Source: an uncultured Mycoplasmatota bacterium (GTDB lineage Bacteria; Bacillota_I; Bacilli_A; Mycoplasmatales; Mycoplasmoidaceae). From it: a DNA stretch of 64,000 bases. This document shows positions 1 to 64,000 of this stretch, piece by piece (the stretch's first letter is position 1; each line of letters starts with the position of its first letter). The DNA lies in NCBI GenBank assembly GCA_949517355.1, contig CATDIL010000004.1:1738-65737 (forward strand). Direction: 5' to 3'. The position numbers and the translations under genes are program-made. The notes beneath the pieces were generated by a model that was not told where the DNA came from, did not search any database, and saw only the letters and a program-made list of their open reading frames with translations.

Positions 1-135
1 TTTGATAGCAATATCAATTGATGAATCAAATTTAGTTGTAGAAGTTTTCTTTGCTAAAGCAACAGCTTCTTCAACAGGATAGATTTTTTTATTATCTACA
101 AGTGTCTTTACACTTTTAAATTTTTTACCTGCCAT
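1..135 (-). CDS. rplA: 50S ribosomal protein L1, N-terminal part (gene continues past the left edge)
   Basis: The reverse-strand ATG at 135..133 overlaps the L11 stop (TAATG). Translation [45 protein letters not shown] is L1-like, and the order rplK-rplA is conserved. Confidence 0.85.
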   Translation of the reverse strand, partial: MAGKKFKSVKTLVDNKKIYPVEEAVALAKKTSTTKFDSSIDIAIK

Positions 136-590
136 TATTGCTTACCTCCGTTTTTCTTAGGTGTAAGATCAACATCTTTAATCTTAATACCCATTTGTTT
201 TGCAGTTCCTGCAATCATTCTTAATGCCATTTCTTCATCATATGCATTTAGGTCTGGCATTTTGTATCTTGCAATTTCTAAAGCTTGTTCTTTAGTAATT
301 GTTGCAACTGTATCAGTTAATTGGTTTTTACCTGCTGTTTGAATTTTAGCAGCTTTCTTTAACATAACAGATGCTGGGGTAGTTTTAATGATAAAAGTAA
401 AAGATTTATCAGAAAAAGCAGTAATAACACATGGGACCACTTCTCCCATACGATCTCTAGTTTGATCATTGAATTGTTTAGTGAATTCAGCCATATTAAT
501 ACCAATAGACGCTAATGCTGGTCCTGGTTTAGCTTGTCCACCAATCAGTTGAATCTTGGCGATTCTCTTTATTTCTTTTTTTGCAGCCAC
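135..590 (-). CDS. rplK: 50S ribosomal protein L11
   Basis: Intact 151-aa [36 protein letters not shown]...[11 protein letters not shown] is the canonical L11 sequence pattern. Confidence 0.95.
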
Positions 591-728
591 AAGTAACTCC
601 TTTCTTTTTTAGTTCTCTACGTGGTATATCGGTCTATTGACCTTCCACACGCTACATTTGTAATAGTCATTATATATATTTTTAGATTTTTTTTATAAAA
701 AATATTTAATGTGTTATTATAAAAGTTA

Positions 729-1883
729 ATGAAAAACACATTTTATTCGGAATTAAAGCAAAATAAATGTTTTAAATTACATAATTTATTCTTTGGTGGA
801 ATCATATTTACATTAGGAATGGTCATAATGCAAAATATGCAATTTTCATTTCAAGGATGAGTTCAATCTATGTATAAACTTTCTGGTTTTCAATTTTGAG
901 ATTGAACTATTCCTTCTGTTGATTATGCTATTCCTATAATTCCATTTTTTTGAATAATTTATGGTGCAGCTATAGCTTCATGAACTATATTACCTATTTT
1001 CTTATATATAGCTTATGGACCTAAAAGGTTTGCAAAATATCTTACGTGCTGTATGTACACATATGTATTCGCAATTCTAATTGCTATGTGCACACCATGC
1101 GATTTAGTTAGTATTAAAAACTATGCACTAGAACAATTGCAGGGTAAAACGGGATTCTTAATTAAACAAACACGGGATTTAATTAAAAATAATGTTACTT
1201 TTGACGCGTTCCCTTCTAATCATTGTTTAAACCAATTTGATTTAATGTTTGGCTTTATCTTATTTAACTTTTTTGATAAAACTAACAGAAAAGATTCAAG
1301 GAAAATATTGACTTGAAAGATTATTTGAACTTCGCTGATTTCGATCTTTACAATGTTAGTTGTCGCTTCTACTTTTATTATGAAAGTTCACTTCTTTGTA
1401 GATTGAATTCCTTCTTTAATTGTTTCATTAAGTGTTTTTGTAATAATGCGCTTTATAAAAACCGATCCTATTACAAGATTTTTCTACAGGTTAATGAATA
1501 GTTTTCAATATTGTTTTTGGTACGTTGGACCTAATGAAGTAAAGAATGATATTTGGAATTGAGCTAAAATTCATCAAGATATATTCAAAATTAATGCTTT
1601 ATCTAAAAAAGAGATTAAAAAACATTTTATTATTACTGACATTGTGATATTTTGTATATATTTGTTTATGCTTCTTGTATTAAACTATTGTCTAGCAGCA
1701 TTGGAAGGTTTTGACACAGGTAATAAAGTTTTTAACTTCTTATTATTAAGAATCGTAATCTACTTCTCTTTAATTGATTTTATGATTTTTGGTGTATATA
1801 TCTTTCATACAATTTATAAAAAACAAAAAATTAAGCAAATAACCCCCCCCCCACTAATCCAAATTAACCTATTAAATTATTAA
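729..1883 (+). CDS. Multi-pass integral membrane protein, possibly PAP2-superfamily-like
   Basis: ATG at 729. One frame (coordinates = 0 mod 3) joins track ORFs 1053..1316 and 1644..1883 through about 10 in-frame TGA, with no TAA or TAG. The protein is strongly hydrophobic. FPSNH and HFFVDW weakly resemble PAP2 motifs C2 and C3. Confidence 0.6.
1843..1852. repeat. Homopolymeric C10 tract
   Basis: aa-cccccccccc-actaatcc read directly. It encodes TPPP, 10 codons before the stop of the 729..1883 gene, and lies 68-77 nt upstream of the ABC permease ATG. Confidence 0.95.
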
Positions 1884-1919
1884 TATATATTAATAAATTT
1901 ATACATATAATAAAAAAAT

Positions 1920-4900
1920 ATGTGGAATCTGCTAAAGAATACTTTTAGGTCCTTAGCAAAAAATAAGGTTTCAATAATTGGTCTAACATTCCTTATCTTT
2001 TTATCAGTGGGAATGTTTACAGTATTACAAAGTACATCAACCAACATTGATTCAACCTATGAAATGATATCAAAACAGGGAAATCAACATGATTTTACTG
2101 TTTCTGAACACTATAACACTGGTAATATAACCCAAAAACCTGGTGATCAACAAGGCGGCCACTATGGTCTTTCTTCTGATGGTGAACAAGTTTATTGACC
2201 TGATCAAACCGCTTCTGGAAGTACATCTTCTGAAAATACATATACTAAAACTTATTACTTTCATCTGTATGCAGATGCTACTGATGATTCGTTGGTTGGA
2301 ACATTTTATAACCAACATAAAGATGAAACATCTGGTGTAGCACACGATTTAATTTATCGTTCATACACAATCATTAACAATAACCATCTTACATATATGG
2401 ATGGAGCAAGTGGTACTCCACCTAAATCTACCAAGACTGTAGAACAAATTTCAGAAGAATTGAGGGGCACCGAAGAAAATAGCGACTCAAAAGATATTAC
2501 TGCGTATTTTGCTTCATGAAGTAATGATTTATTAAATTATTTAGAACAAGAAAATAGCCCCCTTAACCAGTATTTAACATCTGACGATATGAAAGATGAA
2601 GTTTATTTTAGAAACTATTCATCTTTGAATATTAATAACTCAACAGGTGATATTTTTTATGATGTTGTGCTATCTCAACCAGAAGATGAAACTCATCCAT
2701 ATGATTCAATTGTTGATCGTGAAATACTATTTGACGATAGTGATTTTAACTACATTGGTTGACATAACTTTGCTGATAGCGAATGAAAGCCTTATCAAAA
2801 TCGTTCTGGTTTATCCATAAAAGAAATTTTGTCTCATGAGCTTTTACAATGAAATGATGTTGTAAACAACATTCAAGAGCAAAAAATTGTAAGAGATCAA
2901 ATAGAATTATTGTCTAAAGGTTCAAGCACGGAACCACAAACGAATGAAGCTTCTTTTTTTGATAAAGTTACTGACATTAATAATGTATTGCTAGCTAACC
3001 CAGATAACTTTAGTGCAGCTGAATCTGAATACAAAATTTTTTATGATTCAAAATACAAAAATGTAGATGTAATTAACAAGAAATATTCTTATGTCATTTC
3101 ATATGAAAAACCTGGCACAACCCCTATTCCATTTACATGATTAATCGATAATTGAACAAGTAAGTTTGCTATTTGTGCCCCTCAATACATGCAATCTTAT
3201 GATCTAATGCCTTTAGATATCCATAGTTTATTATCTAAAGACAAAGATTATTTAGATTGAGCACAAACTCATACAGATATTTCAAATGAAAGAACTAGAT
3301 TTATTGCTTGAATGAATTCATTAAAGCAGTCAGTAATTGACAAAAAACTTTCTTCTTGAGAAAATGAATATCCAAAAAATTTAATTAAAATTGCAGGTGC
3401 CACGCCTTCGTTTATTTTGTCTGCTGGTATTACAGGTGATTATGTATATCCTGTAGTATCAATTAGCAGACCGATCCCAAATACAAAAAAAGAATGTGTT
3501 GTATTTGGTAACAAATCTTTTTACGAAAGAATTCATGCATCGTTTTTAGGTAATGAAGAAGAAAAATATGTAGTAGGTAAATTTTATAATCCTAAAAATG
3601 GCCAAAAGATATTAAATGAAATTAATACTAAATGTAAAACAATAATGTCTTGACCGGAAAACATTAATCCTGCTTACATGGCTACAGATTTATCGTGTAC
3701 ATTAAATGCTGCAGCATTTAGAATATCTTACATTCCTCAATTAGTAAGTAAGATTGATGTTATTACATATTTATTAACAATCTTTGTAATTACAATATCT
3801 TTAGTTATTTCAGTGATTATCGTTAGAAGATATGTTTCAAATAGTAGAACAACTATTGGTGTTATTCAAGCTAATGGTGTTAAAAAGTGAAACATCGCAT
3901 TATCTTTAACTCCATTTGCTTTAATCCCTTCATTGATTGGTGGTATTAGTGGATATTTGTTAGGAACATTTTTACAAAAACCAGCAATCGGATTATTTTC
4001 TAACTTCTGAACGTTACCAACAAGCGTTCTTGCGTTTTCTTGATTATCTATATTTGTTGCAGTACTATTACCATTCTTGTTATTTGTTGGTGTAAGTGTT
4101 TTCTCTACATATCTTTTGTTAAGAGAAAAAACTACAGATTTAATGAAGAGTGGTAGTGAATACAAATTCAGTCAAATAGGTAAACTTGTTAAAAAACCAT
4201 TTAAAAGAGCAGGTGTTATTTCAAAATTTAGAGTATCAATTGCATTTAGTTCTGTTTGAAAGTTATTTATTTTGTCAATAATGAGTTCATTAATAATGTC
4301 ATCATTAACTTTTGGTTTTACCATTAATGGTAAATTTGACCAAGCGATTACTAAGACATTAGATACAAAGAATTATTCATACTCTGTTGATTTATATACT
4401 CCAACAGAACAAGGTGGTCAATACATCCCTGTTGATGGAGAACATCTTGGATTAACTGGATGACAAACATCAGCAAGTAATGCTGAAACAAACTTTTTCC
4501 CTAACTTATTGTATAAAAGTGGCTTTGTAAGTAATGACAGTTCTTGAAACTATATTGATAGAAATAATTGCGATACTAGTTTGTATACAAAAACCTATTA
4601 CACAACTACTTTTACTTCTGTTTCACTAGCTCACTTGCATCCATTAAATACTGGTTGAATATGTGAGCCGTTTGAATATGAACATAATTCATATGCAAAC
4701 ATGTTTGTTCCATTTATGAGTGATGCTGTCGGACAAAAAACAGATTTAAACTATATGAAGAATAGATATGCAACAAAGTTAACACTTAACTATGTTATTG
4801 GTTTATTTTCATTGGTTTCAAATCCATGAAGCATTACTGCTTCATTAATGCCTGAAAATTTAAAAAATATTTGTAACACAAAATATGAAGCAATTATTAA

Positions 4901-6524
4901 TGAAATAGGTAATTTATGCTACACAAACAACGATTGATCAAAATATCAAAAATACTTTGCACGTGTGGGAGATACTGAACCTTATGAATATAAAATTACT
5001 GATAAAACAATCGATTACACTGGAATGGCATTAGACCATGTTTTTTTAGAATTGATTAATAAAATTTATCAATTATTACCGTCTGCCCAAGAAGATTATG
5101 AAATGGTCTACAATGCTGTTCCATTAACTAATGAAGAAGAAACATACACTTACATAAATGGTGATGTTGTTTCTACAACAAATGGCAGTAAACCATCAAA
5201 CATTAAAGTTTTAGGTGTTTACAACAATAGTACATTTGTAAATTTAATTGATGAAAACAATAATGATTTAGCTCCATTAATTAATTACGAAAACATTCAA
5301 CCAGATGCAACAGCATTTCCAATGTTAATTAATCAAACGGTTGCTAAAAAATACAACTACCACGTTGGTACTGAATTATCTCTTTCAATTACAAACACTT
5401 CAAATAGATTTACTAAAATAATTAATGTAGATGATTCAAAAACTATCTATAAATTTAAAGTTGTTGGTGTCATTAAATCATGTGAAGATGATGAATTTTA
5501 TATCGATCAACAAATTGCTAACTGAACATTAGGTTTGAAATCTAAATATAGAGAAGGTTTAGACAATTCAACATATTGTTTAAACAATAACTATATTGAT
5601 TATTCTAAAGCAATTCATAGCACATTTTCAGTTGATGATGGTTTAAAAACATCAGCAAGTTTAATAGATGCCGTTAAAGGTGATTCAAACAATAAAAATT
5701 CATTACAAACAGTTGCAGGAACAGATGATGGATACAACATCATCCCTTATGGTTTTAATGGTTATTTTACAAAAGATCCTAATGGAAGCAAGGGATTAGT
5801 TGGCGGTATATCAAATTATTCACCGTCTGGTATTTGATGCCCAAGTGCTACATGAAGTTCAAATACAACATTAGATCTTGTCAAATATGGAGCAAACTTG
5901 GAATTAGCAAAAGAAATTTCAGGAATTACTGATAAAAGCATTAAAGAAGCTTATGATAAGTGACAAAGTTCAAAGAGCAAAACGGACCACGAACAATTTA
6001 CTAATCTTGCAAATGGTTTATTAAAGCAAATTTCAGCAATTTTTGGTGATTCATGTTATGTCTCATTAGTTACAAACGTAATGGACAAAAATGCTAAAGC
6101 GTCTGTTTATGGAAAAATGGCCGAAACTGTTACAAGTGTTGAAACAATTGTATTAATAATCATTGTTATGATGGTGTTCTTTATTGTGTTGTTGATGTCA
6201 TCAATTATTATTGCTGATTGTAAGAAATTAGCAGCTATTCTAAGTTCTTTAGGATATACAGATATGGAGAACGCTCTATCATTTATGGCAATTTATATTC
6301 CAGTAATTTTATTAGGTTTAGCGATTGGTATCCCGCTAACCCTCGGGTTTGCCACCATGTTCCAAACAGCGATATTGAATGGAATAGGGTTGTTAGTTGA
6401 TACAACAACTAAATGATATTGATTTATATCAAGTGCATGTATTGTTTCAGCAGAATTAATATTATCAATTGTGTTTAGCTGAATATCATTAAGAAAAACA
6501 TCATTAGTAAGCATGATTAAATAG
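1920..6524 (+). CDS. ABC transporter permease, FtsX/MacB-type with two FtsX modules and very large extracytoplasmic regions (about 1534 aa)
   Basis: Ten track ORFs (1920, 2292, 2910, 3417, 3678, 4077, 4272, 4965, 5535, 6081) all start at 0 mod 3 and are joined only by TGA. The terminal TAG is at 6522..6524. The N-terminus MWNLLKNTFRSLAKNKVSIIGLTFLIFLSVGMF is a typical FtsX-family start. TM clusters lie at about 3680-4260 and 6080-6520. Confidence 0.85.
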
Positions 6525-6531
6525 GAGAAAC

Positions 6532-7875
6532 ATGAAAAATAAAATCAATAAAAAAATAATTACTTATAAAAACAAAACTGATTTCTATAAAAATCAAGTT
6601 TTATCTTTCGAAAAAGAGATGGATGTTTTAAATAAGTTAGTTGACCCTAATAACATTAACGAAAAAAGAAACTATAAAGAAAAACGCATAGCCACTAAAA
6701 AACTAAACAAGATTTCTACTAAAAGAAATCGCGCTAATGCTTACGAAATTAAATATAGATATTTGTACCAGTTACACGCTTTACTTAAACAGTACCACAC
6801 TAGCAAACCAAATGATATTGTTTATCACAACTATTTAGAGTATATAGAATCTACTAATAACGGTGATGCTATACCATATAATCCACTTAAGATTCTCCAT
6901 ATAAATATATGAACAAAAAAATTAAATAAAAAGATTTTAAAGCTTGCTTATTACAAAAATGTTAAGTTACCTAAGCAAAAGAATTTTGCAAAGAAAAAAC
7001 TTATTAAATATCAAATTAAAACCACTCAAGAAGACATCCAATCATTACAAAGTTATATTAATGATACTAAAGTAAGTTTTTATTCTATATTTCATGCAAA
7101 AATGGTTGCTAAATTAGATAAACTTTCTAAAAATCACGGAATTAAGAAAATGAGTTCAGAATATGTTATCGATCTTAAAGATGTAACCAAATATTACAAT
7201 AATGGTTTGTTGGCCACTAAAGTATTAAAAGGTGTTGATTTGCAAATTAAGTATGGTGAATTTGTTGTTATTTTAGGACCATCAGGTAGTGGTAAAACTA
7301 CATTGTTAAATATTATTTCAGGTATGGATACAGCAACATACGGAAGAACTATTGTATGTAATCAAAATTTAATTAATTATGATATTCCAAAATTAACTGA
7401 ATTTAGAAGAAAGAAAATCGGTTATGTATTCCAACAATATGGATTGTTACCAAACTTAACTATTAGAGAGAACGTTGAAATAGGAGAAAACTTACAAGAC
7501 AAAAAATCTAAAAAAATTGATATAGATGATTTATTAAAAACTATTGGAATTTTTGAGCACCGTAACAAATTCCCGAGCGAATTGTCCGGTGGTCAACAAC
7601 AACGTGTGTCTATCGCTAGAAGTATTGCTAAAAACCCTGACATTATTTTTGGTGATGAACCTACAGGCGCTATTGATGAAGAAATGTCTAAACAAGTAAT
7701 GCAATTGTTTTTAGATGTTAACAAAACATACCACACAACAATTATCATTGTTACTCACAATCCTATTTTTGCTGATTTAGCAAGTATGGTTATTAAGGTT
7801 AATGGCGGTAAAATTGCTAATATAATTAGAAATAAACATCGTAAATCAGTTAACGAATTAAATTGAACTAAATAA
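6532..7875 (+). CDS. ABC transporter ATP-binding protein (MacB/LolD-like) with a lysine-rich N-terminal extension of about 190 aa
   Basis: ORFs 6532..6912 and 7102..7866 share a frame and are joined through TGA. The stop TAA is at 7873. Walker A GPSGSGKTT, signature LSGGQQQRVSIARS and Walker B IIFGDEPTG are present. AGGAG lies upstream of the ATG at 6532. Confidence 0.9.
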
Positions 7876-7876
7876 T

Positions 7877-8977
7877 ATGAAAAAAGTTTTGATTATCACT
7901 TATTCTCCAGATCATACATTTGGCGGAACCGAAATTTATGCTGAAAAGTTAATTAAGATATTTAAGGAATTAAAATGAGATGTAACTGAATATTCATTAG
8001 ATGTACGAGATTCTTTTGCTAAAATGACTAAACCTGATCATAAAGTCGTTTGTCCTAAGCTTCCTGTTAATGAATCGTGTGGGTTAATTAATTTATCTCG
8101 TTTAAAGAAAGCTAAAAAAGAATTGAATGATCTAAAGAAAAAATATAAATTTAATTTAATTATTAATAACCTAGGCGATGGTTTTAAATGAGAATACATT
8201 CCAAAAAACGAAATCTTAATTCAACATTTTTGCATCGATTATTACAGAAAAATTACATTATTCAAGAATAATTTCTTTGCATCAATAGGAAGATTTTTAA
8301 CATATATTTTTACAGGCTTTGTTGATATTATGCAATATCATGACAATGTTGTGTTTTTTACAAATAAAGATCAAGAAGAAGCTAATAAAGTTTATGGTAA
8401 AAAATTTAATAGTTACAACATTAATTTAACCACATTAAATTACAAAGAAATTAATGCAATCAACAAGCAAGCGCGTCAACAAAAACTTGTGTATGTTGGT
8501 CGTATTGAAAATTCACAAAAAAATATGAAATATTTTTCAAAGGTTGCAAAATATCTTAAATATCCTGTTGATGTTTATGGGCGTGGAAAATACACAAGAC
8601 AAATTGCTATAAAGAAAAACATTAATTATTGTGGTGTTCTTAAAAGAGAAAAACTATTTAGCACAATTTCAAACTACACTGCTACACTGCTTTTATCAAA
8701 ATATGAAGGGTTCCCTTACGCTGCAATTGAATCATTAACAGCAGGGACTCCTTTAATTTCTTCTGATACATATTGTTCAGCTAAGTTATTAACAAAAGAA
8801 AAAGGTTTGTTAGTAGACATTAAACAATCTCCAAAAAAATGTGCAGAACAAATAAATGATTTTTTGAAAAAAACCGATATTGAAACTATGTCAAAAAAAT
8901 GCACAAACTTTGCTCTTAAAAATCTTACTAATAAAATTTTTGAAAATAAATGAAAAGAAATAATTAAGAATTATTAA
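7877..8977 (+). CDS. Glycosyltransferase, GT-B fold (family 4-like)
   Basis: ATG at 7877 is in frame with track ORF 8330..8953 through TGA codons. The C-terminal motif SKYEGFPYAAIESLTAGTPLISS is an E-x7-E type. Confidence 0.8.
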
Positions 8978-9969
8978 TTCTTACTTTTCTTTAATTCTTT
9001 TTTAAAAAATATTTTAAAAAGAAGTGTCAAGATTTTCTTTCATCAGCTTTTATTCTTTGCACTAATAGGATATCCTGTTTTTTGAAGAACATTTAAAGCT
9101 TCGATTTTATTTTTTTCAAATATTTTTTTGCTATTTGCATCCCTTGGGTGTCTAAAGAAAATAAAATAACCAATTGGTGCAAACAAACAACCCAAAATAG
9201 CTTCTTGATATTTAGGATTGTTTAAATACCCTTCTTTCTTAAACAATTCTAACAAACCATCAGTTTGTTTCATAACATGTTGTAAAACTGTATATTCTGT
9301 TCCTTCAAATTTACTAGTAGAATTTTTCCTTCTTAAATAAACATAAAAATTAGCATTTATTGTTTTAAATTTTTTTGCTTTTAAAAAAACGTAAGGCATA
9401 ATTCCTAAATCTTCAAATACTCTTGAAACCTTATCATTGAAAGAGATGTTTAATTTATTTCAATATGATTTTCTAATAAAACATCCTCAACATAAACAAA
9501 TATTTTTTTCAACATATTTAATGTTGTTAGTCTTTGAATTAAAAGAACTTGTTGGAAAAAAGTTAAATTTAATTATTGGCCATCCACTAAACACTACTTT
9601 GGTTTTGCCGACAACCATATCATAATTTTCACCTTCTAATGAATCAACAAATTTTTTACATGTAGTTTTAAACATTCAATCATCTGAATCTAAAAAGAAC
9701 ATGTATTCACCATGACAAAGTTTAATTAATAAATTTCTATTAGTTGCAATTCCTTTGTTAACTTTATTACGATAAATTCTTATTCTCTTATCTCTACTAG
9801 CATATTCTTTAAGAATATCATATGTAAAGTCTTTAGAGCAATCGTCAAGACAAACAATTTCAATATTATGAAAAGTTTGTTTAATTGCGCTGTTTAAACA
9901 TTTTCTTATATATTTCTCACTATTGTGAGTAGGAATTAATATAGAAATCTTAGGTTTATTACTTGTCAT
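8974..9969 (-). CDS. Glycosyltransferase family 2 (copy a)
   Basis: Track ORFs 9676..9969, 9487..9675 and 9043..9399 share one reverse frame and are joined by TGA. The true stop TAA is at 8976..8974. ISILIPTHNSEKYIRKCLNSAIKQTF...DDCS...FLDSDD is the GT2 signature. Confidence 0.9.
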
Positions 9970-10822
9970 GTTTTAAAACAATTTTTCAAATCTCTTTTTG
10001 AGAAGATGGATTAATAACTAAAAAATGATCACCTTCACTAAAAATTTCAATGCCATTATTTTTTAATTTATAACTTGTTAGTTTATCTATAGTGTTTTTA
10101 TTTTTTTGATAATAAAAATCTTCTTTTGAAGTAATCAAAGTAATTTGTGGCATTGCATCGATTTCATAATGATTTAATATAAATTTTCTGGCTTTAGACA
10201 TACTAAACCATGTTGCAAGATTTATTTTAGTGCTTTGTTTGTTTTCTTGAGCTCTCATTTTTCACATTCTTAAAAAAACAATGTTGTTTGTCAAATTGTG
10301 TATTCCATGCGGAATAGAATATGTATCAATATTAGTTAATAATGTAAATATATATTTACATGCTAACTTGAAAGTGTTATCTGTATTTTTTTCTTCTTTA
10401 GTTTTTTTTGGATTTCTAATTTTAAACGGAGGATTTAACAAAATATATTGATTGTTCTCATAGAAATATTTTTTACAATATAAAGAAGCTAAATTAGCAC
10501 CAAACGATTCACCAAAGAAAATAATTTTTTTATTTGGATCTTTAGCCTTAATTTGATCTACTATTTCATGAATTATTCTTATATAGTAATGTGGGTGTCT
10601 ACTTGGTTTAATTTTACATGAGCCATGACCTGGTAAATCAATTGAAAGAAAAACAGAATGTTTGAAATCTGGAATGTTATAAAACTTTATAAGTTCTTTG
10701 ATTCCGCATGCAATGTTTAAATGAATAATAATATTTTTTGCATTTTCAAATTTTCCACAATAAATAGCAGGAATTAAACCTTTAGATGTTTTAAAATCTA
10801 AATTTTTAAAAGTTATTGCCAT
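9959..10822 (-). CDS. Alpha/beta-fold hydrolase
   Basis: ORFs 10262..10822 and 9986..10258 share a frame via TGA. The nucleophile elbow GESFG and the LPGHG motif are present. The 3' end overlaps the GT2a start by 11 nt, and the start overlaps the upstream stop (TAATG). Confidence 0.75.
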
Positions 10823-11997
10823 TATGCGACCGCCTTTTTTGTTTTTTTAATAAATTTAAACTGTAAATAACACAAGAAACCAAACATTGGTATTCCTAAT
10901 AATGTTGGGATATATGCAGAAAACATTCTAAACACTAAAATCGAATCTTTTACTAAAGGTTCTATTTCATCTGGTTGTAATTGATTATTAATATGCCCAC
11001 TAATTAAAATAGTTTCTTTTAAAGCAACGTCTAACGCCATTTGACTACCAGGAATCGGAAACATTTTACAAGCGGTCACAGCAACGTTAGCACAATTGAA
11101 AATTCCTCAAAATGGTAAACCAACATTGTCTGGAGCAATTCATTGAAGAGAAACATACATAGCGCCATATGTTCATATTTCGCCAGCAAAAAAGATTAAA
11201 GAAATGATAATGGTATATTTTCAATGTTTAATCATTTCGATTGATTCTTTCTTAGCTTTTTGTTCTCTTAAATATTTTTGTTTTACTTCTTCATTTGTGT
11301 GATATTGAAGATGTAATAATTTTTTAACATTATTAAAACTTAAAGATAAAACATAAGTAAAATGAGATGAAAAGGATGTTAAAAAGAAAAATCCAAGAAT
11401 AAATCAATCTAAAGCAAAACCAACAACCATTAATCAATAAAACGAGAAAGCAGCAGCGTCAGCTTCTTTATAGTTTTGATAATCTGCAGCTATAAAACAA
11501 AACGATGGTAATGTTACTAACATTTGAATCATTTGATAAATTAAGCCGTTTGTTGCAACAATACAATAAGCTCTTGAATTTTCTACATTATGAGATTTTA
11601 TTCAATAAATAGAAAATGGATCAGATACTAAATTAGCAGGAGTAATGTTCTGTAAGAAAATTAATGTGAAACACATTGAAAGTGTGTCATATAATTTAAC
11701 TTTAATACCCATTTCTATCAATCTAACAGTAGCACTAACAGATGCAATAATAGGTTTAACAAGTAAGAAAAGTATTAAAAACACCAAAAAACCTGGTCTA
11801 GTTGATGTTGCATGACTTACTCTTTTGCCAAAGTTAGCAAAATCAACATCTAATATCTTTCAAATAGTTAAAGAAACCAACACAATAGTGATGATAAAAC
11901 CTAAAGAAATAATCAAAATTCTTTTGTTTGTTAAGAATTTAGTGTTAGCCTTATCTTGAATGGTTTTACCTTTTTTAAGGTTAGCGTTTTTTTTCAT
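10822..11997 (-). CDS. Flippase-like / lysylphosphatidylglycerol-synthase-TM-domain family membrane protein
   Basis: ATG at 11997 is in frame with ORFs 11602..11787 and 10822..11079 via many TGA. The 391-aa polytopic protein has a basic N-terminus, MKKNANLKKGKT. It heads a three-gene minus-strand operon with the hydrolase and GT2a. Confidence 0.65.
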
Positions 11998-12047
11998 TAC
12001 TATAGTTTATCTTTATTATTATATTTATAATATAAAATAATTGTTAT

Positions 12048-14618
12048 ATGTTAAGTCCAAGAACTAGTGTCTTCGCCCCAAGAAGAAGAATATTAAAAAA
12101 AGCAAAATTATTAGCTACAAAAGTTGAAAGTTATGTTGATCATTTTAGAAAAATGCCTAATGCGCAATTATCTAATATGACTAATGTTTTTATTAAACGT
12201 TTGGAAAAGGGCGAAACATTAGATGATATCTTACCTGAAGCATTTGCTGTTGCTAGAGAAGCAATTTATCGTGTAACTGGAATGTTTGCTTTTAAAGTGC
12301 AAATTATTGGTGCTATTGTTGCACACCAAGGTGATTTTGCTGAAATGTATACTGGTGAAGGTAAAACATTAACTGTTGTTATTGTTTCATATTTAAACGC
12401 TTTATCTAAACAAGGTGTGCATGTTGTTACTGTAAACGAATATTTAGTTGAACGTGATGCTAGATTCTGTGCACAATGTTTAAACCCATTAGGAATCACC
12501 GTTGGATACAACTTAGCTTCATTTAGACCTGAAGAAAAAAAGAAAATGTATGCGTGCGATATCACTTATACAACTAACTCTGAATTAGGATTTGATTATC
12601 TTCGTGATAACATGGTGAGAAAATATGAAGAAAAAGTTATTCGTGGATTAAACTTTGCTATTATCGATGAAGCAGACTCTGTATTAATTGATGAAGCTAG
12701 AACTCCATTAATCATTTCTGGTCAACCTAAAAAAGATGTTTCGATGTATGTTGAAGTTGATGAGTTCGTTAAGACTTTATCAAAAAACGATTACAAAATT
12801 GAACCTGAATCGAATGCTATTTCGTTAACTGATTCTGGTGTTGCTAAAACAAATCAACATTATCGCATTAAAAATTTGTTTGATTTTGCAAACTCTGAAT
12901 TACTACATAAAATTAAAAACGCAATGACTGCAAACTTTGTTTTCCAAAATGGTGTTGAATACGTTGTTAAAGAAAATAAAATTTTACTAGTTGATCACTT
13001 TACAGGTCGTATTCTAGAAGGACGTAGCTATAATGCTGGTTTACAACAAGCTATTCAAGCAAAAGAATATGTTAAAATTGAACCAGAAAACATTACAGTT
13101 GCAACTATTACATATCAATCATTCTTCCGTTTATATAAAAAGATTTGTGGTTTATCTGGTACAGCTTTAACTGAAGAAGAAGAATTTTTAAAAATTTATA
13201 ACATGGTTGTTGTTCCTATTCCAACAAATAAACCTGTTATCAGAAAAGACTTAAATGATTATGTTTTTTCTAACAAACCAAGTAAATGAAAGCACGTTGT
13301 AGCTGAAATTGAAAAAATTCATGCAACTGGTCAACCTATTCTTGTTGGTACAGCTTCTGTAGAAGATTCAGAAGATTTATCTCATTATTTAAGAAATAAA
13401 GGATTAAGATTCGAGTTGTTAAACGCCAAGAACAATGCACGTGAAGCTGAAATTGTAAAAAATGCTGGTCAAAGAGGTGCTATTACAATTTCTACTAATA
13501 TGGCTGGTCGTGGTACAGATATTAAGTTAGGTGAAGGAATTGCTGAACTTGGTGGTTTATATGTTATTGGCACAGAACACAACGAATCAAGACGTATTGA
13601 TAACCAATTAAGAGGACGTTCTGGTAGACAAGGTGACCCAGGTATCACTAGATTCTTTATTTCATTGGATGATATGTTGTTCAAACGTTTTGCTACTGAA
13701 AAGCAAGACAAGGCAAACATTAAAGTAGAAGATGATGAATATTATGATTCATGATTCTTTACAAAACTATTAAACTCTACTCAAAAGAAAGTTGAAGGAT
13801 TAAATTTTGATACTCGTAAAAATTTAATTGATTACGATAGTGTTTTGACTAACCAAAGAGAATTGGTTTATACACAACGTAACCAAATTCTTTTAGGAAA
13901 AGAAAATTCAGATATTCTTAAAGGAATGGCTAAGGTTGTAGCATATGATTTAGCTAGAATGTTTAAAAATCCTGATAATGAAGTTCACATTAACGCTAAC
14001 AGAGTTGCTGAAGCAATTAATAAAAGTATATTTAACACTCCTATTATTACTTATCACTTTTTCGAAAACAAAACAATTGAACAAGGTGAAAAAATTATTT
14101 TTGAAATTCTTTGATTAAGCGTTCAAAATAGAATTAAATTATTAAAACCAGAAGCAGCTCAAAACATTTTAAGAGATTTAATGATTCAATGTTTGGACTA
14201 TCAATGAACTAGTCACCTAGACAGAATTATTAAAATTCGTGAAGGTGTTCAATTGCGTTCTTTAGAACAACGTTCTCCATTAAATATTTACGTTGAAGAA
14301 GCAGATTGAAACTTTAATGAGATGAAAAAGAATATTGCTCACCAAGTAATTGTTTCATTACACAGAATCTTTATTCCTAAAGTAAATGAAGAATTAAGAA
14401 AAGAATTAGAAAAGATTCTGCCAAAACTAAATTTAACTTCTGAGGCTTTAGTTGAAAACCCTAAAGTTGATGATATCAAAATTGAAGAAGTTTTTAATAG
14501 TAAACCTGATCTTAAGATTAACACTAACCCTAAATTGCCTACCGATAAACATAAAGGTGATGCAAAACAAGAATTATTAAAGAAAATGAATGAACAAAAA
14601 AAGAAGCAATCAAAATAA
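12048..14618 (+). CDS. secA: Preprotein translocase ATPase SecA
   Basis: Four track pieces (12048, 13416, 13845, 14322) share one frame and are joined by [25 protein letters not shown] and [15 protein letters not shown] motifs are present. Confidence 0.97.
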
Positions 14619-15629
14619 TTACTTCTTTGTTTGCTTTATACTTTTTGTTTGTCTTCAATAAGAAAACGTTTGTGGTATTGTTTCAAATTTCTTTCATCAA
14701 GAGTTGTGATAAATATCTAAAGGAATATCATATTTAATATGCAACATTTGCATATATTCATATTTAATTTTTTGTTTTTGTATTTTTGTTTGTTTGTTAT
14801 TAAGTTTAATTTTATATTTTGAAATAAAAGAACCAGCACCAATAGATATTGCAGAAAATATTGCTCTTAATTTTTTATCATCTTTTAAGAAGCCTTTTTT
14901 CTTGGATAAGTCTAATAAATAATCTACTTGTAACAGCATGTCTCTAAGAGTATCAATCTTGCCTTTTTTAATTGATGATAATTTGCCAGTGTTTACTTTG
15001 TAATAGTAATAACCTATTTTAGGAATTGGCATAAATTTTTTAGTACACAAGACAACATAAGGCATAAATCCTAAATCTTCACAAGTCCGTGCATATGGAC
15101 AAAAAGTTTTCTTTAAAGATAGAAAATATTTTCTATTAATAAAATATCCTCATGGAACAAATAGATTTTTTTCAGTAAATGTAATAGGAGTAGTGTTTCT
15201 ATTAAAGTTATTTGAGCAAATGTTATGGAACCGAATATTACCTTTTAAACCAAAGCGAACCATTGATTTAAATGGTGCTACATCGCATTTAACTCCACTA
15301 CCATTTGCTCTTTTGACAAATTCTTCACAAATTTTTAAATCTAATTCATCATCATCATCCAAAAATGTAAAATATTCTCCTCTACTATTTTTGATAAGTA
15401 CATTTCTATTCATGGAAATGCCTAAATTAATCTTGTTATTAATTAATTTAATCCTACTGTCTTTTTTTATATATTGTTTAATGATTTTAGCGGTATTGTC
15501 ACTACTACAATCATTAACACAAACAATCTCAATATTTTTAAAAGTCTGATTAATTGCGCTGTCCAAAGCTCTTTTAATTGTTTTTTCAGCATTATATGAT
15601 GCAATTAATATTGAAATCTTTGGAATCAT
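14619..15629 (-). CDS. Glycosyltransferase family 2 (copy b, paralog of 8974..9969)
   Basis: ORFs 15150..15629 and 14697..15065 share a frame. The C-terminus extends through TGA TGA to TAA at 14621..14619. ISILIASYNAEKTIKRALDSAINQTF...NDCS...FLDDDD is present. It shares the MPYV.L..KKF and SWWKK blocks with copy a. Confidence 0.9.
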
Positions 15630-15654
15630 AATATAGTAATATTATTATATAGAT

Positions 15655-17634
15655 ATGGATAGTTTTAAACTTACTACAGATAAAACTCCAAAAGGTGATC
15701 AACCAAACGCCATTAAACAACTTACTAATAACATTAAAAAAGGAATTAAATCTCAAGTGTTATTAGGAGCAACTGGTACTGGTAAAACCTTTACTATTGC
15801 TAATGTAATTAAAAATACCCAAAAAAATACATTAGTTATTGTTCATAACAAAACATTGGCAGCTCAACTATATTCTGAATTTAAAGAATTATTTAAAGAT
15901 AACAAAGTAGAATATTTTGTTTCGTATTTTGATTTTTATCAACCTGAAGCTTATATTCCTAGAACTGATACATATATTGAAAAATCTGCTCAACAAAATC
16001 AAGAAATTGAAATGTTAAGACTTTCTACAATCAATTCTTTAGCTACTGAAAAAAGAGTTATAGTTGTTGCTTCTGTTGCATCTATTTATGCATCAGTAGC
16101 CCCTGAAGATTTTAATGTTTTCAGAATAATTCTTACTAAAGATCAACAGATGAACATGAAACAATTCACTTATGATCTTGTAAGGTTACAATATCATAGA
16201 AATAATATTGATTTGTCTCCTGGTACATTTAGAAAAAAGGGAGATGTAATAGAAATAGCACCTGGTTATGCTGATAACTATTATTTAAGAATTTCATTCT
16301 TTGGTGATCAAATTGAAGATATTGCAAAGATAGATGTTTTAACTGGAACTGTTATAGAAAAACTAAAAATTTGCGTTATCGCTCCAGCTAATGAATACAT
16401 CATGAACCATGATCGTATGGAAGAATCAGTTAAAAGAATTAAAGAAGAATTGGTTGAAACTGAAAAGAAATTTAGATTAGAAAATAAATTACTTGAAGCT
16501 CAAAGAATTCACGAAAGAACTTTAAGAGATGTAGAATCTATCCAAGAATTGGGATATTGCCCTGGCATTGAAAATTATTCAAGACACCTTGAATTAAGAA
16601 AAGAAGGTCAAACCCCTTATACTTTATTTGATTATTTCAAAAACAATTGATTATTAGTTGTAGATGAATCTCACATGACTATCCCTCAGGTTCGTGGTAT
16701 GTATAACACTGATAGATCTAGAAAAGAAACACTAGTTAAATATGGTTTTAGATTGCCATCTGCATTAGATAATAGACCATTAAATTTTAAAGAGTTTAAT
16801 GATAAACTAGATAATGTTATTTATGTATCCGCTACTCCTAATGACTATGAAATTGAAAAATCTCATAATTGTGTAGTCGAACAAATTGTTAGACCTACAG
16901 GTCTATTAGATCCTAAAATTGAAATCCATTCATCTAAATATCAAATAGATGATTTGGTTATAGAATTACAAAAACAAGTTAAGAAAAAAGAAAGAACTTT
17001 CATTACTGTCTTAACTATTAAGATGGCAGAAAGTCTTACTGAATATTTACAAAAGCAAAAGTTTAAAGTTGCATATTTACATAACGAATTAAAAACTTTA
17101 GATCGTGCTAAAATCATTAATGATTTAAGACGTGGTAAATATGATGTATTAGTAGGAATTAACTTACTACGTGAAGGTTTAGATGTTCCTGAAGTATCAT
17201 TAGTTGCTATTATCGATGCAGATAAACCTGGTTTTTTTAGAAATGAAAAGGCACTTCTACAAACATTTGGTCGTGCAGCTAGAAATGCTAATGGTAGAGT
17301 AATTCTATATGCTGATACAACAACAGATGCTATGAGAATTGCAATCGACGAAACTAATAGACGTAGAAAAATTCAAGAAGAGTTTAATAAAAAGCATCAC
17401 ATTATCCCAAAGACAATTGTTAAACCAATCTTTGAGGATCTTAAATCTAAAGATGACCAAAAAGCTGTGGAAGCTATTTTCTATGCTAGAAATAAACCTA
17501 ATGCTGAAAAAGCAACTAAAGCTATTAATGTATTAAAAAAAGAAATGTTAGAAGCTGCAAAAAATCAAGAATATGAACGTGCAGCTTATCTAAGAGATTT
17601 AATGATTGATCTTCAAGAACAAATTAAAAAATAA
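15655..17634 (+). CDS. uvrB: Excinuclease ABC subunit B
   Basis: ORFs 15655..16650 and 16675..17634 share a frame via [12 protein letters not shown] and the helicase motifs DESH and LREGLD are present. Confidence 0.97.
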
Positions 17635-18396
17635 TTATTTTAAATTAAAAAATTTAATAGAGTTGTTAAATATTGTTATTTTTAATTCTTCCTCTGGAAT
17701 ATTTAATTCTTTTTGAATTGCTATAAATGTTTGTTTTACATAGTAAGGCATACAATCTTGACCTCTGTATGGAACGGGAGTTAAATATGGAGAATCGGTC
17801 TCGATTAATAATTTATCAATTGGAATTAAGTGAAGTAATTGTCTTAGTTCATCACTCTTTTTAAAAGTAATAATTCCTGATATCGAAATGTAGCAACCAA
17901 TCGATAAATAATTTAATAAATCTTGTTTGTTACCAGTAAAACAATGAATTAAAATTTTTAAACCATATGCATATTTTCTTAATATATCAAATGTATCTTC
18001 CCCTGCGTCTCTTGTGTGAACTATTAATGGAAGATTAAGTTTTTTTGCTAAATTAATATGATTGATAAAAGATTTAACTTGTTTTTCTTTATCATATGGA
18101 ATAAAGTGATAGTCTAATCCAGTTTCACCAATTCCTACTACTTTATTTGATTTAGCTAATGATTCAATTTCTTTAACCTCTTTGTCTGTATCATTAACAT
18201 CAGATGGATGAATACCAATTATTGCATAACAATTCTTATATTTATTTGCTTGCTCAACACAAATCCTAGAAGTTTCAAGATCAACACCAATATTGTTCAT
18301 AATAACTTCTTGTTTATCACATTCAGTTATTATTTCATCTGCTTTTTCTAATAATGGTGAACAACACAAATGACAATGAGTATCGTAAAACTTCAT
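17635..18396 (-). CDS. TatD-family metal-dependent DNase/hydrolase
   Basis: Intact 253-aa ORF. MKFYDTHCHL... and GETGLDY are TatD hallmarks. Confidence 0.9.
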   Translation of the reverse strand: MKFYDTHCHLCCSPLLEKADEIITECDKQEVIMNNIGVDLETSRICVEQANKYKNCYAIIGIHPSDVNDTDKEVKEIESLAKSNKVVGIGETGLDYHFIPYDKEKQVKSFINHINLAKKLNLPLIVHTRDAGEDTFDILRKYAYGLKILIHCFTGNKQDLLNYLSIGCYISISGIITFKKSDELRQLLHLIPIDKLLIETDSPYLTPVPYRGQDCMPYYVKQTFIAIQKELNIPEEELKITIFNNSIKFFNLK

Positions 18397-18397
18397 A

Positions 18398-19723
18398 TTA
18401 TTTACCTACACAAAATTTATTAAATAATTCATCAACAAACGATAAATCATTTGAAAGACCCAAAATAGTCACAAGAATATCAATACATTCTTTTAAATCA
18501 GTAGTTAATAATTCTGTATTAATGTTTTTGTCATATATTTGTTTAGCATTCATCAAATGATTTAGTGCTTTAGATAGTAAAGCAACTGATTCTTGTGATT
18601 GAAGAAGAATCTTACTTGTAAGATCTAATGTATTAATATTTTTATAAGAAGATAAATATTCAATTAATTTATTAATTTGTTTTTTCTTTGCTGATATTTT
18701 GATTCCATTAATTTTGTTTTTGTTAGCAACATCAGTTTTATTTAATACAGTTATGTTTTGTTTTTTAGAAACAAGTTTTAATAGTTGTTTATCTTGTTTA
18801 TCTAATAACTTAGAATTATCTAAAACAAGTATTACAAGATCTGCTTTATTGATTGAATCTTTTGATTTCTTAATACCAATAGATTCAATCTTACTCTTTG
18901 TATTTCTAATACCTGCTGTATCAACAAAAATATATTTTATTCCGTTGATAATACATGAAGATTCAATTGCATCTCTTGTAGTTCCTGGAATGTTTGTAAC
19001 TATTGCTTTGTCTTCTTTTAACAAAGCATTTAATAAAGATGATTTTCCTACATTAGGTTTGCCAACGATTGCTACTTTAATACCGTCTTTAATGTTTAAA
19101 ACATTAGATGAATCAGAAATAATTCTTTGAAATGTTTTAATTGAATCATTAAAAATTTTATTAATTTGCTCTTTAGATACATCAGGAGTAGAATCATATT
19201 CTGGATAATCGATTGACACTTCAACTTGACCTAAAATTTTAAATATTTCATCTCTTGTATTTTTTAAAACTTTATTAGTTTTATCACTTAATCCGTTAAG
19301 AGCAACATCAATAGCTAAATCACTTGATGAATTAATTAAATTATTAATTGCTTCAGATTGAATTAAAGAGATTTTGCCATTTAAAAAAGCACGTTTAGTA
19401 AATTCACCTCTTTTAGCTAATGAACACCCTGATTTAATTAATGAATCAATAATTTTATTAACCACATATAAACTACCATGACAGTTAATTTCAATTAAAT
19501 CTTCTCCTGTATAAGATTTTGGACAAACAAATTTATTAAGTAATACTTCATCAATTTTTTGTTTGCCGTTATAAATATCAACTTTTTGAATTGTATAACC
19601 CTTCATTTCAATTCTAGGCTTACAAATCTTTTGTAAACACTCAAAAGTTTTATCACCAGAAACCCTGATAATATGTATTGCTGATTTAAAATTTGGTGTT
19701 GATAAAGCTACAATTGTTTTCAT
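18398..19723 (-). CDS. mnmE: tRNA modification GTPase MnmE
   Basis: Intact 441-aa ORF. The G1 motif GKPNVGKSSL, DTAGIR and the C-terminal FCVGK are present. Confidence 0.95.
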   Translation of the reverse strand: MKTIVALSTPNFKSAIHIIRVSGDKTFECLQKICKPRIEMKGYTIQKVDIYNGKQKIDEVLLNKFVCPKSYTGEDLIEINCHGSLYVVNKIIDSLIKSGCSLAKRGEFTKRAFLNGKISLIQSEAINNLINSSSDLAIDVALNGLSDKTNKVLKNTRDEIFKILGQVEVSIDYPEYDSTPDVSKEQINKIFNDSIKTFQRIISDSSNVLNIKDGIKVAIVGKPNVGKSSLLNALLKEDKAIVTNIPGTTRDAIESSCIINGIKYIFVDTAGIRNTKSKIESIGIKKSKDSINKADLVILVLDNSKLLDKQDKQLLKLVSKKQNITVLNKTDVANKNKINGIKISAKKKQINKLIEYLSSYKNINTLDLTSKILLQSQESVALLSKALNHLMNAKQIYDKNINTELLTTDLKECIDILVTILGLSNDLSFVDELFNKFCVGK

Positions 19724-20532
19724 TATTTGATGGTATTTAATATTTTATTAAAAAATAAAACTTTATTAGGATTAAATTTGATCAATTTTTGTAATTTGTT
19801 TAGTTCAATAATCATATTCGGATAAAACTTGATCAAAATTAATAAAATTTTGTTAATCTTACTGTATGAAAATTTTTTAAATTCATCACACATGTCCTTC
19901 ATTAATTTAAGATTAGATTCACATTCAGATAAGTTAGAAACAAATTCATAATTATCTTGTAATTCTTTGTTTTGTAAATCTAAGTCTAATTCATTAATTA
20001 AGTAATATGTTTCGCATGCTTTAATTAATTTGTCATCTTTAATCTTGTATCTGTTGATAACATCATTAAATTTGTTTTCGGATGGATCCACATAATACAA
20101 TTGACATCGACTTTTAATTGTTTCAAGAATTGAATTAGGAGATTTTGTAACAAAAATTGCATATGTATTTTTCGGAGGTTCTTCTAAAAATTTAAGTAAT
20201 GAGTTTGCAGCTTGTGCAGTAATATTCTCAACACCATAAATTACATAGAACTTTTGGTTTGTTTTTTCCACACCTGTATAAGAAAAAGAATTTTTAATAT
20301 TTAAAATATCTTCTTTTTTTATAGCTTCCTGAAAACCATTGATTTGAATAATATCACAATATTGTCATGAGTCAATTTTTTTACTATAAACTTGTTTATC
20401 TTCTTCTGGTAAATTATTTAATACAATCGACTTAATGTATTCTTTAAGTAAGGAATCAATATCTGCTTTTGTTGTGACACAAAATATCACAGCATGTGGT
20501 TTTATATGAGATTGGATAAAATCATCAAACAT
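19723..20532 (-). CDS. holB: DNA polymerase III subunit delta' (clamp-loader)
   Basis: ATG at 20532 is in frame with ORF 19723..20271 via TGA. NSLLKFLEEPP and TIKSRCQ motifs are present. It follows tmk, as in Firmicutes. Confidence 0.85.
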
Positions 20533-21181
20533 TATCTATCTCCTATTCTTTTAAGAACAACTTCTAAAGTGTCTTGATGAACTTTATCAATATTATTTTC
20601 AGCATTTATAGCAATAATTCTATCACTATATTTTTGAGCAATTATTTTGTAACCTTCATATACTTTTTTATGCATATCAAGAGTTTCACGATCTAATCTA
20701 TTAACATCTCTGTTTTTATTAGCTTGAATTCTTGCTAATCCTTTTTCTGGTTCAATCATTAATAAAATCGTGAAATTAGGCATAGTATTTAAAATAGCAA
20801 ATTTATTAATTTCTCAAATATTTTCCATGCCAATATTTCTAGCATATCCTTGGTAAACTAATGATGAATCGATGTAACGATCACAAAGAATTATTTTTCC
20901 AGATTCTAGATTAGGGATAATAAAATCTTTTACATGTTGAGCACGAGAAGCTGCAAATAACAAAGCTTCTGTACGATCAGAAATTTTGTAGTTTATTTTA
21001 TTTAATAAAATATTCCTAATATCTTCAGCAATAATGTTATTTTTACCACCAGGTTCTCTTGTTAACACTATATTTTCTTGACCAAACTTCTTTTGTAAAT
21101 CTTGATATATTAAATTAATGATTGTGGTTTTACCACAACCATCTGGGCCTTCAAATGTAATGAATATACCCCTCTTAGACA

Positions 21182-21182
<1 letters not shown>
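20532..21182 (-). CDS. tmk: Thymidylate kinase
   Basis: ORFs 20814..21182 and 20532..20783 share a frame via TGA. The P-loop [11 protein letters not shown] and the DRY motif are present. Confidence 0.93.
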
Positions 21183-22453
<1,271 letters not shown>

Positions 22454-22498
22454 AATAATAGTTATTATATATATAATAACTTTTATAAATAATATAGT

Positions 22499-22828
22499 AT
22501 GGGAAAGTCTAAAATCACTCTAGAATTAGAAGATGAAATTGTTGCAAAAATTAGAGAAATAATGGAAAAAAACAATAATAGTCCATTAGGATCTATGAAA
22601 AAATTCAATAATATTGAAGAATTTCTTGCAACCGTTATTACTTCTCAAATCCAAAATGCAGGTAAAATGGAAAAAATGTCTGAAAAATTGAAAGAAAGTA
22701 TTCAAAAACTTTCTCAAAGTTTAGGAGACATGGGGATAAACCCAGAAGATTTTAATCAAATATTTGGTGATATTGAAAAACCAAAAGAAAACACTGAAAC
22801 AAAACCAGACAAAAATAATAAAAATTAA
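22499..22828 (+). CDS. Small acidic hypothetical protein (109 aa)
   Basis: Intact ORF with no TGA. The N-terminal KITLELEDEIVAKIRE is faintly ribbon-helix-helix-like. I recognise no family. Confidence 0.5.
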   Translation: MGKSKITLELEDEIVAKIREIMEKNNNSPLGSMKKFNNIEEFLATVITSQIQNAGKMEKMSEKLKESIQKLSQSLGDMGINPEDFNQIFGDIEKPKENTETKPDKNNKN

Positions 22829-22830
22829 TA

Positions 22831-23793
22831 ATGAAATTATCTTTTATATATCACGTTAATAGTAACTGAGAAACGCTAGAAAAATCTATAAACTCTATCT
22901 TTAATCAAACTAATAAAAATTTTGAGTTAATTTTTGTTTATGATGACCCAAACAATAATGTTGTAAATGAAGTATTGAAATTTAAATTTGATAAAATAAA
23001 AAATTTTAAATTTATTTCTACCAACCAAAAAATTGGTCACTCATGATCTTTTAATTCAGGATTAGAACTAGCACAAGGTGACTACGTTTATTACCTAGGT
23101 AGTAACGTTACTATAGATAAAGATTTTGTTAAAAATATTTTAAATTTAATTGAAAAAAATAAAGGTTGTGATTTTATTATTTTAAATAATAGAGAAAACA
23201 AAATTTCAACAAAAACCTTTAATAAAGTAGGGTTAGATTTATTTTCTGTATTAACTCCATCAATTAAAAACAAAATTTATAATATTAAATTTTTAAGAAA
23301 AAATAAGATTCATTTTGAATTATTTAAATACTATCCTTTAACTCATTTATTAAAATGTGTAGATTGCATGAAACAAGCCGTTTGATACAACAATCCTAAT
23401 TTAGTTACATTTGCTGATAACAAGAAATTTTCTTACAACTTATACAATATCTTTGAACAATCAACTTATTTAATTGAAAACAAAGACAACTTTAATTTTT
23501 TAAAAAATAATAAAGACAATAATAATTATTTTGAATACATGATTATCTATTCAATTCTTTACTCGTTCTTATACAAGATACATCAGTCTTATTGAAAACC
23601 AACATCTTATTTTTCATCTAAGATTATTGGTAAAGCTCTGCACACATCAAATATTTGATTAACAAAATATATTCCTAATTGAAGAGATAATCCTGTTATT
23701 ACAAACAACTTGTTTAAACAAATTAAAAATTTAAATAAATACTTTAAAGATTTTAAATTCAAATTGATATATATACACGATTTCTTTAAATAA
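22831..23793 (+). CDS. GT2-like glycosyltransferase homolog with a degenerate DxD motif
   Basis: The ORF runs from ATG 22831 to TAA 23791 and is open only with TGA = Trp, so it is absent from the track. NSIFNQTNKNFELIFVYDD is a GT2-like N-terminus, but the expected FLDSDD position reads YYLGSN. Confidence 0.65.
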
Positions 23794-24530
23794 TGAATAT
23801 ATCAAAACAGACTAATAATAAAACTAGATATTTTTTAGCACCAGCTTGAACAAGACTTTTTGCTCGTGTTCTTGATTTATTGTTTTTATTTTTAGTCCTA
23901 TTTTTATTGTTGTTTATTGTGTTCGCTATTGGTAATAATGATTTCCTGCGTGACAAACATTTTTTTGACAACACACCTGCATGAAAATACTTTATCTTCT
24001 CTTTGTTTTCATGCGCTTTAATCTTTGGCTATTTTGTTTGTTTACCACTTATTTGAAGTGGTAAAACAATTGGATGCTGAATTTGTAAAATATGTGTTGT
24101 CAACACTCATATTTTTGACACAAAATTTATCGGATTAATTAAGAGAGAGATTTTTTTATCTGAATCATTTGCTGTTATCTCGTTAATTTTAGGAACAACA
24201 TTAGTTTCACTAGGAGATACTAATGCTGGGTTATTGCTTAAAGCAATGGTGCAAGGTGAACACAATGCTTTTTCTGATGCTACTGTAGTATTTGAAGCAT
24301 TATATTATGTCTCAGGCATTATGTTGTTTGTATGTATTTTATGGATGTTTGTAAGAAACAAAAAAAGATGTCTACAAGATATTATTAGCGACACTATTAC
24401 TATTAAACTTAATACACAAAGTGACACAGCTAATAGCAAAACTAATGCTAAAATAAAGACTTCTACCAAGAATTACAAGTTACCAGGTGAAGTAGAATCA
24501 ATTGATTTAGGAGAAATAAGCGAAGAATAA
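23793..24530 (+). CDS. RDD-family membrane protein
   Basis: ATG at 23793 overlaps the upstream stop and is in frame with ORF 24234..24530. [30 protein letters not shown] and LQDIISDT blocks are typical of RDD proteins. Confidence 0.7.
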
Positions 24531-24531
24531 T

Positions 24532-26691
24532 ATGCTTGATCTTTCTAATCTAAATGAAAATCAAAAAAAAGCTGTTACAATCGGTAATGGGCCTGTAGTT
24601 GTTGTAGCAGGTGCAGGAACCGGTAAAACAAGAGTTTTAACAACAAGAATTGCATATTTAATTGAAAACAATTTGTTTAACCCAGACTCTATTCTAGCAA
24701 TCACATTTACAAATAAAGCTGCTAATGAAATGAAACAACGTGTAAATGCCTTAGTTAAAAATACAAGACTTTCATGAATTGGTACATATCATTCAATTTG
24801 TTTAAGAATTCTTAAAGAAGATATCGAACATTTAAATAGAAATAGAAACTTTGGCATTATAGACGATGAAGACCAAATGTCTTTAATTAAAGAAATCTAC
24901 AAACAATTTAAAGTAACTAAAGAGATTTGCTCAACTATTAAACCAAAAAAAGCTCTTCAATTAATTGAAGTAATAAAATTTGGAAATATTGACATTAATA
25001 ATTTCACACAGTTAGCCGCTTTAATGAAAACAGCATACATATGTGTGCCTGAAGAAGTAAAAGCTATTAGACTAATTTTTACTGAATATCAAAGAAAGTT
25101 AATAACAAATAATTTACTTGATTTTAATGATTTGTTAATTTACACTAATAAACTTTTATCTGATAATAAAGAAATAAGAAATAAATGACAAAATAGATTT
25201 TCTTACATATTGGTAGATGAGTTTCAAGATACTAATGAAATTCAATTCAATATTTTAAGAATGATAATTGATCAAAAACATAAGAATATTTTTGTAGTCG
25301 GTGATCCTGATCAATCAATTTATAAGTGGCGTGGTGCATATGAATGAATATTCAAAGATTTTAGAGAACAAATTCCTGAATCTAAACTAGTTATTTTAGA
25401 TACTAATTATCGTTCAACTAAAAACATTCTTAATGGATCAAATAAATTAATTTCTAATAATTTTGATCGTATTAAGAAAAATTTAATTACAAATAATGAA
25501 CAAGGAGAGTTAATTAGTTATTTTCATGGAGATAGTCAACAAGATGAAGGTGAATTTGTAAGTAAAAAAATAATTGAACTTGTTAAAAATGGTGCTAAAT
25601 ATTCGGATATTGCAATTTTGTATAGAAGTAATTATTTATCAAGATTCTGTGAAGACGCTTTAATGATCAACAATATTCCTTACAAGATATTTGGTGGTAT
25701 TAGATTCTATCAAAGAAAAGAAATTAAAGACTTAATCGCTTATTTAAAATTAATGGTAGGACAAGACGAAATATCCTTAAAAAGGATTATCAATGTGCCT
25801 ACCCGCGGTATTGGTGAAACAACAATTAGTAAAATTGATAATTATTCAGCTAAAACTGGTTTGTGTTTTTTTGATTGTTTAAATTTACAAGATCAAAATT
25901 GAAATTGAAAACAATGTAACAAATTTTATCAAACAATTATTAATTTAAGAAAAGAAATAAAAGATAAACCTGTGTCTGAAGCCTTAAAGAAAATTATTGA
26001 ATTAACAAATTATGATGAATATCTTAAATCTTTAGATTTAGAAGATAAAAGAGAAAATATTAACGAATTAATAAATTCAATTAAAATTATGGAGTATTCA
26101 AAAGAACTTACAATTGAAAGTTATTTAGATGAAATTAGTTTGTATACAGATACTTCTGAACAGAATAATTTAAAAGAAAATTTTATTTCGTTGATGACAG
26201 TGCATGTTGCTAAAGGATTAGAATTCCCAATTGTATTTTTAGTGGGTTTTTCAAATAATATATTTCCACCAGCTAAATCAACAGATTATCAAGAAGAAAG
26301 AAGAATAGCTTATGTTGCGATGACAAGAGCAAGACAACAACTATATATTACATGCTCAGATGGATATACTTTTTCTGGAGCTACAGGTCCATCAATGTTT
26401 CTAAAAGAAATTGGATATGAAAATATGATAAAGATTGAGCAAGAATTTAAATCTATTAGTAGTGCAGATTTGGATTGATATGATTCTAAAAAACAAATTA
26501 ATGATTTCTCAAATATGTATGAACAAAAAAACATTAATTTTGTCATTGGAGACGTAATTTCTCACACTATATTTGGCCAAGGAGTAGTGACAAATGTTGA
26601 AAAAGATTATTTAACTGTTGCATTTAAAGCTCCATATGGTATAAAAACATTAATGAAAAACCATAAGAGTATTAAAAGAATAAAAAATTAA
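24532..26691 (+). CDS. pcrA: ATP-dependent DNA helicase PcrA/UvrD family
   Basis: Four or more track pieces (24532, 24877, 25618, 25972) share one frame via [28 protein letters not shown] and AYVAMTRA motifs are present. Confidence 0.95.
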
Positions 26692-26692
26692 T

Positions 26693-27232
26693 ATGAATAG
26701 AACTAATAAAGAAATAAGAACAGAATTATTAAGAAAAAGATGAAAATTATCTAATGATGAAAAGAAAATATTAGATAGAAAAATTTTTAATATACTTATT
26801 AAAGAATTTGAAAAATGTAAAAAAGATAAATTTATTGGGATGTATTGACCGATTGAAAATGAAGTAGATACTATCGAACCAATTAAATGATTATTAAAAC
26901 ATAAATACCGTGTTTGTATACCAAAAATTAAAGATGGTTTAATGTATTTTACTGAAATTACTTCAACAGATTTTGAATTTGAATGTTGACATTCAATGAA
27001 ACAAACAAAACATAATAATATTGTTTATCCTGTAAACATTCAGTTAATTATTGTTCCTATGATTGGTTTTAATAAAGAAAAATATAGAATGGGTTATGGA
27101 TTGAATTGATATAACAATTTTTTAAAATTTAATCCTTTACCAACAATTGGTATAGCTTACCGATTTCAACAAACTGAAGAAATTTTATTAACTGAAAAAG
27201 ATATTAAATTAGATAAAATTATTACAAAGTAA
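26693..27232 (+). CDS. 5-formyltetrahydrofolate cyclo-ligase family protein
   Basis: 179-aa ORF open with TGA = Trp. The IIVPMIGFN...RMGYG core motif is present. Confidence 0.75.
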
Positions 27233-27237
27233 TAAAA

Positions 27238-28026
27238 ATGAAAATTTTATTTATTGGTGATATATTTGGAGAAAAAGGGAAAGAAGCAATTAAGAATGAA
27301 TTGCCTATTTTAAGACAACAAAATAATATTGATATTGTTATTGCTAATGCTGAAAATTGTACTAAAGGAAGATCATTATCTCTAGCAGACTATAAATTAT
27401 TGTGTAGTTATGGAGTAGATTATTTTACTTTTGGAAATCATACTTATTATTTAGAGGAAATTAAAGAAGTATTAAAAAATAAAAACACTATAAGACCTTT
27501 AAATTTAAAATTAGAATCTCAGTATTACACATGAGGTAATGGAAGTATTACATTTACTTATAATAATAAAAATATTAGAATTACAAATTTACTAGGTTCT
27601 ACAGTATATTGTCATGATATTCAAACAAATCCATTTATTGAATTAGAAAAATTATTATCTATAGATAATTCTGATATTCATGTTATAGATTTTCACACAG
27701 AAACTACAAGTGAAAAAAATGCATTTCTACAACACTTTGCAGGTAAAGTTAGTGCTATTTTAGGTACACATACACATATTCAAAGTGCTGATGAAAGAAT
27801 TTATAAAAATACAGCTTATATAACAGATACTGGTATGACTGGACCATCTGAAGGTGTTATTGGAGCTAATCCAGAAACTATCATTAATATGTTTAGAGGA
27901 CAATCTCCAAGATTTAGATTATTAGAAGATACTTCTAAATATCAATTTAATGGAATTATTGTTGAATTTGATAACAAAACAAACGAACCATTTAATTTAA
28001 AAAGAATATTTATCAGAGAGAAATAG
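27238..28026 (+). CDS. ymdB: YmdB-type (TIGR00282-like) metallophosphoesterase
   Basis: ORFs 27238..27534 and 27835..28026 share a frame via TGA. MKILFIGDIFG, ANAEN, GNH and GTHTH motifs are present. Confidence 0.85.
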
Positions 28027-28098
28027 GGGTTTAGTTTAATGGCAAAACCAAAGTCTCCAAAACTTTTAATGTGAGTTCGATTCTTACAACCCCTGCCA
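28025..28098 (+). tRNA. trnW: tRNA-Trp (anticodon CCA)
   Basis: Cloverleaf folded by hand. The acceptor AGGGGTT pairs with AACCCCT, followed by discriminator G and an encoded CCA. The D stem is GTTT/AAAC. The anticodon stem AAAGT/ACTTT carries the loop CT-CCA-AA. The T arm is GTGAG-TTCGATT-CTTAC. Confidence 0.9.
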
Positions 28099-28106
28099 AT
28101 AAAATT

Positions 28107-28134
28107 AAAAAAGAGTGAATCCCACTCTTTTTTT
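28107..28134. terminator. Bidirectional rho-independent terminator (tRNA-Trp / dnaN)
   Basis: AAAAAAGAGTG-aatcc-CACTCTTTTTT forms an 11-bp stem flanked by an A-run and a T-run. The dnaN stop lies inside the 3' arm. Confidence 0.8.
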
Positions 28135-29260
28135 AATTATTACCACAAGGTGAAATTAATGTAATAAAATTCTTATCATTAACTTCTTTTATTAAAATTG
28201 GACCACGTTCGTTTATAAAATGAAATTCAATTTTATCTGTTTCAATTTCTTTTAATAAATCTAATAAATATTTAATATTTAAAATAATTTGAATATTACT
28301 TCCTTTATAATCTTCAATATTTATTTTTTCATAACAACTACCTAATTCAATAGATTTAAAATTTAAATTTAATTCTTTATTATTAATAATCATTTGAACA
28401 GTTGGTTTTTTAGAATTGTCAGATGAAAGTAATACTAATCCTCTATTAATCGAATCTATCATTTCTTTTTTAGAAGTTGTAAAGCTATAAGGATAAGTGT
28501 TTTGTAAAATCTTATATGGAGATGAATGATATTTACCATCTAGTAATCTTGTAGAGATAATTGTGTTGTTTATTTCAAATAAAATATTATTTTGATCTAA
28601 ATAAAAATTACAATCACTTTTACTTTCTTTTAGAAGAGAATTAATTAATTTAACAACTTTTAAAGAAAGAGTAATATCAAATTTATCATTAGTAAAATCT
28701 TCTTGTAAATAACTTAAATGGTAAGAGTCTGTTGATAATATTTCAATTTTATTATCTAATCTATTTGAATTTAAATTAATACCTGTGAAAATATTTGTTT
28801 GATCAGAACTTTCTAAAACAGTAAGTGAAGTTTTATTTGTAATTTTATTAAATAACTGTTTATTAATAGTAATTTTATTTTTATTTTCAAAAGAGAAATT
28901 AATTACAGGATAACTATAACTTTCTAATACATTTAGATCTAATGTAAATTTATTAGTAGATATATGAATAATAGAGTTATCAACTAAATCAAATGTAATT
29001 TTATCTTCATTTATTTTTGAAATGATATTAAATAATAAATTAGTTTTGATTAATATATTCCCAGTTGAAAAAATAGAAATATTATTTTTAATAGTTGTTT
29101 TAGATGATATTAATTGATTACTACAAATAAACTCAATATTATCTTCATTAACATTAATCAATAAATTAGAAAGAATTGGATTGATACTTGATGAATCTAC
29201 AATCTCATTGCAAAATTTTAATTTATTTAATAAAGATTCTTTGTTAATGGTAAATTTCAT
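28133..29260 (-). CDS. dnaN: DNA polymerase III beta sliding clamp
   Basis: Intact 375-aa ORF immediately downstream of dnaA. MKFTINKESLLNKL... is a typical DnaN start. Confidence 0.93.
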   Translation of the reverse strand: MKFTINKESLLNKLKFCNEIVDSSSINPILSNLLINVNEDNIEFICSNQLISSKTTIKNNISIFSTGNILIKTNLLFNIISKINEDKITFDLVDNSIIHISTNKFTLDLNVLESYSYPVINFSFENKNKITINKQLFNKITNKTSLTVLESSDQTNIFTGINLNSNRLDNKIEILSTDSYHLSYLQEDFTNDKFDITLSLKVVKLINSLLKESKSDCNFYLDQNNILFEINNTIISTRLLDGKYHSSPYKILQNTYPYSFTTSKKEMIDSINRGLVLLSSDNSKKPTVQMIINNKELNLNFKSIELGSCYEKINIEDYKGSNIQIILNIKYLLDLLKEIETDKIEFHFINERGPILIKEVNDKNFITLISPCGNN

Positions 29261-29381
29261 TTTATTTATTTTATTTTATATATTATATATATTAATTAAA
29301 ATGTGGGAAATTTCCTTTATTTATTATTTTTATTACATAAATACAATATTTTTTAATCCACATTTTTCCCACAAATTACCC
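29261..29381. promoter_or_regulatory. Putative oriC module: DnaA-box-like 9-mers in the dnaA-dnaN spacer
   Basis: TGTGGGAAA at 29302..29310 is the reverse complement of TTTCCCACA. TAATCCACA at 29354..29362 has one mismatch to TTATCCACA. TTTCCCACA is at 29365..29373. All three sit in extremely AT-rich DNA. Confidence 0.65.
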
Positions 29382-30755
29382 TTATATTTTTTTATATAAA
29401 TTAGTTAAAAAATTTTCAAATTCCACATCAGATTTAACTTTCTTTTTAATTTTTTCAATTGATTCCATTACTGTTGAATGATCACGTCCTGAAAAGAAAG
29501 AACCGATTTGTGCATAATTCATATTAAATTTTTTTCTTAAAATATACATACACACTTGTCTAACTTGAGTTACTTGTTTAGTTCTATCTTTACTTTTTAT
29601 AATTTCAGGATCTACAAAATACAAACTACAAACTTGATCAATTATTAAATTAGGGTCTACATCAAAACCAAATTTATTAATACTTTCATTATTTTCTTCC
29701 ATTGTAATTTTTTTAATTAAATCTAAATTAATAATTACATTTGGTGGTAAATCATTATTGATACAATAAAAAAGAATACGATGTAAAAATCCTTCTAACT
29801 GTCTAATGTCTGTTGAATACCTACCACAAATATAATTAATTGCATCATTAGTTAAAATAATTTTAGTATTACTTTCTTTTAATTTATTTTCTAATATAGC
29901 TTTTACTGATTTTAGATCTGGTTTACTAATTTTTACAACCAGTCCAGATGAAAATCTAGATTTCATTCTGTTTTCTAAATTTTTTAATTGTGATATATCT
30001 TTATCACAAGTCATAACAATAATTTTATTGTTAGCTGTAGCTTTGTTAAAAATATTAAAGAAAATTTCGTTTATTTTTTCTTTTTTTTCTAAAAATTGAA
30101 CATCATCAAATAATAAAAGATCATATGATTCGTATTTTTGTTTTAATAATTCAACACTATTGCCGCCAATTGAAAAAGCATTATATACTTCTCTAATAAA
30201 ATCATCAATTGGAATATATTTAACTATTTTATTTGGAAAATGAACTTTATATTCATTACCAATCGCATGTAATAAGTGAGTTTTTCCTAAACCAACACCA
30301 CCAGTAATAAAAATTTGATTTCAACATGCATCAGTTAAAATAGTTCTAATTGCATTGTAAGCTGACTTATTAAAATTACTAACAACAAAATTTGTAAATT
30401 GATAGTGTTTATTAATGTTACTGTTATTATCTTCTTTAATAGTTTGATGTTGGATGGGGTTTGTTTTAAAATTTAAATTTAAATCATTTTCAACAATAAA
30501 TTCTAAACAGTAATTACTTTTATTAATCTCGTTAAATAATTTTTGAATTTGATTTTTATAATCCGTATTCAATGTTTGTTTGGCAAAAATATTTTTTGTT
30601 TTAATATATAAAATGTTTTCTTTAGCATCAACAATTGAAATATTAGAGATATATTCATTAAAAAATACTTGGTTGATACCAAAATTTTGTAATTTAGTTT
30701 TTACAATGTCCAAGTTATTATTTAAAACAACTAATGTATTTTTATCTATGGGCAT
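29382..30755 (-). CDS. dnaA: Chromosomal replication initiator DnaA
   Basis: ORFs 30321..30755 and 29382..30014 share a frame via TGA. GGVGLGKTHLLHAIGN, LLFDDVQF and the C-terminal DHSTV DNA-binding motif are present. Confidence 0.97.
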
Positions 30756-30817
30756 TTTAAAAATTATTATAATAATTTAATATATTTTGATATTATTAAT
30801 ATCTAATATTTGTAATT

Positions 30818-30964
30818 ATGAAAAGAACATATCAACCAAATAAATCTAAAAGAGCTAAAACTCATGGTTTTTTGAACAGATCTTCTACTGCTAATGGTAA
30901 GAAAGTTCTTAAAAGAAGAAGAGCTAAAGGACGTAAAAGATTAACAGTTTCTGATGAAAAATAA
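30818..30964 (+). CDS. rpmH: 50S ribosomal protein L34
   Basis: 48-aa ORF, below the track cutoff: [48 protein letters not shown]. Confidence 0.95.
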
Positions 30965-31277
30965 GAAATTTAGTTCTATTTCTGATAAGAAAACAATAGA
31001 ACAAATTTTTTCTATAGCAAAAATTGTTAGCGATCGTTACTACTTAGTAAGATTTATTACTTCTGATAGTCCAAGAGTTGGAATCACTATTTCTAAAAAG
31101 AATTTTAAGAGAGCAGTGGTAAGAAACAAAATTAGAAGACAAATAAGAAATTTTATTTACAACAGTAATAATATTCCACAAAAAAATATTTTTATAATTG
31201 TCAAAAACACATATGATTATAAAAATCATATAGAAATGCAAAAAAGTTTAAATTCACTTTTTCAAAAAATTAAATAA
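30954..31277 (+). CDS. rnpA: RNase P protein component
   Basis: 107-aa basic ORF that overlaps rpmH by 11 nt. The [12 protein letters not shown] motif is present, and the order rpmH-rnpA-yidC is conserved. Confidence 0.9.
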
Positions 31278-32419
31278 TGTCTCAAAAATCCGCTTTAAAT
31301 TTTAAATTTAATACTGAAAATTCTAGCAATGTAGCTAGTCCTTTTTGAACTAAACCTGAGACTAAAAAAAGCAAAGCTAAGAAAATTTTAAAATTTATTT
31401 GAAAATGATCAAAACTTTTATTGTTTGCTTTCTTCATGTTAATGGGTTTATGAGGTTGTTTCCAAAGTATGGGAGACAACACTGTATCTACCGATGTAAA
31501 TATTGGCAGCGGTCTTGAATTTGGTTTTAATTTTGGAACTACAGGAAATTGAATTTATGATTTATCTTCTGGAAGTTTGTATGGACAGTTCCATACATTT
31601 AGTGATTGATCACTAGACTATGGACCATTTTATGCATTCTTTGTTTGACCAGGATCATGATTAGTGTTGCAAATTATGTGGGCAACTAATTCATGAGTTG
31701 GTGGGTTAAACGCTTTATTGGCAATCTTTATATTGCTTACAATAATTCGTATTTTTTCCATTTTAGTTACTTTAAGGTCAACTCTTCAAAATGAAAAAAT
31801 GACAGAAGTCCAAGGTAAAATGTCTGAAATTAATGCTAAATATAAAGGGCTAACAGACCAAGCGTCTAAACAAAAGAAACAACAAGAAATAATGGATTTA
31901 TATAAGAAAAATAACGTTAAACCATTTGCTGCGTTTGAACAAATGTTTATTACATTACCTATTTTCCTAATTATTTATCGTGTTGTTACTATTGTTAGAC
32001 CATTTAAATCTACTATTTTATTTGGTATTTGAAACTTTGCTTATACTCCAATGTCTCAAATTTTCAGTAACTTTGCAAGCGGTGGGTGAACATATATATT
32101 CTTCATTGCAATAGTTATTCCTGTCCAATTCTTATCTATGAAGCTACCACAACGTTGAGCTAAGAAACGTAATAGAAACGCAGTTTCTTCTTCAAGTAAA
32201 GGTGGTAAACAAATGAAGAAGATGAACATGACTCAAAACATCTTTGCTGCTGTAATGTCATTAATCGTTGTGTTCTCTGCTACTGGTGTAGGTGTATATT
32301 GATTCTTTAATGCTTTATATTCTATTTTACAATCATGAATTATGCATAAAGTAATCATGCATAGTAGAAGCAAGAACTCTTCTCTTGAATCTAAACTTAA
32401 TCGTTTAATTCTTGAGTAA
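31277..32419 (+). CDS. yidC: Membrane protein insertase YidC (lipoprotein type)
   Basis: ATG at 31277 overlaps the rnpA stop and is in frame with ORF 31718..32032 via many TGA. The lipobox-like LMGLWGC and the [10 protein letters not shown]...[16 protein letters not shown] core are present. Confidence 0.9.
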
Positions 32420-33231
32420 TGGATTTTAAAAAAACACATGAATATATAACAAGTAGACAATTTAATCCGTCTAAAAAGATGGGTCAAAATTTTCTTGTTA
32501 ATGAAGAAATATCAAAAAAAATTGTAGAAAAAATAGATTTATCTAAAGCAAACTTGGTAATTGAAATTGGCCCTGGATTGGGTTCTTTAACTGATCATTT
32601 AATTGATAAAAAGTTTGATTTAGTTCTTATAGAATTAGATAAAAGACTTAATGAATTTTTAGTTAAAAGATATAAAGATAAAAAAATGGAAATCATTAAT
32701 TCTGATGTATTAAAAGTAGATTTTAACCAAATCTCTAAAGGTTATAAACACTGTGTAATAGTTTCTAATTTACCATATTCAATTAGCTCTCTTGTAGTAA
32801 TGAAATTTTTAAAGTCTTCTAATATTGATTTATTTTATTGCATGTTGCAAAAAGAAATGGTTGATCGCATTATGGCTCCTGTTAGTTCCAAAAAATATAA
32901 TGGATTAACTGCACTTGCAACATATTATTTTAATATTGAAAGATTAATGAATATTTCACCGAACAATTTTTATCCTATCCCAGAAGTTGATTCCACATTT
33001 ATTAAAATTAAAAAAAATAATAAAATTTATGATGAAAAGTTTGATAAGTTCTTAAGAACTTGTTTCTTAAACAGAAGAAAAACTTTGATTAATAATTTAA
33101 AGCATACTTATAAAATTGATCAACTAAATTTAGTTATTAATAGTTTAAATTTTAAGCTAACATCTCGTGCAGAAGAATTTACACCAGAACAACTTCACAC
33201 TCTTTACACAACTCTGAACAATGAAAATTAA
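32419..33231 (+). CDS. rsmA: 16S rRNA (adenine1518/1519-N6)-dimethyltransferase
   Basis: Intact 270-aa ORF. KKMGQNFL, EIGPGLGSLT and SNLPY motifs are present. Confidence 0.95.
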   Translation: MDFKKTHEYITSRQFNPSKKMGQNFLVNEEISKKIVEKIDLSKANLVIEIGPGLGSLTDHLIDKKFDLVLIELDKRLNEFLVKRYKDKKMEIINSDVLKVDFNQISKGYKHCVIVSNLPYSISSLVVMKFLKSSNIDLFYCMLQKEMVDRIMAPVSSKKYNGLTALATYYFNIERLMNISPNNFYPIPEVDSTFIKIKKNNKIYDEKFDKFLRTCFLNRRKTLINNLKHTYKIDQLNLVINSLNFKLTSRAEEFTPEQLHTLYTTLNNEN

Positions 33232-33988
33232 GTCATACGCAAAAACAAATTTAATATTAAAAATTTATCCGAAAAACAAACAAGAAATAAAACATAAAAT
33301 TAAAAGTTTATTTATTTTGGATAAAACTTTGTTTGATTTAATTTCTATAAAGTCTTCAAAAAAAGACACAGTTGTTTATAAAAATAAAAATAAAACTTTT
33401 GTTTTAAATGATTGCTTAATTGTTAAATCTTTAAAGTATTTAAAAAATAAATTTAATATTGCAAAACATTATTCAATTAAAGTTGAAAAGAATATTAACA
33501 TAATGTCTGGATTAGGTGGTGGAAGTTCAAATGCAGCAACTGTAATTAAATATGTAATGAAAGATAATAAGATATCGTTGACAAAATTAAATTTAAAAGA
33601 CATTGCCTTAAAATTAGGTAGTGATATTCCTTTCTTTTTATCTTCTTACAATAGTGCCATTGTTTCAGATTATGGAAATAAAGTTGAAAAGTTTAATTCA
33701 TCTAAAAAAATTTCATATAAAATTCACACGAATAATATTAAAGTTTCTACTAAAGAAGTGTTTAAACAATTAGAGAAAACCATACCTTATAAATCTCAAG
33801 TAAATTTTTCTAAATGTTTAGATTCATTATTGAATAAAACTTTTAATAATCATTATGTATATAATGATTTACATCCATATATTTTTAAAGTTAGTGATAA
33901 AAAACTACTTGAAAATATAAACAAAATATTTTCAAAAAATAAGATTATTTGTGGTTCTGGAGGAACGATATTAACTATTCATGAGTAA
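33221..33988 (+). CDS. ispE: GHMP kinase, IspE (4-diphosphocytidyl-2-C-methyl-D-erythritol kinase) homolog
   Basis: Intact 255-aa ORF. The [17 protein letters not shown]-binding loop and GSDIPFF are present. It occupies the conserved position after rsmA. Confidence 0.8.
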
Positions 33989-35426
33989 CAAGGTAAGAAC
34001 AAGATATGCACCAAGCCCTACAGGGTTCTTCCATATCGGAGGAGCACGCACTGCTTTATTCAACTATCTATACGCTAAACACTGTAATGGTGATTTTATC
34101 GTTCGTATCGAAGACACCGATATTGAAAGAAATGTTGAGGGTGGTATTGATTCACAATTAAATAATTTAACTTGGTTAAAAATTCCTTATGATGAATCAA
34201 TAAAAAACCCTGGTAAGTTTGGACCATATATTCAGTCACAAAAGTTAGAAAGATATCGTGAATTAGCCAATAAACTTCTACAAGAAGGTAAGGCTTATTA
34301 TTGTTTTTGTTCTAAAGAAGAATTAGATTTGCAACGTGAAATTGCAATGAAACAAGGACACACACCTAAATATAACCGTAAGTGTTTATACTTGTCAAAA
34401 GAAGAAATACAAGAAAAATTAAGTCAAAATATTCCTCATGTAATTAGATTAAAAATGCATGATAACGAAAACATTGAATGAGATGATCTAATTAGAGGAC
34501 ACATGAGTGTTCCTACATCAGCTTTAACTGATCCTGTTATTCTTAAATCCAATGGTATTCCTATGTACAACTTTGCTGTTGTAGTGGATGATTATGATAT
34601 GGAAATAACTCATGTATTACGTGGTGAAGAACATTTATCTAATACCCCATATCAAATTGCCATTAAGAAAGCCTTAAACTTTGATACTAGAGAGATTAAG
34701 TATGGACATTTGTCTATCATTATTGATGAGACAGGCAAAAAGTTATCTAAAAGAAACAAAACATTAAAACAATTTATCCAAGATTATAAAGATATGGGAG
34801 TTTTACCAGAAGCTATTACTAACTTCTTAGCTTTACTTGGATGAAGTTCTAAATCAAATAATGAAATTTTATCAATGGATGAAATTATTAAAGAATTTGA
34901 TTTTGATAGAATTTCAAAATCCCCAGCATTTTTTGATTTTAAGAAAATGTTATGGATCTCAAATTCATATTTAAAAAATATGAATGATCAAGATTATTTA
35001 ACATTTGTTAAGAAATTTTTAACTGTTGATTTAAATAAATATGCAAAACATAAAGATGAAATTTTATTAATTTTCAAACCACAAATTCAATATGGTCAAC
35101 AAATTAATGAATTAGTCACTGATATCTTTATGTCTGACATTAATAACTTACCTGTTGAATTACAAGAAACGGTTAAACAAGATTTCTTTAAAAAGAACAT
35201 GGAAGCATTTAAACAAGTTATTTCAGAAATAGATGTAATTACTTATGAAAATGCAAAAGACATTGTTAATAATGTAAAACAAATTTCAGGATTAAAAGGT
35301 AAAGAATTATTTTTACCAATGAGAATTGCTTGTATTGGGAAAGAGCACGGTCCTGAAATGAATAAAATATTAACAATAATTGGCAAAGATCAAATATTGA
35401 AAAATATTGATACATTAATGAAATAA
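33981..35426 (+). CDS. gltX: Glutamyl-tRNA synthetase
   Basis: Three track pieces (33981, 34503, 34875) share one frame via [21 protein letters not shown] (the HIGH motif) and KLSKR (the KMSKS motif) are present. Confidence 0.96.
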
Positions 35427-35427
35427 T

Positions 35428-36654
35428 ATGCAATTAAAAAAGAAATCGACATTTATAAAAGATCCTATCCATGGTGAAATTAATTTCTCAGAGAATGATG
35501 TTTGATTATGAGAAATTTTATTTACTAATGAATTTCAAAGACTAAATAGAATTAGACAATTAGGATTGTCTTACCAATTATTTCCATCTGCTACTCATAC
35601 AAGATTTTCTCACTCTATAGGTGTGTATGAAACAGCTCGTAGATTCATAGATAATTTAAAAATTAAAAACTTAACACCTAAAAAACGTAAAGTAATTTTA
35701 GCTGCTGCATTACTACATGATATTGGACACGGTCCTAATTCTCATGCATTTGAAAAATATACAAATATTTCTCATGAGACTTATACAAAAATGATCATTT
35801 CTAATAAGAATGGTAGTATTTATAAAATCTTAACTAAAAACAATGTTCCTGTTAAAGATGTATTAGACATTTTAGATAAGAAGAGTAAAAATGAATGAAT
35901 GAATTCTTTGGTAAGTAGTCAAATTGACGTTGACAGAATTGACTACTTACAACGTGATTCTCATTATACTGGTGCTACATATGGTGAAATTGATTCATCA
36001 ATGATTGCTAGACGTGCAATGTTTATGAACAACCAGATAGTATTTAGTTTAAAAGCTATTTCTACTATTGAGAATTTTTTAATAGGTAGATTCCATATGT
36101 ATGAACAAGTATATGAAAATGTTCATACAATTGCTAACGAATGAATTATTCAACAAATTATGACTAGAGTTAAAGAATTGTACAAATCTGGTTATAAATT
36201 TGTTGATTACAACAATTTATTAGAATTATTTAATCCTTGATTGAACGACAGGTTATTCACTGTAGAGGAATTTATTAAATTAGATGATTGAAATTTAAGT
36301 GTTTTGTTAGATTCACTTAAACATGAGAAGGATCCAATTCTAAAGACATTGTTAGAAGAAAGAGATACTAAAAACAAATATGTCTGCATAGATTACACTA
36401 AAAAAGATTATCAAGCAGCAATTGCAAAAGCTAAAAAACTAAAAATGCCAATTAAATACAACATTGACATCATTAAACATAAAGCAATTTGTTTATATGA
36501 TCCAAATAAACAACCAATAAAAATTTACAATAGTCTAACTAAAAAAATTGAAAATTTTGACACTTTAAGTAATATTGTTTCAAAAAATCAATTCATTAAA
36601 AAAGAAAGAACTTTATTAATTATTAATTCTAAATTAATAAAATATAAATTTTAA
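35428..36654 (+). CDS. HD-domain phosphohydrolase (dNTP triphosphohydrolase-like)
   Basis: ATG at 35428 is in frame with ORFs 35566, 35899 and 36304 via TGA. RFSHSIGV, LLHDIGHGP.SH and DVDRIDYL.RDS motifs are present. Confidence 0.85.
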
Positions 36655-36687
36655 TATATAATAACGCAATAATATTATTAAAGAATT

Positions 36688-37113
36688 ATGTCAAAACAAA
36701 TTAATGACATTGCTTACGAAGTTGCTAAAGAAGAATTTGGGGACAAAGTCTTCTCTTTTAACCAACTATGAAGCAAAACCGCAAGTAGGATTAAAACGCC
36801 TACAAAACAACAAGCTACTGTTAAAGGCGAATTGTACTCTGAAATAATGCAAGATACAAACTTTCTTTACATTGGTAAACAAAATTGAAAGTTAAGAGAG
36901 TTTGTTGATCAAAACACACTTAAGAAAACATTAGCGTCTTCACTTTATGATTTTGATAAATCTTTAACTGAAGAAGACATTGAAGATATGGATGTATTAA
37001 GTGAACGTTTTGATGAAGAATCTGGAATGTATTACGATGAAACAGAAGATGAAGCTATTCAATCATTGCAAGGAATGGCTGAAATATCAAAAGATGAGGA
37101 GGGGAATGAATAA
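36688..37113 (+). CDS. rpoE: RNA polymerase delta subunit
   Basis: 141-aa ORF open with TGA = Trp, so it is not in the track. The N-terminal domain MSKQINDIAYEVAKEEFGDKVFSFNQLW is followed by a strongly acidic tail (EEDIEDMD...DEEGNE). Confidence 0.8.
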
Positions 37114-37988
37114 TGAGAAAAACTGTAAATATTAAACAAATGGTTAAAGATGCTGCTATGGGTCATTATGCTATAGCTCACATTAACATTAATAACCTTG
37201 AATGAATTAAAGGTGCTTTATCAGCTGCAAAAGAAACTAACACTCCTATTATTTTAGGTGTATCTGAAGGTGCAGCTAAATATATGTGTGGTTTTAAAAA
37301 CATCGTTGATATGGTAAACAACATGATTGTATCAATGGGAGTTACACAACCAGTTGCATTACATTTAGATCATGGATCATATGAAGGTGCTATGGCAGCA
37401 TTAAAAGCTGGATTTAGTTCAGTAATGTTTGATGGTTCACACTTACCATTTGATCAAAACATTGCTAAACTTAAAAAAGTTCTTGCTTATGCTATGATTA
37501 AAAATGCATCTGTAGAAGCAGAAGTTGGATCAATTGGCGGACAAGAAGATGGTGTTGTAGGTAATGGTGAATTAGCTGATGTTAATCAATGTGAAACAAT
37601 TGCTAAACTTTCTATTTCATGTTTAGCTGCTGGTATTGGTAACATTCATGGTATTTATCCTAAAAACTGAAAAGGTTTAAATTTTAAACGTTTAAGTGAA
37701 ATTACAAGAGTATGTAATAACAAACCACTTGTATTACATGGTGGAACAGGAATTCCAACTGATCAAATTAAACAAGCTATTTCTTTAGGTGTAGCTAAAA
37801 TTAATGTAAATACTGAATGCCAATTGGCATTTGCTGCTGCTACAAGAAAATACATTGAAGAAAAGAAAGATTTAGATACTAACGCTAAAGGATTTGATCC
37901 TCGTAAATTATTGAAACCAGGTACTGAAGCAATCAAAAACATGGTTATCGAAAAATTTGAAATCTTTGGTTGCAAAGGAAAGGCTTAA
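37113..37988 (+). CDS. fba: Class II fructose-bisphosphate aldolase
   Basis: ATG at 37113 overlaps the rpoE stop and is in frame with ORF 37284..37670. HLDHG, GNIHG and LVLHGG.G motifs are present. Confidence 0.95.
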
Positions 37989-37993
37989 GACAT

Positions 37994-38022
37994 AAAAAAT
38001 CAAGCGGAATGCTTGATTTTTT
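37994..38022 (+). terminator. Rho-independent terminator after fba
   Basis: AAAAAATCAAGC-ggaat-GCTTGATTTTTT is a perfect stem followed by a T-run. Confidence 0.85.
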
Positions 38023-38057
38023 ATTTGCAAATAAATGTTCGTTATGTTTTGAATAAG

Positions 38058-38711
38058 TTATTTACCAACTTCTCAACTTTCTGGTAATGAACGACTGCTT
38101 TGTTTTAAATAATTAAGTAATGCTTGGCTATCATTACCACCTACTGGATTAGTTACTTTAAGTATTAATGGGCGATCAGTAACACTAGTGCCAGCAGATA
38201 AAAACGCTTCTTGCAAAACTGTTGTTTTAGATGGACCTTGTCATCCGTCCCATACAATACTACTCAACATCATTAAACTTTTAAAACCGTTACTTTTAAT
38301 TTCAGTTAATTTGTTTGGTAAACTCAAAGAAGTAATGGATGTGTTGTTGATAAAAGCACGATAACCAACAGAAACACAATTAGAATTTTTTGTAAATTTT
38401 ATATGTGAAATAAATGAAGGAATTGTAGTTGCTGAAGCATTTTCAAAAGCACTTTCACCAATGCTTGTTATTCTATCTGGAATTAATATAGTATCATATT
38501 CACTATATGCAGTTTGATTGTCTAAAAAATCTTGACTAAAACCTTTTAAAATACTGTTTGTTTCATCTATATCATAAACTTCTTCTGGTAATGCATTAAT
38601 TTCTTCTTCCGATGAAGAAGAACCACAACTTGTAGTTGCAAATGGAATTGATGTAGCAATTGCAACTCCAGATGCAATGCATAAAATTGATTTTAGTAAT
38701 TTCTTATTCAT
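38058..38711 (-). CDS. Lipoprotein with BspA-type leucine-rich-repeat-like region
   Basis: The signal peptide plus lipobox is MNKKLLKSILCIASGVAIATSIPFATTS-C. ORF 38241..38711 extends through TGA to TAA at 38060..38058. The IGESAF...ITSLSLPNKLTEI pattern is present. Confidence 0.8.
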
Positions 38712-38815
38712 ATTTTTCTCCTTCTTTCTTAATATTATATACGTTTTTTTGCAACAAAAAAGTTAAAATTTGTGAACATTCATATATTTTTTAAATTAAT
38801 TTTATAATATAAACT

Positions 38816-39919
38816 ATGGCATTATCTGCTGGAATAGTAGGATTACCAAATGTAGGTAAATCAACTTTATTTAATACAATAACTAATTTGCAAGTGGAAG
38901 CAGCGAATTATCCCTTTGCTACTATTAATCCAAATGTAGGTATTGTTAAGGTTCCTGATGAAAGACTAGAAAAATTAGGTGCAATTATCAACCCTGATAA
39001 ACTAACACATGCAATCTGTACTTTTGTTGATATTGCTGGTCTAGTTAAAGGCGCATCAAAAGGTGAAGGCTTAGGCAACCAGTTTTTATCTAACATTAGA
39101 GAAGTTGATGCTATTTGCCATGTAGTCAGATGTTTTGATGATAAAAACATTAATCACGTATACGACTCAGTTGATCCAATAAGAGACACGGAAGTTATTA
39201 ATTTAGAATTAATTCTTGCTGATTTACAAACATTAGAAAAAAGATTTACTCACATTGTAGCTAAATCAAAATCTGGTGATAAACAAGCAGCTATTGAAGA
39301 ATCTGCTGTTAGAAAAGTTTTAGAAGCACTTAAAGCAAATAAATTTGCCAAAACTGTTGAATTAACAGATGAAGAAAAGAAATTTATTAAAAACTATAAT
39401 TTATTAACTATTAAACCTGTTTTATATATTGCTAATGTAAATGAATCAGATATTAATAATCCTGAAGCAAATCCACATTATTTAAAATTAAAAAATAAAA
39501 TAGCTGAAATAGATAATTCATTAATTATTCCTATATCAGTTAGTCTAGAGTACGAAATATCAAGACTAACAGGAGAAGACAAAAAAATGTTTATGGAAGA
39601 CATGAATATTAAAACTCCTGGTCTAGACAGATTAATTCAAGCTACATATAAATTATTAAATTTAAGAACTTTCTTTACTTTTGGTAAATCAGAAACAAGA
39701 GCATGAACCTTTACTAATGGTATGACTGCTCCAGAATGTGCAGGAGTAATTCATTCAGATTTTCAAAGAGGTTTTATTAAAGCTGAAATTTATGATTGTA
39801 ATGATATGTTTGAATACAAATCAGAAACGGTTTTAAGAGAAAAAGGAAAAATTAGAATGGAAGGCAAAGAATACGTTATGAAAGACGGAGATGTTTGCCT
39901 ATTCAAATTTAATGTTTAA
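38816..39919 (+). CDS. ychF: Ribosome-binding ATPase YchF
   Basis: ORFs 38816..39706 and 39722..39919 share a frame via TGA. GIVGLPNVGKSTLFN is present. Confidence 0.95.
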
Positions 39920-39965
39920 TTTCTGATAAAATTAAGTTTTTTATTTAAATATTAAATAAAATATT

Positions 39966-41270
39966 ATGGGGAGACTATCAATGACTAAAAAAAATATTAA
40001 AAAACAGTGTTTATTACTTATTGGTTCTCAATATGGAGACGAAGGTAAGGGAAAATTTGTAGATATTTTGTCAGAAGGATATGACTACATAGTTAGATTC
40101 CAAGGTGGTGACAATGCAGGTCACTCAATTGTTATAGGTGGCAAGAAATACAAACTAAGATTAATTCCATCTGGAATTTTTAAAAAAGATAAAAAAGTAG
40201 TTATTGGTCATGGTGTAGTTGTTAACCCTAAGACTTTATTAAATGAAATTGAATATTTAAAACAAAATGGTTTCTCTGTAAAAGGTAGGTTGTTTGTAGC
40301 TGACCGTGCCCATGTTATTTTAGATTACCATAGACAAATCGATAAATACCAAGAAGACTTAAAAGGAGATCAAAAAGTAGGAACTACTTTATGTGGTATT
40401 GGTCCTTGTTATTCAGATAAGATTCAACGTGTTGGTATAAGAATTGCCGATTTATTAAATAAAAAAGAATTAGAAAATAAAATTACATTATCTTTTAAGA
40501 CGAAAGTTGATTTATTACCTAAATTAGGATACAAAATCTCTGATGCTAAGAAAATAGCAGAAGAATATTACAAAATAGGTCTAAAAATTAAACCTTACAT
40601 TTCAAACACAATTGATTTATTAAATGATGCATATAGAGCAGGTAAGAAAATTTTATTTGAAGGAGCACAAGGCTCTTTCTTAGATATTGATATGGGTACA
40701 TATCCATACGTTACTTCTTCATCTACTATTGCTGGTGTATCAAGTGGTAGTGGTATTAGTTTAACTAAAGTTAATGATGTATTAGGTATTGTTAAAGCGT
40801 ATACATCAAGAGTTGGCGAAGGACCTTTTGTTTGTGAAATTTTTGGTCCAATAGCAAAGAAAATAAGAGACGCTGGTGGCGAATATGGAACAGTAACTAA
40901 ACGTCCAAGAAGAATTGGATGATTAGATCTAGTGATGTTAAGATATGCAGTTAACGTTGTAGGTATTACTGAAATTGCTTTAACATTAGTGGATGTATTA
41001 TCTGGATTAAAAGAAATTAAGGTATGTGTTGGTTATAAATACAAAGGTAAAACTATCAATGAAATTTTACCAGACAACACTGAATATGCTAAATGTAAAC
41101 CTATTTATAAAACATTTAAAGGTTGAAAAGAAGATATTAGCAAGATTAAGAAATATGCAGATCTTCCCGCTAATTGCAAAAAATATGTTGAATATATTTC
41201 TAAAGTAGTTGAAACTCCTATTGCATTTGTTTCAGTAGGTAATGATAGAACTCAAACAATATTAAAATAG
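39966..41270 (+). CDS. purA: Adenylosuccinate synthetase
   Basis: ORFs 39966..40922 and 40932..41126 share a frame via TGA, ending in TAG at 41268. GSQYGDEGKGK, GGDNAGH and TKRPRR.GW motifs are present. The true start may be the second Met, at 39981. Confidence 0.93.
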
Positions 41271-41271
41271 T

Positions 41272-41886
41272 ATGGCTAAATCTAACGCATTTACAAGAAA
41301 AGGATGAATTGAAGTTATCTGCGGACCAATGTTTGCAGGTAAGTCTGAAGAACTTTTAAGAAAAATTAACAGGCTTAAATACGCTGAAGTTGATTATTTG
41401 GTTTTTAAACCAACAGTTGACACACGTAGTAAGAAATCTGTTGAGTCAAGAGACGGAAGAAAACTTGCTGCTATTGAAGTTGCTACTTCTATGGATATCA
41501 TTAAGCAAATTAATAAAGCAAAACCGATTCCACAAGTTATTGCAATTGATGAAATTCAATTTTTTGATGATGATTTACCAAAAGTATGTAATTTTTTAGC
41601 AGATAATGGAATAAATATTTATGCCGCAGGTTTGGATACAGACTTTAGAGGTGTTCCTTTTAAAAACACTGCTAGTTTGTTAGCTACTGCTGAAAACGTT
41701 GTTAAATTAACAGCAATTTGTACTGAATGTGGGGCACCAGCTACTAGAACTCAAAAATTAATTAATGGAAAGCCTGCTTCTTACAACTCTCCAAGAATTG
41801 TTGTGGGCAATGTAGAAACATATACGGCAAGATGTCGTAAACACCACGTTGTTAAAGATAAACCAGATTTTTCTTTTAAAGATTAA
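41272..41886 (+). CDS. tdk: Thymidine kinase
   Basis: ATG at 41272 is in frame with ORF 41329..41886 via TGA. GPMFAGKSEEL is present, along with the C-terminal zinc ribbon C.ECG...CRKHH. Confidence 0.93.
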
Positions 41887-41889
41887 TTT

Positions 41890-42354
41890 TTAATCAATTA
41901 ATTGAATTTTGTTATTAGGGTATGAGTTATCCTGCTTTTTAAATGCAGTCAAACCAACAACGCATAAACAACCAATTTGGATTGCTAACATTGCGAAAAA
42001 CGATATAAAACCAAACAAATTAAATGTTGAATAAAAAGGGAAATATAAAGAACCAAAAATTAATATGCATAAAATCACTAAAAATGATGAAAATAAAAAC
42101 CAGAAGAATTTTTTATCTTTTTCTACAGAAGACATTTTTTTGTTTGTAACTATAAATTTTTTAGCACCATTAAATATAAAAACTTTTATAAAAGCAAATA
42201 AATATATGTAAGGCATTAATGGAGATAAAATTATTGAAAAGAAAGGAATAATAAAATACTTTCTTCTTCTTAACAATAAAAAGATTGAGACTATAAATGT
42301 TCCTACATATCCAGTGATGTATCCAAAAACGCACATACAACTTGTAAGAACCAC
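41890..42354 (-). CDS. Small hypothetical membrane protein (about 4 TM segments)
   Basis: 154-codon ORF with a GTG start in the track. It is hydrophobic and has no recognisable motif. AT-rich DNA readily produces F/I/L/K-rich ORFs, so I give this only moderate confidence. Confidence 0.45.
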   Translation of the reverse strand: MVLTSCMCVFGYITGYVGTFIVSIFLLLRRRKYFIIPFFSIILSPLMPYIYLFAFIKVFIFNGAKKFIVTNKKMSSVEKDKKFFWFLFSSFLVILCILIFGSLYFPFYSTFNLFGFISFFAMLAIQIGCLCVVGLTAFKKQDNSYPNNKIQLID

Positions 42355-42359
42355 ATAAT

Positions 42360-43015
42360 TTGATTAGAAAATATAATTGTTATTTTTCAATAATTTCAGG
42401 TAGTAAATTTGACCAAATTTACAACCAAATACTTAAATATTTTGATAAAGAATTATTCAACAATTTTATTATTTTTCCTTTATTGGGGGGGAGTTATACT
42501 CTTACAAGAACGGAAAATTTGTCAAGAATAAATTAGTAATTGATATTTCAAAGCACACATTTAATAAAGTTTCTAAAAGAATTAAGACATTAGCTTGTGA
42601 AAATAACATTTGATGTGAAAATCCTAATGGAGTAATTATTGAACATCGTGGTGTCCAAATTACGTATTCTGCTTTAGGTCAAAACGCTACTTATAAAGAC
42701 AAAAAAGAATGAAATGAAAAATACTCCAAGACTAAAAAGAAGTTAGCAAAACAAATTCAAAAAGAATTTCCTGATTTATCAGTTAAATTAGGTGGAATTA
42801 CAAGTATAGATATTAGTGATCCTAATATATCAAAAGAATTTGCAATTAAAACTTTATTAAAAAAATATAAATTGTCTAAATCAGAAGTTATGTTTTTTGG
42901 AGATAATTTTAAAAAGGATGGTAATGATTATCCAACAATTAAAACAGGAGTTAAAATTAAAAAAGTAAAATGTTGACAAGACACATATAAGATTTTGTCA
43001 CTATTACTCAATTAG
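42360..43015 (+). pseudogene. HAD-IIB (Cof/phosphomannomutase-like) hydrolase remnant: 5'-truncated and frameshifted at a G7 tract
   Basis: Upstream frame: ...YFSIISGSKFDQIYNQILKYFDKELFNNFIIFPLLGG. Downstream frame, one base out of register: GGELYSYKNGKF...VMFFGDNFKKDGNDYP...LLLN*. The two frames meet at GGGGGGG (42485..42491). There is no DxDGT motif I, and a TAA at 42345 closes the upstream frame. Confidence 0.7.
42485..42491. repeat. Homopolymeric G7 tract at the HAD frameshift
   Basis: tatt-ggggggg-agtt read directly. Confidence 0.95.
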
Positions 43016-43653
43016 AATTTAATTTTAGAAATTTTAATATTTAAATTCTTTTTAACAGAACACACAGCCATCATACTTTTTCCTATTTTTTTTGTACAAA
43101 AATAATACTCATTATTTAAATAAGAAGTTTCTCACTCTTTTTTAAATTGAATTGATGTTTTTTTGATCTTAGAGATTCCTAAATCTAAAATCTTTATTAA
43201 CGATTCTTTGCAACATCATATTTTGTAAAAAACATCAAAAGATTTTTCTTGTTTATTAACTAGTAAATTTTCTTCAACAGAAAATATGTTTTTTGAAATT
43301 TTATTAAAATCTGATTCAACAATAGTTTCAATATCACAACCAACCGGTTTGTTATCATAAGCTAATACTACCAAACCATTTGAATGAGAAATAGAAAAAT
43401 AAATTTTATTACTTTTTATAAAAGGTTTTTTATTTTGCTTTCTTACTAATTGATTTGCTGGTATTTTAAATTTATTTAAAATATTTGCAATTAATAAACT
43501 ACTAATTAGATATTCTTTTTGATTAATTTCGTTTTTGTAAGATTTAAATTGCTTTCAATTAATAATACTTTTTAAATCTTTTTCAAATCTTTTGTAATTA
43601 GAAAGATCAATGTCATTTGCATTGCAAAATAAAATGTTAATAGAATTACTCAT
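43012..43653 (-). CDS. 4'-phosphopantetheinyl transferase, Sfp-like size (213 aa)
   Basis: The ORF runs from ATG 43653 to TAA 43012 and is open with three TGA = Trp, so it is absent from the track. FSISHSNG, VGCDIE and W.CKESLIK motifs are present. Confidence 0.75.
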
Positions 43654-44528
43654 TATCTAATTTTCTTAATATATTTCATTACTTCTTTTGATATTTCAGG
43701 ATCTTTTAAAGCCATATCGATTGTAGCTTCCACATATCCTTGTTTAGAACCAATATCATATCTTTTGCCAGAGAAGTTATAAGCTGCAACTTTATGTTGT
43801 AAACAAAGTTTTTGAATAGCATCAGTTAATTGAATTTCTCCTGATTTATCAGCCTTTGTATTTTGTAGTGCTTGAAAAATATCTTTTGTCAATACATATC
43901 TACCTAATACTGCATATTGACTTGGTGCGTCTTCTTTTTTAGGTTTTTCTACAACAGATTTAACTTTAATAATTGAATTACTTATTTTTCCTTCTGGTTC
44001 AATAATTCCATATTTATGAACATTTTGTTTAGACACTTTTTGAACACCAACAATAGATTTACCAGTTTTTTCATAAGCTTCAATGCATTGAAGTAATGCA
44101 GGTTTTTTATTAGGTTTTGTGTACACAAAATCATCACCTAATAAAACAGCAAACGGTTCATTACCCATGAATACAGATGCTAATGAAATAGCATCTCCTA
44201 ATCCATTAGGTTCTTTTTGTCTAATAAAGTGAATATTTACTGAATTAGAGATTTTCTTAACCATTTTATATAAATTGATTTTATTTTTTTCTAATAATCT
44301 TTTTTCTAATTCATATGAAGTATCAAAATGATCAATAATAGAATTTTTAGATGAAGAAACAATTAATAAAATTTCTTTAATACCACTCTTAACAGCTTCA
44401 TTAACTATATGCTGAATTGTTGGAATGTTAACAATGGGTAACATTTCTTTTGGTAATGCTTTAGTAGCAGGAAGAAATCTTGTACCCATTCCAGCAGCTG
44501 GAATAACAGCCTTTATAATTTTTTTCAT
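43653..44528 (-). CDS. galU: UTP-glucose-1-phosphate uridylyltransferase
   Basis: Intact 291-aa ORF. KAVIPAAGMGTRFLPATKALPKEMLPIV is present. Confidence 0.95.
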   Translation of the reverse strand: MKKIIKAVIPAAGMGTRFLPATKALPKEMLPIVNIPTIQHIVNEAVKSGIKEILLIVSSSKNSIIDHFDTSYELEKRLLEKNKINLYKMVKKISNSVNIHFIRQKEPNGLGDAISLASVFMGNEPFAVLLGDDFVYTKPNKKPALLQCIEAYEKTGKSIVGVQKVSKQNVHKYGIIEPEGKISNSIIKVKSVVEKPKKEDAPSQYAVLGRYVLTKDIFQALQNTKADKSGEIQLTDAIQKLCLQHKVAAYNFSGKRYDIGSKQGYVEATIDMALKDPEISKEVMKYIKKIR

Positions 44529-44551
44529 ATCTTATATAAATATAGTATATT

Positions 44552-45142
44552 ATGAATAATAATATGGAAAAACTTTTAATAGTTGGATTAGGTAACTACC
44601 CACAACAATACAACTATACTAGACATAACGTTGGATTTATGGCAATTGATAAACTGACAAAAGAACTATCAATTGATTTAAACAACAAAAAATTTAATGG
44701 AATGTTTGGTTATAAGAATATTGGGAAATATTCTGTAATACTAGCAAAACCGTATACATTAATGAATCTATCTGGTGATTTTGTTCAACCATTAATGGAT
44801 TACTACAAGATAGATATTAATAATTTACTAGTGATTTGTGATGATATAGATACTCCATTTGGCTTTATTAGAGTTAAGAAAACAGGTAGTAGTGGCGGCC
44901 AAAACGGTTTAAAATCCATTATTAATAGATTAAATTCTCAGGATTTTAAAAGAATAAAAATTGGAATCGGTCGCCCAAATAACGGAATGTCTATGGCAGA
45001 TTATGTGTTATCTAAATTAAGTCGTAATCAATTAGAAAATTTAGACAAAATTAATAATGAAATCGTTAAGTTAGTCTTTAAGATAACAGAAGACGTTCCG
45101 TTTGATTCAATAATGAGCCAATTTAACAAAAAAATTGCTTAA
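44552..45142 (+). CDS. pth: Peptidyl-tRNA hydrolase
   Basis: Intact 196-aa ORF. LIVGLGN.....YTRHNVGF and GSSGGQNGLKSI motifs are present. Confidence 0.95.
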   Translation: MNNNMEKLLIVGLGNYPQQYNYTRHNVGFMAIDKLTKELSIDLNNKKFNGMFGYKNIGKYSVILAKPYTLMNLSGDFVQPLMDYYKIDINNLLVICDDIDTPFGFIRVKKTGSSGGQNGLKSIINRLNSQDFKRIKIGIGRPNNGMSMADYVLSKLSRNQLENLDKINNEIVKLVFKITEDVPFDSIMSQFNKKIA

Positions 45143-45147
45143 TATTT

Positions 45148-45187
45148 TGACCAACATTTTAATAAATTAAAATGTTGGTCATTTTTT
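45148..45187 (+). terminator. Rho-independent terminator after pth
   Basis: TGACCAACATTTTA-ataaat-TAAAATGTTGGTCA forms a perfect 14-bp stem followed by TTTTTT. Confidence 0.85.
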
Positions 45188-45246
45188 ATATATCTTTAAT
45201 TTTTAATATTATAATTGTTATACATTTTATAAGATAGAAAGCAATT

Positions 45247-47247
45247 ATGAAATACGTATTAAAAAGAGATGAAAGAAGAGTAAAATTTAATGAAGAAAAA
45301 ATTGAAAATGCTTTAATTAAAGCTGTTTCAGGGAGTGGAATTGATGTTCCATTTACTGAAATTATTAATGTTAAGAATTCAGTATTAGAAAGAATTAATG
45401 CGTTAAGAGATGAAGATGTAATTAGTGTTGAAGAAATTCAAAACTTAGTTGTTGAAACATTAAAAGACAATAAACATTCTGATTTAGCTCAATCATATGA
45501 TACATATAGACGTGAAAGAACAAGACAACGTGAAGTTAAGTCTGAAATCATGCAAACCATTCACAAGATTGGTGTTGAAACAGATCGTGATAATGCCAAT
45601 GTTGGTAATAACTTCTCTGCTAAATTATTACGTATTGCTTCAGAATCTAACAAATGACATATTTTATTATCTGTATTACCAAAAGAATTAGCACGTGCTC
45701 ATGAAGTTGGTGATTTATATATTCACGACTTAGATTCATATAACTTAACAGTTAACTGTTTGCATATTCCTACATCTAAGTTATTAAGAGAAGGATTTAA
45801 TACAGGTTATGGTACTATTAATCCACCTAAACATATTGAAGTTGCTGCAGAGTTATTATGTATTATTCTTCAATCAACTCAAAATGATATGTTTGGTGGA
45901 CAATCACATCCTAACTTTGATAACGACTTAGCTCCTTATGTTAAATTAACTAAAAATCAAATTAGAAAAGAATGTGAAGAAATTGGTGTGCCAACTGATA
46001 GATTAGACGAGGTAACTAACAAATTACTATTTAAAAAACTTCGTCAAGCTATGCAAGCTGTTGTTTTTAATTTAAACACAATGCATTCACGTGCAGGAAG
46101 TCAAGTTCCGTTTTCATCTATTAACATTGGTATTCCTAAAACTGATGAAGCAGCAATGGTTTGCCAAGCTTTCTTAGAAGAATACAACAAAGGTATGGGA
46201 CAAGGTGAACAACCAATCTTTCCTAACATTATTTTTAGAGTTAAAAAAGGTGTTAACCGTGAAACAACCGATCCATATTATTACTTATTCCAATTAGCTT
46301 GCCATGTAGCAGCTAACAGAATGAATCCTACATTCATGAATATTGATTCAGACTTCAACAAGAAATATTATGATATGGGTATTTTACCTGCGACTATGGG
46401 ATGTAGAACGTATTTATGTTCTAACATTAACGGTCAACCAGGCGTTGAAGGACGTGGAAACAATGCTCCTGCAACAATCAATTTAGTAAGACTTGGTATA
46501 AAAGCTAAAAAAGATATTAATAAGTTCTTTGAATTATTTGATAATATGATTGATCTTGCTGAAAAACAATTGTTACACAGATTTGAAGTTTTATGTAAAT
46601 TAAAAGTTAAAGATTTACCTTTTGTTGCTGGCCAACACTTAATGATGGGTAGTGAAAACTTGGGACCTAATGATTCAATTAAACCAATTATGTTAAATGG
46701 TACATGAGGTATTGGTTTCATTGGTCTTGCTGAAACATTAAAATTATTAACAGGTAAACACCACGGTGAATCTAAAGAATCACAAGAATTAGGAATTAAG
46801 ATCATTACTCACTTAAGAGAACGTTGTGATAAATTAACTCAAAAACACAAAATGAACTTTAGTTGTTATGCAACACCAGCTGAAGGATTATCAGGCAAAT
46901 TCACAGTATTAGATCAAAAGTTCTATGGAGACATTCCGTGAATTACAGATAAAAACTTCTATACTAATAGTTTCCATGTTCCAGTAGATTATCCTATTTC
47001 AATTGCTGAAAAATTAGCAATTGAAGCCCCATACCATGCATTATGTAATGCTGGACACATTTCATATGTTGAATTTGATAACTACCCAACTGGTGAACAA
47101 ATTGAAAAAGTTATTCGTTGAGCTTACTCAAATACTAACATTAACTATGTAGGTATCAATTTTCACATTCGTTATTGTAGAGAATGTGCTAGAAGAAGAA
47201 ATGCTGAACAAATAGCAAAGAGACAAAAGCAACTTTGCGACTGTTAA
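45247..47247 (+). CDS. nrdD: Anaerobic ribonucleoside-triphosphate reductase large chain, lacking the glycyl-radical C-terminal domain
   Basis: ORFs 45247..45657 and 45760..46707 share a frame via TGA and continue to TAA at 47245. There is an N-terminal ATP-cone (VLKRDERRVKFNEEKI) and an HDLDSY motif. The protein ends ...YCRECARRRNAEQIAKRQKQLCDC with no RxxGY motif. Confidence 0.9.
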
Positions 47248-47250
47248 GTT

Positions 47251-47760
47251 ATGGCTGACAAAATCAGATTAGCAGGAATAGCACAACAAAGCCTTGTTAA
47301 TGGTAAAGGCTTAAGAAAGGTTTACTTTTCTCAAGGGTGCACACATCATTGTAAAAATTGTTTTAATCCAGAAACATGGCCGTTTGTAGGTGGACAAGAA
47401 TTTGATATGGATGATTTATTACATAAATTATCTATTGAAACATATTTAGATGGAGTTACTTTTAGTGGTGGTGATCCATTTCAACAAGCAGACAAATTTG
47501 CTTACATGGCTGTTAAAATTCATCAAATGGGTTTTAACATTTGAAGTTATACAGGATATAAATTTGAAGAGTTATTAGAATTAGCTAAAACAGATAAGAA
47601 CATAGATATTATGTTACATAATATAGACGTTATAGTGGATGGCGAATTTGTTCAAGAATTATATGATGAACATTTAAAGTTTAGAGGATCATCAAATCAA
47701 AGAATTATTGATGTACCAAAAAGTTTAGAAACTAATTCAATAGTAATAATAGATTTTTAA
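47251..47760 (+). CDS. nrdG: Anaerobic RNR activating enzyme (radical SAM)
   Basis: ORF 47251..47544 extends via TGA to TAA at 47758. The CTHHCKNC cluster motif and GVTFSGGDP are present. Confidence 0.92.
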
Positions 47761-47800
47761 GAAATTCAATTTCATTAAAAAATTTTAGTGCATCAAATAC

Positions 47801-47849
47801 ACACTTAGTCTAAAAAGTGTTATACTAACATATGTAAAAATTAAAGGAG
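47801..47849 (+). promoter_or_regulatory. Extended -10 promoter, overlapping inverted repeat, and strong SD for the 66-aa ORF
   Basis: TG-t-TATACT is at 47818..47826. The inverted repeat ACACTT-n8-AAGTGT spans 47801..47820. AAAGGAG at 47843..47849 lies 11 nt before the ATG at 47861. Confidence 0.55.
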
Positions 47850-47860
47850 TAGAAAAAATA

Positions 47861-48061
47861 ATGAAACAAGTTAACCAAGTTACTTACTTAAGCCCATCTG
47901 ATAAATCTTGCCCAATCTGTGGATCACACGATATTCAATCAGTTAGTCGTATTACTGGATACTTATCATTAGATGAAAGATTCGGTGCAGGTAAAGTTGC
48001 AGAAAAAAACTCAAGAGTAAGTCACAACAACGATTGCCACGAAAAAGTTTATAACAAGTAG
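47861..48061 (+). CDS. Free-standing NrdD C-terminal glycyl-radical domain (66 aa)
   Basis: MKQVNQVTYLSPSDKSCPICGSHDIQSVSRITGYLSLDERFGAGKVAEKNSRVSHNNDCHEKVYNK. It carries a CxxC followed by the RxxGYL glycyl-radical signature and the GK..E...RV.H tail that normally forms the end of NrdD. Confidence 0.8.
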   Translation: MKQVNQVTYLSPSDKSCPICGSHDIQSVSRITGYLSLDERFGAGKVAEKNSRVSHNNDCHEKVYNK

Positions 48062-48081
48062 TCTTTTTCTATTCTAGAGTC

Positions 48082-48114
48082 AAAAAAATAACCATTGATA
48101 GTGGTTATTTTTTT
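48082..48114. terminator. Bidirectional rho-independent terminator
   Basis: AAAAAAATAACCA-ttgatag-TGGTTATTTTTTT. The stop codon of the converging 48105..49754 gene lies in the 3' arm. Confidence 0.75.
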
Positions 48115-49754
48115 ATTTCATTTATGATTTTGTCAATTGTTAGTTTAGTTGGTTTTGTTCTAAACAAACCATAGTATGTTCCATTTGCTAATTTTCCATT
48201 ATCAAAATCTTTTTGTTTATATTTATCTATTCCATTTATTTGAAGCATGTAACATGAAATGTATTTTGGTTTAAAATCACGAACAATAACTGTTGTAGGT
48301 CTACTTCCGTGAGCGCCAACAGCAACTGCTGGAACTGCCAATGGTACTGAATAGAAATATTTAATTGTGACATTTGAAATAAAACTATGGATTTCTTTAG
48401 AAATCTTAGCACTATCAGTTTGTTTAGTTTCAATGATAATGTTAGTTTCAAATTTAACATCAGCAAATACTTTTTTATAAATAGAATCTACAAAAGCTTC
48501 TGATTGAATAGAAGAAGAAATAGGAATGTTTTTAGAAGGCAATTTATAGTCTTCTCTATAAAACAATGGAAGACATGAAAAAGGAGATTGGAGCTTACTA
48601 AATCTAGTAATAAAATTATTGATTTGAGTAAGTTTTACATCTTTCATTTGATCAAGATCATAAGAAGAACATTCAGTTAATGTACCAAATGAATAATTAA
48701 TACAATCACTATTTAGTAATTCTTTTAATTCATCTTCTTTTGATTTTCTTCTTCTAGAAGAAAGTTTTTTAATCTCAAATTGAGGTCTCTTTTGATAAGT
48801 AATTACATTATCACTATCTTTTAATAAAACAAAATCTGGATAAGTAGCTAATAAATTAACTATTTTTTCTTGAGTTAATACAGTGAATGCAACTCTAAAT
48901 TGTTGCTCATCATTTCTAGAACAAGCAAATTTTTTATCGAATTCTGGATTATCCATTGGCAATTGATCTTTGTTTTTTCTTTTAAACCAATGATGTTTTA
49001 CTTCATTATTTCCAATAAAAGACAAGTTTTTAACAAGATTGGTTTTAATTGCCATGTAATCATTAATCTTATATACAGGGAATGGTCAATACACAATTGC
49101 CATAGCCATTTCTGTCCCAGTACCATTTTGAGTACGGTAATGAATAGGAACTTCTTTAAAGTATGGCATATCAATTCAAGATTGCATTTTGCCTTTAGCA
49201 ACAATGAATGGAGTGCTGTACATTTCTCCAGAGACTAATTCACATATAGAAAAATCTTTGTCTTTATTAAATAAAGGAATAATTGAATCACTAAAGTTTT
49301 CTCATAACGGAATATGTTCATAAGAAAGGGTTGGAGAAAACTTAAAATCTTCAAATGATTTATTTAAAACATTTTCAATTACTCCATATGAACTATATAG
49401 TTTGTATAAAGGTTCTAGTTGTTTTTGTAATCTATTTTCTAGATCGTTCAATTCTTTGTTTTGAGATTCAATTTTTGGAGTAATGTTTTTTATTTGATTA
49501 TTAAGAATAAAATAAGGAAAAATTAATCAAATAAAAATTCATTTTAAAATATTTTTAGTTCTTCTTGATTTTTCTAATTTAGCAGTGTTATCATATAAAT
49601 CATAATATTTTGTTGCTAACTCTTTGTTTTCTGATTTATTAATATTAGACTTATTTAATAAGTTATTAAAGTATTGATCAAAAAGTTTCTCAGCTTCTAT
49701 CGTGATTTTATTACTATCTTCACTATTAGAAATCTGGGGATTTAATTGAGACAT
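48105..49754 (-). CDS. Single-pass membrane protein, DUF3137-like (549 aa), partner of LemA
   Basis: ORFs 49539..49754 and 48105..49055 are joined in one frame through six TGA; I translated 49056..49538 codon by codon. The TM segment is WIFIWLIFPYFIL, followed by a coiled coil. The block LPMDNPEFDKKFACSRNDEQQFRVAFTVLTQEKIVNLL resembles the DUF3137 signature. Confidence 0.7.
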
Positions 49755-49761
49755 AGTTTAA

Positions 49762-50409
49762 TTACTTATTAAGTTTTAGAGGAACGTCTTTTTGTTGCTC
49801 TTCACTTGCATTAAATAATGCAAATGTGTGTAAACCTTGTTTTGTTGCAACAACTTTTGCAGGGAATGTGAATAATTCTTGGTTAAATTGAGTAACAACA
49901 GAGTTATATAGTCTACGACTAGCAGCGATTTCTTGTTCTAAGTATTCTGCACTATTCATTAAATTTTTAATAGCTTCTGTAGAAGCGATCTTAGGGTAGT
50001 TTTCATAAGTTGCTAACAATCTAGCAAATGCTGAATCAATTTTTTGATTTGCTTCATTAAGGTTGTCATCTGTAATTTTATAACTTCTTAATTTAGTAAT
50101 ATCAGATAATAAACCTTTTTCAAAGTCCATAGATGATTTAGTAGCATCTACTAATTTAACTAAAGTATCACGTCTTTGAGCTAGTTGAATTTGAATTCCA
50201 CTAGCTTTTTCATTAATTTGCATTTGCAATCTATTGAATTTATTTTTCTTAGTAATAGAATAAATAAAAAATAAACCAATAGTTACAACTCCTAAAGCGA
50301 TATAGCCAACTTTATCACCAGTTGAACAAGTGGCGTTTATTTGTCTGTTTTGAACATTTGGATTAAATCCTTTTGTTTGTTGTTCATTTTCTCTTGTATC
50401 AATTAACAT
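49762..50409 (-). CDS. lemA: LemA family protein
   Basis: Intact 215-aa ORF with an N-terminal TM segment. QLAQRRDTLVKLVD...YENYP...RRLYNSVVTQFN is the LemA pattern. Confidence 0.88.
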   Translation of the reverse strand: MLIDTRENEQQTKGFNPNVQNRQINATCSTGDKVGYIALGVVTIGLFFIYSITKKNKFNRLQMQINEKASGIQIQLAQRRDTLVKLVDATKSSMDFEKGLLSDITKLRSYKITDDNLNEANQKIDSAFARLLATYENYPKIASTEAIKNLMNSAEYLEQEIAASRRLYNSVVTQFNQELFTFPAKVVATKQGLHTFALFNASEEQQKDVPLKLNK

Positions 50410-50587
50410 AAATTTCTCCTAATACATTAGATTATATAATTTTTGTTATTTAATTAATTTTTAATAATGCAATTCAAATAATAAAACATTTTCAAACAAA
50501 AATTGAACTTTTTTTGGAAAATTTTCGAACAAATTACGTACATTTTTTCGTTATTTTCATATTATGATTTTTTAGAAACAATTAATT

Positions 50588-50902
50588 ATGAACAACTTGG
50601 AAAAAGAAACTATTCTTATTAAGAATATTGAACAATTAAAACAAACTATTAAAGACAAATCTTATAATAGTTATGAATTAGTTGAACCGATTATGATTAA
50701 AGGTGTTAAATGCTCTAAACCAAAGCCTAAAGCTCCAAGATGATTTACAGAGTTCGCCAACGAACAACGTGCATTTAACAAAGTCGTTATTAATCGTTTG
50801 GATAACGTTGACAAACGTTTAGATAAACAAGAAGAATTTAATAAACAAACATCAATGCTTATTAAAACAGTTATTAAATTAAACAACTTAAAAACTGAAT
50901 AG
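50588..50902 (+). CDS. Small coiled-coil protein (104 aa), paralog of 54090..54329
   Basis: The ORF runs from ATG 50588 to TAG 50900 with one internal TGA = Trp. The C-terminal core FANEQRAFNKVVINRLDNVDKRLDKQ is shared with the second copy. Confidence 0.65.
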
Positions 50903-50928
50903 TTATTTCGAAATAGCACAAACCTTGT

Positions 50929-51114
50929 ATGTATATTAATAAAAAGAAAATCCTAGCTTTAATTAGAACTATTTCTAAACAAATAGATGACTGTATTGAT
51001 ATGTGAAAAGAAAATCAGTAAAACTATAAAGTATTATTAATATATTTTTTATTAACAGACAATAATGTAGCTCAAGATGTCTTTTGAGGTCTAATCAACT
51101 CTAAAAAGAATTAA
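50929..51114 (+). pseudogene. Possible gene remnant: 61-codon reading frame interrupted by an in-frame TAA
   Basis: MYINKKKILALIRTISKQIDDCIDMWKENQ-(TAA at 51019)-NYKVLLIYFLLTDNNVAQDVFWGLINSKKN*. It looks protein-like, but I recognise no family. Confidence 0.3.
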
Positions 51115-51122
51115 ATCTAACT

Positions 51123-52298
51123 TTAATATTTAAAATCACTAAACACTAATTCATTATTTTTTATTTCAAAAAATATTAATTTTACAGGGGCACATTTTTC
51201 ACTATATTCTTCATTAAATTTTCTAATTTTTTCTAAATTATTTTTAAAACTTTTTTTATTTAACAGACTTTTTTTACAAATAATTGCTGGGCATATATCA
51301 CACAATCTATTTGTCTTGTAATACTGAATAATTCAATCAACATATCTCTTAATTTGATTAACAATGTAATTTGGAAGTTCTTTACATTTTAATTCAACAG
51401 GTCAAATCTCAACTTGATCATTCCTTTTTAAATCAACTACAAAGTCAATACTCTGCATTCCAACACCACAACCCATTTCATTACCTATAAAATTAATTTT
51501 TACATTATCATTCTTAAAAAAACACTCATCTAATGAAGTATTAATATTTTTTCCAAAAATTTTACAAATATATGATTGTAGATGAACTTCAAATGATTTA
51601 TTATTTTTATTTTTAAATAACAACCTAGGTAAAATATTAATTTCTTCTTTTAGACCTTTATAAGTAGTTTTTACATTTGAATATTCAATTTCTTGAGTAT
51701 CTTCATTAAAAGTAATTTTTCTATTACTATCCAAAACATTCCTAGAGTTTTTATCTCTTATTACTTGTATTAATCTATCACTTTCATATAAAGTAATCAT
51801 AGTGTTACCTCTATTACCTCTTAATTTACGATAAATTAATGACCAAAGCATTTGATATGGATGTAAGATTTGTTTTATTTCATCTAAAGCTTCTCATTCA
51901 GTTATTCCTTTTGGATAAATATTATCTGGTTCAATTTGAACTCTAAAAGTTAAACTTTTACCTAAATCATTAATTAAAAATTGATTTTCACCATTACCTG
52001 CAAAAAATGATCAATCACTTTTTGCTTTGAATACTCCATAAAATTTCCCTTCAGCAAGATTATTTTCATTATGTCTAGTTGTTTCTTGTTGTAAATAAAA
52101 TATTATTTTATCTCCTTTACGAATTCTACAAGCATCTGCAGTCATACTTACCAACATTCTTTCAGCAGTTGCATTTAAATTTGATTCTTCACAATTATTA
52201 AAATCTACTATGTAATCTTTAGAACCAGTTCCAGCAAACATATATTCTAAATGATATTTAAATGTTTTTGAATTAACTATAAAAACGTGAGTAGTCAT
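51123..52298 (-). CDS. Type II restriction endonuclease candidate: PD-(D/E)XK core with an N-terminal region of about 200 aa of unknown type (391 aa)
   Basis: Track ORFs 52011..52298, 51402..51851 and 51123..51305 share one frame and are joined by five TGA; I translated the gaps by hand. The nuclease core is GCGVGMQSIDFVVDL...VEIWPVELKCK (D ... E-x-K). The start overlaps the methyltransferase stop (TAATG). Confidence 0.75.
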
Positions 52299-53017
52299 TA
52301 TTTACTCATCCTTTCTAAAAAACTTTTAAAATATTTTTTATCTATTTCACAACCAATACATTTTCTATTTAGGTTCTTTGCAGCAATAGCTGTTGTTCCA
52401 CTTCCTAAAAAAGTATCAAGGACTAAATCACCAGGGTTAGAATGCTTTTTGATTAAAGCTTCAAATAGTTTTAATGATTTTTGAGTAGGGTGGCATCTAT
52501 TTGATGTATGCTCAATTGGGAAATTATAAATACCATTGTCGTATTTAGAATTAAAAACGGGTTTATTGCCTTTAACTGCAACAACAGCAATCTCTCGTGA
52601 ATTTGTTAAATAATTTATTTTTGAATTTATAGGAACAGGATTTGTTTTAACTCATTCAATAAAACGTAGCTGTTTAAACCCCGAAAGAACTAGCATATTA
52701 GCTAACTCTTGTATTTTCCATAAATCTCAAAAAATAATTACAGTGCCGTGTTGTTTCAAAACTCTATAAAATTCATCACATAATTTAATGAAATTAATTT
52801 CATTACTTTGTTTTTTATCTCAATGGCCAAAGTCCATAGAAACTCTAAATCTATCTGTATAATTACCTTTCAAATCTCCAGATTGAAAATTTGTTTTACG
52901 AGAAATTTGATAAGGTGGATCTGTAAGAATTAAATCAACACTTCTAGAATCAATTTTTTTTAAATAATCAAAACAATCAATGTTTTCAAAACAATTATTA
53001 ATTGTTTTTTTTAACAT
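52298..53017 (-). CDS. Beta-class N6-adenine (or N4-cytosine) DNA methyltransferase (239 aa)
   Basis: ORF 52820..53017 extends through three TGA down to TAA at 52300..52298; I translated the whole stretch by hand. Motif IV LTDPPY comes first, then HPTQKS, then motif I DTFLGSGTT. That order defines the beta class. Confidence 0.88.
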
Positions 53018-53028
53018 ATTAAAATAAA

Positions 53029-53066
53029 AACTCTATAGGCTTAAACCTACAGAGTTATTCCTCCTA
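53029..53066 (-). promoter_or_regulatory. Leader element of the R-M operon: AGGAGG followed by a terminator-like hairpin directly before the methyltransferase ATG
   Basis: On the minus-strand RNA: AGGAGGAAUA-ACUCUGUAGG-UUUAAG-CCUAUAGAGU-UUUUAUUUUAAU-AUG. The stem is 10-11 bp, including one G-U pair. Confidence 0.5.
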
Positions 53067-53092
53067 ATTTAAAAATTACTAAAGAGCAGTTA

Positions 53093-53109
53093 CTCTCTCT
53101 CTCTCTCTC
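53093..53109. repeat. (CT)8C dinucleotide repeat, (GA)n on the minus strand, in a divergent intergenic region
   Basis: ta-ctctctctctctctctc-gag read directly. It lies 76-92 nt upstream of the methyltransferase ATG and 132-148 nt upstream of the PHP gene ATG. Confidence 0.95.
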
Positions 53110-53240
53110 GAGTTGCGACTAAATTCTTTTTATTAGTAGCCATAATTTAATTAGTTTGTTAAAACAATTATATTTAATTATTGTAGTCATATTCTATAAG
53201 AATAACATCATATAAATCAAATATAATTACTAATGAATTT

Positions 53241-54038
53241 ATGGGTAAAAAAGAATTTAAGTTTTTACATAATTATCATTCACATACCATCTATTGTTAT
53301 CATGCAGTTAACACTGTACAAGATGTTATTTTAATGGCGATTAAAAATGGTTGAAAAACAATTGGTATTAGTGAACATGCTCCATTAAACACTCATAGAA
53401 AATTTAGATTAAATTGAGATACTATTGATGACTATATCCAAGAAGTTTCTTTTTATAAAAGAAAATATAAAGATCAAATTACAGTTTTATGTGGATTAGA
53501 AGCAGAATATGATGGTTCTCAATATGAATACTATAAAAAGCTAAGAGATAAAAAAGGGATAGATTATATGATCTTAGGTAACCATAATATTGGTAACCCA
53601 AGTGATTGCAAAGTATGAAATGTAAATAATCCTGATTTATTTCAATACTATAAGCAATATGAAGAAGCAGCTAAAAGTGGTTTATTTGCTTATTGTGCAC
53701 ATCCAGATATTATTTACAGATATTATCTTAAGTGAGATGCGGATGCTATTAAAATAGCAAAGAAAATTATCGCTACTTCAATCAAATATGATTTTCCATT
53801 AGGTTTTAACATTAATGGTTTGAGAATGAAACTTGTAGATTTTGATTATCCTACTGATATGTTTTGAGAATTAGTAGCTAAATCAAAAGCTAAAGTAATT
53901 ATTGAAACAGATGCTCATGATCCATACACTATGAGTCAAGAAATGGTTGACAAAGGTGTTGCATTAGTAAAACAATGAGGGTTAGAAAAGAATTTAATTA
54001 ATAAATTAACTTTACAAAGCAAGCGTTTAAAGAAATAA
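53241..54038 (+). CDS. PHP-domain (histidinol-phosphatase family) phosphoesterase
   Basis: 265-aa ORF open with seven TGA = Trp, so it is absent from the track. HSHT..C.HA, GISEHAP, GLEAEY, AHPD and ETDAH metal-binding blocks are present. Confidence 0.8.
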
Positions 54039-54089
54039 ACCTATTTAAGGAATATCACCTCTAAATAAATAGAGTCATATAATATAAAT

Positions 54090-54329
54090 ATGGGGAAATA
54101 CCATTATCAAATTGAAAAACAAGAAACTAAAACATCAGGAGTTGTTGATTTAGTCAAAGTCAAAAAAACTTCACGTGGTGGTAAAAAACCATCAAAATTT
54201 TCAACTCGTGATTTATTGTTAGGATTTATTGATGAACAACGACAGTTTAATAAACAAATTATCAATCGTTTAGATAATGTAGATAATCGTTTAAACAATC
54301 TCGTTAAGCAAAACAACCTTAAAGAATAA
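54090..54329 (+). CDS. Small coiled-coil protein (79 aa), paralog of 50588..50902
   Basis: Intact ORF. The core FIDEQRQFNKQIINRLDNVDNRLNNLVKQNNLKE is shared with the first copy. Confidence 0.65.
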   Translation: MGKYHYQIEKQETKTSGVVDLVKVKKTSRGGKKPSKFSTRDLLLGFIDEQRQFNKQIINRLDNVDNRLNNLVKQNNLKE

Positions 54330-54341
54330 TTAAATCTATTA

Positions 54342-54376
54342 AAAATACACTTAGAATCTTTGGGTGTATTTTTTCT
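54342..54376 (+). terminator. Probable rho-independent terminator
   Basis: AAAATACAC-(13-nt loop)-GTGTATTTT followed by further T residues. Confidence 0.5.
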
Positions 54377-54430
54377 TTTACTTTAACTATTTAAAAACAA
54401 AGAATAAATATAATATTTAATAAAATAAAT

Positions 54431-56149
54431 ATGATGCAAAAAAAGCGTTTTGTGGATAAAGGTTTAAAAGCACATAAATTATATGCACAGACACCTTTGT
54501 TTAAAGCTGTATTACTTGTAGCTATTCCTGGGTTATTAATATCATTTATGTCAGGAATTTATGTTTTTGCTGATCAATTATTATTGTCTTTATTAGTACC
54601 AGAAGATCCTGTTCATAATATGGAGAAGATTTATTTAACTCAAGGAATTACTCAGGATAATTTAGATTGGATTAAAGATAATGTTAAAAATTTTGCTGAC
54701 ACTAAACAAATGGTAAAGAGTTCAATTGCTATCACTTTACCAATTATGATGGTAATTAATGCTGTTCCAAATATTGCAGCAATTGGTGCTGGATCAATGT
54801 ATGGTCAATGTATTGCAAAAGATAATAAACCTAAAGCATTGCAAATTTGAAAATCTACATTTTATTGTGCAATTTGCATCGGCTTATTATCATCATTAGT
54901 TTTTTATTCAATAAATGACTCTGTATTAAAATTAATGGCAGGTCATATACCACATTGAGAAAATGATGAACACCAAGTAAATGAATATTTTCAAATTGCT
55001 TATAGTACTCAAATTTTGTGAAGTCATGAATTTCTAGATATTCTATCATGAAGTTCAATTCTTAATGTGTTCATTTTATATTTCTCTTTTATGGTAAGAG
55101 CAGAGGGTAAACTTTCATTTGTTACAATTGCAGAAGTATTCTGCAATTTAGCAAATGTATTGTTTGATTATGTCTATATCAAGTATTTTCATACAGGTAT
55201 GAAAGGTGGAGGTTATGCCACACTTACTGGTTGAGCAATCAATTTTGTTGTTTATGCTGTATATATCTGAGTGCTTGGAATTCAGGGTAAAACTTGGATG
55301 AAATATAAAGACTTATTACCAAAAAATGGTATTCCAATATCTTACAACCTTCTTGTACCAATTGTAATTATTGGTTTATCTGTATTCTTAAGAAACTTTA
55401 GTAACGCATTTGCTAACACTGCATTTATGACGTTATTGGGTAATGTAGCTGAAAAAACTGGTAATGATTCACAATATTGACAAAGTATCTCAGGAGCTGT
55501 ATGGCCAGTAGGTAGTTTATTCTTTTATGCAATTTTTGGTATAGCAGATGGTGTGAGAACATTGGTTGCATACAACTATGCAAGAAATTTTTATGCAAGA
55601 ATCAAAAAAACATATTGATATGCAACATTACTATCATTTATATATGGTATTGTAATTTATACGTGCTTGGCAACATTCTTAGGCCAATGATTAATTGGTT
55701 TATTTGATTTAGATCCATCAATGGCTGCTCAAACATTGAAATACATGAGAATTCAAGTGATATTTATTCCTTGCGTTGCATTATCAATTGGTGGATTACT
55801 AATGTTCCAAGCTACAAACCAAATGGCTATGGCCAACTTTATTGCTGTTTTACAAGCATTAATAGTGTTCCCTATAGCTTCTGGTACTATGTATCCTGTT
55901 GCTATCAATCTTAATGATCCGTTAATGTTTGTAATAACTAACCCATTAAATACAGGGGTAGCTGGTTTGATAATTACATGCATCTCAATTGTGTATTTAT
56001 ACAAATATCTAGGTAGAACTAGATTTGATATGAGGGTAAATACAGGAACAAGAATAGAAAAAATAAAGATTTCTGTACCATCTAATGCTAAAAAGATGTC
56101 ATATGCTGAAAGAGAACTACAGAAATCTCTTATTCAATCATCTAAATAA
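54431..56149 (+). CDS. MATE-like multidrug/oligosaccharidyl-lipid/polysaccharide (MOP) superfamily transporter
   Basis: ORFs 54431, 55271 and 55721 share one frame via TGA. The 572-aa protein has about 12 hydrophobic segments. This is a family-level call only. Confidence 0.65.
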
Positions 56150-56190
56150 TTTTTCTTAATTTTTTAAGGTGTTTATATAATATAAACACA

Positions 56191-64000: not shown

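What the first reader, a model, noticed from the sequence alone, without database searches (positions are those of the whole stretch)
53093..53109. (CT)8 / (GA)8 simple-sequence repeat in the divergent promoter region between the R-M operon and the PHP gene
A 17-nt perfect dinucleotide repeat with 50 percent GC is very unlikely to arise by chance in this extremely AT-rich genome. It lies 76-92 nt upstream of the methyltransferase ATG and 132-148 nt upstream of the PHP ATG, where promoters or 5' leaders for both must sit. Changes in repeat-unit number are the classic route to phase-variable expression in mycoplasmas and other small-genome pathogens. A phase-variable R-M or methyltransferase would make this locus a candidate phasevarion controlled at the promoter or leader level, rather than by an intragenic repeat.
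Basis: partly seen in the sequence, partly recalled or inferred. Interest (0 to 1): 0.6.

Follow-up and report, generated by a model that had tools for sequence, protein, structure and literature searches.

The report
Slippery GA repeat switch before restriction-modification genes
The CT/GA repeat is a real, hypervariable tract inside a tiny upstream reading frame that ends before a transcription terminator, so it most likely switches a restriction-modification operon between low and high expression at random. This mechanism has so far been proven only for streptococcal pili, and here it appears in an uncultured gut mycoplasma.

Summary
The (CT)8C tract at 53093-53109 is real and not a chance occurrence. 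On the gene strand it reads (GA)8G and lies inside a short ATG-initiated leader ORF, not in a promoter. Next come a TAA stop, a strong intrinsic terminator whose stem shows compensatory changes, and then the methyltransferase ATG.

A second copy of the cassette precedes another R-M operon on contig C5 of the same genome. At least 25 similar cassettes precede R-M or surface-protein genes in 12 of 41 genomes of this uncultured gut Mycoplasmatales genus.

Assemblies that encode the identical methyltransferase carry 8 to 12 GA units. Three of them match the window exactly over about 3 kb on both sides, so the tract is hypermutable.

One repeat-length class in three lets the leader ORF run into the 5' arm of the terminator. 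The other two classes stop 24-35 nt before it.

The best reading is a phase-variable leader-peptide attenuator, as in Streptococcus gallolyticus pil1/pil3 (Danne 2014). Here it is built on a dinucleotide repeat and controls whole Type II R-M operons. In the window the switch is in the predicted low state.

Earlier notes of this scan report the same kind of switch in CPR bacteria and gut Clostridia, always before surface-protein genes.

The tool for sequencing runs was closed, so expression and within-sample heterogeneity are untested.

The parts
53167..53172 (-). Candidate -10 box (TATAAT) for the leader transcript, 24 nt upstream of the leader ATG. The transcription start is not mapped.
   Evidence: Read directly from the sequence. 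TATAAT or TATAAA/TATAAG boxes sit at the same relative place in related cassettes. The consensus scan also lists TTGATT-18-TAGAAT at 53220..53191 on this strand.
53090..53143 (-). Leader ORF as assembled: ATG at 53143..53141, MATNKKNLVATRERERE, TAA at 53092..53090. This is the short, predicted low/OFF frame.
   Evidence: Machine translation. The same ATG-(GA)n-TAA layout is found in the C5 copy and in about 25 related loci.
53093..53109 (-). (GA)8G hypermutable tract, written (CT)8C on the + strand. It encodes (Arg-Glu)n and sets the leader reading frame.
   Evidence: Alleles of 17, 19, 21, 23 and 25 nt occur in other assemblies of the same locus.
53079..53081 (-). TAG stop of the second short frame (+11 after the repeat). 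It is used with 21-nt alleles.
53047..53094 (-). Long-frame tail SNCSLVIFKLGGITL, ending at TAG 53049..53047 inside the 5' arm of the terminator. It is in frame with the leader ATG only for 19- or 25-nt alleles (predicted high/ON).
   Evidence: The tail is conserved as S-N-[CY]-S-L-[IV]-x-F-x-x-[GK]-G-x-x-[LF]-stop in 8 diverged cassettes, with synonymous and conservative changes.
53060..53065 (-). AGGAGG (Shine-Dalgarno-like, and also the Gly-Gly codons of the tail), 10 nt before the long-frame stop. Its role is unknown.
   Evidence: GGAGG is invariant in the 7 aligned cassettes, but the sequence is GAAAGG in a metagenomic relative.
53029..53056 (-). Intrinsic terminator hairpin: 11-12 bp stem with a 4-6 nt loop.
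   Evidence: Terminator scan found 1 site against 0.0 expected in shuffles. The hairpin is present in both the MFE and centroid folds, and the whole leader has z = -3.1. Across 7 cassettes 100% of cells are paired, 4 of 11 pairs change on both sides, and 0 of 500 shuffles reach this.
53019..53028 (-). U-rich tail of the terminator (TTTATTTTAA), directly before the methyltransferase ATG.
52298..53017 (-). Beta-class N6/N4 DNA methyltransferase (239 aa), first gene of the controlled operon. It has no promoter-sized spacer of its own after the terminator.
   Evidence: PF01555 E=1e-39. PADLOC MTase_II E=3e-54.
51123..52298 (-). Putative restriction nuclease (391 aa). Its start overlaps the methyltransferase stop. 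It has an EVE/PUA-like N-terminal region and a NucS/DUF91-like C-terminal region.
   Evidence: Weak hits only to PH1033 (EVE) and NucS. More than 2200 homologues exist, some named DUF91/NucS. Homologues lie directly after, or one gene after, an N6_N4 MTase in three distant contexts.

Best explanation
The repeat is the variable part of a phase-variable leader-peptide attenuator.

How it would work:
- A promoter upstream of 53143 starts a transcript that first encodes a short leader ORF containing (GA)n.
- Slipped-strand mispairing adds or removes GA units, moving the ribosome among three frames.
- In two frames translation stops at the TAA directly after the repeat or at a TAG 11 nt later. That is 35 or 24 nt before the hairpin. 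The terminator then folds and most transcripts end before the methyltransferase (low/OFF).
- In the third frame (19 or 25 nt here) the ribosome reads a conserved 15-residue tail and stops at a TAG inside the 5' arm of the terminator. This keeps the hairpin from forming, so RNA polymerase reads into the methyltransferase-nuclease operon (high/ON).
- The window's 17-nt allele is in the TAA frame, the predicted low state, and so is the second cassette on contig C5.

What is shown: the repeat, its hypervariability, the ORF geometry, the conserved and covarying terminator, and the recurrence of the cassette.

What is inferred by analogy with S. gallolyticus pil1: that translation gates termination, and which frame is ON.
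For: 1. Geometry. The ATG lies 34 nt before the run, the TAA directly after it, the hairpin at +36/38..+61/63, and the long-frame TAG at +43.

2. A paralogous cassette at G000:C5:8216-8231 precedes a different operon (M1-M2-REase_II). It has the same repeat and the same +0/+11/+43 stops, but a different hairpin sequence.

3. Hairpin covariation: 100% of cells paired, 4 of 11 pairs changed on both sides, and no shuffle or slid register comes close.

4. At least 25 loci in 12 of 41 genomes of the genus share the layout -10 box, short ATG ORF, (GA)n, TAA, terminator of -8 kcal/mol or stronger, then a gene. The genes are R-M genes of four kinds, lipoproteins or surface proteins, and in one locus a zinc-dependent alcohol dehydrogenase.

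5. Hypervariability.
- For the C4 locus, 13 loci from 11 distinct contigs carry alleles of 17, 19 (two contigs), 21 (four), 23 and 25 (three) nt.
- The C5 locus shows 17, 21, 23 and 23 nt.
- The contigs from three assemblies have 0 mismatches over 929 nt upstream and 1344-2070 nt downstream of the repeat, yet carry 21, 21 and 25 nt against 17 in the window.
- All three frames occur among strains.

6. In two relatives (L011, L038) the same 5' module reads, in the long frame only, through the hairpin into an EcoRI-methylase-like protein that has no other start codon. This independently marks the long frame as the productive one.

7. Experimental precedent for exactly this logic exists (PMC3894217).

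8. No Rho RNA-binding domain was found in the genome, which is 90% complete. This fits reliance on an intrinsic terminator for polarity.
Against: - There is no transcript, protein or methylation data.
- The transcription start is not mapped.
- In AT-rich DNA one frame staying open for 14 codons is not rare by chance (roughly 0.4 per frame by my estimate). The 'one frame reaches the hairpin' rule is therefore convincing only together with the conservation.
- The 3' arm of the hairpin contains a -10-like hexamer (TAGAGT or TAGAAT) 10-12 nt before the methyltransferase ATG in the R-M-type cassettes, so a constitutive near-leaderless transcript is not excluded.
- The leader has no clear Shine-Dalgarno sequence. 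This is weak evidence, because only 19% of long ORFs in this genome have one.
- The +11 stop lies only 24 nt from the hairpin, slightly nearer than the 28 nt or more seen in low-expressing S. gallolyticus strains.
Confidence: 0.66

Rival explanations
1. The leader ORF is an independent small-protein gene ended by its own terminator. The methyltransferase is transcribed constitutively from a -10-like element in the 3' arm of the hairpin as a nearly leaderless mRNA. The repeat would then only switch the small peptide between a 17-residue and a 32-residue form.
For: TAGAGT, TAGAAT or TATAAG hexamers lie 10-12 nt before the R-M start codons in the R-M-type cassettes. The 15-residue tail is conserved at the amino-acid level.
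Against: The hexamer is the forced complement of the TAG-containing 5' arm. The surface-protein cassettes of the same genus have no such hexamer, and they have a long spacer with a Shine-Dalgarno sequence after the terminator. A 32-residue peptide with no family would have to be linked to seven unrelated R-M genes for no stated reason. In the fused variants the long frame is the methyltransferase frame.
Confidence: 0.1
2. The repeat acts without translation. Its length would change an RNA or DNA structure (pairing of the GA run with the downstream CUCUUU or polypyrimidine stretch, or H-DNA), and through that alter termination, pausing or mRNA stability.
For: The fold pairs the 3' end of the GA run with CUCUUU. 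Polypyrimidine stretches follow the repeat in many cassettes.
Against: A long homogeneous GA run can pair in many registers, so adding or removing one unit should barely change the structure. This reading does not explain the conserved ATG 2-35 nt upstream, the almost universal TAA directly after the run, or the stop placed inside the hairpin arm.
Confidence: 0.1
3. The tract is a neutral microsatellite: a decayed remnant of the 5' end of an older repeat-bearing gene, carried along when R-M cassettes recombined, with no present regulatory role.
For: The same 5' module (MATNKKNL...) is fused in frame to long ORFs elsewhere (L036, L038), so recombination at or near the tract does occur. Both copies in this genome are in the short frame.
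Against: The terminator keeps its pairing through compensatory changes, and the tail keeps its frame and length, across cassettes whose flanks have diverged. The perfect repeat is maintained at 15-35 nt in dozens of loci in a genome with 28% GC. All three frames are seen among near-identical strains.
Confidence: 0.08
4. The repeat is a promoter or spacer element whose length tunes initiation of the methyltransferase promoter, the divergent PHP promoter, or both.
For: It lies in a 223-nt divergent intergenic region.
Against: It lies inside an ORF, downstream of the TATAAT at 53172..53167, and is separated from the methyltransferase by a terminator. It is 132-148 nt from the PHP ATG, which has its own TATAAT close by. 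The same cassette occurs where no divergent gene is present.
Confidence: 0.03

Closest known systems
Streptococcus gallolyticus pil1/pil3 phase-variable leader-peptide attenuator (Danne, Dubrac, Trieu-Cuot, Dramsi 2014, PMC3894217)
   Same: - A simple-sequence repeat sits inside a short leader ORF, followed by a stem-loop terminator before the regulated operon.
- Out-of-frame slippage moves the leader stop from well upstream of the hairpin to within it or beyond it.
- Stops 28 nt or more upstream gave low expression, and stops in or at the hairpin gave high expression.
- The result is stochastic low/high switching.
   Different: - The repeat unit is GA (2 nt), not GCAGA (5 nt).
- The host is a wall-less, Rho-lacking, TGA=Trp Mycoplasmatales bacterium.
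- The regulated genes are complete Type II R-M operons, not pili.
- The long-frame tail peptide is conserved.
- The regulated gene starts 11-14 nt after the terminator, without a Shine-Dalgarno sequence of its own.
- Some copies are fused in frame to the gene.
- Nothing has been tested experimentally here.
Mycoplasma type III mod genes with intragenic (AG)n followed by TAA (M. mycoides subsp. capri MmyCI, PMC3498834; M. agalactiae, cited in PMC12898733)
   Same: An AG/GA dinucleotide tract in a Mollicute, with a TAA directly after the tract, that switches a DNA methyltransferase. The same intragenic type was found in other families of the order.
   Different: In those cases the repeat lies about 320 nt inside the mod coding sequence and acts purely by truncating Mod. 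There is no leader ORF and no terminator. Type III Res also needs Mod, so switching is inherently safe. Here the repeat lies outside the methyltransferase gene and would switch M and R together at the transcript level.
Promoter-spacer repeats of mycoplasma surface antigens (M. hyorhinis vlp poly(A); M. mycoides Vmm and M. capricolum Vmc TA repeats). These examples are from my own knowledge; only the vmc genes are mentioned in PMC3498834.
   Same: Slippage of a short repeat upstream of a contingency gene in a Mollicute.
   Different: Those repeats lie between the -35 and -10 elements and change promoter strength. Here the repeat is transcribed and lies in an ORF.

Membership tests
Phase-variable leader-peptide attenuator (S. 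gallolyticus pil1 type) | Simple-sequence repeat inside a short leader ORF downstream of the promoter | tested here: met
   The ATG at 53143 is open through the (GA)8G run to the TAA at 53092. A TATAAT lies 24 nt upstream. The transcription start is not mapped.
Phase-variable leader-peptide attenuator (S. gallolyticus pil1 type) | Repeat number varies between clones or strains with otherwise identical sequence | tested here: met
   Alleles of 17-25 nt. Contigs from three assemblies have 0 mismatches in their flanks (929 nt upstream, 1344-2070 nt downstream) yet carry 21, 21 and 25 nt against 17 in the window. The second locus shows 17, 21, 23 and 23 nt.
Phase-variable leader-peptide attenuator (S. 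gallolyticus pil1 type) | Intrinsic terminator between the leader ORF and the regulated operon | tested here: met
   Predicted hairpin plus U-run, with compensatory changes across 7 cassettes. Its function as a terminator has not been shown.
Phase-variable leader-peptide attenuator (S. gallolyticus pil1 type) | The frame decides whether the leader stop lies far upstream of the hairpin or within/beyond it | tested here: met
   Stops lie at +0, +11 and +43, and the hairpin starts at +36/38. The same holds in 33 loci or alleles.
Phase-variable leader-peptide attenuator (S. gallolyticus pil1 type) | Translation of the long leader raises transcription of the operon; expression is bimodal | not testable with these tools
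   This needs RNA or reporter data.
Phasevarion (phase-variable methyltransferase controlling a regulon) | Methyltransferase expression switches through a hypermutable repeat | tested here: inconclusive
   The repeat is hypermutable and placed where it could gate the operon, but expression was not measured.
Phasevarion (phase-variable methyltransferase controlling a regulon) | The methylation state changes expression of other genes | not testable with these tools
   No methylome or transcriptome data are available.
Promoter-spacer SSR switch | Repeat lies between or upstream of the promoter hexamers of the regulated gene | tested here: not met
   The repeat is 58 nt downstream of the candidate -10, inside an ORF, with a terminator between it and the gene.
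Intragenic SSR in a methyltransferase gene (Mycoplasma type III mod type) | Repeat lies within the methyltransferase coding sequence, so that slippage truncates the enzyme | tested here: not met
   All three frames stop between the repeat and the methyltransferase ATG. The feature is met only in the fused relatives L011 and L038.

The most novel reading that the evidence does not exclude
This gut Mycoplasmatales genus may own a portable switch module: promoter, MATNKK-type leader start, (GA)n, TAA, conserved SNCSLIxF..GG..L tail, terminator. The module would be shuffled by recombination at or near the GA tract onto unrelated Type II, IIG and EcoRI-methylase-like R-M genes and onto surface-protein genes. 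For stand-alone Type II R-M operons it would provide a low/high switch rather than a null/on switch. Terminator read-through would keep enough methylase to protect the chromosome while restriction strength varies. The conserved tail would act as more than a spacer, for example as a ribosome-arrest peptide or a peptide that favours re-initiation.
Probability: 0.2. Interest if true: 0.75.

Novelty: new variant of a known kind. Interest (0 to 1): 0.55.

Why it matters
Phase variation of R-M systems is known mainly for Type III mod and Type I hsdS genes, where switching off is safe. A stand-alone Type II methylase-nuclease operon is dangerous to switch by a frameshift inside one gene. Losing M alone kills the cell, and switching R on over an unmethylated genome does too.

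A repeat in a leader peptide that gates a terminator would switch M and R together at the transcript level. It would probably switch between low and high rather than null and on. If confirmed, this would:
- extend the S. gallolyticus mechanism, proven so far only for pili, to genome defence and possibly to epigenetic regulation;
- show the mechanism operating in a Rho-less Mollicute with a minimal genome;
- add to this scan's earlier sightings in CPR bacteria and Clostridia, suggesting that (GA)n leader attenuators are a widespread and under-recognised class of contingency switch in host-associated uncultured bacteria.

It also gives annotators a practical rule: look for a small ORF and a terminator around 'intergenic' microsatellites.

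Tried and rejected
- Rfam scan of 50000-56000 at E up to 1 found no known RNA family.
- My first hand translation put the leader in frame with the SNCSL tail. Machine translation showed this was wrong: in this genome both copies stop at the TAA right after the repeat.
- I tested whether a change in repeat number could fuse the leader to the methyltransferase. It cannot, because all three frames stop before the ATG.
- An exact-pattern scan of GTDB genome contigs found the R-M-type cassette only in two other MAGs of the same genus.
- The metagenome scan added only one true relative. The other five hits were chance (GA)4 matches in GC-rich DNA.
- A start-stop mini-ORF after the AGGAGG (TTG-TAG) is present in G006 only and is not conserved, so I rejected it.
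- I considered whether the hairpin brings the AGGAGG close to the methyltransferase ATG. The spacing would still be about 16 nt, and the AGGAGG is not kept in L115, so this gained no support.
- Pfam, NCBIfam, PADLOC and PDB sequence searches gave no significant family for the 391-aa protein. Its nuclease role rests on named homologues and conserved synteny.

Full report
**1. Observation**

The + strand at 53093-53109 is CTCTCTCTCTCTCTCTC, 8.5 perfect CT units. Allowing one mismatch, it is the only such site in the window, and none of 100 dinucleotide-preserving shuffles produced one.

The window lies on contig C4 of a 636-kb, nine-contig assembly with 28% GC. The genome reads TGA as Trp: the genes match database proteins only 'with_TGA=W'. 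Genome-wide there are only three GA/CT runs of 5 or more units.

A PF01555 N6/N4 DNA methyltransferase lies on the minus strand at 52298-53017, followed by an overlapping 391-aa ORF at 51123-52298. A PHP/HisJ-family gene lies on the plus strand from 53241.

**2. What surrounds the repeat**

Read on the methyltransferase strand, the region shows these features in order:
- a TATAAT at 53172..53167;
- an ATG at 53143;
- 34 nt later, the run (GA)8G;
- a TAA directly after the run (53092..53090);
- an AGGAGG;
- a 12-bp hairpin at 53056..53029, followed by TTTATTTTAA;
- the methyltransferase ATG at 53017.

The terminator scan found this one site against 0.0 expected. The hairpin appears in both the MFE and centroid folds of the leader, which has z = -3.1. 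Rfam has no family for the region.

Machine translation gives the assembled leader ORF as MATNKKNLVATRERERE-stop. A second frame stops at a TAG 11 nt after the run. The third frame reads SNCSLVIFKLGGITL and stops at a TAG (53049..53047) that lies inside the 5' arm of the hairpin.

**3. A second copy and a family**

The same repeat, with the invariant flank ACTC(GA)nGTAACTGCTCT, occurs at G000:C5:8216-8231. That copy lies upstream of a different operon: two N6_N4 methyltransferases and a PADLOC REase_II protein (E = 6e-67). It has the same +0/+11/+43 stops and a terminator of different sequence.

A BLAST search of the 129-nt element against the 41 species-representative genomes of the genus, plus fetched loci, shows at least 25 loci in 12 genomes with the same architecture. 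The architecture is: a -10 box, a short ATG ORF, (GA)n of 15-35 nt, usually a TAA right after it, an intrinsic terminator of -8 to -16.5 kcal/mol at +30 to +50, then a gene.

The downstream genes fall into these groups:
- N6_N4 methyltransferases;
- MmeI/N6_Mtase-type fused enzymes;
- EcoRI-methylase-like proteins;
- lipoproteins and membrane-anchored surface proteins, one with He_PIG Ig domains;
- in one locus, a zinc-dependent alcohol dehydrogenase.

Named relatives are uncultured Mycoplasmatales/Mycoplasmatota MAGs, one of them from the mouse gut catalogue.

In a sample of 401 genomes of the order, (GA)n-TAA tracts outside this genus are ordinary intragenic repeats without a terminator. Examples are type III mod genes and the 5' coding regions of other genes.

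**4. The terminator is under selection**

I aligned seven R-M-type cassettes from the end of the repeat to the gene ATG. All cells of the 11-pair stem form standard pairs. Four pairs change on both sides. No shuffle out of 500, and no slid register, comes close.

The long-frame stop lies in the 5' arm in every case, including an eighth cassette from a metagenome. The 15-residue tail varies mostly by synonymous changes (TTA/CTA, GGA/GGG, CTG/CTA/TTG) or conservative ones (V/I, K/R, L/V/F). This suggests the tail is translated, but the sample is too small for a formal test.

**5. The repeat is hypermutable**

I therefore looked up assemblies that encode exactly the same methyltransferase or PHP protein.

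- The 13 loci that span the repeat come from 11 distinct contigs. These carry 17, 19 (two contigs), 21 (four), 23 and 25 (three) nt.
- Three further Logan contigs end inside the tract.
- Contigs from ERZ13632114, ERZ13632118 and ERZ13632111 have zero mismatches to the window over 929 nt upstream and 1344-2070 nt downstream, yet carry 21, 21 and 25 nt against 17 in the window.
- The C5 locus shows 17, 21, 23 and 23 nt.
- All changes are in whole GA units, and all three frames occur.

**6. Mechanism**

For this locus, alleles of 17 or 23 nt end the leader at the TAA, 35 nt before the hairpin. Alleles of 21 nt end it at +11, 24 nt before the hairpin. Alleles of 19 or 25 nt carry the ribosome to the TAG inside the hairpin arm.

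This is the logic demonstrated for S. gallolyticus pil1/pil3. There, GCAGA slippage lengthens a leader peptide whose translation into a stem-loop terminator relieves premature termination. Isolates whose leader stops 28 nt or more before the hairpin were mostly low expressers (PMC3894217).

Two relatives give internal support for 'long frame = ON'. In L011 and L038 the same 5' module, in the long frame only, continues through the hairpin into an EcoRI-methylase-like protein that has no alternative start.

No Rho RNA-binding domain was found in this 90%-complete genome, so an intrinsic terminator is the available route to polarity. From my own knowledge, physically coupled transcription and translation has been visualised in Mycoplasma pneumoniae, which makes ribosome-dependent antitermination plausible in this group.

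The window's allele, and the C5 allele in the same assembly, are both in the predicted low state.

It is my inference, not a shown result, that terminator read-through would make this a low/high switch rather than a null/on switch. A low/high switch would be safer for a Type II R-M pair.

**7. The regulated genes**

The methyltransferase matches PADLOC MTase_II (E = 3e-54). The 391-aa partner has no significant Pfam, PADLOC or PDB match. It has only weak EVE-like and NucS-like signals.

It nevertheless belongs to a family of more than 2200 proteins, about 52% identical across distant phyla and sometimes named DUF91/NucS. Homologues lie directly after, or one gene after, an N6_N4 methyltransferase in three unrelated contexts. 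I read the pair as a Type II-like R-M system, by inference.

**8. Comparison and novelty**

The mechanism class is known (Danne 2014). AG repeats followed by TAA inside mycoplasma type III mod genes are also known (PMC3498834; PMC12898733).

Full-text searches found no paper that combines a leader peptide, a terminator and phase-variable R-M systems.

Earlier notes of this scan describe (GA)n leader-ORF/terminator switches in CPR bacteria and gut Clostridia, all before surface-protein, pilin or phage genes.

I therefore rate the finding a new variant of a known kind. It differs in repeat unit, host clade and target: whole R-M operons share a cassette with surface-protein genes. It also has a conserved tail peptide and fused intermediates.

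**9. Limits**

Everything about expression is inferred. Three things remain open: a -10-like hexamer in the 3' arm of the hairpin, the unmapped transcription start, and the modest statistical weight of 'one open frame' in AT-rich DNA. They are reflected in the rival explanations and in the confidence of 0.66.

Noticed in passing
G000:C5:5452-8263 (outside the window): Second copy of the switch: leader MSINKIFVVTRERERE-stop, (GA)8G, and a perfectly palindromic 12-bp terminator. It lies before an operon of two N6_N4 methyltransferases (274 and 256 aa) and a PADLOC REase_II protein (373 aa), which probably form a system for an asymmetric site. Repeat alleles of 17, 21, 23 and 23 nt occur in other assemblies.
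   Followed up: yes
window 51123-52298 (-): The 391-aa partner of the methyltransferase belongs to a very widespread family. There are more than 2200 homologues, about 52% identical from CPR bacteria to Bacteroidales and Marinimicrobia. The family has an EVE/PUA-like N-terminus and a NucS/DUF91-like C-terminus, lies next to N6_N4 methyltransferases, and is absent from the Pfam and PADLOC restriction-enzyme models. An EVE domain, which usually reads modified bases, in a nuclease paired with a methylase is unusual.
   Followed up: partly
window 51123-54038 compared with L059-L068: In other strains the R-M side of the repeat is almost identical to the window (0-4 mismatches in up to 2070 nt). The PHP side differs by about 2.5% (13-25 mismatches in 929 nt). 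This suggests the R-M cassette spread or was exchanged recently between strains.
   Followed up: partly
L060 (SRR32520761), L036 (G054:C7:1-1600), L038 (G006:C9): The leader 5' module is mosaic. One strain of this very locus carries ...AATTTAACCGCGCTC instead of ...AATTTAGTCGCAACTC before the repeat, which is one nt shorter and so shifts the frame rule. The same MATNKKNL module is joined in other genomes to a long in-frame ORF or to a fused methylase. Recombination or gene conversion seems to occur at or near the GA tract.
   Followed up: partly
G000 contigs C1, C2, C4, C5, C7 (for example C1:123498-123522, C1:151-169, C2:1513-1528, C5:1358-1374, C7:196-211, C4:70973-70986): There are twelve poly(A) or poly(T) tracts of 14-25 nt. 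Seven of them lie within 200 to 1600 nt of contig ends. They may be further contingency loci or members of a repeated gene family that breaks the assembly.
   Followed up: no
window 1843-1852 and 61641-61661: A C10 homopolymer lies between a membrane-protein gene and a large ABC operon. A (TA)10.5 tract is the other conspicuous simple repeat in the window.
   Followed up: no
L047 (G045:C11:6300-9300): A (GA)10G-TAA-terminator cassette lies before a zinc-dependent alcohol/sorbitol dehydrogenase-like gene rather than a surface or R-M gene. My scan found no ATG for a leader there.
   Followed up: no
G046 (L008, L042-L046): Six cassettes with nearly identical terminators (GCAAGAATTAGCATTCGCTAGTTCTTGC) precede paralogous lipoprotein or surface-protein genes in one genome. 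Five are in short frames and one stops 4 nt before the hairpin. This is what would be expected if only one or a few members of an antigen family are expressed at a time.
   Followed up: partly
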